Positions 1 to 64,000 of a stretch of DNA of 64,000 nt are shown one piece after another. The stretch covers positions 37 to 64,036 of the forward strand of contig JANXXE010000051.1 in assembly GCA_025350815.1 (NCBI GenBank). The letters are read 5' to 3'. The DNA is from Myxococcales bacterium. Lineage in GTDB: Bacteria > Myxococcota_A > Polyangia > Fen-1088. Positions within the stretch are counted from its first letter, which is position 1; each line of letters starts with the position of its first letter. Both the position numbers and the translations under genes were made by a program. The notes beneath the pieces were generated by a model. That model ran no database searches, was not told the origin of the DNA, and was given only the letters and a program-made list of their open reading frames with translations.

Positions 1-373
1 CCACCGGGTAGCGCGAGCCCACCGCCACGTCCGCCGTTTGTTCGGCGAAGGGCACCAGCAATTCTTTCGGCAACCCCCAGTCGAAAAATGCGCCGATCCG
101 GTTGCTGTCTGTCGCCGTCAGGTGCGTCACCTGGCCCAGTTCCAGTGCCGCCAGCTTGCGTGTCGCCAGCGGCCGGCCTTCCGAGTCGTTATAGATATAG
201 ACCGTCAGCTGGTCGCCCGTCTGCGCGTCGACTGGGATCTCGCTGCCCAACAACAGCACGACCGGTGCGCCGTCCCCGACGTTTTCGGGATCGACGGCCA
301 GAAACGCACCCGGCGGTCCGAAGCGGAGGATGGGCAGCGTGACCACCCGTCCGACAAGCTCGTGCGGCGTCAT
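1..373 (-). CDS. CvfB/YitL-family S1-like RNA-binding protein, N-terminal part (C-terminus lies beyond the left window edge)
   Basis: Own translation of the reverse strand from an ATG near 373: MTPHELVGRVVTLPILRFGPPGAFLAVDPENVGDGAPVVLLLGSEIPVDAQTGDQLTVYIYNDSEGRPLATRKLAALELGQVTHLTATDSNRIGAFFDWGLPKELLVPFAEQ. This is the tandem S1-like repeat pattern of the CvfB/YitL family. No stop is reached before position 1, which explains its absence from the ORF track. High GC3. Confidence 0.55.
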   Translation of the reverse strand, partial: MTPHELVGRVVTLPILRFGPPGAFLAVDPENVGDGAPVVLLLGSEIPVDAQTGDQLTVYIYNDSEGRPLATRKLAALELGQVTHLTATDSNRIGAFFDWGLPKELLVPFAEQTADVAVGSRYPV

Positions 374-529
374 GGCGACACATTCGCATGGATCAACGGG
401 GGATCGGCGGCGCTTCGAGACACGACGCCTGTCGGGAACCGCACCGCACGGCCGGTGTCTGACTGTGCAGCGAGGTGCCCATGTCCATCCGTCTTGCTGC
501 GCTGGCCGTGTTCGCGTCGCCGAGCCGCG

Positions 530-1006
530 CTAGTCGCCCTTGGGTGCTGTCGCCTTCTCGACCTTTTTCAGTTCGGCCAAATCAACAAGATCCTTTGGGC
601 GGCCAGAAGCGTGTTTGTTAATCAACAGCGCCTTGCGCCCAATGATCCGTACCGGAACGCCATCCAGATTTGCGGCCTCGCTCGAAAGAACGGCGGTCGC
701 AAAATCCACGCCAGAAATCGACGTCAGAAGATCAATTCGAAATGGCGGATGACCGAGTTGGACAACGTGCCCTGGGCTTGAAAACTGCTTTCGGAGATCC
801 CCAAGGTCCGCGAATCCGAACGCCGAAAGAACCCTCAGCAAGGCATCGGCATTGGCCGCTGTCGGCTCGACAAAGAAATCGATATCGCCTGTGAGCCGGG
901 GGTGCCCGTGAAAACCCACCGCGTGCCCACCCACCACCACATACTCAACCCCGTGCGAGTTCATCAACTCGATAAACTCGCGCCAGTCGGCCGGAATTTT
1001 CACCAT
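530..1006 (-). CDS. Pol-beta-superfamily nucleotidyltransferase-fold protein (MNT/AbiEii/MenT-like candidate toxin)
   Basis: 158-aa ORF with the hGG-x(n)-DhD nucleotidyltransferase signature (VVVGGHAVGFHGHPRLTGDIDFFV). Local GC is about 55% with many A/T-ending codons, against roughly 70% elsewhere. The start may instead be the internal Met of MNSHG (near 964). Confidence 0.6.
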   Translation of the reverse strand: MVKIPADWREFIELMNSHGVEYVVVGGHAVGFHGHPRLTGDIDFFVEPTAANADALLRVLSAFGFADLGDLRKQFSSPGHVVQLGHPPFRIDLLTSISGVDFATAVLSSEAANLDGVPVRIIGRKALLINKHASGRPKDLVDLAELKKVEKATAPKGD

Positions 1007-1136
1007 TGCTCCAAAAGCGAGTCGCCAGTTCGAGAACGATATCGAGGCGCTCCTGCGCGCCTAGCCCCGCATAGTAACGCGCGTCTGCGTTGTCCGCCTC
1101 TTCGAAACTCGAAAACGTCCGTAGCTGCCTCACCAT
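945..1136 (-). CDS. small hypothetical protein (63 aa) upstream of and overlapping the nucleotidyltransferase gene; candidate cognate antitoxin
   Basis: ORF track MVRQLRTFSSFEEADNADARYYAGLGAQERLDIVLELATRFW.... It shares the low-GC codon usage of the nucleotidyltransferase gene and overlaps its 5' end, as in a coupled pair. No family recognised. Confidence 0.3.
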   Translation of the reverse strand: MVRQLRTFSSFEEADNADARYYAGLGAQERLDIVLELATRFWSNGENSGRLARVYRVDELARG

Positions 1137-1235
1137 TTCCCCTCAATCATAACACGCCGCCATTGCCGTCCCGGTGACCTGCGCCCCGGCGTTGCTGTCG
1201 CGCAGCCGCCATCGACGAAGTAGGGTATCGCCCCA

Positions 1236-3593
1236 ATGTCGTCCCCTCTGTCGTTTTCAGTTTGGCTGCACGGGCAGCACCCGCAGATCCCCCTGCCTGG
1301 TGCCCAGGCCATCATTGCCCTGGCCGAGGGGGGCGCCACCGTGCCCTTCATTGCGCGCTACCGAAAGGAACAGACCGGCAACCTGGACGAGGTCGTGATT
1401 CGCAATGTGCTGGAAGCCAAGGAGCGCTGGGATGCGATTGGCAAGCGGCAAGCTTTCATCGTCGAGGAAATCACGCGGCAGGGAAAGTTGACGCCCGAGC
1501 TGGAGGCGCGCATTCGCACAACCTACGACGAGGCGGCGCTGGAAGATCTGTATTTGCCTTACAAGCAAAAGCGAAAGACCAAGGCGCAGGTCGCGCGCGA
1601 GGCGGGCCTGGAACCGCTGTGCGAATGGCTGTGGGCGTGCGCGCATGGCGAGGTCGATGCGGCCGGGGAGACGCCCGAGGCGCGGGCGGCTGGCTTCGTC
1701 GATGTGGATAAGGGCGTCGCCGACGTGGCGGCGGCGCTGGCGGGCGCGGGCGACATCGCGATCGAGCGTTTGTCCGAGTCGGCGGCCCTGCGCCAGCGCG
1801 TGCGGGAGTCGTTCTTCGAAAAAGGCTGCGCGCGCACGCGCAAGGCGGGCAAGGCCAAGACGCCCAGCCGGTTCGAGAATTATTTCGACCACCAGGAAAC
1901 GGTGCGCGAGTTGCTAAAGCCGCAAAGTTCGCACCGCTACCTGGCCATGCGTCGTGGCTGGATGGAAGAAGAGCTGACGCTGACGCTGGGTGGACGGCTG
2001 CCCGAGGACGCCGATGGCGCGAAGGATGATCCTTTGCTGGAGGATCTGGGCGCTGTGTTTGACGCCGCCGCGTGCACGGTTCCGTCGTTTGCGGGTGCGC
2101 CCTTTTTGAAACGCGCGGCGCGCCTGGCCCTGCGCGCGCACGTGGCGCCGTCGATTGAAAGTGAGGTCCACAAGGCATTGCGCGAAGTTGCCGATGCCGC
2201 CGCCATCGCCGTGTTCGCCGAAAATGTCCGCAAGTTGCTGCTGTCCGCGCCCTTCGGGCCGAAGGCCGTGCTGGGTGTGGATCCCGGGTTGCGCACGGGC
2301 TGCAAGCTGGCGGTGATCGAGTCGTCGGGAAAATATCTGGGCTCGGGGTTGATGCATCTCGAGACGCCCGCCGGCAAGGCATCGGCCGCGCCGGTGCTGG
2401 CGGATCTTGTGCAAAAGGGCGGCATCCGCGCCGTGGCTGTCGGCAACGGCACGGCCGGGCGCGAGACCGAGACCTTCGTGCGCGAATCCCTGCGCATCGC
2501 CAACCTGGATGTGCCTGTCGTCATGGTCAGCGAAGCGGGGGCCAGCGTCTACAGCGCCAGCGACACCGCCCGCGACGAATTCCCAGATCTGGACGTGACC
2601 ATCCGGGGCGCCATCTCGATCGCGCGCCGTCTGCAGGACCCCCTGGCCGAGCTGGTCAAGATCGATCCCAAGAGCATCGGCGTCGGGCAATACCAGCACG
2701 ATGTGTCGCCGGTGGCCCTGCAAAGAAGTCTGGATGACGTCGTCGATTCGTGTGTGAACCAGGTGGGTGTGAATCTGAACACCGCTTCGTATCACCTGCT
2801 GGCGCATGTGTCGGGCATCGGCCCCAGCCTGGCCCGCGGCATCGTCGAACACAGGTCGAAGATGGGGCTGTTCAAGTCACGCACGGAACTTCTGGATGTG
2901 CCGCGGTTTTCCAAGAAGGCCTTCGAGCAAGCGGCAGGCTTCCTGCGCATTCCCGAGGGCACCCACCCGCTGGACAACACCGGCGTGCATCCCGAACGCT
3001 ACCCCGCGTTGGAACGTCTGGCGGCGCGTCTGGGTGTGCCGGTGGCGGGATTGCTGGGGGCGGGCGTGAAAAGGGTGAAGGATTCGGCCGGGCACCAGGA
3101 CACCCTGAAGGACGAGCTGGGCGCGTTCACTTTCGATGACATCGTCAAGGAACTGGAGAAGCCAGGCCGCGATCCGCGCAGCGGTTTCGTTCCGTTTTCG
3201 TTCCGCGCCGACGTCCACAAGCTGGAGGATCTGCAGCCGGGAATGATGTGTCCCGGGATCGTCACCAACGTGACGAACTTCGGCGCGTTCGTCGACATTG
3301 GCGTCCACCAGGACGGCCTGGTGCACATCTCGCAACTGTCGGACAAGTTCGTCAAAGATCCGGCCGAGGTGGTCAGCGCGGGCGATCGCGTGACGGTACG
3401 GGTACTGGACGTGAAGCTTGACCGCAAACAGATAGCCCTGACCCTGAAGGCTGAACGGGGCGATGCGCCGCGGCCGCCTGCGCCGCAGCTGCGAAACACG
3501 CCCCGCGTGGATGGCCCCCGGCCCGCGGCGCCGCGCGCGCAAAGCCCGTTCAACAACCCCTTTGCGGCGCTGGCCAACAAGCCACGGCGTTGA
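1236..3593 (+). CDS. tex: transcription accessory protein Tex (YqgF/RuvC-like, HhH and S1 domains)
   Basis: 785 aa. N-terminal ATVPFIARYRKE motif and a C-terminal S1 domain (GMMCPGIVTNVTNFGAFVDIGVHQDGLVHISQLSD...RVLDVKLDRKQIALTLK). Confidence 0.93.
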   Translation: MSSPLSFSVWLHGQHPQIPLPGAQAIIALAEGGATVPFIARYRKEQTGNLDEVVIRNVLEAKERWDAIGKRQAFIVEEITRQGKLTPELEARIRTTYDEAALEDLYLPYKQKRKTKAQVAREAGLEPLCEWLWACAHGEVDAAGETPEARAAGFVDVDKGVADVAAALAGAGDIAIERLSESAALRQRVRESFFEKGCARTRKAGKAKTPSRFENYFDHQETVRELLKPQSSHRYLAMRRGWMEEELTLTLGGRLPEDADGAKDDPLLEDLGAVFDAAACTVPSFAGAPFLKRAARLALRAHVAPSIESEVHKALREVADAAAIAVFAENVRKLLLSAPFGPKAVLGVDPGLRTGCKLAVIESSGKYLGSGLMHLETPAGKASAAPVLADLVQKGGIRAVAVGNGTAGRETETFVRESLRIANLDVPVVMVSEAGASVYSASDTARDEFPDLDVTIRGAISIARRLQDPLAELVKIDPKSIGVGQYQHDVSPVALQRSLDDVVDSCVNQVGVNLNTASYHLLAHVSGIGPSLARGIVEHRSKMGLFKSRTELLDVPRFSKKAFEQAAGFLRIPEGTHPLDNTGVHPERYPALERLAARLGVPVAGLLGAGVKRVKDSAGHQDTLKDELGAFTFDDIVKELEKPGRDPRSGFVPFSFRADVHKLEDLQPGMMCPGIVTNVTNFGAFVDIGVHQDGLVHISQLSDKFVKDPAEVVSAGDRVTVRVLDVKLDRKQIALTLKAERGDAPRPPAPQLRNTPRVDGPRPAAPRAQSPFNNPFAALANKPRR

Positions 3594-3678
3594 ACCTTCA
3601 TGACCCGCCGCGTGGGGTCACCGAGGCTAGCCCCTCGTAACTTTGAGTTTTTTCTGAAAACTCCCGATATGTCCCGGC

Positions 3679-6051
3679 ATGGATGGGGCAGCCTGGATCC
3701 GCAGCGTCGAAGACTCGAACGCGCAGGCCGAAAAGCGCGCGCGCCTGGCCGAGCTTTCTGCGTTCATGAACCTGGCGCACAGCCTGGAAGATCTTCTGCC
3801 GACGGCGCAGGCCCGCATCACGGAGTTCTTCGGGGCCGAACGTTCGACGATGTACGCGATCGATCCCGCCACAGACCAGTTCTATTCGATTGCCAAGACC
3901 GGGGCCGACATCAAGGAAATCCGCGTCCCGCGCGACACCACCAGCATCACCGGCTTCGTGGGTGTTTCGAAAGCGCCGGTCAATCTTCGCAACGTCTATG
4001 ACGCAGCCGAGCTGACGCGCGTCAGTCCCAAGCTGCGCTTCGACGATCGCTGGGACAAGGTCTCGGGCTTCAAGACGCGTTCGATGATGACGGTGCCCAT
4101 CCTGCGCGACAAGACCCTTCTGGGCGTCATCCAGGTCATCAACCGTCGGGACGGGTTGCCGTTCATGCCGCGCGACGTGGCCAATGCCGAAGAAGTGGCG
4201 CGCATGCTGGGGGGCGCGATAGCGACGCTGAATGCGAGGGCGGCCGGACCGAAGGCCGCGTCCTTCCCCGCCGTTCCGGTGGTGGCGGTGCCCCCGGCGT
4301 CAACACCCGTGGCGGCGAAAACGCCTGCCCGCGCGGGCAAATGGGATCTGTTGGTCGAATCCGGGGTAATCCCGCCCGACGCCCTGGCCAGGGGGCTGGC
4401 CACGGCCGCCGCCAGCGCCCTCGATCCCGCGCGCTATCTCGTCGAAAAGATGGGCATTAACCGCGTCGACGTGGAAAAGGCCCTGTCGCAGTTTCACGGC
4501 TGCGAGTTCTTCCGCTTCACTGGCAAGGAAACAATTCCCGAGGAACTGCGCAGTCGACTGCGCGTCGACTTTCTGAAGAAGATTTGTGCCGCGCCCATCG
4601 AACGCCGGGGTGCGCAGTTGGTGGTGGTTATCGACGATCCCGCCGACATTGATCGGACGGATGCCCTGCGCTTGCTGGACAGCGATCGGTCGTTGCTGAT
4701 TCAGGTGGGCTTTCGCGACGAGATCCTGGCCTGCATCGAACATTCCTACGGTCTGCGCGGCGACGTCGGCCTGATTTTGAAGGAACTGTCCACCGACGAA
4801 GGCACGGGCGCCATCGAGGAAACCGTCGTCGATGACGAAGGGCGGGGCGGCGAATCGGACAGCGCAGTCATCAAGCTGGCCAATCAGGTCATCATCGACG
4901 CCTACCGACGGGGCGCGTCCGACATTCACATCGAGCCGAACGGCAAGGAAGAAAACACCACCATCAGATTCCGCATCGACGGCGAGTGCGTGGCCTACCA
5001 GGACATTCCCCCGGCCTACCGCAATCCCCTGGTCGCCCGTTTCAAGATCATGTCGAAGCTGGATATCTCCGAGCGGCGCAAACCTCAGGACGGGAAGATT
5101 CGCTTTCGCATGCAGGACCGCCAGATCGAACTGCGCGTTGCCACCTTGCCGACGGTGAACGGCAACGAGGACGTGGTGATGCGCATCCTGGCGGCATCGA
5201 AGCCGTTGCCGCTGGCCGAAATGGGCATGAGCGAACGCAATCTGCGTGGCCTCAAGGAGATCGTCGCCAAGCCCTATGGCCTGGTGCTGTGTGTGGGGCC
5301 CACGGGCTCAGGCAAGACGACGACGCTGCATTCGGCACTGGGGCACATCAACACCGTCGACATGAAGATCTGGACGGCCGAAGATCCCGTCGAGATTACG
5401 CAGCCTGGCCTGCGGCAGGTGCAGGTGCAGGCGAAGATCGGCTTCGATTTTGCGACGGCGATGCGCGCGTTTCTGCGCGCCGATCCCGACGTCATCATGG
5501 TCGGCGAAATGCGAGACAAGGAAACCGCCAGCACCGGTATCGAGGCGTCGTTGACCGGCCATCTGGTGCTGTCCACCCTGCACACCAACAGCGCGCCCGA
5601 GACCATCACGCGGCTTATCGACATGGATCTTGATCCCTTCAGTTTTGCCGATGCGTTGCTGGGCGTGCTGGCGCAGCGGCTGGCGCGCGGGATCTGCAAG
5701 AAGTGCCGGCAGGAATACGTCGCCGACAAGGACGAGGTCACGGCCATCATCGAGGCCTTCGGTCCCGAACAGGCCGAGGCGCGGGGTTACCGTCTGGGTG
5801 AGGTGAAGCTGTTCCGCGGTGCGGGCTGCGAGACCTGCGGCAAGTCCGGCTACAAGGGCCGCGTCGCCCTGCACGAATTGCTGCTGAACAACGACGAGAT
5901 CAAGCACGCCATCACGCACCGGGCGCCGGTCGAACAGATCCGGCAGTTGGCGATGAAAGGCGGCATGACCACGCTGTTGCAAGATGGCATCGAGAAGGCG
6001 ATGGCGGGGAAGACCGACCTCAAACAGGTATTGGCGGTGTGCTCGCGATGA
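3679..6051 (+). CDS. GAF domain + GspE/PilB N-terminal domain + type II/IV secretion-system ATPase (PilB/GspE/MshE family)
   Basis: 790 aa. N-terminal GAF-like region; central T2SSE_N-like region; C-terminal ATPase with Walker A GPTGSGKTT, Asp/His boxes and a tetracysteine motif (CKKC...CETC). Confidence 0.88.
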   Translation: MDGAAWIRSVEDSNAQAEKRARLAELSAFMNLAHSLEDLLPTAQARITEFFGAERSTMYAIDPATDQFYSIAKTGADIKEIRVPRDTTSITGFVGVSKAPVNLRNVYDAAELTRVSPKLRFDDRWDKVSGFKTRSMMTVPILRDKTLLGVIQVINRRDGLPFMPRDVANAEEVARMLGGAIATLNARAAGPKAASFPAVPVVAVPPASTPVAAKTPARAGKWDLLVESGVIPPDALARGLATAAASALDPARYLVEKMGINRVDVEKALSQFHGCEFFRFTGKETIPEELRSRLRVDFLKKICAAPIERRGAQLVVVIDDPADIDRTDALRLLDSDRSLLIQVGFRDEILACIEHSYGLRGDVGLILKELSTDEGTGAIEETVVDDEGRGGESDSAVIKLANQVIIDAYRRGASDIHIEPNGKEENTTIRFRIDGECVAYQDIPPAYRNPLVARFKIMSKLDISERRKPQDGKIRFRMQDRQIELRVATLPTVNGNEDVVMRILAASKPLPLAEMGMSERNLRGLKEIVAKPYGLVLCVGPTGSGKTTTLHSALGHINTVDMKIWTAEDPVEITQPGLRQVQVQAKIGFDFATAMRAFLRADPDVIMVGEMRDKETASTGIEASLTGHLVLSTLHTNSAPETITRLIDMDLDPFSFADALLGVLAQRLARGICKKCRQEYVADKDEVTAIIEAFGPEQAEARGYRLGEVKLFRGAGCETCGKSGYKGRVALHELLLNNDEIKHAITHRAPVEQIRQLAMKGGMTTLLQDGIEKAMAGKTDLKQVLAVCSR

Positions 6052-6086
6052 GAAAATGGCATGTCCCGCCACCTTCGGTAGGCTGA

Positions 6087-8867
6087 GTGCAGGGAATGGA
6101 AGATTTCCCCCGCCGATTCGGGCCGTATGTCCTGATGAAGCCCCTGGCGCACGGGGGCATGGGCGCCCTGTGTCTGGCCGTGCATGGCTCGCGCGGGATG
6201 GAGAAGTTGTGCGTCGTCAAGACGGCGCTGCCGCACCTGCACGGCAGCAGCTACCTGCAGCGCTTCCGCGATGAGGCCAAGATCGTCGTTCGCCTGTCGC
6301 ACGGCAACCTGGTCGCCGTCTTCGACGCGGGTCAAGTGGACGGCGAGATCTTTCTGGCCATGGATTTTGTTGAGGGCAAGGATCTGCGCGCGGTGTGGAA
6401 CCGATGTGCGCAAAAGGGCATTGCCTTTCCCGTCGACGTCGCCGTGCACATCGCAAAAGAATTGGCGCGCGGGCTGGCCTATGCGCATTCCTTCGAGGGG
6501 CTTTCGCTGGTGCACCGGGATGTGTCGCCGCCCAATGTGCTTCTGTCCTACACGGGTGAAACCAAGCTGACCGATTTCGGCCTGGCGTCATCGACCCTGA
6601 AGCTGGAAAAGACCGCGCCGGGGGTCATCTACGGCAAGGTCAGCTACATGGCGCCCGAGCAGGCGCGCGGCGATGCCCTGGACGCGCGTGCCGATCTGTA
6701 CGGCGCCGGAATCATCCTGTGGGAATTGCTGACCGGGCGGCAGTTGTTCCCGTCGGCGGCCTCGCGGGGCGGCCCGGCCAGGCCCGAAGGACCGCCAGTC
6801 GACGACGATTTGCTGGACCGGGTGCGCGAGCCACAGGTGGTGGCGCCATCCCAGCGCGCCGCCCGGGTGCCGGCCGAGCTCGATCGCATAGTCCTGCGGG
6901 CCCTGGCGACCGCGCCGGGTGATCGCTACCAGACCGGCGAAGAATTTCGTTCTGACCTCGCTGCCTTCCAGGCCAAGACGGCGCCCTCCACGGATGGTGA
7001 CCATGTCGCGCGCTTTCTGCGCGGGCTATTCGGCGACGTCATCGACAAAGAACGCGCCGAAAGAACAGCCCTAGTGGTGGCGTCCGCACCTCTGCTCGGC
7101 TCGTCGTTGCCGCGGCCGGCGGAACGTCCCGCAAACGTGCCGCCGCCGATGCCCGGGACCAGTGCGTCGTCTTCGTCGTCCTCGGAAATGTTGGGCCCCG
7201 GCGATTCTCGCGACAAGACCAAGGCCGAGGTGGTGCGCGACGAGCCATCGGAGATCGTGGGTAACGTTCTGGCCGGTCGATACAAGATCAAGCGGCTGTC
7301 CGGCGAGGGGGGCATGGGCCGTGTCTATGAGGCCGAACACATCGAGATCGGCAAGCGCGTTGCCGTCAAGGTTCTGCATCCCGCCTACTGCCGCATGCCC
7401 GAGGTCGTCGAACGCTTCAGGCGCGAGGCGCGGGCCGCCTCGAAGATTGGGCATCCCAACATCGTCAACGTGACCGACTCGGGCACGACCGACGACGGAT
7501 CGTTCTTCTTCGTGATGGAATACATCGAGGGCGTCGAGGTCGGCCTGGTCATCCACAGGGAGGGGCCTCTGCCCGTCATGCGCGCGTTGCACATCACGCA
7601 GCAGATGTGTTTGGCGCTGAAGGCGGCGCACGAGGCGGGCGTCATCCACCGCGACTTGAAGCCCGAGAACGTGCTGCTGGTCGCCGGCGAAAGTGAGAAG
7701 GACTTCGTCAAGGTGCTGGATTTCGGCATCGCCAAGAGCGCCGACGTCGAGGAGACGGCGAAGTCCGGGCGTCGTCTGACCCGTCCGGGGGTCGCGATGG
7801 GCACGCCGGAATACATGGCGCCCGAGCAAGCGGCGGGCAAACCGGCCGACCCGCGATCGGATATCTACGCGGTCGGTTCGATCCTGTACGAGATGCTGAC
7901 CAGCGTTCCCCCCTACGACGGGGACAACGTCATGGAGGTCTTGCACAAGAAGGCGAACGAAGCTCCGAGGCCCCTGCGCGAGTTGCGCCCCGACGTCCCG
8001 GAAGGTGTTGAGGAGTTGGTGATCCGCGCGATGGCCCGCTCGCCTGCGGATCGCCCGCAGTCGATGGCGGATCTGGCGCGCGACATTCAGGCCATGATGA
8101 CGACGCTTGACGATGGCCTTGGTCTGGTGCCGCCAGCGCCACCCCGCCGACAGACCGAGATCGTTGCTGCGCGCGTACCGCCCAGTTCCGGTCTAAGGGC
8201 GCTCGGGCTGTCGCGCCGAACCGTGGCCATCGCGGGTGCGCTGTTGATGAGCCTGGGCGTCGTGGTGATTATTCGTGGTGCCACCGCTTCCCGACCGGCG
8301 CCGCGGGTTGCGGGGGCGTCGAATGTCCCTGTCAAGCGGGCGGCGACGGCAGGTCCCAGGGCGGCCGCCCGCCCGGCCGCACCAATGGCTGTGACCGTGG
8401 TGCCCGCCCAGCCTAGCGAAGAGCCGGCCGCGGTGGAACCTGCGCCAGCGAGGCGGGTCGATTTGAAGGCGGGGCGGGGCAAGGCGTCAGCGGCGCGGGG
8501 GCTGTCGCCGGATGCCGCCAATCGATTGATCGCCACTGGCAACCAGCAACTGGCGCTTCGGCACTACGACGAGGCCGGCGCGACGTTCACGGGGCTTCTG
8601 GGCAGCAAGCGGGACCACGGCCGGGCGGCTCTGGGCCTGGCGCAGGTGGCGTTTCAACAAAAGCGTTACACCGAGATGGCCCGCCGGGCGAAGGAAGCGG
8701 TGGGGGCGGGCGAAGGCGTTCCGGCGCTGGTCTTGTTGGGCGACGCCCACTACAAGTTGAGGAACTACAAGGACGCCGTGAAGGTGTACGACGAGGCCCT
8801 GAGGCGCGCCCCGGGCAACGCGGGGGCCCAGAAGGGTTTGCAGGCGGCCAGGCGCGGCCTCGACTGA
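6087..8867 (+). CDS. tandem (two-kinase-domain) Ser/Thr protein kinase with TM segment and C-terminal TPR region
   Basis: 926 aa. Domain 1 has [15 protein letters not shown] (catalytic-loop Lys replaced), DFG and APE. Domain 2 is canonical ([14 protein letters not shown]). A hydrophobic segment [16 protein letters not shown] and TPR-like repeats lie at the C-terminus. Confidence 0.9.
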
Positions 8868-8931
8868 AGCCGGCGCTCGCGGGGCAGGCACGCCGGGCCG
8901 TCCCGTTGTAAACTGCGTTGTTCGCGGCGCC

Positions 8932-11733
8932 ATGACCGGACGCTACCCTCGACGTTTCGGCAAGTACGTCCTCCTCAAGCCGTTGGCGAAGGGGGGAATG
9001 GGTGAGATCTACCTGGCGGCAGGGGGCGAGATCGGCGGCTTCGAAAAGCTGTGCGTGATCAAGAAGGTCCTCACCGAGAAGGCCGACAAGACCAAGGCCA
9101 ACCGTTTCCTCGATGAAGCCAAGGTGGTGCTGCGGCTGTCCCACTCGGCGCTGGTGACCACCTTCGACGCCGGCGAGGTCGACGGCGAGTTCTACATCGC
9201 CATGGAGCTGGTCGAGGGCAAGGATCTGCGCGAGGTGTGGAACCGCTGCGTGCGGACCCGGCAGCGTATCCCCCTGGATGTGGCATTGCATGTGGTGCGC
9301 GAGGTGGCGCGGGCGCTGGCCTACGTACACGCCTACGGCGATCTGAAACTGGTGCACCGGGATGTGGCGCCGCCGAACATCTTGCTGGCCTATGTCGGCG
9401 ACGTAAAGCTGACCGATTTTGGTTTGGCCCGCAGCGTTCTCAAGCAGGAACATACCGCCCCTGGCGTCGTGTTCGGCCGGGCGGCGTATCTTGCGCCCGA
9501 ACAGGCCCGCGGCGAGGTGGCTGACGCGCGCACGGACGTTTACACCCTCGGCATCGTGCTGTGGGAGCTGCTGACCGGACAGCAGTTCTTGCAGCTATCG
9601 GGACTGGATCCGGCGGCGGCCCTGGCCATTGTGCGGCACCCGAAGATTGCCCCGCCGTCCTCGCGCGCGCCGTGGATTTCCCCCGCGCTGGATCAGGTGG
9701 TGATGCGCGCACTGACGCCCGATCGCGACGCCCGCTACTCGTCCGCCGAGGAAATGCGGCAGGGATTGGCCGACGTGATGTCGGACATAGCGCCGCGCGG
9801 GGATTCGGCGCGCGTGGCGGAATTCTTGCGCGGGATTTATAGCGAAACCATCGAGGAAGAACGCGCCGAGCGCGACCATTATCTGAAGGACGAGATCCCC
9901 AAGTTTCGCGCCGCTCTGGTGGCCCCGGAACGCACATCATTGGTTGGTGCGGAGGCTGCGCTGGCGGCAATCTCCGACGAGGATTCGGCCCCCTCGGCGC
10001 CCGGTGCGGCCGGACAGCCGATCACCATCAGTGGTCCGGTCGGATCCCCCCCGGCACTCCCAGTCGCCAGTCCAGCGTCGGCGCCCCGCCCCCGAGTCGG
10101 ACGTTCCTGGACCTCGCCTCGCTTGCCCGGCTTGCCGCCGTCGATCGTCCAGCCGCGCGACGGGATCTCCCACGCTGACCCTTCCGCCGCATCGGCGCCC
10201 CCGGCAACGTCGGTGCCCGCAGGCCCCTCCCCTCGATTGTCGTTTGGCGGCACGCCCGCGCGGCCGGTCGCGGCCGCAACCAATGTTCGTCTGACGCCCC
10301 GGGCGGGGGCGCCCGTCGTCGCGGCACGTACGTCGCTGGACGCTGAACGATCGCCGGTCGTCCCGGCGCCCGTCGTCGAGGAATCGCCCCCTGCCGAGGC
10401 GCGCATCATCGCGGGCCGCTATCGGGTGGTCGGCACGCTGGGCGAGGGGAGTCTCGGGATCGTGTACGCCGTCAAGCAGTCCGACGGCGGCCAGGATCTG
10501 TCCTTGCGTGTGATGGCCCGCAGCCGTTCATTCGACGGGCCGCTGGCGGATCGCTGGCGCCGTGAGGTGCGCGCGGTTTCGTCACTCGGACATCCGCACT
10601 CGGTCCTGGTGCACGACCTTGGGATCACCGAAGACGGCGCCTCGTACGTCGCGATGGATCCTTTGTCGGGCATGGACCTGGCGACCTATGTCGCGCGCGA
10701 GCAGCGTCTCGATCCCGTGCTGGCCCTCAAGATCGTGACGCCGCTGTGCCAGGTGCTGGGGGCGGCGCACGCCGCCGGGGTGGCCCACGGGGCCCTGCGG
10801 CCCGAAAGTATCTTCCTCGCGCCGCGGGGCAAATCCGTCGACGCGGTCAAGCTGATCGATTTCGGGCTCGCGGCTGCGCTGACCAAGGATCTGGTGCCCC
10901 GGCGACTGACGCCGGAGTCATTGCCGGCCAATGTCGTCGAGTACCTCGCGCCCGAACAGCTGGCCGGCCAGGCCCCTGATGTGCTGTCGGATGTCTTCGG
11001 CGTCGGTGTGATCTTGTACGAAATGCTGACGGGCGCGCCGCCACACGCGGGCTCCGGCGATCTGGTCGGGCGGCGCAGCCAGGAGGCGCCGCAGTCGCCG
11101 CGCATGTTTCGCCCCGACATTTCCGAGCCCCTTGAACGTCTCACGCTGGCGATGCTCGACCGCGACCGGACCCGTCGTCCACGTTCGATGGCCGACGTCG
11201 AGACCGCGCTGGTCGGCCTGGCGGTGCCGGGGGTCCGGCCAGCGACTGGGGCGGACCCCGCCGGCTCCGATCTCGTGGTCGGCGCTGAAGAGCGCAGCCA
11301 GCGCCGGGTGACCCGCGACGCGGCCTTTCGCGCCATCGCCGATTTGTCCGCCGAGCCTCCGGCCGCGTTGCCCGCCCTGCTGGCACCGAGGACGGCGCCT
11401 GAAGTGGTGTTCGGTGTCCCCGTCGACGAGACGGCCACGACCGACCCCGAAATCCCCACGCTGCCGGCGTCTGCCTTGCGGCCGTCGGCTGCCCAAACCT
11501 CGTCGAGTTCGATCCCGGCCCGGATACCCGGGGGCGGCATGCTCGCGCGCTACGGCGCTGGGTCTGCAAGAAAACAGACCTCGCCCATCTCCGGCGCCGT
11601 GGTCCAGGTGGGGGGCGGCCTGGCCGTCGTCGGTCTGCTGCTGTTGCTGCTGCTGACCGATACATTCTCCTGCCGCGATCGCTCGGCCGCTTCGAAACCA
11701 TCAGCCAAGACCGCGACGACCAAGAAGCCGTGA
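8932..11733 (+). CDS. tandem-kinase-domain Ser/Thr protein kinase paralog; second domain is a predicted pseudokinase
   Basis: 933 aa. Domain 1 aligns by eye with domain 1 of the upstream kinase (HRDVAPPN, DFG, APE). Domain 2 has HGALRPES in place of HRD and retains DFG. Long Pro/Ala/Ser linker, then a C-terminal poly-Leu TM segment. Confidence 0.9.
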   Translation: MTGRYPRRFGKYVLLKPLAKGGMGEIYLAAGGEIGGFEKLCVIKKVLTEKADKTKANRFLDEAKVVLRLSHSALVTTFDAGEVDGEFYIAMELVEGKDLREVWNRCVRTRQRIPLDVALHVVREVARALAYVHAYGDLKLVHRDVAPPNILLAYVGDVKLTDFGLARSVLKQEHTAPGVVFGRAAYLAPEQARGEVADARTDVYTLGIVLWELLTGQQFLQLSGLDPAAALAIVRHPKIAPPSSRAPWISPALDQVVMRALTPDRDARYSSAEEMRQGLADVMSDIAPRGDSARVAEFLRGIYSETIEEERAERDHYLKDEIPKFRAALVAPERTSLVGAEAALAAISDEDSAPSAPGAAGQPITISGPVGSPPALPVASPASAPRPRVGRSWTSPRLPGLPPSIVQPRDGISHADPSAASAPPATSVPAGPSPRLSFGGTPARPVAAATNVRLTPRAGAPVVAARTSLDAERSPVVPAPVVEESPPAEARIIAGRYRVVGTLGEGSLGIVYAVKQSDGGQDLSLRVMARSRSFDGPLADRWRREVRAVSSLGHPHSVLVHDLGITEDGASYVAMDPLSGMDLATYVAREQRLDPVLALKIVTPLCQVLGAAHAAGVAHGALRPESIFLAPRGKSVDAVKLIDFGLAAALTKDLVPRRLTPESLPANVVEYLAPEQLAGQAPDVLSDVFGVGVILYEMLTGAPPHAGSGDLVGRRSQEAPQSPRMFRPDISEPLERLTLAMLDRDRTRRPRSMADVETALVGLAVPGVRPATGADPAGSDLVVGAEERSQRRVTRDAAFRAIADLSAEPPAALPALLAPRTAPEVVFGVPVDETATTDPEIPTLPASALRPSAAQTSSSSIPARIPGGGMLARYGAGSARKQTSPISGAVVQVGGGLAVVGLLLLLLLTDTFSCRDRSAASKPSAKTATTKKP

Positions 11734-11736
11734 GGG

Positions 11737-12354
11737 TTAGCGCATGAGACGCTGGCCGAGCAACATCATGACTTGCATGGCCAGGGTCCGGTCGCCCTCG
11801 ATCCGGATTCGGCCTTGCAACAGCGCTTGCAAGGGGGGCATGCGGCCGGTCGTAACCCCCTCGTAGGTGGTGCCGTCGACGCGGACGATCGCACGCGGCC
11901 GACCCGCGGTGGCGCCAGTGCGACCGAACGCGACGTCCAGGCCCCAGCGACGGCGGCGCTTCCCTTCCACCTCGACCGCGAAGCGCCCATCCACCTGCCG
12001 CAGCATCGCGAGATCGCGCGGATCCAGGAACAGCAGATCCAGGGCGGACCACCCCGGCGGCATCAGGTCAGGCAGATCGGGATCGCGGTCAAAGGCGGCC
12101 TGAAAATCGGCGACCGATTGTCGCAGCCACACGTCCGGGCGGGGCGCGCTTCGTATCGCTGCCAGGGACAGGGCTTCGACGTCCAGACGGTCATCCACCG
12201 GGCACACGTCCCAATGTCCGCCGCCGGTTCCCGACAGCGACGTCCGCACCAGTGGCGCGCCATCGGGCGCGAGGGTGCCGGCGGCGGCATAAACCCCGGG
12301 CAGCCACGTCAGGAAGAAGTCCCCGGCCGCGAGGCCTGGCGGCGGCCTGTCCAC
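11737..12354 (-). CDS. SCP2 sterol-binding-domain-like protein
   Basis: 205 aa. C-terminal GRIRIEGDRTLAMQVMMLLGQ resembles the SCP2 C-terminal helix. Lies downstream of rnr on the same strand. Confidence 0.45.
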   Translation of the reverse strand: MDRPPPGLAAGDFFLTWLPGVYAAAGTLAPDGAPLVRTSLSGTGGGHWDVCPVDDRLDVEALSLAAIRSAPRPDVWLRQSVADFQAAFDRDPDLPDLMPPGWSALDLLFLDPRDLAMLRQVDGRFAVEVEGKRRRRWGLDVAFGRTGATAGRPRAIVRVDGTTYEGVTTGRMPPLQALLQGRIRIEGDRTLAMQVMMLLGQRLMR

Positions 12355-12377
12355 GTCGTTCCTGCGTCCTTGCCTGC

Positions 12378-14573
12378 CTAGCGTTTCCGCGTCTTGCGGC
12401 CCGGGCGGGGGTTCCGGCCCGGACCGCCGCCGCCCTTGGGCTTCTTGTCGGCGCGTCCCCGGTGGTGCGCGGACGGACGGCTTGGGCTATCGGGCATGGC
12501 GCCGCGACGGCCGTGGGTCTTGCGCTGATCCTCCCGCTGAGGCCGCTGGGGTGCCACCTGCGCCTTGTGCGTTTGCAACTTGAAGTCGATCTTGCGTCTG
12601 GTCACGCTGACCGACAGGACCTCGACGGTGACCTCATCGCCCAGCGAAAAGGTCTTGCCCGAGCGTCCGCCAACCAGGCGGCACGTGGTCTCGTCGAACT
12701 GAAAGTAGTCGCGGCCCAGATCCTCGACCCTGACCAGACCTTCGATGAACGGTTCGGGGACCGACACGAACATGCCGAAGCTGGCGATGCTGGAGATCGT
12801 CCCGGGGAAGACGTCGCCGATGCGATCGCGCATGAAGAAGGCGCGGTACAGATCCATCACCTCGCGTTCCACTTCCATCGCTTTTCGTTCGGCGAACGAC
12901 GCGTCGGCGGCCATCTTCTGCAGGGCCCCCTGATCCGGCATCGCCGGCGTGGCGCTCATCCGCGGGAACCCCCCGGCCGGCTTGCCCTGCTCGGCCAGGC
13001 GTCGCTTGAGCAAACGGTGCACGATGAGATCCGGGTAGCGTCGGATGGGCGACGTGAAATGCAGATACGCCGTCGCCGCCAGTCCGAAGTGACCCAGGTT
13101 GACGACGTCATACGTCGCCTGCTTGAGCGATCGCAGCAGCTGAAACGACAGCGCCTTGACCGCGGCATGCTCGGCCAGTTGTTCGAGCACGCGCGCCAGG
13201 CCCTTGGGTGACCGCGCTTCCTCGATGTCCACCCGGATGCCGTAGGACTCGGCCAGATTGGCGAACATTTCCAGCTTGGCCTCGTCGGGCACGTCGTGAA
13301 TGCGCCACAGGGTGTCTTCGCCCCGTTGCTTGAAGCTGTCACCCACGGCCTCGTTCGCCGCCAGCATGAATTCCTCGATCATCGAATACGCCTGGCGTTC
13401 GCCCGGATCACGTCGCGACCGTCGAATGTCACGCACCAATTGCGGGTTGTCGTCGTCCAGTTCGACCACCGGTTCGGGCAGATCCAGATCCAGGGCACCG
13501 CGCTGCTGCCGGCGCACGCGCAGGCGCGCGGACAGGGACGTCATCGCGCGCAGGGCGGGCAGGTGCGGCTCGTACTTCTTGCGCTTGCCGCGGGTGTCAC
13601 CCGCAAGGGCCGCTGCCACGCCCGGGTAGTCCAGCCGCGCGCGCGAATGAATCACCGCCGCACAAAAATCCGTGTCGACGACATTCAGGTTTCGATCGAG
13701 ATCAATGCGCACCACCATGGCCAGGCGGTCCTGCTCGGGCACCAGCGAGCACATATGACCGGACAGCGCCTCCGGCAGCATGGGGATGGCGCGGTTGGGT
13801 AGGTACACGCTGCAGCCGCGCTTCTGCGCCTCGTCGTCGATGGGCGAGCCTTCACGCACATAATGAGAGACGTCCGCGACAGCCACCCACAGGCGGTTGA
13901 TGCCACCCGGCAGCTCTTCCAGCGCGACGGCGTCGTCGAAGTCACGCGCCGTTTCGGGGTCGATGGTGGTGAAAGGAACATGACGAAGATCCGCCCGGTC
14001 CTGCCGATCCGCGTCCTGCACTTCTTGGGGGACGTGTGCGGCGATGCGCGCCACGGGTTCGGGGAATTCCTCGGTGATGTCGGCGATGGCGAGAATCTTC
14101 TCGATCTCGGTGCGGGGATCGTCCGGGTCGCCCAGCACCTTGAGGATGGTGACCTCCATCGGCGACTCGGCGCTGTCCGGGTAGCGGACGATTTCGGCCA
14201 CCACCGCCTGGCCCGTTTTTGCGCTGCCGGGGCCGCCGCGCAGGATGACGGCACCCGCGATGCGCGAGTCATCCGGTTCGAGGTGCAGGCCCTTGCCCGT
14301 GCCGACGATCTGGCCGGTGATCTTGCCGCGGCCACGCTCGACAATGCGGGCGACGCGCCCTTCGAGCCCGCGCGGTCCCACCCACCATTCGACCTCGACG
14401 CGGTCGGCGTCCATGGCCGCCCCGCGCGCCTGCGCGGAAATGTGAATGTCTTCGGATTTGTCGTCGGGCACCACGAAGCCATAGCCCCGTGGGTTGACCT
14501 TGATTCGTCCGGTCAAAATTCGTTTCGGTTGATTGCGATAAGGTTGGTCTTCGTTTTGATTCATTCTGGTCAT
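12378..14573 (-). CDS. rnr: ribonuclease R
   Basis: 731 aa. Cold-shock domain, RNB catalytic domain (YLHFTSPIRRYPDLIVHRLLK), S1 domain and a Lys/Arg/Gly-rich C-terminal tail. Its start overlaps the upstream gene's stop by one base. Confidence 0.93.
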   Translation of the reverse strand: MTRMNQNEDQPYRNQPKRILTGRIKVNPRGYGFVVPDDKSEDIHISAQARGAAMDADRVEVEWWVGPRGLEGRVARIVERGRGKITGQIVGTGKGLHLEPDDSRIAGAVILRGGPGSAKTGQAVVAEIVRYPDSAESPMEVTILKVLGDPDDPRTEIEKILAIADITEEFPEPVARIAAHVPQEVQDADRQDRADLRHVPFTTIDPETARDFDDAVALEELPGGINRLWVAVADVSHYVREGSPIDDEAQKRGCSVYLPNRAIPMLPEALSGHMCSLVPEQDRLAMVVRIDLDRNLNVVDTDFCAAVIHSRARLDYPGVAAALAGDTRGKRKKYEPHLPALRAMTSLSARLRVRRQQRGALDLDLPEPVVELDDDNPQLVRDIRRSRRDPGERQAYSMIEEFMLAANEAVGDSFKQRGEDTLWRIHDVPDEAKLEMFANLAESYGIRVDIEEARSPKGLARVLEQLAEHAAVKALSFQLLRSLKQATYDVVNLGHFGLAATAYLHFTSPIRRYPDLIVHRLLKRRLAEQGKPAGGFPRMSATPAMPDQGALQKMAADASFAERKAMEVEREVMDLYRAFFMRDRIGDVFPGTISSIASFGMFVSVPEPFIEGLVRVEDLGRDYFQFDETTCRLVGGRSGKTFSLGDEVTVEVLSVSVTRRKIDFKLQTHKAQVAPQRPQREDQRKTHGRRGAMPDSPSRPSAHHRGRADKKPKGGGGPGRNPRPGRKTRKR

Positions 14574-15904
14574 CAGTGCTCAGTTGGGGCGAGCGCGTAC
14601 AGCTTTCTGTCGTCCGCGCCCACGTAGATTGTTCCGTCAGGTCCAAGCACCGGGGAGCTATCGACGTCTCCTCCGAGTGCAACGGACCACCGCGGGCGAC
14701 CGTCCGACTCCAGCGCGTAGAGCCGATCGTCCTGCGATCCAAACAGGATCGCGCCGGCCGCGTCGACGAGTGCAGACGAAAGGATGCGATCTCCGGTACG
14801 AAAAGTCCATGCCAAAGTTCCGTCGGGCTTGATCGCGTAGAACAGTCCGTCGAACGATCCGACCAAAATCAGCCCGTTTTCACCCAGTGCCGGGGACGCG
14901 CGGATATCGTCGCGCGCAGTGAACGCCCAGCGCAAACTGCCGTCGGGGTTCAGGGCGTACAGCTTGCCGTCGTCGGAGCCGACGTAGATGGTTCCGTCTT
15001 CGGCCACCATGGGGCTGGATTCTATGTCGTCGCCGGCGCGGAAGTCCCAGCGCTTGCCGCCGTCCGGTCCCACCGCGTACACGAGGTTGTCCTGGCAGCC
15101 GGCCACCACGGTGCCATCGGCCATCAACGCAGGTGTCGACGACACGTGCGCGCCCGTGGCGAATCGCCAGCGCAGGGTGCCGTCAGGATTGATGGCGTAG
15201 ATGCCGTCACCGCCCGTGTACAGCGTGCCGTCGGGGCCGATGGTTGGTCCGGCGTCCACGTCGCAGCGACTGGCAGCGGGGCTGACGCCGACCGCCTGGG
15301 GACAGGACCCAACTTGAAAACGCCACTGCATCTTCATTTGTTTGAGGTCAAAGGCGTACAGGTGATCGTCGTCCGAGCCGAAGTACAGGATGCCGCTGGC
15401 ACTGATCGCGGCCGAGCTGAAGATGAGGTCCGACGAGGCCTGCAACGCGCGCGGGGTGCCGTCCTTGTCGACGATGTGCAGCCGTCCGTCGTGACTGCCG
15501 ACCGCCACCAACCCATCGCTTGTCACAGCCGCCGAGGCCGTTATGGGGGCACGTGTCTCGTAGGTCCATGCGACTTGTGGCTGGTGCAGCGGCAGGCGAT
15601 ACGGCGAGCGGCCGCGGTGCTCGGGGCCCAGGCGGAACATGGCCTGCGCCGTCGAGGCCGGTCGCGACTCGGCGGAAGGTTTCGGGGCCTCTGGCGCCGG
15701 CAGCGCGGTGGATGTGCGCGGTGGGGCCGTTCGTCTTGCGTCGTGCGCGGGCCAGACGCAGCGGCCGGATTCGCAGATGCGCTCCAACTTGCAGTCGCGG
15801 TCCGACAGGCAGCCCGCGATGGGCTGACGGGGCAGCACACAGGCGGACAGCAGCAGCGGACCAAGCCAGAGGAAGATGTTTCGGCCGCCGTGCGGCGGGA
15901 CCAT
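14573..15904 (-). CDS. PQQ-like beta-propeller repeat lipoprotein (BamB-like fold)
   Basis: 443 aa. Lipoprotein signal with lipobox LLSAC. Repeated DGTLYxG...YAxNPDGTLRWxF blades. Confidence 0.75.
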   Translation of the reverse strand: MVPPHGGRNIFLWLGPLLLSACVLPRQPIAGCLSDRDCKLERICESGRCVWPAHDARRTAPPRTSTALPAPEAPKPSAESRPASTAQAMFRLGPEHRGRSPYRLPLHQPQVAWTYETRAPITASAAVTSDGLVAVGSHDGRLHIVDKDGTPRALQASSDLIFSSAAISASGILYFGSDDDHLYAFDLKQMKMQWRFQVGSCPQAVGVSPAASRCDVDAGPTIGPDGTLYTGGDGIYAINPDGTLRWRFATGAHVSSTPALMADGTVVAGCQDNLVYAVGPDGGKRWDFRAGDDIESSPMVAEDGTIYVGSDDGKLYALNPDGSLRWAFTARDDIRASPALGENGLILVGSFDGLFYAIKPDGTLAWTFRTGDRILSSALVDAAGAILFGSQDDRLYALESDGRPRWSVALGGDVDSSPVLGPDGTIYVGADDRKLYALAPTEH

Positions 15905-15961
15905 GTGTCTTGCCGTTAGGGTAGGGCAATCCTCGAAACTCGCAAGTACGCGCCCGATGGC

Positions 15962-16732
15962 TCAGAAGAAGTTGATCACCATGTTGAGGCCGCTGTTGTA
16001 CCAGCTGATACCGGGGTAGCGCGCCACCGTCGCCGCCAGCTCGACGGCCAGCGAGGTGTTGTGGCCCTGCACGATCTCGACGCCGGCGCCCCCCATGAAC
16101 GCGTGCCCGCGGCTGTCCGCCCACCCGCGGCGGTCGGATTCGTCCGTGACGTGGGCCAGACCCAGCGCCCCGCGCAGGAACAGCCGCCTGAAGAAGAAGC
16201 CTTGCGCGCCGACCAGATAGGCGGTCTGTTCCTGATTCGAGGCCGTCTGGCCTGTGCTGGTGCCCTCGACGCCCAGAAAACAGACCCAGTTTCGCGCAAA
16301 GCCCACCCCCAAGCGGGCGGTGTAGGAAAGTCCGGCGCGTCCCTCGCTGTCGTTCACCGTATGCCAGGACAGCGCACCCATCCCCACGCCAAGGCCGATC
16401 GTGAAGGGGCGGAAGATCTCGCGCGCCGGGGCCGCCTGCCGTACGTAGTAGGGGGAAGGGTGATAGGCATAGCCGGGTGGGGCGCCGTAGGCCGCCGCCG
16501 GGTCATAGCTGGGGGGGTAGCCCGGGGCGCCGCCATATTCGGGGCTATAGGGTCCGGCCGGGCCGGGCGGGGCGGCGGGTGGGGGCGGGGGAATCGGCCG
16601 GGGGTCAGTCGGGGCGGCCGGTTCAGAAGGGGCCTCCGGGTCGTTCTGTTGTGCCTGGGCCTCAGTGTGAAACACCAGCACGGCGACAGCCCCGAATAAC
16701 AGCCGCGTGATCATCGATTCCCTGCTAAACAT
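15962..16732 (-). CDS. outer-membrane beta-barrel protein with proline-rich N-terminal linker
   Basis: 256 aa. Signal peptide, a PPPPPAAPPGPAGP linker, alternating beta-strand pattern and a C-terminal aromatic residue (MVINFF). Confidence 0.65.
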   Translation of the reverse strand: MFSRESMITRLLFGAVAVLVFHTEAQAQQNDPEAPSEPAAPTDPRPIPPPPPAAPPGPAGPYSPEYGGAPGYPPSYDPAAAYGAPPGYAYHPSPYYVRQAAPAREIFRPFTIGLGVGMGALSWHTVNDSEGRAGLSYTARLGVGFARNWVCFLGVEGTSTGQTASNQEQTAYLVGAQGFFFRRLFLRGALGLAHVTDESDRRGWADSRGHAFMGGAGVEIVQGHNTSLAVELAATVARYPGISWYNSGLNMVINFF

Positions 16733-16784
16733 CCCGCTTTCCTGAGGTCGTCCATCAGATCCCTTATTCCGCCCATCAAGTTCG

Positions 16785-18626
16785 GTGCCAACGGCACGTC
16801 GCCCTGATGTGTTCTTAGCGTCAGGGCGGACCTACACTAAACTGATCACATCCATGGCCGATCCTCGCACCGAAGGCATTTTTACCTCCTTGCGAGCCGC
16901 CGCGCGCGTGACCCACGACCGGTTTCTCGTCGGCGTCTCGGACGAGCGCGATCGAAAGCGCATCACCGCGGCGCTGGGTCTCGAGGGGTTGGTTGTCGAG
17001 CTCACCTCGACGCATGAGGCGCTGGATCGCCTGGCAGAGGAATCCTTCGAGTTGCTGGTCCTGGACGTCGATGAGGTGCGCGGCGCGCGCGATCCCCTGC
17101 CGGCCAGTCGCGAACTGCGGCCGTTTGCCGACCTGGTGGCGATTTTGGACAGCGATCCGATGCGTTGCAGTCAAGCGTTTGCCGGCGAGGTTGCGGCCGT
17201 CCTGCCACGGCCCTTGCCTCCGAACGACGCCCTGTTGCGCGCCCATCTGCGGTGGCTGGCGGCCTGTCGCCGATCGCGCACGCGCGGGTTGTTGCTGGGC
17301 AGTGCCCTGGCCCGCCACCGCGAGGACCTTCGCGCCGTAGAGCCCGCACTGGAAAGTGCCTTGTCAGAGATCCTGGCCGAGGCGGCGTTCGAGCCGACGG
17401 TCATGGTGATGGGCGACGCTGAACTTCTGCGCGTCGTCGGGGGCCGCCCCACCCACGCGGCGCCCGACGTTGTCGTGGTGGGTCTGGGGCAGGTCGACAA
17501 TCTGGAAGCGCGGCTGCAAGAGGCGCGGGCCCGAGCCGCCGGCGCGGCCCTGGTGGTGGTTGACGGTGCCGCGACGCCCGAGCGCCTGCGCGCGGCGATT
17601 TACGGAGGGGCGCGTGCCTATCTCGACCGCGGGAGGCTTGAGGATCTTGGGCGCGTTGTGGCGTTCGGTGCCATGCGCCGCCGGGCCGAAGTCAGCGGTC
17701 GGCGTCAGGTCGAAACGCTGGCACGTTTTGGTGTGCTCGATGAAAACGAGGGCACGACGCCCGCGCCGCCGAAGGATCTGGATGCCCGGCTGATAGCCGA
17801 CGCCACCGCCAGCGGCGGGCCGTTCGTTCCCTCCGGGCACGAGGTTCTGGTGGTTGACGACGAAGTGGTGGTCTTAACCGTCCTGCGCGAGGCCTTGCGC
17901 CGGGGTGGCTATCGCGTCACGACGGCGGCCTCGGCCGAGGAAGCCATCGATCTGATGAGGAAGCGGCCGTTTGATCTCGTACTGACGGACAAGAACCTTC
18001 CCGGCGCCTCGGGGCTCGAGGTCTTGCGGGCCTCCCGTCTGCTCGACCCGCCCCCTGCGGTTGTGCTCATCACGGGCTATTCGTCGTACGACTCGGCCGT
18101 CGAGGCCATGGACATTGGCGCGCACGACTACATCGAAAAACCGATCCGCGACGTCGAGAATCTGCGCTTTCGCATCCGTCGGGCCCTGTCCCGCCGCGAC
18201 CAGCAACTGGCGCGTAATAAGGCATCGCCCCCGGTGGGCGGCGCCAACGGGCGTGTTCTGGTGGTCGAGCTCGAAAGCAGCCGCCGGCAGTTGATCGCCG
18301 AGTTTTTGGGTCGCACCTACGACGTGACCGCCGCCGCCGATGGCGATGAAGCCCTGCGGTTGCTCCAGCTGGAACGCTACGACGTCGTGCTGGCCGACAG
18401 AAACTTGCCCGGGATGTCCGGTTTGCGCGTCATCGAACAGGCGCAGCGCCTGTTGCCGCATTGTGCGTCGGTGCTGTACACGGTCTATCCCTCGTATGAG
18501 ACCGTCAAGGAGGCGTTCGAACTGGGCGTCGACGCGTTCTTGGTTCGTCCCAGCGAGGACCTGAAGAACCTGGCCGAGAAGGTCGCAGGCGCCTTGCGCA
18601 GCCGCGGCGGTATTCTGCTCGGCTGA
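16785..18626 (+). CDS. multi-receiver-domain response regulator (three REC-like domains, no output domain)
   Basis: 613 aa. Canonical REC at roughly aa 355-470 (VLVVDDE...LTDKNLPG...DYIEKP). A second REC at roughly aa 485-600 has a degenerate acidic pocket (VVELESS). The N-terminal REC-like region is degenerate. Confidence 0.75.
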   Translation: MPTARRPDVFLASGRTYTKLITSMADPRTEGIFTSLRAAARVTHDRFLVGVSDERDRKRITAALGLEGLVVELTSTHEALDRLAEESFELLVLDVDEVRGARDPLPASRELRPFADLVAILDSDPMRCSQAFAGEVAAVLPRPLPPNDALLRAHLRWLAACRRSRTRGLLLGSALARHREDLRAVEPALESALSEILAEAAFEPTVMVMGDAELLRVVGGRPTHAAPDVVVVGLGQVDNLEARLQEARARAAGAALVVVDGAATPERLRAAIYGGARAYLDRGRLEDLGRVVAFGAMRRRAEVSGRRQVETLARFGVLDENEGTTPAPPKDLDARLIADATASGGPFVPSGHEVLVVDDEVVVLTVLREALRRGGYRVTTAASAEEAIDLMRKRPFDLVLTDKNLPGASGLEVLRASRLLDPPPAVVLITGYSSYDSAVEAMDIGAHDYIEKPIRDVENLRFRIRRALSRRDQQLARNKASPPVGGANGRVLVVELESSRRQLIAEFLGRTYDVTAAADGDEALRLLQLERYDVVLADRNLPGMSGLRVIEQAQRLLPHCASVLYTVYPSYETVKEAFELGVDAFLVRPSEDLKNLAEKVAGALRSRGGILLG

Positions 18627-18647
18627 TCTGTTACCGCGCCCGTTTTC

Positions 18648-20828
18648 TTGTACACTCGGGTCCTTCCAAACTTGAAAATTGCATTCACGCACAACCTCCA
18701 GCTGACAGACAGCGAGGACGAAGCCGAGTTTGACACAGTCGAAACCGTCGATGCCGTGGCCGATGGGTTGCGCGCGGGTGGTCACGAGGTCGAGAAGATT
18801 GAGGTCACCGGGCCGGCGTCGCACCTGGCCGCGCGCATCGAATCCTTCGCGCCGGATCTGATCTTCAACACGGCCGAAGGGCGCCGCGGACGCACGCGCG
18901 AGGCTTTTTACCCCGCGCTGTTCGAGGAACTGGGCTTCCCCTACACGGGTTCTGACGCCTACGTCCTGACGGTGACGCTGGACAAGTGGCTGACCAAGCT
19001 GATCTTGTCCGCCCAGGGCGTCGACACGCCGCGGGCCCGCTTGGTGGTTCCGGACGATCGGCGTCTGCGTGATCTCGGGGCCGTGGGTCTCGGCTATCCG
19101 GTCATCGTCAAACCTAATTACGAGGGCTCGTCGAAGGGCATCGGCGATGACGCCGTCGCGCGCGATCCCCGTGCGCTGGCCGAGATGCTGCCGCGGGCGC
19201 TGCGCAAGTATCCGGCGGGTGTGCTGCTGGAAGAATTCATCCCCGGCACGGACGTGACGGTGCCCTTCGTCGAAGGCCTCGGCGACGAGGGCGTGCTGTT
19301 GCCCGTCGACTACGTCTACGAGCCGGGCGCGCGCAGCCGCTTCAACATCTACGACTACCGCCTGAAGTCTGCTGAATCGAACCGCGTTTCCGTGCGCTGC
19401 CCGCCTGATCTGCCGCGCGATGTGGTGGCCCGCCTGCGCGCGCTGTCCAAACTGGCCATCCGGACTTTGGGTGTCCGGGATCTGGGTCGCATAGATTTTC
19501 GCGTCGGCGAAGACGGCCGCATCTTTTTGCTGGAGGTGAACGCGCTGCCGTCCCTGGAACGTGGGGCCAGCACGTTTGCTGCCGCCGCGCGCGAGGGTCT
19601 CGACTACGAAGCGGCGCTTGGCAGCATCGTTTCCAGTGCCGCGCGCCGCCAGGGTTTGCTGGTTCCCGCGGGCGTGCGGCGCCGGCGTCCGCCCGAACCT
19701 CTGCGCATTGGATTCACCTACAACGTCAAGCGGGTTGACTCGAAGGCGGGCAACGACGCCGAGGCCGAATACGACGCGCCCGAGACCATCGATTCGATTC
19801 GCGAGGCGATCGAGAGCCACGGGCACATCGTCCTGCCGCTGGAGGCCACGGCCGAGCTACCCCGACAGTTCACGGAGCAGCCTGTTGATCTGGTCTTCAA
19901 CATCGCCGAGGGCGTTTCGGGCCGCAACCGTGAGGCCGCCGTGCCCGCCCTGTGCGAGCTGATGGGCATCCCTTACACCGGCTCGGACGCGGCCACGTTG
20001 TCCATTGCCCTCGACAAGGCGCTGTCGAAACGCGTCCTGCGGCAGCACGGCATTCTGACGCCCGAGTTCCAGGTGATGGAATCCGGCCGCGAACGACTGT
20101 CGTCCAAGCTGAAGTTCCCCCTTATCGTGAAGCCCAATCAGGAAGGGTCCTCCAAGGGGGTCAGCGCCAGCGCCTCCGTGGTCGACGACGAGGAAGGCCT
20201 GCGGGCCGTGGTGCGGGAGCTGCTTGAGCGTTACCGGCAGCCGGCGCTGGTCGAGGACTATATCGCCGGCCGGGAATTCACCGTCGGCCTGCTGGGCGAC
20301 AAGCGCCCGCGCGTTTTGCCGCCGATGGAGATCCTGTTCAAGGACACCAGCAATCTGCGACCCGTTTACGACTACCAGATCAAGCAGGAATGGGAGAAGC
20401 ACGTCTACTACCAGTGTCCCGCCAAACTTTCGCCCGCCGAGCTCAAGGCCATCGAGCGGGTGGCGCGCGAGACCTTCTTGGCGCTCGCTTGTCGGGACGT
20501 GGCGCGCGTCGATCTGCGCATGGACGCCGCGGGCGAGCTGTGGGTCCTCGAGGTCAATCCCCTGCCGGGTCTGACGCCGGGCTATTCCGATCTGTGTCTG
20601 ATAGCCAACGCCGCCAACATCGACTACCGCTCGCTAATAGGCGAGATCATGGCCGGGGGGCTCAAGCGTCTGCGTGAGAAGCGTCGGGCCGAGGCCAGGC
20701 CCCCGGCCGCACCCACCCCCACCGCCTTTTCCCACGCCCCCGTGGCGGCCCACCCGGCCCCGGCCGCCGCCGCAAGCGCAACCGCCGAGGTTGCCGCCGT
20801 TCCGTCCGCCACCCTGACGCCGCCGTAG
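18648..20828 (+). CDS. tandem D-alanine--D-alanine-ligase-family ATP-grasp protein (two complete Ddl-like modules in one polypeptide)
   Basis: 726 aa. Each half has a Ddl N-domain followed by an ATP-grasp domain (VIVKPNYEGSSKGIG and LIVKPNQEGSSKGVS). The halves are mutually similar. Confidence 0.8.
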   Translation: MYTRVLPNLKIAFTHNLQLTDSEDEAEFDTVETVDAVADGLRAGGHEVEKIEVTGPASHLAARIESFAPDLIFNTAEGRRGRTREAFYPALFEELGFPYTGSDAYVLTVTLDKWLTKLILSAQGVDTPRARLVVPDDRRLRDLGAVGLGYPVIVKPNYEGSSKGIGDDAVARDPRALAEMLPRALRKYPAGVLLEEFIPGTDVTVPFVEGLGDEGVLLPVDYVYEPGARSRFNIYDYRLKSAESNRVSVRCPPDLPRDVVARLRALSKLAIRTLGVRDLGRIDFRVGEDGRIFLLEVNALPSLERGASTFAAAAREGLDYEAALGSIVSSAARRQGLLVPAGVRRRRPPEPLRIGFTYNVKRVDSKAGNDAEAEYDAPETIDSIREAIESHGHIVLPLEATAELPRQFTEQPVDLVFNIAEGVSGRNREAAVPALCELMGIPYTGSDAATLSIALDKALSKRVLRQHGILTPEFQVMESGRERLSSKLKFPLIVKPNQEGSSKGVSASASVVDDEEGLRAVVRELLERYRQPALVEDYIAGREFTVGLLGDKRPRVLPPMEILFKDTSNLRPVYDYQIKQEWEKHVYYQCPAKLSPAELKAIERVARETFLALACRDVARVDLRMDAAGELWVLEVNPLPGLTPGYSDLCLIANAANIDYRSLIGEIMAGGLKRLREKRRAEARPPAAPTPTAFSHAPVAAHPAPAAAASATAEVAAVPSATLTPP

Positions 20829-20839
20829 GTCGGGCCTGC

Positions 20840-21952
20840 ATGAGCGAGCGGCAGCGTCTGCGTCAGCTGGGCTTCTCGATCGGGCGATTCCCGACGGGGA
20901 CACAAAACGCCATCACCGATGTCGCGGGTGTTCGGGTCGGGCACACCACCCTTATCTCGGGCGAGGGCAAGCTGGAGATTGGAAAGGGCCCCGTGCGGAC
21001 CGGGGTCACCGCCATCGTGCCCCCGGCGCCCATCTTCACCGACCGGGTCGTGGCGGGTGCGTTTGTCCTCAACGGCGCCGGAGAAGTGTCGGGCCTTACC
21101 CAGGTGGTGGAATGGGGCCTGCTGGAGACGCCGGTTCTGCTGACCAGCACGATGTCCGTGGGCAAGGTTTCGGACGCCACCGTCAAATGGATGACCCGGC
21201 AGTTTCCGGGCATCGGCACCGACTACGACGTCATCATTCCCCTCGTGGGCGAATGCGACGATTCCTGGCTGAATGATTCCGTCGGGCGGCATGTCCGGTC
21301 CGAACACGTCTACCGCGCCATCGAACAGGCCAGCGGCGGTCCCGTGGCCGAAGGCGCGGTCGGGGCGGGCACGGGGCTTGTGACCTGCGACTTCAAGGCC
21401 GGCATCGGGACCAGTTCGCGTCGGGTGCCCGCCGAGGTCGGCCATTACACGCTGGGCGTTTTGGTCCAATCCAATTTCGGTGTCATGCGCAGCCTGGTGG
21501 TGAACGGCGCTCCCGTCGGAGAAATCCTCGCGCCCGAGTTTTCCTCGGCCGAAAAGCGAGTCCACAATGCCGGCTCGATCATCTGCGTCGTGGCGACGGA
21601 CGCGCCCCTGCTGTCGTCGCAGATCACCCGTTTGTGCAAGCGCGCGGCGCTGGGCATCGGCCGCGTGGGCTCATTCGCGGCGCACGGCTCGGGCGAGATC
21701 ATCGTTGGCTTTTCCACAGCCAACAAGGTGCCGCGCGAAACGCACGGCATGACCACGCGTCTTGAGGTCCTGCTCGATCCCGCCTGCGACGGCTTGTACG
21801 AGGCCGTGGTGGAGTGCACCGAGGAGGCCATCACGAACGCCCTGTGCATGGCCGAGGATATGCGCGGCCAGTCGGACCACTTCGCCCCCGCCCTTCCCCT
21901 CGATCGCCTGGCCACGATCCTCGACCGGCATCGCAAGGCCCACGCCGGCTGA
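20840..21952 (+). CDS. DmpA/S58-family (P1) aminopeptidase / D-Ala esterase-amidase-like self-processing peptidase
   Basis: 370 aa. N-terminal FPTGTQNAITDVAGVRVGHTT is characteristic of DmpA/BapA (ArgJ-fold) peptidases. Lies 11 bp after the upstream gene. Confidence 0.8.
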   Translation: MSERQRLRQLGFSIGRFPTGTQNAITDVAGVRVGHTTLISGEGKLEIGKGPVRTGVTAIVPPAPIFTDRVVAGAFVLNGAGEVSGLTQVVEWGLLETPVLLTSTMSVGKVSDATVKWMTRQFPGIGTDYDVIIPLVGECDDSWLNDSVGRHVRSEHVYRAIEQASGGPVAEGAVGAGTGLVTCDFKAGIGTSSRRVPAEVGHYTLGVLVQSNFGVMRSLVVNGAPVGEILAPEFSSAEKRVHNAGSIICVVATDAPLLSSQITRLCKRAALGIGRVGSFAAHGSGEIIVGFSTANKVPRETHGMTTRLEVLLDPACDGLYEAVVECTEEAITNALCMAEDMRGQSDHFAPALPLDRLATILDRHRKAHAG

Positions 21953-21968
21953 CGGGGACCTGTCGGCG

Positions 21969-23027
21969 ATGCGGGTTTGCTTTCTGGTCGGTGACATCAA
22001 GGCGCAGCAGCCCACGTACGGCGGCGTGTACCTGGCCTGGGCGGCCCATCGCCGTGGCCACGACGTGCGCTTCGTTTCGGTGGATGATCTGTCCTTTCTC
22101 GACGACAACAACATCCTGGCCACGACAACGCGCGTGCGCGCGGGCGACTACACGCGGCCTGCTGACTTCTGGCGGGCGCTGACCTCGGACGACGTGGTCA
22201 AGGAAGAGGACGCCCTTTCGGGATTCGATGTCGTCTTTCTGCGCTACAACCCGCTGCGCGAGGGGCCGGGCCTGCCCGGCTCGCCCGTCATCGACGTGTG
22301 CTGGCGCTTGCGGCTCGGCGGGACGCTGGTCATCAACGATCCGGAGGGCTTGCGCCGCGCGGGGGGGCGCATGTACCTGGGCGACCTGCCGCCCGAGATT
22401 CGCGCCAGAACGCTGGTGTCCCGCTCGGCCCGGCGCCTGAAGGAATTTCTGCGGGCCCTCGACGGGCCGGCGGTCCTCAAGTCACTGTCGCGAATGGGCG
22501 CCGAGAAGGTTTTCTACGTGCGGCGCCGCCAGGTTGCGAATCTCAATCAGATCATCACGGCCATCACCAAGACCGGGCACGCGGTCGCGCAGGAATACCT
22601 GCCCGAGGCGCAGCAGGGCGAAAAGCGCTTGTTGCTGCTGGGGGGCCAGCCCCTGCGGGTGGGCAAGCAGGTCGCTATTTACCGCCGGGTTCCCGCCCTG
22701 CGCCCCGCTGGTGGCGGCGCGGCCGATGCGCCGGGTACCGGACCCAAGGCCGGCAACACCAGGGCGGACTTTGGCCCGACCGAGGCCCGCCTGTGCGAAT
22801 TGCTTCGGCCGAAACTTCTGGCCGATGGTCTCTATTTCGTCAGCGTCGACATCGCCGGCGACCGCATTCTCGAGGTGAATGTGTTCACCCCCGGTGGGTT
22901 GCATTCACTGAAGGAGGTCTACAAGATCGACGCTGCCGCGGTGATCATGCGCGACGTCGAGCGGCGGGTTCGCCTGCGGGCTGCGTACCGGACGACCTTC
23001 GATCCCGAAGCCGCAGACGTGGTGTAG
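21969..23027 (+). CDS. glutathione-synthetase/RimK-like ATP-grasp ligase
   Basis: Internal ATG (MRVCFLVGDIK...) chosen to avoid overlap with the DmpA gene. GshB-like N-domain and ATP-grasp with GDRILEVNVFTPGG (compare GshB GDRLTEINVTSPT). Confidence 0.72.
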   Translation: MRVCFLVGDIKAQQPTYGGVYLAWAAHRRGHDVRFVSVDDLSFLDDNNILATTTRVRAGDYTRPADFWRALTSDDVVKEEDALSGFDVVFLRYNPLREGPGLPGSPVIDVCWRLRLGGTLVINDPEGLRRAGGRMYLGDLPPEIRARTLVSRSARRLKEFLRALDGPAVLKSLSRMGAEKVFYVRRRQVANLNQIITAITKTGHAVAQEYLPEAQQGEKRLLLLGGQPLRVGKQVAIYRRVPALRPAGGGAADAPGTGPKAGNTRADFGPTEARLCELLRPKLLADGLYFVSVDIAGDRILEVNVFTPGGLHSLKEVYKIDAAAVIMRDVERRVRLRAAYRTTFDPEAADVV

Positions 23028-23057
23028 GCGAACGTAGTGACAAGGGGCGGCTAGAAA

Positions 23058-24311
23058 ATGCCCCTGACTCCGGGTAGCCTGAAGGAACAGGTGAGCGCTT
23101 CTTCCGCCGATCGTGACCGCGACCGAGATCGGGATCGAGAGGCCGACGTCATGGATCTCGCGAGCCAGCCTGCGCCCGCCCAGCCGCCGGCGGAACCGGG
23201 TCCCGTCCTGACGGTATCGCCCGAGGAGATCTCGCGCTTCTTCGTGCGCGTCCGCCGCGACCAGGAAACCGAACGCTGGGACGTGCGTCTGGATGGGGCC
23301 CTGCGCGAGATTCTTGAGCGCGCAAACGAGTTCGTTCCGTCGGAATCGGGTGGCATCTTGCTGGACGATCCGCGCGCCAAGCTGGCGGGCGTGCGCACCC
23401 CGCGGCTGACGTTCATCGCGGTGTACGGGCCAGGCTCGGCACAGCTGCTCGGCATGCGTATCCCGAGCGATCGTGGATTTGTCGGACAGATTTACCGTTC
23501 GGGCAGCCCCTACCGGACCGACAATTTGACGCCCGACGATCCCCTGATCGTCACGGTGCCCCCGCGCCCTTCGGGGCCGCCCATCGGGTCCATCATCGGC
23601 GTGCCAGTCATCGTGGGCGAGTCGATCTGCGGCGTGTTGCAACTGGCGAACCGTCGTTCGGGTGGGCCCTACACTGTCCGTGACAACGAGTTGCTCCGGA
23701 TCTTTGCCGCCTACATGTCCTCGTCGATCCAGAACGCGCTCGACGCCATCCGGGCGCGGGCGCTGGCGAGGCTCGATCACCTGACGGGGCTTTTCAACAG
23801 TCGTTATTTCCACATCCGGTTGCAAGACGAAATCGTGCGCGCCGATCGGGATGGCACCGAACTTTCGATGCTGTTTCTCGACCTCGACAACTTCAAGCTG
23901 GTCAACGATCGCTTCGGCCATATGGCCGGTAGCTGGACCCTGCGCGAGGTGGCCCGCCTGTTGGCCGAAAATGCGCCACCAGCGACTGTGCTGGCGCGCT
24001 ACGGGGGCGACGAATTCGTGGCGATCCTGCCAGGGACGGGCCTACAGCGCGCGGTGCAGACGGCCGAATTGCTGCGGCGGGTGATTGCCGACGCGACCCT
24101 ATTCGACGTCGAATCGGAGCCCGGCCAACCCGCACAAATGCTGCCCGGCGTGCGTGCCTCGCTGGGCGTTGCGTCCTACCGGGATCACCTGGCACCCGGT
24201 GGCAACCAGCGCCGGCGTGAGAACGTCTTTCTGCGCCTGGCCGATTCGGCTATGTATCGGGCCAAGGCCAATGGTCGCAACCGCGTCGAAGTCGCCGAAG
24301 GCGAAGAGTAG
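23058..24311 (+). CDS. GAF-GGDEF diguanylate cyclase
   Basis: 417 aa. GAF-like N-region; GGDEF domain with RYGGDEF. The start may be the downstream Met at about 23151. Confidence 0.85.
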   Translation: MPLTPGSLKEQVSASSADRDRDRDRDREADVMDLASQPAPAQPPAEPGPVLTVSPEEISRFFVRVRRDQETERWDVRLDGALREILERANEFVPSESGGILLDDPRAKLAGVRTPRLTFIAVYGPGSAQLLGMRIPSDRGFVGQIYRSGSPYRTDNLTPDDPLIVTVPPRPSGPPIGSIIGVPVIVGESICGVLQLANRRSGGPYTVRDNELLRIFAAYMSSSIQNALDAIRARALARLDHLTGLFNSRYFHIRLQDEIVRADRDGTELSMLFLDLDNFKLVNDRFGHMAGSWTLREVARLLAENAPPATVLARYGGDEFVAILPGTGLQRAVQTAELLRRVIADATLFDVESEPGQPAQMLPGVRASLGVASYRDHLAPGGNQRRRENVFLRLADSAMYRAKANGRNRVEVAEGEE

Positions 24312-24337
24312 GGCGCACGTCAGGGTGTGGTGGGCGA

Positions 24338-24906
24338 TGCTCCTGGTCGCCGCCGTGTCCGCGGGCTGCACCCGCCGGGGTGGCGAGGCCGGTACGTCCG
24401 GGGCCCCGGTTGTGGAGATCCGGGACGCCGACGGTCAGCCGACGCTGTCGGTGCGTCGGATTGACGGCGGTCTCCGGTGGCTCGATCTGGCCGGGCACAC
24501 CCAGGGTGATCTCTTCGCCAAGGACGGACGCATCGTCACCACCAGGGGCGGCCAGGAGGGTGAAGCGTTGACGGCCGACAAGGAAGCCGTGGACGCCCTC
24601 GCCATCAGGCGTCCGGGCGGGCACCGGCTGCTTCTTGCGCGTGTCGGCGGTGCTTTGCGCCTGGGTGACGGGGCCGGGATCCCGGTGGCCCGCATACGCG
24701 CCGAGGGCGATAACGGGGCGGTGGCTTACGACGCCGGGGGGCTAATCGTCGCCAGCGCGCGCAGCGCCGGGGGCCGCATCGTGCTGTCGGATAGCGCCGG
24801 ACACACGACTGGATTCGTCACAGGATCCGCCAGCGTCGAGCGGGCGGCCCTGATCATGCTGGGCATGCTCCTACCCGCCGAGCGCGCGATTTTGCTCGCG
24901 TACTGA
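24338..24906 (+). CDS. hypothetical lipoprotein
   Basis: MLLVAAVSAGC lipobox start within the long ORF 24085..24906; the upstream part of that ORF overlaps the GGDEF gene in another frame. Confidence 0.45.
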
Positions 24907-24928
24907 CGCGGCCGGAGCAAGTGGGCGG

Positions 24929-25135
24929 CTACTTGTCGTCGCGCAACGCGCGGGACAAGATCTTGCCGGCCAGCTTCTCGCCGTCGACCTTGTACTGGCC
25001 TGAAGCGACAAGACGCCGAAGCTCGCCGACGCGGGCCTGGCGGGCAATCTGTGGTCCCGACTGCGACGCCAAGAAAGCATCGCGTTTGGACGGGGAGGAT
25101 GACTTCCGGGGGGAGGGCCTACTGGTGACCGACAT
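24929..25135 (-). CDS. FlgM-like anti-sigma-28 factor (putative)
   Basis: 68 aa. The C-terminal region GQYKVDGEKLAGKILSRAL resembles the FlgM sigma-binding helix region. Located immediately downstream of a FliA/WhiG-type sigma factor gene, with a sigma-28-like promoter just upstream. Confidence 0.45.
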   Translation of the reverse strand: MSVTSRPSPRKSSSPSKRDAFLASQSGPQIARQARVGELRRLVASGQYKVDGEKLAGKILSRALRDDK

Positions 25136-25143
25136 GCATACCT

Positions 25144-25170
25144 AATTCGGCCAAAAACCAAAAAGCTTGA
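25144..25170 (-). promoter_or_regulatory. candidate sigma-28 (FliA/WhiG)-type promoter for the FlgM-like gene
   Basis: Reverse strand reads TCAAGCTT-N11-GCCGAATT (consensus TAAAGTTT-N11-GCCGATAA) inside a 100-bp AT-rich intergenic region. The -10 element ends 8 nt before the ATG, which would make the transcript leaderless or nearly so. Confidence 0.35.
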
Positions 25171-25239
25171 AGTAATTTCTTGTCATAAAAAAATCCACAG
25201 TAGTTACAAATGCTTACATGCCCAGTTGGAGTGCGCCGA

Positions 25240-26028
25240 TCAGGCTGCGACGGTTTCTTCCAGCTCGCCCAAGGTCTCGCGCAGCTTCTTCGTCGCCTCG
25301 CCGTGGATCTGGCACACCCGCGATTCCGTGACGCCCAGGACGTTGCCAATCTCTTTCAAATTCAGATTCTCGCAGTAGTACAGCGACAGAACCTGCTGCA
25401 TCTTTTCGGGCAAATCGTCGATGCCAGCGACGAGTCGGGCCACGGTTTCCCGGTGTGAGGTGATCTCAAACGGGTCAGGCGCGTTGTCGTCGCCGGTGCG
25501 CTCAAGGAAATCGGGACCGGCGTCATCGATGCCCACCACCGACGAGCCAGACAGCTTCTGCTGGCGGGCGTACAGCTCCTCGACCTCGACCCCAAGGGCC
25601 TCGGCAATTTCCTGCTGGTCAGGTGTGCGGCCCAGTTGCGCTTCAAGGCGGCGCGTGGCTTCGCGCAGCTCGTTTGACAGCCGGCGCATGTCGCGGGACA
25701 GGGTGTCGCGCGAGCGCAGGTCGTCCAACATCGCACCCCGGATACGGAACTCGGCGAAGGCCTCGAACCGGTCGACCCGTTTGGGGTCGAAGCGGTCGGC
25801 CGCCTCCATCAGCCCGATCACGCCCGACGAGATCAGGTCATCGATCTCGACGTGGGCCGGCAAACGCCGCGCAAGCCTTCGCGCAACCTTTTCGATGTAA
25901 GGGAAAAACTTTGCGGCGTACTCGCGCCTTTTTTCGGCCACTGACTTACGGGAAGGTTTGCGTGCCGCCTTGGCTTTCTTCCGTTTCGCGATGGGCATAC
26001 GCCATGACAAGAGCACCGAATGTGCCAA
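25240..26028 (-). CDS. FliA/WhiG-family (group 3) RNA polymerase sigma factor
   Basis: 262 aa. Region 2 (DLISSGVIGLMEAADRFDP), region 3 and region 4 HTH (NLKEIGNVLGVTESRVCQIHGEA). Confidence 0.85.
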   Translation of the reverse strand: MAHSVLLSWRMPIAKRKKAKAARKPSRKSVAEKRREYAAKFFPYIEKVARRLARRLPAHVEIDDLISSGVIGLMEAADRFDPKRVDRFEAFAEFRIRGAMLDDLRSRDTLSRDMRRLSNELREATRRLEAQLGRTPDQQEIAEALGVEVEELYARQQKLSGSSVVGIDDAGPDFLERTGDDNAPDPFEITSHRETVARLVAGIDDLPEKMQQVLSLYYCENLNLKEIGNVLGVTESRVCQIHGEATKKLRETLGELEETVAA

Positions 26029-26157
26029 GATTCGAAACCGCGCCGACGCTGGGCTTCACCTGTCCGACGGACAGGTCACCGTCAGCCGAATGACGTTCAG
26101 GGGCGCTTGACGCTGTCAATCGGGTGACGCCCCGGCAGGTCCTTGACGGTGTCAGGC

Positions 26158-27606
26158 TCACGCGACGTTTCTCCGACGGAGCTTCTCGACGAGGGTGGTG
26201 CGGTTCATACCCAGCAGCTCGGCCGCGCGGTTCCGGTTGCCGCCCGTTCGTTCCAGCGCCTGTCCGATCAGGCGTTCTTCCAGTTGGTGCAGCAGCATGC
26301 GCAGGTCGACACCCGACGGTGGCAGGTCGACCATGCCCGCGTTCAGGTCCACGACGTCTGTGCGGAGGTTGGGGGGCAGGTCGTCAACTGTGACCATCCG
26401 GTTGCCGGCGACCAGAACCAGGCGCTCGATGGTGTTTTCAAGCTGGCGGACGTTGCCAGGCCAGTCGTGGGAACACAGGACTTCCATCACTTCGGGCGTG
26501 AAGCCAGGCACCGAACGCCGGTCGACTGCGTTGATCTCCTGGCGAAAATGCTCGGCCAAAAGGGCGATGTCCTCGCGCCGGTCGCGCAAGGCCGGCACGT
26601 CGATGGGGATGACATCCAGGCGGTAGAACAGGTCCTCGCGAAAGCTTCCGTCCTGCACCATCTGTTCGAGGTTGCGGTGCGTGGCCGCGATGACGCGGAC
26701 CTCCACGGGAACCGGATGGCTGCCCCCCACCTGCATCACCTCGCGCTCCTGCAGCACGCGCAGTAGCTTGCCCTGCAGGCTCTTCGGCATGTCGCCAATC
26801 TCGTCGAGAAATAGCGTGCCGTTCTGCGCGGCCAGCACCTTGCCAAGACGTGCCTTGTCCGCGCCCGTGAAGGCGCCCTTGGTGTGTCCGAGCAGTTCGG
26901 ACTCGGCCAGTGACTCAGGGATCGCCGCCATGTTCACGGCGACGAAAGGCCCGGCTCGGCGGGCGCTGGCGGCGTGAATCAGCCGGGCGAGAATTTCCTT
27001 GCCGGTACCGGTCTCGCCGCGGATGAGAACATTCGCCTCGGTGTCGGCCACCTGATCGATTCGTTCCAGGACAAGGCGCATCGCCGGGTGCTCGCCTATG
27101 ACGGCTGCGCCCCTGGTCTGCCGCACGTGGTTGGCGCGTGCCGGCTCGGCCAGTAACTTTTGCAGCGTTTCCTGAAAGAACATCGCGTGAAAGGGCTTGG
27201 CCAGAAAGTCGACCGCGCCCGCGCGCAGGGCGGCGACGGCGTCTTGCACCGTGCCTTCTCCGGTCAGGACCACGACGGACACTGGCGGTGTTCGCTTCCG
27301 CGCCGCCTCTAGTACGTCGAAGCCACTGGCCCCGGGCATGCGCAAGTCCGTGATGCACAGATCCACCTGTTCGGACTGGAGCAGGGCAATAGCGTGCGCG
27401 CCATCCGTCGCCTCGAGCGCTTCGTGCCCGACGGACGTCACCAGGCGATGAAGAATCGCCCGGATAGTGGGATCGTCATCCACCAGAAGGATGCGCTTGC
27501 TAATCAACAATCGGGGGATCCCATCGGCTGGATCGGCCACCCCCTTGAAGTGCGCTTCCGCGTCCGTGACCGGCTGATGCGTTGCGCGTGTACGCGAATC
27601 AGGCAT
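26158..27606 (-). CDS. sigma-54-dependent response regulator (NtrC family: REC + AAA+ with GAFTGA + Fis-type HTH)
   Basis: 482 aa. REC (LLVDDDPT...ITDLRMPG), Walker A GETGTGKE, GAFTGA motif present, C-terminal HTH. Confidence 0.9.
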   Translation of the reverse strand: MPDSRTRATHQPVTDAEAHFKGVADPADGIPRLLISKRILLVDDDPTIRAILHRLVTSVGHEALEATDGAHAIALLQSEQVDLCITDLRMPGASGFDVLEAARKRTPPVSVVVLTGEGTVQDAVAALRAGAVDFLAKPFHAMFFQETLQKLLAEPARANHVRQTRGAAVIGEHPAMRLVLERIDQVADTEANVLIRGETGTGKEILARLIHAASARRAGPFVAVNMAAIPESLAESELLGHTKGAFTGADKARLGKVLAAQNGTLFLDEIGDMPKSLQGKLLRVLQEREVMQVGGSHPVPVEVRVIAATHRNLEQMVQDGSFREDLFYRLDVIPIDVPALRDRREDIALLAEHFRQEINAVDRRSVPGFTPEVMEVLCSHDWPGNVRQLENTIERLVLVAGNRMVTVDDLPPNLRTDVVDLNAGMVDLPPSGVDLRMLLHQLEERLIGQALERTGGNRNRAAELLGMNRTTLVEKLRRRNVA

Positions 27607-27610
27607 TCGC

Positions 27611-29080
27611 TCACGCCGACTTGTCGTCGGTGCTCCAGGGCCCCTTGAAACCGGCGCGCGTCAAAAGCGAGCCGAATTCCTTCTTGGCGGGCGCGCGGTC
27701 GTAAGCCTCTTCCGGTGCGACGATGTCGTTCTTGACGAGATCCATCATCGAATCGTTCAGCGTTTGCATGCCCAGGCCCCGGCCCGTTTGCATCATCGAC
27801 GGAATCTGGAACGTCTTGCCGTCGCGGATCAGATTGGCGACGCCGGTCGTGACAATGAGAATTTCGAGCGCGGCGACGCGACCTCCGCCCTTCTTTTTCA
27901 GCAGCGTCTGCGCGACGACGCCCTTGAGGGATTCGGACAACATCACCCGGATCTGCGACTGGCGATCGGTCGGGAATTGATCAATCAGGCGGTCCACGGT
28001 CGACGGCGCCGTGTTCGTATGCAACGTGCCGAACACCAGGTGACCGGTCTCGGCGGTTTCGATGGCGATGGCCACTGTTTCAAGATCGCGCATCTCGCCG
28101 ACCAGGACGATGTCGGGATCCTCACGCAAAGCCGCCCGCAGCGCGGCCTTGAAGCTTTTGGTCTGCGTGCCGACCTCGCGCTGGTTGATGAGGCACTTTT
28201 TGTCCTTGTGGACGAATTCGACCGGGTCCTCGATGGTGATGATGTGATCGTCGCGGTTGGCGTTGATCCAGTCGACCATCGCCGCCAGCGTTGTCGATTT
28301 GCCGCTGCCCGTCGGTCCCGTCACCACCACCAGGCCCTTGTCGTACTGGCAGAAATCGAGACAGGCCTTGGGCAGGCGCAGTTCCTCGGCGGTCAGAATC
28401 TTCGACGGGATTTGCCGGAAGACGGCCCCGATGCCACCGATGTCGCGGAAGACATTGCAGCGCATGCGCGCGCGTTCGCCGAGCTCGTACGCGAAGTCGC
28501 TGTCATTGGTTTCCGCGAACTCGGCCCGGTTCCTGGCGGGCATGATGGCCTCGATGATGGGACCCAGCTGATCGGGCGTCAGGACAGCGCGGTCGGGCAT
28601 CACGGTCATGCTGCCGTCGATGCGCACCATCGGCACGTTGTGGGACTTGAGGTGCAGGTCAGACGCCTTCAGGTCGAGCATCTGGTGGAACAATTCGTCG
28701 ATGTGCTGCACGGGTCCCGCGTTGACCGGGGGGCGCCTGTCGGGCATCGAAATGGCGACGCTGGGCTTTGGTGCCGCGGGTGCCGCGCCGGCCAGTTTGA
28801 TCCGCACCGACAGGCCCACGATGGTGTCCTCGACGTCGATGGATACGCTGCCGATGGGCGCGGCGTAGGAATACGTGCGCGTGCCGGTCAGCCCCGGCGT
28901 GTAGGTGGCCCCAAGAACCTCGACCAGAAGACCTGCGATTTGTTCTTCGGACGCGGGTCGGGACGAAATGGGTCGGACTGATCCGCTGGCAATCAATTCG
29001 ACGGCCGCGCCGGCACGGAAGACCAGCGCCTCCGCCTTGTGCTTGACCATTGCTTCCAGGTAGCGGTCGAGGACTGCCAT
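27611..29080 (-). CDS. PilT/PilU-family type IV pilus retraction ATPase paralog with about 120-aa N-terminal extension
   Basis: 489 aa. The C-terminal roughly 370 aa align with PilT along the full length (GPTGSGKSTTLAAMVDWIN, HIITIEDPVEF, GEMRDLET, GHLVFGTLHT). The N-terminal extension looks like a degenerate PilT N-domain. Confidence 0.88.
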   Translation of the reverse strand: MAVLDRYLEAMVKHKAEALVFRAGAAVELIASGSVRPISSRPASEEQIAGLLVEVLGATYTPGLTGTRTYSYAAPIGSVSIDVEDTIVGLSVRIKLAGAAPAAPKPSVAISMPDRRPPVNAGPVQHIDELFHQMLDLKASDLHLKSHNVPMVRIDGSMTVMPDRAVLTPDQLGPIIEAIMPARNRAEFAETNDSDFAYELGERARMRCNVFRDIGGIGAVFRQIPSKILTAEELRLPKACLDFCQYDKGLVVVTGPTGSGKSTTLAAMVDWINANRDDHIITIEDPVEFVHKDKKCLINQREVGTQTKSFKAALRAALREDPDIVLVGEMRDLETVAIAIETAETGHLVFGTLHTNTAPSTVDRLIDQFPTDRQSQIRVMLSESLKGVVAQTLLKKKGGGRVAALEILIVTTGVANLIRDGKTFQIPSMMQTGRGLGMQTLNDSMMDLVKNDIVAPEEAYDRAPAKKEFGSLLTRAGFKGPWSTDDKSA

Positions 29081-29129
29081 CGCCCCACGGGGATCGACGC
29101 GTCCGGCACAAAGCTTGAGGAGGGCGGGT

Positions 29130-30674
29130 TCAGCCGCCGCGCGCGATGGCCTGTGCGAACAGCCGTGCGTGCGCGTAGATCGACAGCTGTGGATTCACCC
29201 CCACCGCCGTCGGAAAGATCGAGCCGTCGACGATCCACAGGTTCTCTATCTGGTGGTGGCGGCCTCGGGAGGTCACGACCGATCGTTTGGGATCGTCGCC
29301 CATCGGGCAGCCGCCCATTTGGTGGGCGGAAAACAATGTGTGCAGGTTCGGTCCGAACTGCGCCCGATCAAGATCGCCAATCTCGGCGTCTGTGCGAATG
29401 TGGATCGGCTTTGCGTGCAGCGAGATCACCTCGGTGGCGCCCGCCGCCAGCAGCAGACGCGCCATGTTCTTGATCGCGTCCCGCGCGGCCTCGCGCAGTC
29501 CGTCGCCTAACGGATAGGCAAGACGGATGCGCCCGTCAGCGCCGCAGCGAACCCGCCCACCCGGATCATCGTGCTGGCCATCGACCATCAAGGCGATGGT
29601 TGCCTGTGCGAAAGACAAGCGTTCGGCGAGGTGGCGGTGGCTGTCCCCGAAACCCGGAAAAGCGATCGAGGCCAGCATCGGGTGCGTGGGTGACGCCTCA
29701 AGGAAGTATCCAACGTTTGTCCCCCTGTCAGCGAAGTGATGGCAGGACACCGACTGGGGCGCGCCGTAGAAGCCTTCGACGGGTTCTGCGAACAGTCCCA
29801 CCATCGGGACCGCGGGGTGCAAGAACGTTCGCTTGCCGACAAGGCCACTGTCGTCGCCCACGCCCGCGCGCAGCAGCAGGGCCGGCGTGTTGATCGCGCC
29901 GGCGGCCAGCACCAGGCCCCGGGACGGGTGGACGGTGATGCCGCGACCACTCGGGCGATCGAGATCTTCGTCCAGAAACTCGCCGCTGACGGACTCGACG
30001 CGATGGCCCTTGCGTTTGATGGTGGTGACGCGACAGTTGGCGTAGAGATCGGCGCCGGCAGCGACGGCGTCAGGGACGTAGGTGACCAGCGCGGACTGCT
30101 TGGCGTCCAGCGGGCAACCCATGCCGCAGTAGCCAAGTCGCGCGCAGCCCTTGACGTTTCGATGGATCAATTCGGGCCGCCAGCCCAGCTTGTCGGCGCC
30201 GTCCCACAGTTTCTGGTTGTTGCGGTTCACGTCGTCGCGGCTGCCGGGGTGGATGTTCAGGCGGTGCTCGACGGCCTCGAAGTGTGGGGCCAGCGTCGCG
30301 GGATCAAGGCCTGTGACACCGAACTTGTCCGCCCACAGCCGCAGCGTCCGGTCCGGCGTTCGAAACGACGACGTCCAGTTCACCGTGGTACCGCCACCGA
30401 CGGTGCGGCCCTGCAGGATCATGATCGCCAGATCTTCGGTCGCGCGGTTTCCGTGGTCCTGGTACAGCGTGGGATAGGCCCAGGCCTCTTGCATGTTGAA
30501 CTCGCGGCGCGTGTGGTGCCCGCCTTCCTCCAGGATGACAACGCGTGCGCCGGCCGCCGCCAGCGTCGCGGCGGCCACGCTGCCCCCGGCGCCGCTGCCC
30601 ACCACGCAGAAGTCGCAGTCCAGCGTCAGGTTGCCGCTGATGTCCTGACCCCGCTTGATGGTCCCGGGTGTCAT
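29130..30674 (-). CDS. GMC-family FAD-dependent oxidoreductase (gluconate 2-dehydrogenase / choline dehydrogenase-like large subunit)
   Basis: 514 aa. N-terminal FAD-binding motif CDFCVVGSGAGGSVAA; GMC C-terminal region. Confidence 0.88.
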   Translation of the reverse strand: MTPGTIKRGQDISGNLTLDCDFCVVGSGAGGSVAAATLAAAGARVVILEEGGHHTRREFNMQEAWAYPTLYQDHGNRATEDLAIMILQGRTVGGGTTVNWTSSFRTPDRTLRLWADKFGVTGLDPATLAPHFEAVEHRLNIHPGSRDDVNRNNQKLWDGADKLGWRPELIHRNVKGCARLGYCGMGCPLDAKQSALVTYVPDAVAAGADLYANCRVTTIKRKGHRVESVSGEFLDEDLDRPSGRGITVHPSRGLVLAAGAINTPALLLRAGVGDDSGLVGKRTFLHPAVPMVGLFAEPVEGFYGAPQSVSCHHFADRGTNVGYFLEASPTHPMLASIAFPGFGDSHRHLAERLSFAQATIALMVDGQHDDPGGRVRCGADGRIRLAYPLGDGLREAARDAIKNMARLLLAAGATEVISLHAKPIHIRTDAEIGDLDRAQFGPNLHTLFSAHQMGGCPMGDDPKRSVVTSRGRHHQIENLWIVDGSIFPTAVGVNPQLSIYAHARLFAQAIARGG

Positions 30675-31246
30675 CGGAGGGGAAAGGCCGGAACCTCGGG
30701 CGGGCCGGGGTAACCCATCAGGGGGTAGACTTCGGGCGACGAGAAGTAGGTGGCGTGGGCCAGACGCACGACGGCCTGGTAGCCGGTACGAAAAATCACG
30801 ATCCGCGAGTCGCGCCAGTGTTCGAGGCGGGTGTCTTGGTCCGTCGGCGACAGGCGCGTGAACGGCGTGGGCGCCAGCTGAATCAGCAGACCGACGAGGC
30901 CATTTTCGAACAGTGTCAGCAGTTGTTTGAACTCACGACCTATAGACGGGTGTGCCCGCGCCAGCAGCGCGTCGACCTTGCCGGCACAATCCAGCGCTTC
31001 GGCGGACGGCCACGTGGGATCTGCCGCGGGCCCTGGCACCACGCGGGCCGCAATCGCGCTGAACACAGCGTGCTCGGACCTGGACAGCAGTTTCAGCGGC
31101 CCACGGGGCTCGGGCCCCAGTCGCGTCGCGCGCAGGGCAATGGGAAGGGCGCCGCCCACAAACAGCAGCGCGCCCCCCACCATCCCCTTTTTCACCAGAC
31201 TGCGCCGCGCAAGCGCGTGTGGGGTCAGGGGCTCGGGCGCGATCAT
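30671..31246 (-). CDS. gluconate 2-dehydrogenase subunit 3-family protein (Tat-signal small subunit)
   Basis: Internal Met chosen so the protein begins MIAPEPLTPHALARRSLVKKGMVGG, a twin-arginine signal. Overlaps the GMC gene by 4 nt. Confidence 0.65.
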   Translation of the reverse strand: MIAPEPLTPHALARRSLVKKGMVGGALLFVGGALPIALRATRLGPEPRGPLKLLSRSEHAVFSAIAARVVPGPAADPTWPSAEALDCAGKVDALLARAHPSIGREFKQLLTLFENGLVGLLIQLAPTPFTRLSPTDQDTRLEHWRDSRIVIFRTGYQAVVRLAHATYFSSPEVYPLMGYPGPPEVPAFPLR

Positions 31247-31360
31247 CGCTGCGCATAGTAGCCCGTCCAGGGCGGGCGTTCGCCACCGGCGTGAACTCCC
31301 GAGATTCGGCCCGAGATCGAGTTTGACAGGCCGGTTAGATTCTCCTAGGGTTCCGGCGGT

Positions 31361-31894
31361 TTGACGTCCATGCCTCTTGAGTTCTCTGCCCAATCGAAGC
31401 TGCAAATCGAGCGTCTTCGCAGCCGCTATCCCACGAACCAGGCCGCACTGTTGCCAGTGCTGCATCTGGCGCAGGACGAGTTTGGTTCACTACCCGACGA
31501 GGCGCTGGATCTGGTCGCGAAGACGCTGGAGCTTCCTGCCGCGCACGTTTTCGGCGTGGTCACCTTCTACACGATGTTTCACCGCGAGCCGCACGGCGCG
31601 AACGAGCTGATGGTGTGCACGAACGTGTCGTGCATGCTGCGCGGCGGATACGACATTTTGCATCACATCGAAAAGACGCTGGGCGTGAAGGCGGGTGAGA
31701 CCACCGCCGATGGCGCTTTCTCGCTGGTCGAAGAAGAGTGCCTCGCGGCCTGCGCGAACGCGCCCATGATGATCTGCGGCAACGAATATTTTCTCGACCT
31801 GACGCCCGACAAAGTCGACCGGGCGCTCGACGAGCTGCGGAAGCGGTATGACGAGCGCAAGCGCGTGGCAGCACCGGCCGGACGCAAGACCTAG
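31361..31894 (+). CDS. nuoE: NADH-quinone oxidoreductase subunit E (2Fe-2S)
   Basis: 177 aa. Cys ligands in CTNVSCMLRGG and EECLAACANAPMMICG. Confidence 0.9.
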   Translation: MTSMPLEFSAQSKLQIERLRSRYPTNQAALLPVLHLAQDEFGSLPDEALDLVAKTLELPAAHVFGVVTFYTMFHREPHGANELMVCTNVSCMLRGGYDILHHIEKTLGVKAGETTADGAFSLVEEECLAACANAPMMICGNEYFLDLTPDKVDRALDELRKRYDERKRVAAPAGRKT

Positions 31895-31901
31895 GAAATA
31901 C

Positions 31902-33239
31902 ATGGGCTGGCAGGACGCAAAGGGCACCAAGATAGTCACGCGAAACTTCGGCGTGGCGAATTCGCACAAGCTGGCCGTGTACACCTCGGGCGGCGGCTGG
32001 GAGGGCTTCAAGAAGGCCATCACGGCGGCCCCGCCCGCGCTGCTGGACGAGGTCAAGAAGTCGAATCTGCGCGGACGCGGGGGCGCCGGTTTCTCGACGG
32101 GGATGAAGTGGTCCTTCATTCCCAAGGAGGCCAAGCGCGTTTACCTGGTCTGCAACGCTGACGAGTCCGAGCCGGGCACCTGCAAGGATCGGGAGCTTCT
32201 GGCCTACGACCCGCACATGCTGATCGAGGGTATGACAATCGCGTCGTACACCGTCGGCTGCAAGCACGCGTACATCTACATCCGTGGCGAGATGATGCGC
32301 GAAGCGAAGATCGTTCAGGCTGCGATCGACGAGGCCTACGAGGCCGGCTGGCTGGGACGTGAGCACGCCACGGCGAATGGGCCCTTCAAGCTGGATATCA
32401 CCCTGCATCGGGGGGCCGGCGCGTACATCTGCGGCGAAGAAACGGCCTTGCTGAATTCGCTGGAAGGGCAGCGCGGGTGGCCGAGGCTGAAGCCGCCGTT
32501 CCCGGCGGTCAAGGGTCTGTTCAAGGAAGCGACCATCGTCAACAATGTCGAGACCTTGATGAACGTTCCCGACATCGTTCTCAAGGGCGGCGACTGGTTC
32601 GCCAAGCTTGGCACCGCAAAGTCTGGTGGCACGCGCATCGTCTGCGTGTCGGGCCACGTGAAGAAGCCCGGGGTTTACGAGCTTCCGATGGGGATCCCCT
32701 TCCGCGATCTCATCTATGACGTTTGCGGCGGCATCGTCGGTGACCGCCCCCTCAAGGGGCTGATTCCGGGTGGCAGCTCTATGCCGCCACTGGATGCCAG
32801 CGAGATCGACGTGCCGATCGAATTCGATGCCCTAATGACCGACCCACGCATCAAGGATGTCGAGGCCAAGCCCGGCGTGCCCTTCGATCTTGGTGGCGGC
32901 CGGCGCCTCAAGACAATGGCCGGTTCGGGCGGCGTGGTCGTGTTCGACGACAGCACGGATGTGGTCGCTTTGTGCGCGCGGATCATGCGGTTTTATGCCC
33001 ACGAATCCTGTGGGCAGTGCACGCCCTGTCGCGAAGGCACGGGCTGGTTGGCGCGGGTCTGCACACGCCTGGCGGCGGGGGACGGGCGTCCTGGCGATGT
33101 GGACCTGCTGGCCCACGTGGCGGTGGGGATCGCCGGCAACACCATCTGTGCGCTGGGCGAGGCGGCGGCCTGGCCGATGCTGGGTTTCCTGACCAAGTTT
33201 CGTGGCGACTTCGAACAGAGACTGCGGAAGGTGGCCTAG
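31902..33239 (+). CDS. nuoF: NADH-quinone oxidoreductase subunit F
   Basis: Start moved to an ATG preceded by AGGAAA, 8 nt after the nuoE stop. FMN/NADH and 4Fe-4S motifs (GRGGAGF, ESCGQCTPCREG). Confidence 0.9.
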   Translation: MGWQDAKGTKIVTRNFGVANSHKLAVYTSGGGWEGFKKAITAAPPALLDEVKKSNLRGRGGAGFSTGMKWSFIPKEAKRVYLVCNADESEPGTCKDRELLAYDPHMLIEGMTIASYTVGCKHAYIYIRGEMMREAKIVQAAIDEAYEAGWLGREHATANGPFKLDITLHRGAGAYICGEETALLNSLEGQRGWPRLKPPFPAVKGLFKEATIVNNVETLMNVPDIVLKGGDWFAKLGTAKSGGTRIVCVSGHVKKPGVYELPMGIPFRDLIYDVCGGIVGDRPLKGLIPGGSSMPPLDASEIDVPIEFDALMTDPRIKDVEAKPGVPFDLGGGRRLKTMAGSGGVVVFDDSTDVVALCARIMRFYAHESCGQCTPCREGTGWLARVCTRLAAGDGRPGDVDLLAHVAVGIAGNTICALGEAAAWPMLGFLTKFRGDFEQRLRKVA

Positions 33240-33400
33240 TGCCTCACGTCAGAAGTTCGGGCAGTGCTGGCAAGCCGATCCGACGCTCCGGCTGCGTTGC
33301 TTCTCGTTACCGTACCTACGGGTACGCCTTCTCGTCGCGCCTTGCCGGACCGCCGGCTTGGCTTCCGATCACTGCCCGATCTTCTGACGTGAGGCACTAG
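33236..33400. repeat. 31-bp inverted repeat (1 mismatch) flanking a 103-bp spacer, exactly filling the nuoF-nuoJ intergenic region
   Basis: Arm 1 at 33236-33266 is CTAGTGCCTCACGTCAGAAGTTCGGGCAGTG. Arm 2 at 33370-33400 is its reverse complement apart from one base. A nested short palindrome CCGTACCTACGGGTACG lies in the spacer. Confidence 0.8.
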
Positions 33401-33402
33401 CC

Positions 33403-34065
33403 GTGCACCAATTGCATACGCAGACGGTGGGACTGCCGGCGACAATCACCTTCGCGATTCTCGCCGGGCTGACTGTTATCGGGGCGCTGTTCACCATCAC
33501 GCGTCGGAATCCCGTCGTCGCCGTGATCTCGCTGGTTGGGACGTTTTTCGCGCTGGCCGGCGTCTACGCGTCGTTGTCGGCCCACTTTCTCGCCATCCTG
33601 CAGATCCTGGTCTACGCGGGCGCCATCATGGTGCTTTTCATCTTCGTCGTGATGATTCTCAACCGGGACGAGATCACGCGCGTCGCGGCCCGGGGCATGG
33701 TGCGGCGGGGTCTGGGCGTGGTCGCCGCTGGGTATGTCGTGTGGCTACTGGCGTCGGTGGTCGCGAATTCCAGCGCGACGCCGCTTCTGGGCGGTCCCCT
33801 GTCGGAGCCGGGAGCCGATTTCGGCACGGTGGCGTCGGTGGGCGCATCGCTGTTCACGGACTTCATGTTCCCCTTCGAGGCCGTCTCGTTGCTGTTGCTG
33901 GTGGCCGTTGTCGGCGGTCTGGTGGTCTCGCGCTCTGAGAAACAGGAAGACGACGCCGAAGAAACCGCGCGTCGCCGCGCCCAGGTCGCGACCGAGATTC
34001 GTCCCGAGTCAATGGTCGGGGGACCGACCGATGCCACGGCCAACCACGAGGCCGCCCACCACTAA
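33403..34065 (+). CDS. nuoJ: NADH-quinone oxidoreductase subunit J
   Basis: 220 aa, GTG start. Polytopic membrane protein with the NuoJ pattern (ILQILVYAGAIMVLFIFVVM). Confidence 0.82.
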   Translation: MHQLHTQTVGLPATITFAILAGLTVIGALFTITRRNPVVAVISLVGTFFALAGVYASLSAHFLAILQILVYAGAIMVLFIFVVMILNRDEITRVAARGMVRRGLGVVAAGYVVWLLASVVANSSATPLLGGPLSEPGADFGTVASVGASLFTDFMFPFEAVSLLLLVAVVGGLVVSRSEKQEDDAEETARRRAQVATEIRPESMVGGPTDATANHEAAHH

Positions 34066-34364
34066 TGCCAACCCTCTACTATCTGTACCTGTCCTTTGCG
34101 CTGTTCTTCATTGGGACGGCGGGTGTGCTTTTGCGCCGCAACGCGCTTATCGTTTTGATGGCGATCGAGTTGCAGTTGAACGCGGGCAACCTCGCCTTGC
34201 TCGCGTTTTCGCGCTCGCTCGGCGATCTCAAGGGGCACGTCTTTGCGTTCTTCGTGATTGCGCTGGCCGCTGCCGAGGCGGCCGTTGGTCTGGCCATCCT
34301 GGTCGGCATGTACCGAACCCGCCAGACGATCAATCTGGACGAAGTCGCCACGATGAAGCGTTGA
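34065..34364 (+). CDS. nuoK: NADH-quinone oxidoreductase subunit K
   Basis: 99 aa (MPTLYYLYLSFALFFIGTAGVLLRRNALIVLMAIELQLNAGNLALLAF). Confidence 0.9.
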   Translation: MPTLYYLYLSFALFFIGTAGVLLRRNALIVLMAIELQLNAGNLALLAFSRSLGDLKGHVFAFFVIALAAAEAAVGLAILVGMYRTRQTINLDEVATMKR

Positions 34365-34385
34365 TGAAGCGTTAGGGATCCACAC

Positions 34386-36602
34386 ATGTCTTTCAGCCTC
34401 CGTCTCATCCCCCTTCTGCCCTTCGCCGGCGCGACCGTGTTGCTGCTGTTCGGACGGGCCTTCAGCCGTCAATGGGTCCACCTGATTGCCTGCTTGGCGA
34501 TCGGCACGGCCTTCCTGGTGTCCGCTGACGCCTTCTTCACGGCGTTGCCGGCGGCGCATGAATCGGGTGGTCTGCACGACATCGTGTGGGCCTGGTTCGC
34601 AAGCGGCGACCTCAAGGTCGACCTCGCGTTTCGCATGGATGCCCTGTCCGGCGTGATGTGTCTCATCATCACGTTCATCGGGACGCTGATTCACATCTAT
34701 TCGGCAGGCTACATGAGCCACGAGAAAGATTACGCCCGCTTCTTCGCGTATCTGAACCTGTTCTGCGGCGCGATGTTGATCCTGGTCCTCGGCGATTCCC
34801 TGCCGGTGATGTTCGTCGGCTGGGAGGGCGTGGGTCTGTGCAGCTACCTGCTGATCGGCTTCTGGTACGGGCAGACAGCGAACGCCAACGCCGGCAAGAA
34901 GGCCTTCATCACCAACCGCATCGGCGACTTCGGCTTCCTGCTGGGGATGTTTCTGCTGTTTTCGGCCACGAACACCCTGGATATGCCGGGCATCAATGCT
35001 GCGGCGAAGGCCGGGGCGGCGGGCCTGACCGAGATTTCGTGGATGGGGCAGCCGGTCGCTTTTTGGGCCGCGCTGTTCTTGTTTGTGGGTGCGGCGGGCA
35101 AGTCGGCGCAGATTCCCCTTTACGTCTGGCTGCCGGACGCAATGGCGGGTCCCACCCCAGTTTCGGCCTTGATCCACGCTGCCACGATGGTGACGGCGGG
35201 TGTGTACATGGTCGCCCGCCTCGGGGCGCTTTACTTGTTGTCGCCGGCCGCGATGGCGATTGTGGCGCTGGTTGGCGCCGCGACGGCCATCTTCGCCGCC
35301 ATCATCGGGTTCGCGCAGAACGACTTCAAGAAGGTGCTGGCCTATTCAACCGTCAGCCAGTTGGGCTTCATGTTTGCCGGCGTCGGCACCGGCGCGTTCG
35401 GCAGCGGCGTGTTCCACCTGTATACGCACGCCTTCTTCAAGGCCGGGTTGTTTCTGTGTGCCGGCTCGGTCATGCACGCGATGAGCGGCTCAGGCGACAT
35501 CACGAAGATGGGTGGTCTCGGTCGCAAGATTCCCTGGACGCACCGGGTGTTCTTCGTTTGCTGGTTGGCCATCTGCGGCGTGCCGATCTTCTCGGGGTTC
35601 TTTTCCAAGGACGCCATCGTCGCGGGCGCGTTTGCGACGCACGTCTTCGGCGAATCGCTGTCCTGGGTCGGTCCCGTCGTGGGTACGGTGCTGCTGCTGG
35701 CCGCACTGTGCACGTCGTTCTACATGTCGCGCCTGTACTTTCTGGTTTTCAGCGGCGAATGCCGCGCCGACCACGAGACACAGCACCACATTCACGAGTC
35801 GCCGATCGAGATGGTCGGACCCCTGGTGGTTCTGGCCGTCGGTGCGGGCCTGGGTGGTCTCATCGGATTTCCCGGGGGGCTGTTTGGCCACGAGGAATGG
35901 AATCTGCTCGGTCACTGGCTTGAGCCCGTCGTGGGCCCCGAGTTGCATATACCGCACGCAGTGGAAGTGACCGTAATGGCGGCCTCGACCGCGGTCGCGT
36001 TCGTCGGAATATTCTTGGCGCGCGCGTTTTTCGGCGGCGGCTACCGCGAGCCGGCCCATCAGTTTGCGCGGTCGATGCCGGGCTTTGTGGCCCTGGTGCG
36101 GGACAAGTTTCGCGTCGACGAACTGTACAATTTCTTCATCGTTCGCCCTCTGCGATTCGTGAGCCGGGGATTGTTCGTCATCGTCGATCGCATCGTCATC
36201 GACAAGGCGATGGTGGAAGTGCCGGCAGCGATTGTCGGCGTTTTCGGCCGCGCGGCGCGCTGGTTTCAAGCCGGCGATGCCCAGCGCTACCTGGCAACAT
36301 TCGCCATCGGCGTGGCGGCGATCTTTTATCTGGCCACACGCCCGCCTGCCCCCGACGCATTCAAGGTGACCATCCAGGGCACCGCCGTCGACGTGGACGC
36401 CCGGGGCGTCGCTGGAACCGCGGGCCGCACCCTGCTTTACGATTTCGACTTCGAGGCTGATGGCACCGTGGATCGCAAGGGCTCAAGTCCCACCGCCCAT
36501 TTCGTGTATGAGGGCACCGGAACGTACGTCATCCGGGTCACCATCAAGGATCCGCGCTGGGGTACATCCACCAGGCTCGAGCAGAAGGTGAGAATTCAGT
36601 AG
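34386..36602 (+). CDS. nuoL: NADH-quinone oxidoreductase subunit L with C-terminal PKD-like domain fusion
   Basis: 738 aa. NuoL antiporter-like core to about aa 640, then AFKVTIQGTAVDVD...LLYDFDFEADGTVDRKGSSPTAHFVYEGTGTYVIRVTIKDPRWG, which matches the PKD hallmark (YDFDFGDG...HxYxxxGTYTVTLTV). Confidence 0.88.
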   Translation: MSFSLRLIPLLPFAGATVLLLFGRAFSRQWVHLIACLAIGTAFLVSADAFFTALPAAHESGGLHDIVWAWFASGDLKVDLAFRMDALSGVMCLIITFIGTLIHIYSAGYMSHEKDYARFFAYLNLFCGAMLILVLGDSLPVMFVGWEGVGLCSYLLIGFWYGQTANANAGKKAFITNRIGDFGFLLGMFLLFSATNTLDMPGINAAAKAGAAGLTEISWMGQPVAFWAALFLFVGAAGKSAQIPLYVWLPDAMAGPTPVSALIHAATMVTAGVYMVARLGALYLLSPAAMAIVALVGAATAIFAAIIGFAQNDFKKVLAYSTVSQLGFMFAGVGTGAFGSGVFHLYTHAFFKAGLFLCAGSVMHAMSGSGDITKMGGLGRKIPWTHRVFFVCWLAICGVPIFSGFFSKDAIVAGAFATHVFGESLSWVGPVVGTVLLLAALCTSFYMSRLYFLVFSGECRADHETQHHIHESPIEMVGPLVVLAVGAGLGGLIGFPGGLFGHEEWNLLGHWLEPVVGPELHIPHAVEVTVMAASTAVAFVGIFLARAFFGGGYREPAHQFARSMPGFVALVRDKFRVDELYNFFIVRPLRFVSRGLFVIVDRIVIDKAMVEVPAAIVGVFGRAARWFQAGDAQRYLATFAIGVAAIFYLATRPPAPDAFKVTIQGTAVDVDARGVAGTAGRTLLYDFDFEADGTVDRKGSSPTAHFVYEGTGTYVIRVTIKDPRWGTSTRLEQKVRIQ

Positions 36603-36604
36603 TC

Positions 36605-38235
<1,631 letters not shown>

Positions 38236-38239
<4 letters not shown>

Positions 38240-39729
38240 GCTTCGATCTGTCACAACTGTCGGCGATCGTTCCTCTGATCATCGTGACGGGGATGGGTTG
38301 CCTGATCTTGCTGGCCGAAACCTTCGCCCGCAACCGGGCGCGGACGGGCCTCGCGTCGTTGGCCCTTGGCGGCTGCGTGTTCGCGTTCGTTGCAGTCGCC
38401 GCGCAGTGGGACGCGGCCGCGACCAAGACGACGGTTCTGCAAGGCATGTGGGTCATGGATCGCATGGCCCTGTTCCTTGACGCGACCTTTGTCGCAACAG
38501 CCGCTATCACCGTGCTGATTTCGGGGCCGTTCATGCGCGAGCACGGCTTCGAATTCGGCGAGTTTTACGGCATCGTCCTGTTTGCGACCGGCGGCATGAT
38601 GATGGTGTCGCACGCCGACCACCTGCTGATGCTGTTGATCGGTATCGAGACGACTTCGCTGGCCGCCTACGTCCTGACCGGCTGCTGGCGCCGCAACGCG
38701 CGCAGCTCCGAAGGGGCGATGAAGTATTTCCTGATGGGTGCGTTCGCGACCGGCTTTCTGGTTTACGGGATGGCGCTTATCTACGGCACGACCGGTGGCG
38801 AGATGACCTACGCGGGCATCGCCGCCAAGGCCGCCGTATCGTCGAACAGCTCGCTGTTTGTCGCTGGCGTTTATTTCGTCCTGATTGCACTCATCTTCAA
38901 GGTCGCCGCTGTGCCCTTTCATATGTGGGCCCCGGATACCTACGAGGGCGCGCCCACCCCGGCAACGGGCTTCATGGCAGCCGGAGTCAAGGCCGCGGCG
39001 TTCGGCGCCATTTTGCGCCTGTTCGGTACGGTTTTCGGCGGCCCCGGCTTGCCGGGCGAGCCCATCGGATGGGTGCGCATCCTGGCGACCGTGGCCATTT
39101 TGACAATGACGTTTGGCAACCTGGCGGCGCTGCGCCAGGAAAACATCAAACGCATGCTCGCCTATTCCTCCATCGCCCACGCAGGTTACCTGCTGGTGGG
39201 TGTGGTGGCGGTCGGCGTGGGGATCGCTGGCGCGCAGTCGGCCGTCTTGTTTTACCTGGTGACCTACACCTTCACGACCCTCGGCGTCTTCGGCGTCATC
39301 GCGTGGGTCGGCAAACGCGGTGACGAACGCCTGTTCGTCGACGACTGGGCGGGCCTTGGCACCGCGCGCCCGGCGCTGGCCCTGGCGATGACCATCTTTC
39401 TTCTATCGCTGGGTGGCGTGCCGCCGACCGGTGGCTTCTTCGGAAAATTCTATCTGTTCCGGGCCGCGATGCAGAGCCCTGAGCTGTACCCGCTGGTCAT
39501 CGCGGGCGTCCTCAACAGCGTCGTCAGCGTCTACTACTACCTGCGTGTGGTGGTGGCGATGTACTTCCGCGATGCCACGCGACCGCTCGACTCGTATCCC
39601 TCGGCGTCGATGCGGGCGGCGCTGGTGCTCACGGCGATTGCCGTCGTTGTGCTGGGTCTGTTCCCGGGGGCGGTGGTGGACTGGGCTGGCGGCGCGGGGG
39701 CGGCCGTGGCCAAGGTCGCCGGTCTCTGA
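38236..39729 (+). CDS. nuoN: NADH-quinone oxidoreductase subunit N
   Basis: GTG start overlapping the nuoM stop (GTGA). The protein begins VSFDLSQLSAIVPLIIV and has antiporter-like membrane repeats. Confidence 0.85.
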
Positions 39730-39738
39730 GTCGCGCGA

Positions 39739-40188
39739 CTATTTCGCGACGACGGGGTTAACGCCCAATGGCCCTTCGCCGCGCGCGCGCTTGTCCGTCA
39801 TGCGTGCGATGGCAGCCCGTGCGGCATCGCCCAGTGGGCCCGGCGCGACAGCCCAGCCCTTGAGTAATCCCTCGCAGGCATTCCGGATCTCGGCCTTCGA
39901 GTCGTAAATCGCGAAGTGGCGCAAGATCGGCACTGTTTCCTCGTCGTGGATGGCCGACAGGGCGGCGATGAGGTTCAGCTTGCCGGTCGGCGAGGCGGTG
40001 TGCAGGGCGGTTTCGATCTGGGGAATGGCCCGTCGGTGGAAGCCCGCCAGGCGATCCCGTGCGGGGCCCACCAGGGCGTCGCTGCGCTTGGTCAGAATGT
40101 TGATCTCGGCCCCGATGTCCCGGTACGAACGATCCTCGCAGCCAAGGCTGACCGACAGCAACAGGGCCAGGGCGGTCAGGCCGCGCAT
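39739..40188 (-). CDS. hypothetical lipoprotein (HEAT/ARM-like helical)
   Basis: 149 aa; signal with lipobox LSVSLGC. Confidence 0.45.
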   Translation of the reverse strand: MRGLTALALLLSVSLGCEDRSYRDIGAEINILTKRSDALVGPARDRLAGFHRRAIPQIETALHTASPTGKLNLIAALSAIHDEETVPILRHFAIYDSKAEIRNACEGLLKGWAVAPGPLGDAARAAIARMTDKRARGEGPLGVNPVVAK

Positions 40189-41282
40189 CCCTCATCGGCC
40201 TCGACGTGTCCGCCGCTGCGGCGCTCTTGCCGCGCGATGGATTTGGCCACCGGATCTGCGGGCACCGAAAGGGCGAGGGCGGCGCCCTCGGGGCCCTGCG
40301 CGACATTCTGCAGTCGATCGAAGAATGCTTCGCCGAGGTCGACCAGGGTCTGGGGATCGTTTTGCGTGAACGATCGCTGGCGCAACTCGGCGCCGCCGCG
40401 CAGACCGCGCGAGTACCAGGCCATGGTTTTGCGCAGCTCGTGCAGACGCATCTTTTCGACCGCGTGCTCGAATACGAGGTCGGCGTGGCGCCGCCAGACA
40501 GTCTGGCGTTCTGCCAGCGTCGGCGGCCCGGGGTCGGCCTCGCCGCGCTCAAGGGCCTGCAGCGAACGAAACAGCCAGGGGTTGCCCATCGCCCCGCGAC
40601 CGATCATCACGCCGTCGCAGCCGGTCTCACGCTTCATGCGCTGATAGTCCTCGACGGTCTTGACGTCGCCATTGCCGATGACCGGGATGGTCGCGGGCAG
40701 GACAGCGCGCACGCCGGCGATCGGTGGCAAGCGGACGCTGCCCGAAAATCCCTGCGCGCGCGTGCGGCCGTGAACGGTGATCAGCGCGGCGCCGGCGTCC
40801 ACCAGGCGCTGCGCGAATTCGGGGGCGTTCACGCAGGAATCGTCCCAGCCGGCCCGGTGCTTGACGGTCACCGGAATCTTCGACGGGATGGCGGCACGTA
40901 CGGCCGCGACCAGCCGAGCCGCCAGGGCGGGCTCGCGCATCAGGGCCGAACCGCACACACCCGCGGTCACCTTCTTGGCCGGGCAACCCATATTGATGTC
41001 GAGGACACTGGCCCCGACCTCGACGGCCATCTCGGCCGCGCGCGCCAGCACGGTCGCTTCGCGCCCGAAGATCTGCACGGCGAAACGTCGACCCTCGCGG
41101 CTTGGCCACATGCGCTTGACCGCCTTGGCGGCGCCGCGGGTCAGGGCATCCGCCGACAGGAATTCCGTGAAGGTGAGGCTGGCGCCCAGTTCCTCGCAAA
41201 TGGTGCGAAAGGGCAGATCGGTGACCGCCTCCATCGGGGCCAGGTAAATGCCGGGACCAAAGTCGAGCTCTCCGACGCGCAT
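40176..41282 (-). CDS. tRNA-dihydrouridine synthase (Dus family)
   Basis: Dus TIM-barrel motifs (LAPMEAVTDLPFR, LDINMGCPAKKV, TVKHRAGWDD). Start set at the Met of MRVGELDFG; the long ORF extends upstream to 41600. Confidence 0.8.
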   Translation of the reverse strand: MRVGELDFGPGIYLAPMEAVTDLPFRTICEELGASLTFTEFLSADALTRGAAKAVKRMWPSREGRRFAVQIFGREATVLARAAEMAVEVGASVLDINMGCPAKKVTAGVCGSALMREPALAARLVAAVRAAIPSKIPVTVKHRAGWDDSCVNAPEFAQRLVDAGAALITVHGRTRAQGFSGSVRLPPIAGVRAVLPATIPVIGNGDVKTVEDYQRMKRETGCDGVMIGRGAMGNPWLFRSLQALERGEADPGPPTLAERQTVWRRHADLVFEHAVEKMRLHELRKTMAWYSRGLRGGAELRQRSFTQNDPQTLVDLGEAFFDRLQNVAQGPEGAALALSVPADPVAKSIARQERRSGGHVEADEGCAA

Positions 41283-41355
41283 CGCCAGCCGCGCAGGATA
41301 GCAGAACCCGCTCACCGGGACGAACCGGCCCTCGAAAACCGAGCGTCCCGCGGCT

Positions 41356-41643
41356 ATGCTGTGGCTTTCCGTGAAGCGGGATTCCCAAGGCAAGACAGGC
41401 ATCAAACGCGTGGCCCCGGCGGCGGGCCTGATGGCGTTCAGCGCCTTCATGGATCGCGACGACGCCCGACGCAAGAGGGGCCGCAGCCGCCGTACGACGG
41501 TACTTGTGTCCATTCTGATCCACGCCGTCGCGCTGGCCTTCATCGTGGTTCTGTCGATGTGGCGCGTGGACGAACTGTTTTCTCCGTCGGTGAAGGTCAC
41601 CGTCTTTCCGAGCGCTACCGCCCCGCCCGCGGCCGTGCCCTAG
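41356..41643 (+). CDS. small hypothetical membrane protein (95 aa), possible TonB-like N-terminal fragment
   Basis: Very high GC3. Basic stretch RRKRGRSRR, then TM helix VLVSILIHAVALAFIVVL, then a Pro/Ala tail. Does not overlap the corrected Dus CDS. Confidence 0.3.
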   Translation: MLWLSVKRDSQGKTGIKRVAPAAGLMAFSAFMDRDDARRKRGRSRRTTVLVSILIHAVALAFIVVLSMWRVDELFSPSVKVTVFPSATAPPAAVP

Positions 41644-43232
41644 AAACCCGACGATTTCAGCTTGGCGCGCGCCATCTGACCGACCTTGGTCCGCCCGGCG
41701 CTTTTGACGACGGCGGTCAGGACTTCCTCACCCAGCGGATGGCCCTGTTCGGCGAAATGAAAGCCCACCTGATAGCGTTGTGCGGGGCCAAGCGCGCGAT
41801 CCGCCCCGATCGCCGCCGCGACATCGAACCCGCGATCCAGAAGCTGGCCGATGATGGCCAAGGCCTGGTCGCGCAGCCCGTGCGTCAGCTCTAGCGATGC
41901 CAGGGCGTAACCATCCTGCGGGGCCGCTTCGGCGCTACGGCCAAGGACACGCAGCACGGCCAGCGCATGCTCGGGCTTTTTCGCCCGTCTCAACTTGTCA
42001 CCCAGCGCCCGCAGTCGCTGCGTGGTCCCGGTGGGATCCGCGGCGCGCGCGATTCCAAGCAGCGTCTCCCACGTCGGATCGTGCGCTTCAAGACGAGCCA
42101 GCGCGGTGTCCAGCGCTTGCCGCCGCAGATTCGCGCCTACCGCCGCGAGCCGCGGTCGCAACAGACTGGCCAGCATCTGGGCGCGGTCCCGATCGTGGGT
42201 TGACAGCAGCGCGCGCAGCAGGGCATTCGCTGCCTCGGGGCGCCGGCCGAGGGCGTTCGCCGCCGCCTCGGCGCGCGCGCGATCTTGCGTGGACGTCAGG
42301 ACGCGGGCGAGCGCGTCTGAACTTTCGCTGCCTGGTACCTGCCCGATAATGTCGATGGCCAGAAGCCCGCGTTCCGGTTCCACGTGCGCGGCCAGGTTGC
42401 CCAGGCGTTGGGCGGCGGCGGCCGGGATCTTCGCCCCGGCGAGCGAGTACAGCGCCACCCGCGCCACGGCCAAAGTGGACGTCTCGGCGATGCCCACAAG
42501 CTTGTCGACGATCTTCCGGCCCGCCTTGCCGGCGACGTAGGCCCGCAGGGAAATAACGGCCTCCTGTTTTTCCGCATCGCCTTGCCGGGAAGACGTGGCG
42601 TGTTTCAGCAGCGTCGGCACCGCGCTGTCGTCGTCGAGGAAGCCCAGCACCTTCAGAGCGGCGACGCGCGCTGCCGGAGACACCACTGCCTTCTTGCTGG
42701 CGAGGTAGCCGGTTGCCTGCTGCAAGTAGCGGCGGCGCTCGCGGGCGTCGGCGTCCTTGATGCCGGGTCGCAGCGCGGAAGCCGCGGCCCGCGCCGCCTC
42801 GATGTCGTTGGGTGCCAGGCTTGGCAGCAACGTCGCCAGGGCGTCCTGGCCCCCGAGCCGACCCAGGATTTCCTCCAGGGCGCGCTTTTCCTGCGGCGTG
42901 GCCGCGGGCAATCGTCCGCGGATCGCCGGCAGGGCCTGTTCACCGAGACCCGCGACGGCCGCGATCGCCGCGCGCCGCAGATCTTCGTCGCGCGTGGCCA
43001 GCAGTTCGAAAGCGCGGGGCACGATCCTGGGCGTTCCAATGGCGGTCAGTGCTTCCAGCGCGTGTCGTTGTAGCGACGGCAGTTCCTGGTCCAGCAACGA
43101 CAGCAATGCCCGCACGGCCCCGGCATCCTTGACCCGCAGCTCGCCCAGAATGATGGCGGCCGCCGTCTGCCGATCGGTTGCGTCGCTGCGCAACAGTCCG
43201 ACAATCTTGCTGATGACAGGATTGGCGCTCAC
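41640..43232 (-). CDS. HEAT/PBS-lyase repeat protein
   Basis: Repetitive alpha-helical repeats (ALxxLGxxEALPxL). The upstream part of the ORF is Met-free, so a GTG start near 43232 is assumed. Start is uncertain. Confidence 0.55.
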   Translation of the reverse strand: MSANPVISKIVGLLRSDATDRQTAAAIILGELRVKDAGAVRALLSLLDQELPSLQRHALEALTAIGTPRIVPRAFELLATRDEDLRRAAIAAVAGLGEQALPAIRGRLPAATPQEKRALEEILGRLGGQDALATLLPSLAPNDIEAARAAASALRPGIKDADARERRRYLQQATGYLASKKAVVSPAARVAALKVLGFLDDDSAVPTLLKHATSSRQGDAEKQEAVISLRAYVAGKAGRKIVDKLVGIAETSTLAVARVALYSLAGAKIPAAAAQRLGNLAAHVEPERGLLAIDIIGQVPGSESSDALARVLTSTQDRARAEAAANALGRRPEAANALLRALLSTHDRDRAQMLASLLRPRLAAVGANLRRQALDTALARLEAHDPTWETLLGIARAADPTGTTQRLRALGDKLRRAKKPEHALAVLRVLGRSAEAAPQDGYALASLELTHGLRDQALAIIGQLLDRGFDVAAAIGADRALGPAQRYQVGFHFAEQGHPLGEEVLTAVVKSAGRTKVGQMARAKLKSSGF

Positions 43233-43354
43233 GGTGGGCCTGAAAGATGGTGCCACCACCGACGCGGACAAGGCAAAAACTCTCTGGGAGTGTGGAATGC
43301 GGTCCGTGCTGCTGTTGCTTGCGAGTAACTTGCGTTTTCGCCCGGGCTGGAACC

Positions 43355-44332
43355 ATGTGGTGGCGTGGCCCCAGGGACGGCGTGACGGACGACGAACGAC
43401 AGCGGCAGGTGTTTGAGCGCATTCGCGAACTCGACCACGCGCATCGTAGCCGCGCCCGCGCGCAGGGGCAGACCGGAATGGGCCTGGCCCTGTCGTTGCG
43501 TTTTCTCCGTTCGGCGGTGGCGGGTCTGTTGCGCCCGCCACGCCGCACGCTGGCCAAGCCGGTCCCGCTTCCGTCCACGGGCGGCGTCGGCATCACCTTC
43601 GTGGGTCATGCGACGGTGATGCTGACGACTCCGCAAAGTCGTGTGCTGACTGATCCCTTCTTGGGTGATTTTCTGCACGGGTTGCGCCGACGCGAGTCCG
43701 CCTGCCTGGATCCAGCCGACGCCGAGGATGTGGACCTGATCGTCGTTTCGCATGCCCACCGCGATCACCTGGACCGCGCCAGCCTGCGCCGGCTGCCGAG
43801 GACAGCCACCATCGCCGTTCCCGCGCGCTGCGAGGGCCGCGTTGCCGATTTGGGATTTGCCGACGTGATCGCGCTGGAGCCCGGCGAGGAGATCAGTCAC
43901 CGCGATTTGGTCGTCACCGCCGTCGCCGCACGGCATGGGGACGCCCGCGCCAATGGCTATGTCCTGCGCGGCGCGGGGGTGTGCACGTACTTTGCCGGAG
44001 ACACGGGCTACTTTTCGGGGTTCGCCGACATCGGCCGGCGTTTCAGGCCGCACGTCGCCGTCTTGCCCATCGCGGGGTACCAGCCGCCGGCCCTGCGCGA
44101 TTCGCATATGTCGCCGCTGGACGCCGTCACAGCTTTTGAAGATCTGGGCGCGCGCGTTCTGATTCCCATCGCCTATGGGTCTTTTCAGTTGGGCTACGAG
44201 CCAATGGACGAGCCGCGCCAGTGGCTTGAACGGCTGTGCGCCGAACGTGGCCATGACGCGCAACTGGCGGCCCTGGCGCACGGGGAGACCTGCCGAATTA
44301 CCGGGGTGGACGTGCCCCCCCCGCTTGGATAG
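43355..44332 (+). CDS. metallo-beta-lactamase-fold hydrolase
   Basis: FVGHATVML...LIVVSHAHRDHLD (HxHxDH motif). Start set at an internal Met to avoid overlapping the divergent gene. Confidence 0.75.
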   Translation: MWWRGPRDGVTDDERQRQVFERIRELDHAHRSRARAQGQTGMGLALSLRFLRSAVAGLLRPPRRTLAKPVPLPSTGGVGITFVGHATVMLTTPQSRVLTDPFLGDFLHGLRRRESACLDPADAEDVDLIVVSHAHRDHLDRASLRRLPRTATIAVPARCEGRVADLGFADVIALEPGEEISHRDLVVTAVAARHGDARANGYVLRGAGVCTYFAGDTGYFSGFADIGRRFRPHVAVLPIAGYQPPALRDSHMSPLDAVTAFEDLGARVLIPIAYGSFQLGYEPMDEPRQWLERLCAERGHDAQLAALAHGETCRITGVDVPPPLG

Positions 44333-44362
44333 AGTGCCGCTTTTCCCGGGAATTCAAGGAGC

Positions 44363-46762
44363 ATGAGCTTAGCTGAACGACTGCGCCGCGTGCCGCCACT
44401 GGGCTGGGTTGTGCTGTTCGCCGTCCTGATGACGCTGCCCGGTCTGTGGTCATTCGGCTTCTGGGATCCCTGGGAGCTGAGCATCGCTGACCGTGCGCGC
44501 GCCCTGCTGCGGGCGGGTGATTTGCTGGACACCACCGTCGCTGGCAAGTATGCCGCCGAACCGCCGCTGGACCTGTTCCTGAGCGCGGCCGGCATGAAGA
44601 TTTTCGGCGCGCGAGAGCTGGGGGCGCGTTTGTTCAACGCCCTGGCGGGTATAGGCGCGCTGCTGGGCGTGTACTGGGCCGGCCTCGGGTTGTTCCGCCG
44701 GCGGGCCGCGCTGCTGTCGGCGCTGGTGCTGGGCAGCATGCCGCTTTTTGTTTTGCAGGCGCGTCAGCTGACGTCCGATATGCCGCTGGTCGCGGGCCTG
44801 GCGCTGTCGCTGGGCGGCCTTGGGCGTTATGCATGGCCGGCTTCGGGCCAGCGCCAGTTGCGCAATTTGTTGCTGGCCGCCGTCGGGCTGGCGCTGGGCG
44901 CCTTGTCAGGCGGGGCGCTGCTGGGTGTGGCCTTGCCCTGTCTGGCGCTGACCGGTGCCCTTGTTACCGGATTCGGTCTGCGACCCGGCAAGGTCGAAGA
45001 CAAGGCCGACGAATCGGATATCAGCAGCGCGCTGTCACCCGGTGGCGTGGGCCCGGACGTGCCGACCGACAAGACGTTCGGCGCGGGGCTGTTCTCGAAG
45101 GGGGTCAAGGGCCGCGGGGCGTTGCTCCTGGTCGCCGTGGTCGGGATTGCGGTCCTGCTGCTGACGCTGACCACCGCCAATATTGCGGGCCGGTATTCGG
45201 TTCTGCTGGGGGGTGTTCCGCGCGGTGGGACGCCGTCGCAGATGTTCGAGTTCATCGTCAAGCAGCTGGGTTTCGGCCTGTTCCCGTGGAGCGCGCTGGT
45301 GGTCTTCGCGCTTGGGCGCGCGCTGATTCATGCAGGCGACGATCAGGATCGCGGAGGGCGCCTGGGCTTCCTGCAGCTATACCTGCTTGTTTTCGCGGCC
45401 TTCGGGTTCGGTCTCACGACGTTGTTCGTGCTGATGACGGGGGATGCGCGCTTTGCCCCGCTGGCCCCGCTGGCGCTGGCCGTGGGCGTGTTTCTCGACG
45501 AGGCCCTCGACGGCGAGCGCGCCGAGCCCGTGCTGGGCTTGCTGGTGGCCACCGGCACGATGGTGGTGGCGCGCGATTTTTTCCTGGGCCCCGAGGAACT
45601 GGTGTCGATGCACCTTTTGGCCAAGGTCAAGTGGCCGCCGACGCTGTCGGTGGGTTACGGCGTCCTGGTGGTGGGCCTGCTGGCCGGCGGCGGCATCTAC
45701 GCGGGTCTGGCGACACGCGGGCGGGCGCTGGGGCGGATTGCGCCGCGCGATCTCGGTGACGCGGGGCCCTTGAAAAGGCGTCTCGAAGCGCTGGCCGTCG
45801 AGGCCGGGCGCTGGGGCATTCACGTGGCGGTGGCCGTGGCGATTGTTTTCTCGGCGCTGCTGGCGCACGTTCTGGTGCCCAATTTGTCGCAGCACTTTTC
45901 CTTCAAGCCGGTGCTTGAGTCCTACAGCCGCTTTGCCAAGGAGGGCGAGGAAATCGGCAAGTACCACGTCGAGGGGCACGGGACCAGTTTCTACGGCGCG
46001 AGCGACATGGTGGAAATCCCGACGCAGGATCGCCTGGTCGAGTTCTTGAAGCGCCCCAAGCGAGCTTTCGCGCTGGTCGGCGCCGACGATCTGGCCTCGC
46101 TGGACGCGGCGCTGAAGTTGGTGCAGGTCGACTACGTCGTGGTGGATGCGTCGTCGTCACGTTTCCTTCTGTTGTCGAATCAGTTGGGCGCGGGCGAGGC
46201 GGACCACAATCCAATCAAGAAGAACGTCTGGATGGCGCCGCGGCCGCCCGAGAGAATCACCACGCAGGCGGCTGAGGGCACCGTTCCCGAGCGCGGTGGC
46301 AACGCGATCAAATACAACTGGCATGGCCAGATTCCGCCGTGGGGTGAGCCGTCGATCAAGGTGAACGCCGTCTTCGCCAACTCCATCGAATTGTTGGGTG
46401 CCGACTTGCCCTCGTCGATACGCCGCCCGGGAAAGATTCCGCTGACGCTGTATTTCCGCGTGCTGACGCGCCCGCCGGGCGCCTACAAGGTATTCGCGCA
46501 CTTCGATGCGCCGGGCGAGCCGCGCCTGCTGGGCGACCATGTGCCGGTCGACGGCACCTTCGCCACGGGCAACTGGTTGCCCGGCGAATACATCCGCGAC
46601 CAGTACGACGTGGACGTGCCGCTGATGACGACGCCGGCTGGAACCTACACCGTTTTGGTCGGATTTTGGCCCGGGGGCGAGCAAAAACGCCTGGCTATCA
46701 CCGCAGGGACCAGCAATGATGGCGTCGATCGCGCTCGGGTGGGGACCATTGAGATCCGATAA
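44363..46762 (+). CDS. glycosyltransferase family 39 (PMT_2/ArnT-like) membrane protein with large C-terminal periplasmic domain
   Basis: 799 aa. N-terminal polytopic region with a GT39-like pattern (FWDPWE...RLFNALAGIGALLGVYW...RRAALLSALVLGSMPLFVLQARQLTSDMPL). Confidence 0.65.
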   Translation: MSLAERLRRVPPLGWVVLFAVLMTLPGLWSFGFWDPWELSIADRARALLRAGDLLDTTVAGKYAAEPPLDLFLSAAGMKIFGARELGARLFNALAGIGALLGVYWAGLGLFRRRAALLSALVLGSMPLFVLQARQLTSDMPLVAGLALSLGGLGRYAWPASGQRQLRNLLLAAVGLALGALSGGALLGVALPCLALTGALVTGFGLRPGKVEDKADESDISSALSPGGVGPDVPTDKTFGAGLFSKGVKGRGALLLVAVVGIAVLLLTLTTANIAGRYSVLLGGVPRGGTPSQMFEFIVKQLGFGLFPWSALVVFALGRALIHAGDDQDRGGRLGFLQLYLLVFAAFGFGLTTLFVLMTGDARFAPLAPLALAVGVFLDEALDGERAEPVLGLLVATGTMVVARDFFLGPEELVSMHLLAKVKWPPTLSVGYGVLVVGLLAGGGIYAGLATRGRALGRIAPRDLGDAGPLKRRLEALAVEAGRWGIHVAVAVAIVFSALLAHVLVPNLSQHFSFKPVLESYSRFAKEGEEIGKYHVEGHGTSFYGASDMVEIPTQDRLVEFLKRPKRAFALVGADDLASLDAALKLVQVDYVVVDASSSRFLLLSNQLGAGEADHNPIKKNVWMAPRPPERITTQAAEGTVPERGGNAIKYNWHGQIPPWGEPSIKVNAVFANSIELLGADLPSSIRRPGKIPLTLYFRVLTRPPGAYKVFAHFDAPGEPRLLGDHVPVDGTFATGNWLPGEYIRDQYDVDVPLMTTPAGTYTVLVGFWPGGEQKRLAITAGTSNDGVDRARVGTIEIR

Positions 46763-46763
46763 A

Positions 46764-47195
46764 GACATGCGCCGGAAGGACAGACGCCAGGAGCTGCGCC
46801 CCGTCGATGACGATCGCCGTGTGGCCTCTGATCGTCGCGGCCACCAGCGCGTGCTGGTGAACTTCGAAGTCGACTACAAGTGCGATGACACCTTCTTGTT
46901 CGCGTACATCACCGATCTGTCGGCGGTGGGAATCTTCATCCAGACCAGCACGCCGCACCCGCCCGGCACGCGGCTGAACATGCACTTCACGCCGCCCGGC
47001 GGCTCGCCGCTGGACATCGAGGCACGGGTCATTTGGGTCAATCCCTACCGGCCGGGTCGCAAGGAAAACCTGAATCCCGGGATGGGTCTGCAGTTCATCG
47101 ACCTGACCCCGGGGCAGCGCGAGCAGATCATGGGGCTGGTTCGTACGTTCGCCTATCTCAGCGACGACGACGACATGACTCTCGGCAATAGTTGA
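46764..47195 (+). CDS. PilZ-domain c-di-GMP-binding protein
   Basis: RxxxR (RRGHQR) and DxSxxG (DLSAVG) motifs. Start set immediately after the upstream stop. Confidence 0.8.
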   Translation, partial: DMRRKDRRQELRPVDDDRRVASDRRGHQRVLVNFEVDYKCDDTFLFAYITDLSAVGIFIQTSTPHPPGTRLNMHFTPPGGSPLDIEARVIWVNPYRPGRKENLNPGMGLQFIDLTPGQREQIMGLVRTFAYLSDDDDMTLGNS

Positions 47196-48652
47196 AGCTG
47201 GCTGCGTCGACGCGAAGGTGGCGCCCGCAGCGGGTCGGCGGTGTGATGGTGCCGCCCGGGGCAAAGGCCGTGGTCACAGTGCGCTTCGGCGGCACATCAT
47301 CGTCCAAGTACGACATTCCCGCCGTCGCTCTTGTCGGGGCTGCTCCCGGGCCGCGGGTGACGATTCTCGCCGGGCTACGTGGCTTCGAGGCGGCGGCCAG
47401 CGCGGCGGCGCACCGTCTGGCGGCGACGCTGGATGCGTCGATCTTGCGCGGCAGTCTTCTGGTTGTGCCTGTCAGTCGGGCGGGTGGGCGATTCGGTCGG
47501 CCGGGGCGCGTCTATCGTCCGTTGTCGTTTCCCGGTGACGTCGTCGGGGGGCGACTGGCGCGACTGGCGTTCGCGCTGCACGCAGAGGCCTTGGTCCCCG
47601 CACAGATCCTCATCGAACTTTCCACGCCGTCGCCGGGGCGCCAGGCGCTGCTGACGGTGATGGGTCCCGCAGACGATGCCCGGGTAGGACGCCTGGCCCT
47701 GGCCTGTGGGGCGCCCGTAAGCGTCTTTGGACCACCACCCGTCGGGTCGGCCGTCGCGGCGGCTGTTGCTCTGGGGCGGGTGGGTCTGCGGCTGTGCGTG
47801 GGCGGCCTTCCGGGGGGGCTGCGCGCGGACGCCGATGCCCTAATCTTGTCGGTGCGCAAGGTCCTTGGCGCCGCCGGCGTGTTGGCCCCCTCGACGGCCG
47901 AGCCCAAGGCCTGCGCGCCCGCCTCCGTCATCGGTGAGCCTGTCGCTGTTCGCGCGCCCGCGCGTGGGTTCCTGGCCGACGTGGTGCCTGTGGGATGCCA
48001 CGTTGCCAGGGGTACGCGCCTTGCCAGCCTGACCCCGGCGACGGCCATCCGGGCCCGTGCACTCGGGGCCGCTGTCGACGGAATCGTGCTGGAAACTCCG
48101 GATCGCGAGCTTGCCCGGCGGGGGGCGATTCTGTTCACGATTGGCCGGCTGTCCCGCGAAGCCGGGCGACGGACGTCGGGCCCATTGTCGTCCCGGTCGG
48201 TACCCGCGGCATCGACGCCCAAGGTTCGCATCGGATGGGCCGAGCGTGTGTCGCTGCCGGGTCTCGGCGTCGTGGGCCTCAAGGCCAAGATTGATACGGG
48301 CGCCCGCACGTCGGCCCTGCATGTGCTGGCGGCGCGCGTTGTGGACCAAGCCGGCGGCCCCGGTGGGCGGCCCATCATGGACCTGACGTTGCCGGTGCGG
48401 GGTGGGGGGCGTGGATACCTCAAAGTCCGGGTGCCGGTCCGCGATTTCATCGAGGTGCGCGAGCCCTCGGGCCGCAAGGAACGTCGGCCCGTCATCGAAA
48501 CGATTCTGGAGCTGGGGCCGGTGAGAAGGCGCATCCGCCTGACGCTGACGAACCGTGGCGACATGCAATACCCGATGCTGGTCGGGCGAACGTCGCTGGG
48601 CCCGGAAGTCGTCGTGGATCCGACGGCCCGCTATCTGCTCACGCGCGCCTGA
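47192..48652 (+). CDS. fusion protein: succinylglutamate-desuccinylase/aspartoacylase-like (M14-like, apparently degenerate) + RimB-like retropepsin-type aspartic protease (so-called ATP-dependent zinc protease) domain
   Basis: 486 aa. N-part PRVTILAGLRGFEAAASAAAHRL, where the HGNE zinc site reads RGFE. C-part GLKAKIDTGARTSALHV carries the DTG catalytic motif and ...TLTNRGDMQYPMLVGRTSL. Confidence 0.65.
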   Translation: MKLAASTRRWRPQRVGGVMVPPGAKAVVTVRFGGTSSSKYDIPAVALVGAAPGPRVTILAGLRGFEAAASAAAHRLAATLDASILRGSLLVVPVSRAGGRFGRPGRVYRPLSFPGDVVGGRLARLAFALHAEALVPAQILIELSTPSPGRQALLTVMGPADDARVGRLALACGAPVSVFGPPPVGSAVAAAVALGRVGLRLCVGGLPGGLRADADALILSVRKVLGAAGVLAPSTAEPKACAPASVIGEPVAVRAPARGFLADVVPVGCHVARGTRLASLTPATAIRARALGAAVDGIVLETPDRELARRGAILFTIGRLSREAGRRTSGPLSSRSVPAASTPKVRIGWAERVSLPGLGVVGLKAKIDTGARTSALHVLAARVVDQAGGPGGRPIMDLTLPVRGGGRGYLKVRVPVRDFIEVREPSGRKERRPVIETILELGPVRRRIRLTLTNRGDMQYPMLVGRTSLGPEVVVDPTARYLLTRA

Positions 48653-48868
48653 CGCACGGCCCGGGCCAGCGTGGCCAGAGCGCCTCAAGTCATCGACTGA
48701 AACTGTCGACCCATTGCTATCTGACAAATGTCACGTAATTTCGCTTACGTCATATTGCGTCTAATAATTTGGGAGGCTTGTACTGGTGACGTTTCGCAGC
48801 TGCGCCGTCCTTACCTTGACGAGGGCGAGAGGCCCTCAGGTTCAGGACCCGGCTAGGCAGGAGGAACC

Positions 48869-50599
48869 ATGCAGCGAATATCCTGTGTTCTTGCGTCCTT
48901 GATGGTAGCCGGGTGCACTGGCGAGATAGCCGGCACCGAGGCGCCCGCGGGTGATCAGACAGTTGGCGGCGCGCCCGCATCGCATCCTTCGCCGGGACGG
49001 GGCACCGGGGGGGCGACCGGCAGCGGCACGGGGGGCGCAACACAGCAGCCGCCTGGTGCCGATCCGACGCGGCCGGTGGCGGCCTGCGGTGCCGGGTCGA
49101 AGCTTCCCGCGTCGCCGATGCGTCGCCTGACCCGCACCGAATACAACAACACGGTTCGGGATCTGCTGTTCGTGAATAGCAAGCCGGCCACGTCGGTATT
49201 CGACGAGGACGAAAAGTTCGGTGGTTTTTACGCCAACAGCATAGCCCCGATGACGCGCTCGGGTGCCGAGGCGTACATGTCCCTGGCCGAAAGCCTGGCG
49301 GCCAACGTGGATCTCAGCAAGCTTGTCACCTGCGATCCGGCGCAAGGCGGCGAGGCGGCCTGCGCCCGCACCTTCATCACCAGTTTCGGCAAGCGCGCCT
49401 ACCGCAGGACGCTGGATGAGGGCGACATCGGCAGGCTGATGACCGTCTTCACCGCCGGTCGGATGGGCGCCGACTTTCAGGCCGGCATCCGCCTGGTCAT
49501 CACCGCCGCCCTGCAGGCGCCCGGGTTCATGTATCGCCCCGAGGCATCTGTGGCGGACAAGATTGACGCATCGACGGTGGCGCTGTCCGGGTTCGAACTG
49601 GCGAGCCGCCTGTCCTACTTCATCTGGTCCAGCATGCCTGACGACGCCCTGCTGGCGCTGGCTGAATCGGGCGCGATCGCCAAGACAGCGACGCTGGAAT
49701 CCGAGGTTCGCCGCATGCTGGCCGACCCCAGGGCGTCGGACACTTTCTCCAGTTTTGCGCGCCAGTGGCTGGGCGTGCGTGGGATCCCAGACAAAGATCT
49801 CAAATTGTTCCCGGACTTCAACGATGCCCTGTGGGCGTCGATGGGCGGCGAGGTAGACGCGCTGACGGATTACGTCTTCCGTCAGGGCGAGGGCAAGCTG
49901 ACGACCTGGCTGACTGCGCCCTTCTCGTTCGTCGATCCGGCGCTGGCCAAGTTGTACGCGCTGCCCACGCCCAAAACCAAGACCTTCGACAAGACAGCGA
50001 TGCCCGCCAACCAGCGCTCGGGCGTCATCACGACGGCGGCCATGCTGACCATGCGCGCGTTCCCGGGCGAAGGGTCGCCGATCCAGCGCGGCAAGTTTGT
50101 CCGTGAAAGTCTTTTCTGTCAGACGCCCCCGCCCCCGCCCCCCGGTGTCAACGTCACGGCGCCCGCTCGCGATCCCAACAAGTCTACCAAGCAGCGCTTC
50201 GACGCCCACCGCACCGACCCGACGTGCGCCACGTGCCACGAGCTGATGGACCCCCTTGGCTACGCGTTCATGAACTACGACGCGATTGGGCGCTGGCAGA
50301 CCATGGACGGAAATTTCCCCGTCGATGCCAAGGGTGAAATCAAGGGCACAGTCAGCAGCAACGGCGCCTACGACGGGGCCATCGATCTCGGACACAAGCT
50401 GGCTGACAGCGGAGAAGTACAGCGCTGCGTCTCGCGGCAATGGCTGCAATTCTCGCTCGGTCGGCCGGACGAAGATGGCGATTCGTGTGCGGTCGACGAA
50501 CTGACCAAGAAGTTCGTCGGAGCGAACCAGGACATGCGCGAATTGCTGGTGGCTGTCGCGACCAGTTCGTCCTTTCGGTACCGACGGATCAGCAACTAA
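48869..50599 (+). CDS. DUF1592/DUF1588/DUF1585-family lipoprotein
   Basis: 576 aa. Lipobox MVAGC, a CATCHELMDP CxxCH-like motif and an architecture typical of the family paired with DUF1552. SD AGGAGG upstream. Confidence 0.65.
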   Translation: MQRISCVLASLMVAGCTGEIAGTEAPAGDQTVGGAPASHPSPGRGTGGATGSGTGGATQQPPGADPTRPVAACGAGSKLPASPMRRLTRTEYNNTVRDLLFVNSKPATSVFDEDEKFGGFYANSIAPMTRSGAEAYMSLAESLAANVDLSKLVTCDPAQGGEAACARTFITSFGKRAYRRTLDEGDIGRLMTVFTAGRMGADFQAGIRLVITAALQAPGFMYRPEASVADKIDASTVALSGFELASRLSYFIWSSMPDDALLALAESGAIAKTATLESEVRRMLADPRASDTFSSFARQWLGVRGIPDKDLKLFPDFNDALWASMGGEVDALTDYVFRQGEGKLTTWLTAPFSFVDPALAKLYALPTPKTKTFDKTAMPANQRSGVITTAAMLTMRAFPGEGSPIQRGKFVRESLFCQTPPPPPPGVNVTAPARDPNKSTKQRFDAHRTDPTCATCHELMDPLGYAFMNYDAIGRWQTMDGNFPVDAKGEIKGTVSSNGAYDGAIDLGHKLADSGEVQRCVSRQWLQFSLGRPDEDGDSCAVDELTKKFVGANQDMRELLVAVATSSSFRYRRISN

Positions 50600-50610
50600 C
50601 GGGGGAACAC

Positions 50611-51954
50611 ATGCGAATTTCCAATCTGACCCGCCGCCAGCTCCTCGGTTCGACTGCCGCCGGGGCCGTCCTTGCCCCCTTTGTACCGCTGTTGCCGGCG
50701 CGCGCTGCCCTCGACAAGCCGCCTTTGCGCTTGATCATGATGTACAGCTCGAACGGGACGGTGCGCGAAGCCTGGCTACCGACGGTTGCCAACGGCCAGC
50801 TGCAGCTACCCGCGATTCTGGCGCCGCTTGAGAAGCACAAGGGCGACATGATCGTCATAGATGGCATCAAGCACTCGGGCGGAGAAAAGGCGCAGGGCGG
50901 GCACGCGGGCGGGATCACTTCTTGCCTCACGGGCTCTGTGGGGAAGTTCGTCGGCACCGTCATTCGCGCGCCCAGTATTTCTGTCGATCAGCACATCGCC
51001 AATACGGTCTCCAACAATCTAAAGTTCAAGGTCATAAATCCCGGCGTTATCGTGGACACATTCGATGCAGAAGTCTGCGCATTTTCCTACACCGGTCCCA
51101 TGCAGTACGTATTTCCAGAAAATGACCCTTTGAAGCTGTATGGCAAGGTCTTCGCCAATACGCAATTGCCAAGCGGCGGCGTTCCCGGTCCAACAAATGA
51201 TCGAGCCAAGCTGGCCCGTCAAAGCGTCATTGACTACGTGCGATCCGATCTGGCGGCACTCAAGCCCAAGCTGGGCGTGGACGATCAGCAAAAGATTGAT
51301 CGCCACCTGCAAATCATTCGCGAGGTGGAACAAGGGCTGGCGACAGGAGCGGGCGCGGCCGCATCGGTCGACTGCAAAAAGCCCGGTGTCCCAAACGTCG
51401 CCATTTCAAATGATACGATTCCCAAAATTGGGGATCTGCAGACGGACCTCCTGGTCACCGCGATGGCGTGCGACCTGAGCCGCGTGGGGACGCTTGCGTG
51501 GGGGCGCGCCGGCTGCAACCATCGGTTTACGTGGCTCGGCAAGCAATTCGATCTGCCCGGCGGCGTTCAAGGCATTCATGCCGCCGCGCACGACGAATTC
51601 AACCCGACCATGCGTTCGCTGCTGGTGCAGATGCACACCTGGTACGCCGCCCGTGTGGCGGCCCTGGTCGATCGCCTGAAGGCGACACCCGAAGGCAACG
51701 GGACAATGATGGATAACACCTTGGTGGTTTGGTTCAACGAGATTGGCGTGGGGTCAACCCACTCGCTGAGCAACGTTCCGTGGGTTTTGCTTGGGCATGC
51801 GCAAAAGCAGCTCAAAACTGGCCGGCTTCTGTCGGTACCGGGCAAGCCCAACAATGCCCTGCTGGTTTCGCTGTGTAATCTGATGGGTCTCGTCACTGTG
51901 AATACTTTCGGCGATCCTCAGTTTGGCAGCGGTTCGTTGCCCGGCCTGGTCTAG
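50611..51954 (+). CDS. DUF1552-family Tat-signal protein
   Basis: Start at MRISNLTRRQLLGSTAAGAVLAPF (twin-arginine), 11 nt after the upstream stop. Confidence 0.72.
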   Translation: MRISNLTRRQLLGSTAAGAVLAPFVPLLPARAALDKPPLRLIMMYSSNGTVREAWLPTVANGQLQLPAILAPLEKHKGDMIVIDGIKHSGGEKAQGGHAGGITSCLTGSVGKFVGTVIRAPSISVDQHIANTVSNNLKFKVINPGVIVDTFDAEVCAFSYTGPMQYVFPENDPLKLYGKVFANTQLPSGGVPGPTNDRAKLARQSVIDYVRSDLAALKPKLGVDDQQKIDRHLQIIREVEQGLATGAGAAASVDCKKPGVPNVAISNDTIPKIGDLQTDLLVTAMACDLSRVGTLAWGRAGCNHRFTWLGKQFDLPGGVQGIHAAAHDEFNPTMRSLLVQMHTWYAARVAALVDRLKATPEGNGTMMDNTLVVWFNEIGVGSTHSLSNVPWVLLGHAQKQLKTGRLLSVPGKPNNALLVSLCNLMGLVTVNTFGDPQFGSGSLPGLV

Positions 51955-52018
51955 CCCGTCGGCTGTCAAACGCCGATGCGTGACGTTTCCGGGCTGGGAA
52001 CGTCTTGGTTGCTGACCT

Positions 52019-54748
52019 ATGAACCAAAGAATGAAAGCCTTGATCATTGTCGGCTTGTTGTTGGCGCCCTCCGCAGTTTTCGCACAGGGCAGCAACTCGG
52101 GGGCCATCGTCGGAAATGTGATGGACCAGGCGGGAAATCCGGTCAAGGGCGTGAAGATTGTCGTGAAATCCGACACCCAGATCGGTGGGCAGAAGACGGC
52201 CTATACCAACGACGAAGGCTTTTTTCGCATCATCCAGCTAGAGCCCGGTGAGTTCGAGATTCATGCGACGGCGCCTGGTCTTGCGCCCTACGTCCAAAAA
52301 GGCGTGAAGGTCGGCATCAGTGCGGCTGCCGAGATCTCACCCATCATGGAGGTGAAGACCGCCGAGGAGCAGGTCGTCGTGGTCCAGAAGGCACCCGTCA
52401 TCAGCACCACGACGGCCAACGTGAAAGAGGTCTACGACGTCGAGTTCATGGATTCTCTGCCCCTGGCCGCGCGCAACAACGGCCCGGCCAGTATGGCCTT
52501 GTCCGCCTCGGGGGCCATTCGTGGGCAGAAGATGCGCGGCGGTAATGACAACCAGACCGCCTACACCATGGATGGGTTCACCATGCTCGGCCAGTTTCCG
52601 ACGCTGAAGTCAGCCGCGGCCTACGAGATCCAGGGTGCAGGGTACGGCGCCGACAACCCAACGGTGACGGGTGGTGTCGTGAATCTGGTGACGCGGTCGG
52701 GTTCCAATCGTTTTGAGGCGCAGTTCGAGACCTTCGTGCAAAGTCCGCAGCTTCAGTTCTTCCGGGATTCGACTGACTCGCGTCTGGGCGAATCGTTCCT
52801 CCTGCTCAATCCGACTTTATCCGGTCCCATCATCAAGGATCGCCTGTGGTTCGCGGTGAATGCCGAATTCAATGAATTCGTCGTCGGCCGCGACAAGGAT
52901 CCCCTGGGCATTCTTCCGGATCCACCGAATTCTCTGAAGACGGTCATGAAGGGGACGGGGAAAGTGACCTGGCAGGCGAGCCCACGACACAAGGTGTCAC
53001 TGGTATTCAACTGGGACTGGTCCTTCGAGTTCAATCGCAACGGCGGTCTTGGCTATACGGCCGATGCGCAGGAGGATCGCTTGAGTCGTCGCTACTTCGG
53101 CGGCCTAATTTGGGAAGCCTTGCTCACCGATAAGCTGGTTTTTCGCAGCCAGCTTGGCGTGGTCATGTGGCCGGAGCACATCTATCCGCGCCTGTGTGCA
53201 ACCAATCCGAACTGTGACTTTGTGGTTCCTGTCGCCAATACCTACCCGCGCACCGTCTATTACAACAACAGCAATAACCACCAGAGAAATGACACGTCCA
53301 GCATCGAACTTATCAACCGACTGGAGTACTTTCTCGACACGAAGTCGTTCGGCGAGCACGACATCAAGGTCTCGGACACCTTCCGTGCAGAACGTCAGGT
53401 GATGCGGCAGGCCAGGCCGGGGGACCAGTTTCTCCAGTACAACGGCGACATCCCGCTGCAATTGACAGAATACTTTTCAAACGATCCGCGCTACGAAACC
53501 CCGCGCTACGGCTGGAATATTGTTGCGGGGATCACCCAGAAAAACACCACGACGCTGGCCGACACCTGGCGGGCCACGCGCCACCTGACGTTCACGCCCG
53601 CCATCAGCCTGGTGTTTGGACGCGGCGAAAATCAGCGGGGCGATGTCGCGGTCAACACCCTTGCCTGGGCGCCCAGCATCACGGCGGCGTGGGATCCGAC
53701 GCACGACGGGCGCACGGTCATCCGCGGCAGCTTCAGCTCGTACGTCGACGTCGAATTGCTGGACCTGGCGCGCTTCAGTTCGGGCAGTCAGGCGTCGAGA
53801 AACTGCCGATACAACGCGGCCAATGGTCTGTTCGATACAGGTTGCACGTTCTCCGGCGGTCTGTCGTCGAATACCTTTGGCTTGCCGTGTGGACCGACGG
53901 GCGTGGATATCACGGGGAAGAATTGCCGCGAGGCCCTCAGAATTCCTCGGACCTGGGAGTACACCACGGGCGCTGAGCGCGAGGTGGTCGAGGGCGTCGC
54001 ACTGGGATCTGACGTCATCTACCGGCGCTTCATCAACCAGTACGAGTCGCGTGAGACCAACCGCATCTGGAACGCGTCGGGCAGCGAGCTGGACCGAACG
54101 GGCAGCTACAGGAACGGTCGGGCCCAGACCATCATGGATATGGGAACACCTGATGGCGCTCGGCGTTCGTACCTCGGCGTCACGACGTCGCTCAGCAAGC
54201 GTGAAGGTAAGGTCAAGGCCCGCATCGCGTACACGTGGAGCCAGTTGCAGGGCACCGTTTACGGCGGCAACAGCAACCCCTATGGAGACATCACGCCCCG
54301 TGACGTCTATTTGAACGGCCCGTTGTCGGACGATCACCGGCACGAGGTGAAGGCGCTCATGACGTATCAGGCCACTTCATGGCTGAGCCTGGGCGCGACG
54401 GATACTTATTACTCGGGCGTCCCGTACAGTCGGCTGTTTCGCAATACGGAGACGGGCAATTTCGAAGACTACCGCGCGCGCAGGGGCAGCAATCCCGGGA
54501 CGAATATCAACGATCCCAGTGACGATCGGGAACTGAGGCTGCCGGACGTTCAGGATATGGCCGTCCAGGTGCGCGTGAATTTGCGGCCCCTCATTGGCCA
54601 CCGGTTGGAGTTTTTTGCCGACATACTGAACGTGCTGGCGCTGCGGACGATTACAAGTGTGCAGGAACAGGATGGTCCGCAGTTTGGCCAGCTTACGGGC
54701 CGCATGTCGCCGTTCAGGGTGCGCCTCGGCGCCAGCTACAAATACTGA
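52019..54748 (+). CDS. TonB-dependent receptor of the Oar type (CarboxypepD_reg-like N-domain + plug + 22-strand barrel)
   Basis: 909 aa. Signal peptide, CarboxypepD_reg-like domain (AIVGNVMDQAGNPVKGVKIVVKSD...), C-terminal barrel ending ...LGASYKY. Confidence 0.85.
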   Translation: MNQRMKALIIVGLLLAPSAVFAQGSNSGAIVGNVMDQAGNPVKGVKIVVKSDTQIGGQKTAYTNDEGFFRIIQLEPGEFEIHATAPGLAPYVQKGVKVGISAAAEISPIMEVKTAEEQVVVVQKAPVISTTTANVKEVYDVEFMDSLPLAARNNGPASMALSASGAIRGQKMRGGNDNQTAYTMDGFTMLGQFPTLKSAAAYEIQGAGYGADNPTVTGGVVNLVTRSGSNRFEAQFETFVQSPQLQFFRDSTDSRLGESFLLLNPTLSGPIIKDRLWFAVNAEFNEFVVGRDKDPLGILPDPPNSLKTVMKGTGKVTWQASPRHKVSLVFNWDWSFEFNRNGGLGYTADAQEDRLSRRYFGGLIWEALLTDKLVFRSQLGVVMWPEHIYPRLCATNPNCDFVVPVANTYPRTVYYNNSNNHQRNDTSSIELINRLEYFLDTKSFGEHDIKVSDTFRAERQVMRQARPGDQFLQYNGDIPLQLTEYFSNDPRYETPRYGWNIVAGITQKNTTTLADTWRATRHLTFTPAISLVFGRGENQRGDVAVNTLAWAPSITAAWDPTHDGRTVIRGSFSSYVDVELLDLARFSSGSQASRNCRYNAANGLFDTGCTFSGGLSSNTFGLPCGPTGVDITGKNCREALRIPRTWEYTTGAEREVVEGVALGSDVIYRRFINQYESRETNRIWNASGSELDRTGSYRNGRAQTIMDMGTPDGARRSYLGVTTSLSKREGKVKARIAYTWSQLQGTVYGGNSNPYGDITPRDVYLNGPLSDDHRHEVKALMTYQATSWLSLGATDTYYSGVPYSRLFRNTETGNFEDYRARRGSNPGTNINDPSDDRELRLPDVQDMAVQVRVNLRPLIGHRLEFFADILNVLALRTITSVQEQDGPQFGQLTGRMSPFRVRLGASYKY

Positions 54749-54921
54749 TAGCGGGTCGGCGCGTAACCAAGATCGCCCGTCGTGCGGCCTTGGGGATCAT
54801 GGACGCGCGCCTGGCGATGCCCCTGTTGCACAGAGCCATAGATCCCGTGGTTGCCCTGGGTCCGCCCCCGGATCGGGCTGTCGAACGGCCGCCGCGCCTT
54901 GCGCATCGCTACTGGGTGCCG

Positions 54922-55302
54922 ATGCTGGGGAATGCGTTTCGCGTCCTGGAGGCCTTTGGCGACGCCCGCGCTGAGCTGAGCCTTCAGGATGTGACGACAT
55001 CGGCGAAGATAACGAAAACATCCGCGTTCAGGATCCTCTTCACGCTGGGCCAGCTTGGCTACGTGACGAAGGACGCAAGAACGGGCCGGTATCGCCTGGG
55101 CCGTCAGCTGTTCGAGGTGGCCCAGCGAGCCTGCGCGGGGGGCGATGTGGCGCCCGCGGCGCAGCCGCATATGCGCGCCCCTGGCGGTCGTTTCGGCGAG
55201 ACCATCAGCCTGTGCTGGCGGGTCGTCGCCGCGAAAGCGGCAGCGCTATCGGCGCCTGCGAAGGCGGGTCGCAGCCCGGCTCGGGAAGGCCAGCAGAAGT
55301 AG
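54922..55302 (+). CDS. IclR-type HTH domain protein lacking the effector-binding domain (possibly truncated)
   Basis: IclR HTH (LSLQDVTTSAKITKTSAFRILFTLGQLGYVTKDARTGRYRLG) followed by only about 60 aa. The ORF could start at 54790. Confidence 0.45.
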   Translation: MLGNAFRVLEAFGDARAELSLQDVTTSAKITKTSAFRILFTLGQLGYVTKDARTGRYRLGRQLFEVAQRACAGGDVAPAAQPHMRAPGGRFGETISLCWRVVAAKAAALSAPAKAGRSPAREGQQK

Positions 55303-55315
55303 TCGGGACGGCGCC

Positions 55316-56353
55316 CTATTGCACGAATTTCAGACAGCACCCCGTCTGGCAAAAATACCCCGCCGCCGTCGCGCAGCCATTGGTCGCCACTTGTCCACCG
55401 GGGCCGCAGGACATGATGCCGGGCGGACATTGCGGGGCCGGGGGCGTTGGGCCCGGGGGCCCTGCGTCGACACCGGGAGCCGGCGGCGGCGCCGCATCGA
55501 CACCGGGAGGAGGCGGCGGTGGCGGTAAGGGCGGCTGGCCGCCGGGAATGCTGGGGCAACTGGGGTCGGGGCTGGGTTTGCCGACGCAGATCTCGCACTT
55601 TTCACAGGTGTTTATGCATGACGCTTGCTGCGTACAAACGGGGCATGCCAGCGGGTTGCCGAAGTCCTTGGCGGTGCAGCCGGCGACCAGAAGAACGGCG
55701 CGGGTGGCCCCGTTGCTCGGCACCGCACAGCAGCCAAAACAGTCACAACCGTTGGGGGTCAGCTTCTGGCAGTTCATCACACACCTGGCGGACTGCGTCG
55801 CCGGGCAGTTCTTGAACCCGGGGTCGTAAGGGCAGGGCTTGGTCGTGTGCGCGCCCGGATTGGCTGCATCGCACTTCAGATTCCATTCGCAGCCGTCGTC
55901 ACCCATGCCAGAATTGCCGTCGAAGAAACAATCCTGCTTGCAGGCATCCACGTTATCGCCCGGGATTCCGGTGGCGAAGCTGCCTTCGTCATTGTCACAG
56001 GGCCCCACGCACTCGGGGTCGGCGGAATCGATCTTGCCGTCATGGTCGTTGTCGATCCCGTCGCTGCACTGGGCCGGACTGACGGGACAAATCGCCGGGG
56101 TTGTGACCATGCCCCCCGCGCCGGCGTTGCCCCCGGCGCCCACCCCGCCCGTGCCGGCCGTACCGCCTTTGCCGGCTTTGCCGCCTGTGCCCCCAGCCCC
56201 GGACGAGCCTCCGCCGCCCACAGCGCTCCCGGAATCATCCGTCGCCCCCCCGTCACCCATGAAAATTCCGGTGCCGTTGTTGTTGCAGCCCAGATACAGG
56301 GCCGGCGCGGTCAGGCAGGCAAGGGCCAGCAGACGTAATCTCGTCATGAACAT
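55316..56353 (-). CDS. secreted Cys-rich / Gly-rich / Pro-rich lipoprotein
   Basis: Start at MFMTRLRLLALACLTAPALYLGC (lipobox; coordinate accurate to 1-2 nt). Gly-rich low-complexity run, CSDGIDNDHDGKIDSADPEC acidic Ca-binding-like loop, at least 30 Cys in paired spacing, PPLPPPPPPPG stretch. Confidence 0.6.
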   Translation of the reverse strand: MFMTRLRLLALACLTAPALYLGCNNNGTGIFMGDGGATDDSGSAVGGGGSSGAGGTGGKAGKGGTAGTGGVGAGGNAGAGGMVTTPAICPVSPAQCSDGIDNDHDGKIDSADPECVGPCDNDEGSFATGIPGDNVDACKQDCFFDGNSGMGDDGCEWNLKCDAANPGAHTTKPCPYDPGFKNCPATQSARCVMNCQKLTPNGCDCFGCCAVPSNGATRAVLLVAGCTAKDFGNPLACPVCTQQASCINTCEKCEICVGKPSPDPSCPSIPGGQPPLPPPPPPPGVDAAPPPAPGVDAGPPGPTPPAPQCPPGIMSCGPGGQVATNGCATAAGYFCQTGCCLKFVQ

Positions 56354-56533
56354 CGTACGACCAGCGCGGTGCGGGGATACGTCGAATAGTCGGCGGCGCG
56401 AGTAATCGTTGGGGAGTAATCGTTGGATCGATGTCGCACCTCCGCGTACCACGCCAATGTCCCCGACATTCAGCGGGTCGAGTATGATCAATTCGTGTAT
56501 CCGGGCGATGGGGACGGTCGTAAGAGATCCGCC

Positions 56534-57139
56534 GTGACCGGATCGTACCCATTGCCGCTGGTACAGACGCGCGTGGAGCCGACGGAGGAAGAGCAGATCG
56601 TGGCTCGTTGTCTGGCCGGTGATGCAGAGAGCTTTCGGCCGCTGGTCCACCGCTACCAGCGACTAGCCTTCTCGGTGGCGCTGCGCATGCTGGGGTCGCG
56701 CGCCGACGCCGAGGACGTCACTCAGCAAGGGTTCACGGACGCCTACCGCGCCCTTGACCGGTTCCGTGGCGACGGCCGCAAGAACGCGTTTTCGACGTGG
56801 CTCGTACGCATCGTCGTCAATCGCTCGAAGGACATCCTGAAATCGAAAAAACGGACCGAATCACCCCTTGACGGTGATGTAGCGGGGTCGGACGCGATCT
56901 TTGCCCACCAGCCCCGGTCTCCCGAAGAAACGCTCGTCCTCGCCCAGAGGCGACGTTCTTTGGAGGTCGCCCTGCAGAAGATCCCGCTGAAGTACCGCGA
57001 GGTACTGGTTCTCAAGGATGTCGAGGACCTTGCTTACGAGGACATCCGCGCCATCCTGCGCTTACCGATCACCACGCTCAAGATCCGTGTCGTCAGGGCG
57101 CGGGCGATGATGCGCGAATATTTGGGGGACACGCGATGA
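56534..57139 (+). CDS. ECF (group 4) RNA polymerase sigma factor
   Basis: Region 2 (IVARCLAGDAESFRPLVHRYQRLAFSVALRMLG...DVTQQGF) and region 4 (LKYREVLVLKDVEDLAYEDIRAILRLPITTLKIRVVRAR). A GTG start at 56534 is assumed; the ORF is open from 56423. Confidence 0.75.
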   Translation: MTGSYPLPLVQTRVEPTEEEQIVARCLAGDAESFRPLVHRYQRLAFSVALRMLGSRADAEDVTQQGFTDAYRALDRFRGDGRKNAFSTWLVRIVVNRSKDILKSKKRTESPLDGDVAGSDAIFAHQPRSPEETLVLAQRRRSLEVALQKIPLKYREVLVLKDVEDLAYEDIRAILRLPITTLKIRVVRARAMMREYLGDTR

Positions 57140-57690
57140 CCGCGGAAGACGACAACGAATCCGATGGCATCCGGGGCCTGTCCGACCTGGCCCAGGTCGT
57201 GCCGCCGACCTCGCTGGTCCCCGCCGTCATGCGCAGAATTACCGAGCCCGAGCCCACCGGCCTATGGCACTGGTTGCGCCGCCCGCATTCCTTCGAAATT
57301 CGTTTGTCTCCGTTGGCTGCCGGCGCCCTGATGGCGGCCCTGGGCATGGTCGTGTTTGGCGTCGTGCGCCGCCCGGCAACCGAGTCTCAAGCGTTTATCA
57401 GCCATGCGCCGTCGAACACGATGGGCGACGGCGTCGTGTCGGTGCGGTTCGTGCTGGCCGCCCGGGGGGCGAAACGCGTGGCTATCGCAGGCGACTTCAA
57501 CGCATGGAATCCGGCGGACACCATTTTGGTCGACAGCGACGGGCAGGGGATGTTTGTGGCAACGATCCGGCTTCCGCGCGGGGCGCACGAGTACATGTTC
57601 GTCGTGGACGGGGAATGGGTGACGGATCCCGCCGCGGCCGAACGCCGCCCCGATGGATATGGGCGCACGAACGCTATCTTGCGTCTGTGA
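57136..57690 (+). CDS. membrane anti-sigma factor-like protein with periplasmic CBM48/AMPK-beta glycogen-binding-like domain
   Basis: Overlaps the sigma gene (ATGA). Single TM helix (AAGALMAALGMVVFGVV). C-terminal VSVRFVLAARGAKRVAIAGDFNAWNP...HEYMFVVDGEWVTDP matches the CBM48 core. Confidence 0.68.
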   Translation: MTAEDDNESDGIRGLSDLAQVVPPTSLVPAVMRRITEPEPTGLWHWLRRPHSFEIRLSPLAAGALMAALGMVVFGVVRRPATESQAFISHAPSNTMGDGVVSVRFVLAARGAKRVAIAGDFNAWNPADTILVDSDGQGMFVATIRLPRGAHEYMFVVDGEWVTDPAAAERRPDGYGRTNAILRL

Positions 57691-57716
57691 CCGCGGTACC
57701 GATTACTCTGTAGGTT

Positions 57717-59000
57717 GTGTTTGAAAGGCGTCGGTCCTGGGGACCGCTGGCAGGGCTCTTGGTCGCGTGGGGGGGATCCGCCCACGCCGAGGGCGCCCCG
57801 TCCCTGTCGGCCGACGTCTCGGCTGGCGCAGGGCACGACAGCAACATGTTCTTGTCCCTGTCCCCGGACGCACCGACACCGGCGGCATCGGGATTTTTTG
57901 CGCAAGTTTCGCCCAATCTGCTTGGCGCCGCGGCGCTTTCCAGCTGGCGCTTACAACTGGCCCTTAGCGGGGATTATCGCGGGTCGGTCGCCGCGGGGCA
58001 TCTGTTCTTCGAGGCTGCCGAGGCACGGGTTGTCTTGCCTCCGTTCGGCTTCGCCCGCGTCCAGTTGAGTGGCTCGGGCGGAAGGTTCGATGCCACACGG
58101 GACGCAAATGCCCGATTCTTGTTTGCCGCGGGGGCATCCGAATTGCGCCTCCAGGTGGTCGATTCATTGCGAATCTTGGCCTCGTATCGTGTCGAAATGC
58201 GCTTCTATCCGGGACGCCCGGCCACCGAGGGAGATCGAGATCTCCTTCAAATGGCCGCTCTGCGGGCACCGTTCCGACCGCATCCGTTCTTCGAACTGGC
58301 CCCGTTTGGTTCGTATCTGCATCTGGCCGGCAGGGGCGATGCCGGGGCTGGCGCCGTGCTCGTGCGCGCCCGAACGGGCTTGGATGCGACGGTCATCTGG
58401 TCTCGTGTCACGGCGTCAGTGGCGGGCTGGGTGGGGCGCGTTGATCTGTCAAATGTGGTGAACGCCTGGCAGACGGGGGCGGCCATCGAGATGCGTGTGC
58501 GGGTGTCGCCGCTCGTGGACGCCGTGGCCACCTTTGACTGGGATTCGGGGACGCCCCCTTCGGGGACGGGCCCGCGCGATTTTTCGCGGCGCCTGCTCCT
58601 GCTGGGCCTGCTTGCCCACGATACGACGCGGCCTGCATTGTCGCCGGCCCGGCGGGCGGCAGACCTTCGCCCGCGCTTGCAGGGCCGCCACGTGCACTTT
58701 CGTCTCCGGCTCGCCCGGGCCGCGCAAGTGCGCATCATCGGATCCTGGGATGACTGGGCGGGACAGGGTCGTCTTGTTCCATCGGCTGACGAATCCAACC
58801 TGTGGGAGTTGACCTTGGAATTGCCGCCCGGGGTGCACAGATATCACTTCGTCGTGGACGACCAGCCGGTGCGGCCGCCAGACGCGTCGCGGTACGCGCC
58901 GGATGGCTTCGGGGGCCAGGACGGCGTCGTCGAGGTACAGGGCTCTGTATCCGATGTAGAGGCCGCTCGTACTGTCAACACGGTCGAAGGATCGCGCTGA
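57717..59000 (+). CDS. secreted protein with C-terminal CBM48-like domain
   Basis: 427 aa. Signal peptide (LLVAWGGSAHA). C-terminal VHFRLRLARAAQVRIIGSWDDWAGQ...HRYHFVVDDQPVRPPD. Confidence 0.6.
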   Translation: MFERRRSWGPLAGLLVAWGGSAHAEGAPSLSADVSAGAGHDSNMFLSLSPDAPTPAASGFFAQVSPNLLGAAALSSWRLQLALSGDYRGSVAAGHLFFEAAEARVVLPPFGFARVQLSGSGGRFDATRDANARFLFAAGASELRLQVVDSLRILASYRVEMRFYPGRPATEGDRDLLQMAALRAPFRPHPFFELAPFGSYLHLAGRGDAGAGAVLVRARTGLDATVIWSRVTASVAGWVGRVDLSNVVNAWQTGAAIEMRVRVSPLVDAVATFDWDSGTPPSGTGPRDFSRRLLLLGLLAHDTTRPALSPARRAADLRPRLQGRHVHFRLRLARAAQVRIIGSWDDWAGQGRLVPSADESNLWELTLELPPGVHRYHFVVDDQPVRPPDASRYAPDGFGGQDGVVEVQGSVSDVEAARTVNTVEGSR

Positions 59001-59746
59001 TGGATTCACCACTTGCTGCTCTTGTCCTGCTGGTCGTCGGTGTCGGGACGCCGGCGTTGCCCCAGGATGCTCGTCTTGCGCCCGTGCGGTCGCATCTGAA
59101 CCAGCTACTTGACCAGGCAACGACCGAGGGCCTGCCGACGGACCTGCTGGTCAGCAAGATCCGCGAGGGACTGGCCAAGGGCATCGATGGTTACCGGATT
59201 GATCAGGCGGTCGGCCGTCTCGCCGACAACCTGCACGCCGCGAAAGAATTCGCGACGGCGCGCCGGGGTGGCGCCCCCTCGGGTGGCTTGGTCCGCGCGC
59301 TGGCCGAAGCCAAGCTGGCCGGTGTGGAACTGGTCAGCACCGAGGTTTTGCTGCGCAAAGATCGCCCGGAAGTCGAGGCCACACGCGCGGTGGACGCGCT
59401 GACGGATCTGTCCCTGCGGGGCTATCCGCCGGCGCGGGCGTCGTTGCTCGTGCGCGACGTTCTGCTTCGAGACAGGCCTGCCCTTGAACGGGTTCCGGCC
59501 GCTCTGGAGATCATTCGTAGGGACCAGGCCCTCTCGGCGGCCGAGGCGGTGGACGCCCTGTCCCGCGGGGTGGCCGCCAGCGACTCGCTGCAGTCAGGGT
59601 TGGCACGGACAATCGACGACGAGCGCCGAAGGAACATCAGCAAGGGCCAGGGGAAGGCCAAGGGCGACACCGATTCACCCGGCAGGAATGATCTCGCGCC
59701 CGGGCACTTGCCCAAATCGATTCTCGGACGGGGACGCAAACCCTGA
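59000..59746 (+). CDS. secreted hypothetical protein
   Basis: ATG overlaps the upstream stop (TGATG). Signal-like MDSPLAALVLLVVGVGTPALPQ. Confidence 0.5.
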   Translation: MDSPLAALVLLVVGVGTPALPQDARLAPVRSHLNQLLDQATTEGLPTDLLVSKIREGLAKGIDGYRIDQAVGRLADNLHAAKEFATARRGGAPSGGLVRALAEAKLAGVELVSTEVLLRKDRPEVEATRAVDALTDLSLRGYPPARASLLVRDVLLRDRPALERVPAALEIIRRDQALSAAEAVDALSRGVAASDSLQSGLARTIDDERRRNISKGQGKAKGDTDSPGRNDLAPGHLPKSILGRGRKP

Positions 59747-59807
59747 CCGGTGCGTTTGGCGGAGCACAATAAGTTGACAGTACCGTCGACGGGCAGAAAC
59801 TCGAATC

Positions 59808-60098
59808 ATGCTCTCCGCCCGTCGACGAACTGCCCGGCAGCGTCGACCCCTGCCGTCCCGACGTGTCCCCGCCCAGTCCCGCCTCACGGTGCCCCGCGCG
59901 GTCGAGGCCCTGCGCCTTTCGCGTCTGGCGCTGTCTGACATCGAAGGGCAGCTGGGTGCGCTGCTGACGGCGCTGCACGATCCAGGTCTTCCCATCGATC
60001 TCGGGGCGCCTGACCGGCTGGCCGGCGTGGCACAACAGGCGCAGACGGCGTTGTCGTCACTATCGGAGCTGCGGCGCTTGTTTCCCTCGCCGCGCTGA
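59808..60098 (+). CDS. small hypothetical protein
   Basis: 96-aa ORF whose 3' two-thirds have high GC3. Preceded by clustered CGTCGAC motifs. Weak call. Confidence 0.25.
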   Translation: MLSARRRTARQRRPLPSRRVPAQSRLTVPRAVEALRLSRLALSDIEGQLGALLTALHDPGLPIDLGAPDRLAGVAQQAQTALSSLSELRRLFPSPR

Positions 60099-60106
60099 CA
60101 CCGGTC

Positions 60107-60874
60107 GTGCCGGACAGCGTCCCCAGTCCCGCCGGCACGCCTCGGCTGACCGAACCGGTCGCTACCTTCTTCGCGGCGACCGCCGTCGCGTCCCTGTGTT
60201 ACTGGCTGGGCACCACCGTTCCGCTGATCGGCGCGAACCTGCACGGCATCATCGCGATTGTCTTCCTGTACGCGCCCGCCGCTGCTGCGCACCTGTTTGG
60301 CCGCCCCTTCGACTACCGCGAAGCCGGCCTGCGCGCCTTTCCCTTGCTGCCCAATCTGGCGGTGGCGGGCCTGGCAATCCTGGCGACCTGGCCGCTGTTT
60401 TTCGGTGGCTTTTTGCTGTTCTACAACGTCAGTTGCGGGCCAGGCGGCGCGAATCTGCTCGGCTCATGGTCGGAGGTCTTCGCCCCCGCCTGCGCCCACT
60501 TTACGGGACTTGCCGGCGCGCACCTGCGCCTGCCTGAAAACTTCCTGCTGCTGGCGGCTTCCCAGGTCATCGCCATCGCCTTGCCCGAGGAATTCTTCTT
60601 CCGTGGCTACCTGCTTGGCCGGTTCGAGGACCGCTGGCCCTCCCGGCGGCGGCTGTGGGGGGCGCCGGTCGGCCGCGCGCTGCTTGCGTCCAGTGTCCTG
60701 TTCGCGCTCGGGCACGTGCTGGTCGACTTTGATCCCTTGCGCCTGGTGGTCTTCTTCCCGGCGCTGGTGTTCGGGTGGATGCGCGCGCGCACGGGCTCGC
60801 TGCTGGCCGGTGCGCTGTTCCACGCGCTGTGCAACCTGCTGTCCGACGTCCTATACGCCAGCTTCTTCAGGTAG
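60107..60874 (+). CDS. CPBP-family (CAAX/Abi) intramembrane metalloprotease
   Basis: 255 aa. EEFFFRGYLLG, FALGHVL and HALCNLL motifs. Confidence 0.8.
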   Translation: MPDSVPSPAGTPRLTEPVATFFAATAVASLCYWLGTTVPLIGANLHGIIAIVFLYAPAAAAHLFGRPFDYREAGLRAFPLLPNLAVAGLAILATWPLFFGGFLLFYNVSCGPGGANLLGSWSEVFAPACAHFTGLAGAHLRLPENFLLLAASQVIAIALPEEFFFRGYLLGRFEDRWPSRRRLWGAPVGRALLASSVLFALGHVLVDFDPLRLVVFFPALVFGWMRARTGSLLAGALFHALCNLLSDVLYASFFR

Positions 60875-61693
60875 CGAGCCGCCGCCGTCATCGCCATGCA
60901 GATGAAGGGCGGCATTGATCGCCCCGGCGTCAAGGCGCGGGCCCTGCCGGTACAGCAGCAACGCGCGTTCAAGGGTGGCCTCCAACTCGCGCAGGTTGCC
61001 CGGCCAGGAATGGGCGCACAGCGCCTCGACGGCGGATGCTTCCAGTTCGATGGCCCGCTTGCGTTCCACCGCGGGGGCGCGTTTCAGATCCTCGCTCGTA
61101 CGCAGGTCCAGTGGCACGTGGGCGGACGCCAGGATCCTGTTGCCCATCCACACCGCGGCGGCGCCGATGTCTTCAGGGCGCTCGCGCAAGGGCGGCAGGC
61201 ACAGGCTGATCCGCGCCAGCCGGTAATAAAGGTCGTGGCGCAAGCGTCCCTCGGCCACGGCGACCGCCGGATCTCGATCGGACAAGGCAATGGCGTTCAC
61301 GACCAAGCGCCGCTGGATGTCCTTGCGCTCGCCGACGCGCCGGCAGCGCCCCGCCTTCAACAGACGCAGCAACGCCTCCTGCGCGCGGGCCGGCAGGGCC
61401 GTCGCCTCTTCGATCAACAAAACACCGCCATTCGCGGCCTCGGCGGCGCCGGGGTGTCGACCGACCCCGCACAGCGCCTCAAGGGCCGCCTCCTCGGGGA
61501 AGCCGACGATGTCCAGGCGAACCAGGGGCCCCTGCGGCGCGATCAACTGCGCCACAGCGCGCGCCAGACCGTCTTTTCCGGTGCCGGGTTCACCCAGTAG
61601 CAGGAAGTTGGTGCGGTAGGGGTGGCCCTGCAACCGTTCGATGGTGTCAAGGACGCGGGTCATCGCCGGGTGGGCCGACGAGATTCGAATCAT
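60851..61693 (-). CDS. sigma-54-interaction-domain AAA+ protein lacking GAFTGA and a DNA-binding domain
   Basis: Walker A GEPGTGKDG, Walker B VLLIEEATAL, sensor-II-like WPGNLRELEATLERALLL. The GAFTGA position reads GVGRHPGAAEA. No C-terminal HTH. Start set at an internal Met to avoid overlap with the NUDIX gene. Confidence 0.65.
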   Translation of the reverse strand: MIRISSAHPAMTRVLDTIERLQGHPYRTNFLLLGEPGTGKDGLARAVAQLIAPQGPLVRLDIVGFPEEAALEALCGVGRHPGAAEAANGGVLLIEEATALPARAQEALLRLLKAGRCRRVGERKDIQRRLVVNAIALSDRDPAVAVAEGRLRHDLYYRLARISLCLPPLRERPEDIGAAAVWMGNRILASAHVPLDLRTSEDLKRAPAVERKRAIELEASAVEALCAHSWPGNLRELEATLERALLLYRQGPRLDAGAINAALHLHGDDGGGSLPEEAGV

Positions 61694-61797
61694 CGCGCCG
61701 ATCCAGCACGCCGCCGCCGGATCGATGGCCTTCAGGGCGCGTCCTCCATCGAGGGACTGCCGGATGCCAGTGGCTTGTCCTTTAGCGGGCGGCACGA

Positions 61798-62220
61798 CTA
61801 GCCGCGCTTGACCCCCAGCAGCAGATCCGTCGTGGCCTGATCCGCGGCTGGAAAGGGATAGCGCTCGAAGTCTTCCGACGAGACCCACAGGTGGTTTGCC
61901 ACCCGCAGTGACCGCGGCTCTTGCCCGGGCAGAAGGTGCGCTTGGTACAGATTCAGCTCGACCGAATAGCCGTCGTACTGGTGGACCCGCTGGGCCATGC
62001 GATCCTTGACGTCGACCTCGACACCGACCCGCTCGCGGATTTCTCGGCGCAGCGCCACTTCGTTGGTCTCGCCCGGCTCAACCTTGCCACCCGGGAACTC
62101 CCACAGGCCGGGTAGCACCGCGATCGAACGGCGCTGGGTAATCAAATAGCGCCCCTCTCTTTCGATGATGGCGGCGACGACGCATATCTGCTTGGGCATG
62201 GGCAGCGCCGGACTATACAT
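61798..62220 (-). CDS. NUDIX hydrolase (MutT-like)
   Basis: 140 aa. Nudix box GLWEFPGGKVEPGETNEVALRREIRERVGV. Confidence 0.85.
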   Translation of the reverse strand: MYSPALPMPKQICVVAAIIEREGRYLITQRRSIAVLPGLWEFPGGKVEPGETNEVALRREIRERVGVEVDVKDRMAQRVHQYDGYSVELNLYQAHLLPGQEPRSLRVANHLWVSSEDFERYPFPAADQATTDLLLGVKRG

Positions 62221-62317
62221 CGGAGCGCGACGATACGGGAAGCGCGACCGAAACCCGCGTCCGAATCCCAGGGACCGCGCGGCTGGTTTATCGCATCGGC
62301 CGTGCTAGATAGCGCCC

Positions 62318-62746
62318 ATGCCCAAACGCATCGCGCCCCCCGAAGCTGCCGCCCTACTGAATCAGGGGTGGCGCTATCTGGACGTTCGGTCGATCCCGGA
62401 ATTCGAACAGGCCCACCCCGAGGGCGCCGCCAACATTCCCCTGCTGCATGCGCGCGAAGGTCGCATGGTGCCGAACCCGGATTTCCAGAAGGTGGTCGAG
62501 GTCAACTTCGCGAAGGACGATAAGCTGGTCGTGGGTTGCAAGTCGGGCGGCCGGTCGTTGCAGGCGGCCACATTGATGGAATCGCTCGGCTACAGCAACC
62601 TCGTCGACATGCGCGGGGGTTTCTCGGGCGAGCGCGACGGCCTGGGCCGCGTCGCCTGCGCCGGCTGGGCCGAATCAGGCCTGCCCGTCGCCGCGAAGGC
62701 CGCCCCCGGAAACAGCTACGCCGAGCTCGAAGAGAAGAAGACGTAG
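62318..62746 (+). CDS. rhodanese-domain sulfurtransferase
   Basis: 142 aa. Active-site loop VVGCKSGGRS. Confidence 0.85.
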   Translation: MPKRIAPPEAAALLNQGWRYLDVRSIPEFEQAHPEGAANIPLLHAREGRMVPNPDFQKVVEVNFAKDDKLVVGCKSGGRSLQAATLMESLGYSNLVDMRGGFSGERDGLGRVACAGWAESGLPVAAKAAPGNSYAELEEKKT

Positions 62747-62769
62747 GTGGCCGCGGTCATATGAACGGC

Positions 62770-62806
62770 GCACCCGCCCCGTGGGCACAGTTGCCCTGAC
62801 GGGTGC
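62770..62806. terminator. GC-rich nested hairpin between convergent genes (candidate bidirectional terminator)
   Basis: GCACCCG...CGGGTGC outer stem with inner GGGCAcagtTGCCC; no U-tract. Confidence 0.3.
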
Positions 62807-62865
62807 TTCGCCCCCCATCCGCCGGCCACTGGGGAGGAAGGGCTTCATGAACGCCGGTCGGTGGA

Positions 62866-63666
62866 CTAGTTGACGAATCCGCAGGCCCAGCGAAGCTGGT
62901 TGGAACCGTTCCGCCTGGTGCAGACGCAGCCCTCTCGGTTTCCGGCGGAGCAGACTTCGTTCTCGGTGGTGCAGTCTTTCCCATTCGGGTTGTTCGGGCA
63001 CATCATCAAGGTGCCGTCGTTATCGCAGCGCCACATGGAGTTGATACACAGGCAGTTGACCGCGCTTCCGCCGTCACCGATGTTGCTAACGCATTGGTTC
63101 GGCACGTTGGCACCGCCGCAGACCTTGCCTGAGGGCATGGCGGGGCAGGCAGGGATTGTCGCCGCCGCGTCCGCAGGGGCGCCCCCATCGGGGATCTCGC
63201 AGATGTTGCTGCAGAACAGCGTTCCCCCGCTACAGATGCAATGGCTCATGCCCGTGTTGCCACGGCCGCAGGGAGTGGCGCAGTTCGCTGTGCACTTCTG
63301 GCCGGCGCGGCAGATCTCGGCGGCGGCATCAGGCAGCCTGGCATCGATGATCGTCGCGGGAGCATCGGCAGCGGCATCGATCTGGGCGCCGGTGGAGCCA
63401 GCCGTCCCACCGGATCCTGCTGTCCCGGTGGCGCCTGCGGTCCCCGTGGAACCCGCTGTTCCCGTGGCACCTGCCGTCCCTGTGGAACCCCCGGTGCCGG
63501 AAGAGCCGGCCGTGCCGGCGCTATCGGCGGTGCCGACGCCGCCGTCGCCGTTGATATCTCCGCCGTCTCCCGTGCTCTTGGTCGCGTCGGACCCGCAGCC
63601 ATGAACCGCCAGCGCCACCGCCAGCGAAGCGCCAACCACCGAGAAGAGAAAGGGTTTCCGTATCAT
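62866..63666 (-). CDS. secreted Cys-rich lipoprotein with Gly/Thr/Ala hexapeptide repeats
   Basis: 266 aa. SD AAGGAG 7 nt upstream. Lipobox AVHGC. (TGTAGS/A)n run, then about 26 Cys. Confidence 0.6.
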   Translation of the reverse strand: MIRKPFLFSVVGASLAVALAVHGCGSDATKSTGDGGDINGDGGVGTADSAGTAGSSGTGGSTGTAGATGTAGSTGTAGATGTAGSGGTAGSTGAQIDAAADAPATIIDARLPDAAAEICRAGQKCTANCATPCGRGNTGMSHCICSGGTLFCSNICEIPDGGAPADAAATIPACPAMPSGKVCGGANVPNQCVSNIGDGGSAVNCLCINSMWRCDNDGTLMMCPNNPNGKDCTTENEVCSAGNREGCVCTRRNGSNQLRWACGFVN

Positions 63667-64000
63667 TTAGTCTCCTTAGAAGGGTAACGATAACCTGTTA
63701 GAGGCAACAAGCCGAGTGACTCATCAAACGCCACTCGTCAACGTCGCATCGCGCTGTAGACCCGTCGGCGGACAGCTGTTCCAGACGTACGAGTGACGTC
63801 AGCAAAGGAGACGCATCTTCCAACATTGTTTCGATCCGTGGGTCCGCGGGGCGCCATCACGCAGCCGATACCGCTAACGCAGCGTGGGTGACGCAGACAT
63901 CCGCGACAGCGTCAAAGCATCGGACACCCAACGAGATCGACACGATCCGGGTGGCCACCGCTTGCAGAGACCTGCGCAAATTGAACTGTTGCTGAGGGCG

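Follow-up and report, generated by a model that had tools for sequence, protein, structure and literature searches.

A conserved ECF sigma factor module with a CBM48-bearing, anti-sigma-like membrane protein in Myxococcota and other phyla

How might an ECF sigma factor be controlled by a membrane protein whose periplasmic part is a carbohydrate-binding module (CBM)? The question is raised by a same-strand run of four genes (56534-59746, + strand) in the window, the 64,000-nucleotide stretch of a Myxococcales bacterium contig that was analysed here. The open reading frames and sequence of this run correspond to an ECF sigma factor, an anti-sigma-like protein, and two further proteins that will be referred to as protein 3 and protein 4. 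A sequence-only reading had described an ECF sigma/anti-sigma module with CBM48-family domains in both of the proteins that follow the sigma factor, and this description is borne out by Pfam and NCBIfam matches above their cutoffs. The features are collected in Table 1, and the comparison with other organisms is based on a survey of 80 species-representative genomes.

Table 1. Positions of the module features in the window
Feature	Position	Strand	Evidence
Divergent Cys-rich lipoprotein gene, 345 aa from MFMTRLRLL...LYLGC lipobox	55316..56353	-	phmmer homologs upstream of sigma
ECF-type promoter-like motif GTGTATCC-N15-TCGTA (-35 GYATCC, -10 CGTA)	56495..56522	+	conserved upstream alignment
ECF sigma factor gene, about 201 aa	56534..57139	+	Sigma70_r2, Sigma70_r4_2, TIGR02937; likely start GTG 56534
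Anti-sigma-like single-pass membrane protein, 184 aa	57136..57690	+	Pfam CBM, hydropathy, sigma gene upstream in relatives
Cytoplasmic motif GLSDLAQVVPPTSLVPAVMRRITEPEP, remnant of class I anti-sigma domain (end of helix 3 and helix 4)	57175..57255	+	alignment A4
Predicted transmembrane helix, about residues 58-80	57307..57375	+	hydropathy scan (hydrophobic from about residue 54)
Periplasmic CBM48/AMPK1_CBM domain of anti-sigma, residues 99-184	57430..57687	+	PF16561, PF02922, 4y0g
Protein 3, 427 aa	57717..59000	+	AlphaFold2 model, Foldseek, PF16561, family alignment A2
Protein 3 signal peptide, residues 1-24
Protein 3 beta-barrel, 14 strands, residues 29-304	57801-58628	+	AlphaFold2 model
Protein 3 C-terminal CBM48-like domain, residues 320-408	58674-58940	+	PF16561 E 2.1e-10
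Protein 4, 248 aa	59000..59746	+	AlphaFold2 model; no Pfam or NCBIfam match
Protein 4 signal peptide
Protein 4 all-alpha helical-repeat domain, residues 24-220	59069-59659	+
Protein 4 disordered basic tail

Gene layout, sigma factor and promoter

The first gene encodes an ECF sigma factor that matches Sigma70_r2 (E 4.9e-19) and Sigma70_r4_2 (E 1.5e-8) in Pfam and the sigma70-ECF model TIGR02937 in NCBIfam (87.1 bits against a cutoff of 42.9). Its reading frame is open from a TTG codon (56423-57139), and the true start is likely the GTG codon listed in Table 1, as (M/V)TG is conserved at that place in 18 orthologs. The promoter-like motif ends 11 nt upstream of this probable start and lies in register across the aligned upstream regions. 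It occurs exactly once per locus, upstream of the sigma gene, in 16 distinct Myxococcota loci and hardly ever at other places in the 88 loci fetched; the window as a whole contains a single match. One genome (L004, of which L016 is a duplicate) has a second copy directly upstream of the gene for protein 4.

The sigma and anti-sigma genes overlap by ATGA and those for proteins 3 and 4 by TGATG, as the sequence-only reading had stated; the gene for protein 3, however, begins after a gap of 26 nt and does not overlap its predecessor. No sigma70-like promoter was found within the operon, terminator-like sites are no more frequent there than in shuffled sequence, and the four genes would appear to be co-transcribed. 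The same unit was found again in independent Myxococcota contigs with different flanking genes, and is therefore not a chance arrangement.

The intergenic region that holds the sigma promoter is shared with the divergent lipoprotein gene. Homologs of this lipoprotein (phmmer E 1e-71 to 1e-107) are encoded on the opposite strand directly upstream of the sigma gene in nine other distinct Myxococcota loci (L005, L008, L010, L011, L013 and L017-L020, with L006 a duplicate of L005), and in L007 a homolog is located nearby on the + strand. Its sole NCBIfam match is a sub-threshold one to an acidic double-disulfide repeat. This gene is a candidate for a fifth member of the module or for a gene of its regulon.

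The anti-sigma-like protein and its CBM48 domain

In the second protein, a cytoplasmic N-terminus some 55 aa long is followed by one predicted transmembrane helix and a periplasmic CBM48 domain. In its cytoplasmic motif, L18, P24, M32, and E37 are invariant within the clade; W44, W46, and S58 are also invariant, and a conserved juxtamembrane motif, WHWLRRPHSFEIRLSP, precedes the transmembrane helix. Conservation of the cytoplasmic motif equals that of the CBM. [quoted passage not shown] The family profile built from this alignment matches the solved structures of RsiW (5wuq_C, E 1.1e-5) and RseA (1or7_C, E 0.005), by which the N-terminus of the family is shown, at the level of sequence, to be homologous to their anti-sigma domains.

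Relatives in other phyla have the class I domain, but all that this Myxococcota clade retains of it is the segment equivalent to helix 4, the part by which sigma region 2 is bound in RsiW and RseA. The window protein occupies a middle position with respect to anti-sigma features: it has no zinc finger, and of the class I domain it lacks helices 1-2, including the helix-1 motif (xxHRxLDGEL), but keeps the helix 4 homolog. No significant match to zf-HC2 or to other anti-sigma models was obtained in Pfam or NCBIfam, the sole hit being a weak one to NF052375 (E 0.0013), far below the cutoff. The cytoplasmic N-terminus has a median length of 57 aa in Myxococcota versus 78 aa in other phyla, and some relatives carry two or three copies of the cytoplasmic motif in tandem. 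Helix 4 of class I anti-sigma factors contacts regions 2.1/2.2 of the sigma2 domain, and in class II anti-sigma factors such as CnrY two short helices are sufficient for inhibition (PMC7406223). The truncated N-terminus of this clade may still bind sigma; as the window protein lacks the sigma4-binding helices 1-2, its sequestration of sigma is putative.

The periplasmic domain of the anti-sigma is a CBM48 domain, with matches above cutoff to AMPK1_CBM (PF16561, residues 110-182, E 1.8e-12, 47.7 bits against 26.8) and CBM_48 (PF02922, E 3.3e-5), and protein 3 carries a second one (PF16561, residues 335-408, 41.1 bits). The two motifs on which the original assignment was based, AGDFNAWN...HEYMFVVDGEWVTDP and IGSWDDWAG...HRYHFVVDDQPVRPPD, are both present as written, and the fold is upheld at the sequence level for both domains by profile and Pfam searches and, for protein 3, also by a structure model. 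Among solved AMPK beta CBMs, the anti-sigma family profile matches that of AMPK beta2 (4y0g, E 1.5e-11). By sequence, the domain is closest to the modules with which AMPK beta, pullulanase, SEX4, and GlgB bind glycogen and starch. CBM48 is not confined to alpha-glucans, and the PDB relatives of the domain also include feruloyl esterase entries with such a module.

Sugar-contact positions were taken from AMPK beta1 (PMC9788615). In the anti-sigma CBM, the equivalents of Trp100 and Asn150 are kept in all 77 relatives across phyla and that of Trp133 in 72, and the L146 equivalent is Phe in 75. The residue equivalent to Lys126, which hydrogen bonds to the sugar, is Lys in 0/77 (Met in 65, Gln in 8), so that four of the five AMPK contacts are preserved in kind. 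In the CBM of protein 3, the Trp133 equivalent is found in 0/22 sequences and Asp occupies the Asn150 position. As the canonical sugar-stacking residues of the anti-sigma CBM are kept across phyla, a carbohydrate ligand is plausible, and this domain plausibly senses a glycan. The earlier suggestion of an alpha-glucan or other polysaccharide signal stands to that extent, but alpha-glucan specificity does not follow from it, given the substitution of Lys126 and the contacts lost in protein 3.

Partner proteins and distribution of the module

Protein 3 had been read as a secreted protein with a CBM48 domain. The domain is there, but the protein is not simply secreted, as its AlphaFold2 model (pLDDT 82.4, pTM 0.65; barrel mostly >90) is predicted to be an OmpG-like outer-membrane barrel. 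The best Foldseek match is OmpG (2iwv, E 4.6e-9, target-normalised TM 0.65), followed by CymA and chitoporin; since sequence identity with OmpG is about 10%, the likeness is one of fold only. OmpG itself is a porin for oligosaccharides and has 14 strands. By the rule that a barrel with an even number of strands has its two ends in the periplasm, the CBM48 domain of protein 3 is probably periplasmic.

Protein 4 has no match in Pfam or NCBIfam, its fold finds nothing better than E 0.35 in the PDB, and its AlphaFold2 model has a pLDDT of 88.8 and a pTM of 0.78. Its family comprises 1309 clusters at E<=1e-3. Such a gene is present in 68 of 71 loci from several phyla, which makes this predicted periplasmic protein the most constant, near-universal partner of the module.

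The combination of sigma factor, CBM48 anti-sigma, and protein 4 recurs in metagenome-assembled genomes from no fewer than seven phyla. In 77/77 relatives the gene immediately upstream of the anti-sigma gene encodes a sigma factor; the two genes overlap by 4 nt in 57/72 loci, and the ATGA overlap is retained in most Myxococcota loci. A second CBM protein is encoded in 33/71 loci. In the Myxococcota clade it is fused to the 14-strand barrel, a partner limited to that one clade; in certain other phyla the CBM makes up a small protein of 120-145 aa by itself, and a lipobox-like N-terminal Cys is seen in several of these proteins. The second CBM48 domain is probably tethered to the outer membrane in many loci. 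In the Myxococcota loci compared, no gene for a carbohydrate-active enzyme or sugar transporter recurs as a constant neighbour; single loci have a GH6, GH3, or GH75 gene close by, and these glycosidases vary by locus and none acts on alpha-glucans. The module is also present in Nitrospira, which are nitrite-oxidising and lithoautotrophic. The lack of a constant enzyme neighbour and this occurrence disfavour nutrient polysaccharide sensing as a general role.

Related systems, alternatives and proposed mechanism

The claim that no sigma/anti-sigma pair of this design had been described is too strong. RsgI/SigI of Clostridium thermocellum comprises a membrane anti-sigma with an extracytoplasmic C-terminal CBM, for which polysaccharide binding leading to proteolytic sigma release has been proposed (PMC10328401, PMC6582324). 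ECF52, found only in Actinobacteria (e.g. SCO4117), joins a zinc finger, a proline-rich linker, and a CBM of another type (smart00776) in a single fused chain, and release by proteolysis upon a carbohydrate signal has likewise been proposed (PMC5826349). The literature searched contained no paper on a CBM48-bearing anti-sigma and no report of CBM48 in an RsgI sensor. The window anti-sigma ends in an extracytoplasmic CBM as RsgI does, but its sigma factor is ECF rather than SigI-type, no RsgI_N domain is matched, and the linker, at about 20 aa, is too short to hold the autoproteolytic Asn-Pro periplasmic domain of RsgI; the host is also diderm with an outer-membrane partner, the CBM belongs to family 48, and protein 4 is an additional constant partner. 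Like ECF52, the module unites an ECF sigma with an anti-sigma-like element, a membrane-spanning segment, and a CBM outside the cytoplasm in one signalling unit, whereas sigma and anti-sigma are separate proteins here and the CBM is of family 48.

The class I pairs RsiW/SigW and RseA/SigE, in which the anti-sigma undergoes regulated intramembrane proteolysis, have the same order of sigma gene and single-pass anti-sigma gene and share the helix-4 'VM..I' motif with the window family. They differ in that the window protein has a CBM48 beta-sandwich as its extracytoplasmic domain, no zinc ligands, and, in this clade, no sigma4-binding helices 1-2; it is accompanied by a helical-repeat protein and an outer-membrane barrel-CBM rather than by RseB/DegS or PrsW. 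As in FecA-FecR-FecI, the genes for an inner-membrane anti-sigma and an ECF sigma stand with one for an outer-membrane barrel that has an added periplasmic domain, and a trans-envelope relay is possible. Protein 3 is, however, porin-like with 14 strands and not a 22-strand TonB-dependent transducer; a plug, TonB box, and FecR domain are absent and the periplasmic domains are CBM48-like. The order of N-terminal barrel and C-terminal periplasmic domain is that of OmpA, with a CBM48-like domain in place of the peptidoglycan-binding OmpA_C. The AMPK beta CBM, the top sequence match of the anti-sigma CBM, has Trp100, Trp133, and Asn150 in common with it; the window domains, in contrast, are bacterial, periplasmic, and joined to an anti-sigma or a barrel, Lys126 is replaced by Met, and the copy in protein 3 has neither the Trp133 nor the Asn150 equivalent.

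The CBM48-like domains could instead be protein-interaction modules of an envelope-integrity sensor similar to RcsF-IgaA or FecA-FecR, in which the outer-membrane-tethered CBM and/or protein 4 contacts the anti-sigma CBM, and disturbance of the outer membrane or of the periplasmic spacing breaks this contact and results in sigma release. The frequent second CBM, the near-constant protein 4 with neither enzyme nor lectin features, the sugar contacts lost in protein 3, the missing enzyme neighbours, and the Nitrospira occurrence are all consistent with this reading, which we consider rather unlikely but the strongest competitor. The near-invariant stacking tryptophans and Asn150 in at least seven phyla are the signature that a retained carbohydrate site would be expected to leave, and CBM-CBM contact is not a general mechanism because a second CBM protein is missing from over half of the loci. 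The linkers are also short, about 20 aa from the inner membrane and about 15 aa from the outer membrane, and would make contact across the periplasm geometrically tight. It is less probable still that in this Myxococcota clade the CBM48 protein, having lost helices 1-2, has ceased to be an anti-sigma and is now an envelope protein that depends on sigma, perhaps a glycan anchor alongside the barrel and protein 4, with sigma controlled otherwise. Its short N-terminus, the missing helix-1 motif, and the lack of a significant anti-sigma model match point that way; the near-invariant helix-4 and juxtamembrane motifs and the tandem motif copies indicate that a cytoplasmic binding function is under selection, most Myxococcota loci preserve the ATGA overlap, and CnrY-type inhibition needs just two short helices (PMC7406223).

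A nutrient-uptake sensor resembling RsgI/SigI or the SusC-linked ECF systems of Bacteroidota, a specific version of the suggestion made in the sequence-only reading, appears the most improbable of these readings. Protein 3 would be an alpha-glucan/maltodextrin channel, both CBM48 domains would bind the imported alpha-1,4/1,6-glucan, and sigma would direct glucan-utilisation genes elsewhere. The glycogen- and starch-binding relatives of the CBM, the sugar channels among the fold neighbours of the barrel (OmpG, chitoporin, and CymA, the cyclodextrin channel of Klebsiella oxytoca), and the occasional glycosidase genes agree with such a role. The variable glycosidases, the systematic loss of Lys126, the restriction of the barrel to one clade, the presence of the module in Nitrospira, and the wider ligand range of CBM48 do not.

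The reading that we favour, to which we give about an even chance, is that the module is a widespread envelope-signalling unit in which glycan sensing by the CBM48 domain of the anti-sigma frees the ECF sigma. Its core would be the sigma factor, the single-pass inner-membrane anti-sigma with its beta-sandwich sensor, and the periplasmic helical-repeat protein 4. At rest, the cytoplasmic N-terminus of the anti-sigma would keep sigma at the membrane, in this clade by the helix-4 segment alone (which in RsiW/RseA binds sigma region 2 and prevents it from binding core RNA polymerase). The periplasmic domain would bind a glycan on its canonical two-tryptophan platform, candidates being an oligosaccharide admitted by the pore of protein 3 and a polymer of the envelope. 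We infer that gain or loss of this binding would open the anti-sigma to regulated proteolysis, with protein 4 and the CBM of protein 3 modulating the signal. The released sigma would then act on its own operon through the conserved GYATCC-N16-CGTA promoter, and on further targets.

The four-gene module and its conservation

Four co-oriented genes are present in the window, an ECF sigma factor gene followed by the gene for a membrane anti-sigma-like protein and by two more, as the sequence-only reading had described, and a CBM48-type domain is indeed found in the products of both gene 2 and gene 3, each of which matches PF16561 above the gathering score. The overlapping stops and starts that it reported hold at the gene 1/2 and gene 3/4 junctions but not between genes 2 and 3, which are separated by a gap. 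The sigma factor matches PF04542 (E 4.9e-19) and PF08281 (E 1.5e-8) in Pfam as well as TIGR02937, the NCBIfam model of the ECF superfamily, with 87.1 bits against a cutoff of 42.9, and no equivalog model in NCBIfam was matched at or above its cutoff. The protein has about 200 aa and consists of sigma regions 2 and 4 only, which is the composition of the ECF (group IV) sigma factors. [quoted passage not shown]

Features of the module and of the surrounding DNA, with positions in the window
Feature	Position	Strand	Length	Remarks
CarboxypepD_reg-containing outer-membrane-type protein	52019-54748	+	909 aa	
IclR-type regulator	54790-55302	+		
Cys-rich lipoprotein	55316-56353	-		divergent, upstream of sigma
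Gene 1 (sigma), open frame	56423-57139	+		sigma-70 regions 2 and 4 (Pfam)
Promoter-like motif	56495-56522	+		GTG(Y)ATCC-N15-TCGTA; in-register conservation upstream of Myxococcota sigma genes
Probable sigma start codon	56534			GTG
Gene 2 (anti-sigma)	57136-57690	+	184 aa	start within gene 1 stop (ATGA)
Gene 3 (protein 3)	57717-59000	+	427 aa	26 nt after gene 2
Gene 4 (protein 4)	59000-59746	+	248 aa	start within gene 3 stop (TGATG)
Short ORF	59808-60098		96 aa	
Rce1-like (CPBP/CAAX) intramembrane protease	60107-60874	+		
Sigma-54 activator	60851-61888	-		no obvious receiver domain
Second Cys-rich lipoprotein	62866-63666	-		Gly/Thr-rich

More than 350 relatives of the gene 2 protein, nearly all unnamed, were found in metagenome protein catalogues. 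When one genome was scanned for each species, 218 were found to encode relatives, every one of them a MAG, and the best 80 of these were analysed, the ORFs of their loci being sorted by phmmer and profiles. These 80 come from Myxococcota/Polyangia, Gemmatimonadota, Nitrospira, Vicinamibacteria (Acidobacteriota), Verrucomicrobiota, other PVC lineages, Desulfobacterota, Fibrobacteraceae and others. An ECF sigma gene was directly upstream of the anti-sigma gene in all loci with enough upstream DNA (77/77), and a gene 4-like protein adjoined in 68 of the 71 loci with enough downstream DNA, whereas a second CBM48 protein was encoded in only 33 of the 71. The constant core is therefore the sigma factor, the CBM48 membrane protein and protein 4. 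The 4-nt overlap at the sigma/anti-sigma junction was present in 57 of 72 cases. All four genes, with a protein 3 of the barrel type, were seen together in the Myxococcota clade only (13 of 17 loci), and the four genes occur in identical order in five independent contigs with unrelated flanking genes, which bears out the proposed four-gene unit. Two loci, L068 and L074, belong to one Gemmatimonadota MAG (JBGPOE01) and each encodes a CBM48 anti-sigma relative; the module can thus occur as paralogs within one genome.

The promoter-like motif ends 11 nt short of a conserved (M/V)TG, and the GTG at this position is the probable start codon in the window. Each of 16 distinct loci has exactly one copy of the motif core, GYATCC-N15-TCGTA, and has it ahead of the sigma gene; elsewhere in the 88 loci the core is nearly absent. 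An autoregulated ECF-type promoter would fit both the spacing and the CGTA -10 element, and the few nucleotides between motif and start codon suggest that the sigma mRNA has no leader or almost none. When up to two mismatches were allowed the sigma promoter alone was found in the 64-kb window, so no regulon member beyond the operon can be named. Inside the operon no sigma70-like promoter was found and terminator-like hairpins are no commoner than in shuffled sequence; the four genes are likely co-transcribed. One genome (L004 8846-8871, the same genome as L016 7831-7856) has a second exact copy of GYATCC-N15-TCGTA, located within the 3' end of the gene for protein 3 and some 30 nt ahead of the start of protein 4, which suggests that protein 4 is expressed separately there in a sigma-dependent manner.

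Upstream of the sigma gene lies the divergent gene of a Cys-rich lipoprotein that has the lipobox LYLGC, a Gly-rich linker, and Cys-rich and Pro-rich regions. Homologs occupy the matching divergent position in nine other distinct Myxococcota loci (L005, L008, L010, L011, L013 and L017-L020), and in locus L007 a homolog is nearby on the + strand. Because homologs recur beside the module in other Myxococcota loci, the lipoprotein may be a fifth member of the module or a regulon gene. Downstream, the 96-aa ORF is followed by the gene of the Rce1-like protease. The Rce1-like (CPBP/CAAX) superfamily includes PrsW, the site-1 protease of RsiW. Neither the ORF nor the protease gene is conserved beside the module in other genomes; both were excluded as module members, and the linkage of the protease may be coincidental. 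The CarboxypepD_reg protein, the IclR-type regulator, the sigma-54 activator and the second lipoprotein were likewise not conserved beside the module in other genomes.

CBM48 domains, the predicted barrel protein and protein 4

The CBM of the anti-sigma factor was matched by PF16561 over residues 110-182 (E 1.8e-12, 47.7 bits, cutoff 26.8) and by PF02922 with 24.6 bits (cutoff 22.4). The CBM of protein 3 was matched by PF16561 over residues 335-408 (E 2.1e-10, 41.1 bits), and its PF02922 score of 18.8 bits is below the cutoff. When a profile of the gene 2 family was compared with the PDB, the solved CBMs of AMPK beta were found with E 1.5e-11, followed by the CBM48 modules of pullulanase, SEX4 and GlgB. 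The AMPK beta1 module grips cyclodextrin via Trp100, Trp133, Lys126, Leu146 and Asn150 (PMC9788615). The residues at these positions were compared in 77 anti-sigma CBMs from several phyla and in 22 protein 3 CBMs.

Residues at the sugar-contact positions of the AMPK beta1 module
AMPK beta1 residue	Anti-sigma CBMs	Protein 3 CBMs
Trp100	Trp 77/77	Trp 22/22
Trp133	Trp 72/77	Trp 0/22
Lys126	Met 65/77, Gln 8/77, Lys never	Arg or His
Leu146	Phe 75/77	Phe 22/22
Asn150	Asn 77/77	Asp 21/22

As judged from the alignment, the aromatic platform is kept in the anti-sigma CBM. The second CBM proteins of other phyla are unlike protein 3, several of them being only about 120-145 aa long and having a lipobox-like Cys at the N-terminus; the small ones have a Trp/Trp/Asn/Met site identical to that of the anti-sigma factor. 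Such CBM-only second proteins are encoded in nine loci from Nitrospira and Vicinamibacteria (L025, L033, L040, L054, L070, L076, L077, L080 and L083). The lipobox-like Cys was present in all five second-protein N-termini that were printed, namely those from L025, L033, L040, L080 and L032 (Desulfobacteraceae).

Protein 3 had been read as a secreted protein, which agrees with the signal-peptide helix in its structural model, but the prediction goes further, to an outer-membrane barrel with a CBM. In the AlphaFold2 model, which was built from 22 family members and has a pLDDT of 82.4 (above 90 over most of the barrel), the signal-peptide helix is followed by 14 long antiparallel strands (residues 29-304), and the C-terminal domain (residues 320-407) is rich in beta structure. 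In this last domain, for which a CBM48 would be expected to have a beta-sandwich, seven beta-strands are modelled with block-mean pLDDT values of about 64-90, the fold search with the whole model being dominated by the barrel. A Foldseek search of the PDB returned OmpG (2iwv) first, with E 4.6e-9, a target-normalised TM of 0.65 and 10% identity, and the CymA, chitoporin, PgaA and BcsC barrels are also in the list. Protein 3 is thus predicted to be an OmpG-like 14-strand outer-membrane barrel, the resemblance being one of fold in the model and the pore function putative. In barrels with an even number of strands both termini are periplasmic, and the protein 3 CBM should therefore lie beneath the outer membrane and share its compartment with the CBM of the anti-sigma factor. 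The layout is similar to that of OmpA, which combines a barrel with a periplasmic glycan-binding domain. None of the long second-CBM proteins from other phyla was matched significantly by a profile of the Myxococcota barrel (best E 0.066), so the combination of barrel and CBM48 is established for the Myxococcota clade only.

Protein 4 was modelled by AlphaFold2 (pLDDT 88.8) with a signal peptide, a helical-repeat domain of ten helices (residues 24-220) and a disordered basic tail. It has no match in Pfam or NCBIfam, and a fold search of the PDB with the model gave a best E of 0.35, with designed helical repeats and mTERF making up most of the hits. When 1.84 billion cluster representatives were searched with a profile, 1309 members were identified at E<=1e-3 and 239 at E<=1e-10; among the best 150 of the 1309, nearly all are stand-alone proteins or fragments of fewer than 300 aa. 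Relatives in other phyla share a GLP...KVREGLAKGV motif, a signal peptide and a low-complexity tail. Because its linkage to the module is near-universal, protein 4 is likely a periplasmic co-regulator or the first output of the system.

The cytoplasmic segment of the anti-sigma factor

The gene 2 protein starts with some 55 cytoplasmic residues, which are followed by a single hydrophobic stretch that begins near residue 54; roughly 20 linker residues then lead to the CBM. Sigma-binding features in the N-terminus, on which its designation as an anti-sigma factor depends, were found in part: a helix-4 motif is present and the family profile matches RsiW and RseA, but helices 1-2 are absent and there is no zinc motif. 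The HxxxCxxC zinc-binding motif belongs to the ZAS subgroup of class I anti-sigma factors only and is not obligatory; it is absent from the window protein and from all 80 relatives scanned. Matches to zf-HC2, below threshold and limited to helix 1, were obtained for four of seven non-Myxococcota relatives. The window protein itself had no significant match to an anti-sigma model in Pfam or NCBIfam.

The median number of residues before the membrane segment is 78 in other phyla versus 57 in Myxococcota, and the longer N-termini open with sequences of the type IDPRVHRVLDGEL, similar in appearance to helix 1 of a class I anti-sigma domain. A profile made from an alignment of the family's N-termini (A4) matched the solved anti-sigma domains of RsiW (5wuq_C, E 1.1e-5) and RseA (1or7_C, E 0.005) across helices 1 to 4, and on this profile evidence the N-terminal domain of the family is homologous to the class I domains. 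In A4 the window protein and the Myxococcota clade lack helices 1-2, their alignment being confined to the last part of helix 3 and to helix 4, where the window motif SLVPAVMRRI is aligned with ADFTANVMAKL of RsiW. The class I domain has four helices, of which the first three bind sigma4; the fourth attaches to sigma regions 2.1/2.2 and keeps them from contacting core RNA polymerase, and class II anti-sigma factors, CnrY among them, act with two short helices (PMC7406223).

The helix-4 motif and a juxtamembrane W-x-W-L-R-R-P are nearly invariant, and the ATGA overlap with the sigma gene is retained in most Myxococcota loci. In the relatives P0002, P0003, P0004 and P0007 and in L008 7001-7852 the helix-4-like motif GL..LREVTPPPSLVP.VMRRIAEPAP..FWSWLRKPR is present in 2-3 tandem copies before the transmembrane helix. 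Such tandem motifs might allow one anti-sigma factor to hold several sigma molecules.

Proposed mechanism, known systems and significance

The module is real, conserved and mechanistically suggestive, and pairs an ECF sigma factor with a putative single-pass anti-sigma factor that carries a predicted extracytoplasmic sensor. Our favoured model, to which we would give about an even chance, is a periplasmic glycan sensor that controls the sigma factor. The CBM48 of the anti-sigma factor would bind a glycan on its two-tryptophan platform, and protein 4, together with the outer-membrane-tethered CBM where present, would modulate this binding. A change in occupancy would lead to proteolytic removal of the anti-sigma factor, as in the homologues RsiW and RseA, and the freed sigma factor would transcribe from the conserved promoter. 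It is possible, though rather unlikely in our view, that the system is instead a protein-protein relay or a sensor of envelope integrity, with the CBM-like domains binding to one another or to protein 4; a carbohydrate ligand is favoured by the aromatic platform of the anti-sigma CBM. The polysaccharide sensing that the sequence-only reading proposed is plausible to this extent, but the alpha-glucan that it named as a possible ligand is not supported, as the systematic loss of Lys126 argues against simply taking alpha-1,4-glucan specificity as given. A specific sensor of alpha-glucan uptake is accordingly the reading that we consider very improbable, and nutrient sensing as a general role is further opposed by the lack of any carbohydrate-active enzyme as a constant neighbour and by the presence of the module in Nitrospira.

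The truncation of the anti-sigma domain also raises the alternative that anti-sigma function was lost in the Myxococcota clade. We consider this quite improbable, because the near-invariant motifs, the tandem duplication in some relatives and the kept ATGA overlap suggest that the shortened cytoplasmic segment is still a functional sigma-binding element. The periplasmic glycan sensor that we favour can be extended, on a speculative basis, to a previously undescribed TonB-independent trans-envelope system in which the OmpG-like channel of the outer membrane and the anti-sigma factor of the inner membrane, each with its own periplasmic CBM48, would together with protein 4 monitor one periplasmic glycan (an imported oligosaccharide or an envelope polymer) and control the ECF sigma factor via the helix-4-only element. 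Its core would be a stress or nutrient pathway common to Myxococcota, Gemmatimonadota, Acidobacteriota, Nitrospirota, Verrucomicrobiota and others. This extended form is unlikely to be correct in full.

In FecIRA-type signalling the anti-sigma factor belongs to the FecR family, and the transducer is TonB-dependent and has a signalling domain at its N-terminus. No TonB-dependent receptor, plug, STN or FecR match was found in protein 3 or the anti-sigma factor in Pfam, which excludes membership, and the protein 3 barrel is, in contrast to the TonB-dependent transducer, predicted to be 14-stranded and OmpG-like. A CBM is used as the sensor of a sigma regulator in RsgI/SigI of Clostridium thermocellum, a system whose sigma factor is of the SigI type and whose anti-sigma factor has the N-terminal domain of RsgI and a periplasmic domain that cleaves itself at an Asn-Pro site (PMC10328401). 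The window module shares with it the use of a CBM as putative anti-sigma sensor and nothing more; its sigma factor is of the ECF type (TIGR02937), RsgI_N was not matched in Pfam, and only about 20 residues separate the transmembrane helix from the CBM, too few for an autoproteolytic domain. ECF52 of Actinobacteria comprises fused sigma factors with a CBM sensor (PMC5826349), whereas the sigma and anti-sigma factors of the window module are separate proteins. The view that no pair of this design had been described therefore needs narrowing, as CBM-sensing sigma regulators are known, but no publication was found that links an anti-sigma factor to CBM48, AMPK1_CBM or a glycogen-binding domain, in a literature search that leaves room for a bare catalogue entry among the supplementary ECF group descriptions. 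The main text of the ECF re-classification paper makes no mention of glycogen, AMPK or CBM (PMC7826278). New here are the proposed CBM48 sensor in diderms, the predicted outer-membrane partner that joins a barrel to a CBM48, the ubiquitous partner with helical repeats and, in the Myxococcota clade, the putative anti-sigma element that consists of helix 4 alone.

These features are of wider interest for ECF signalling. Pairs of ECF sigma and anti-sigma factors rank among the main means by which bacteria transduce signals and, to our knowledge, the input signal of most ECF groups is not known. The module provides a concrete candidate for an input domain, a CBM48 lectin-type fold with an apparently intact aromatic platform, defined partners and a promoter, and it is spread across soil and sediment phyla that are almost wholly uncultured and poorly understood. 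Additionally, protein 4 defines a family of more than 1000 clusters; no Pfam or NCBIfam entry matches it, and its model has no match among solved structures. Should the ligand prove to be a glycan, anti-sigma factors that sense through a CBM would be known from diderms as well as from the Gram-positive cellulolytic clostridia (RsgI), in the diderms with an outer-membrane component in addition. The window clade is also a natural experiment, in which an anti-sigma domain reduced to helix 4 shows how little may suffice for the control of a sigma factor.
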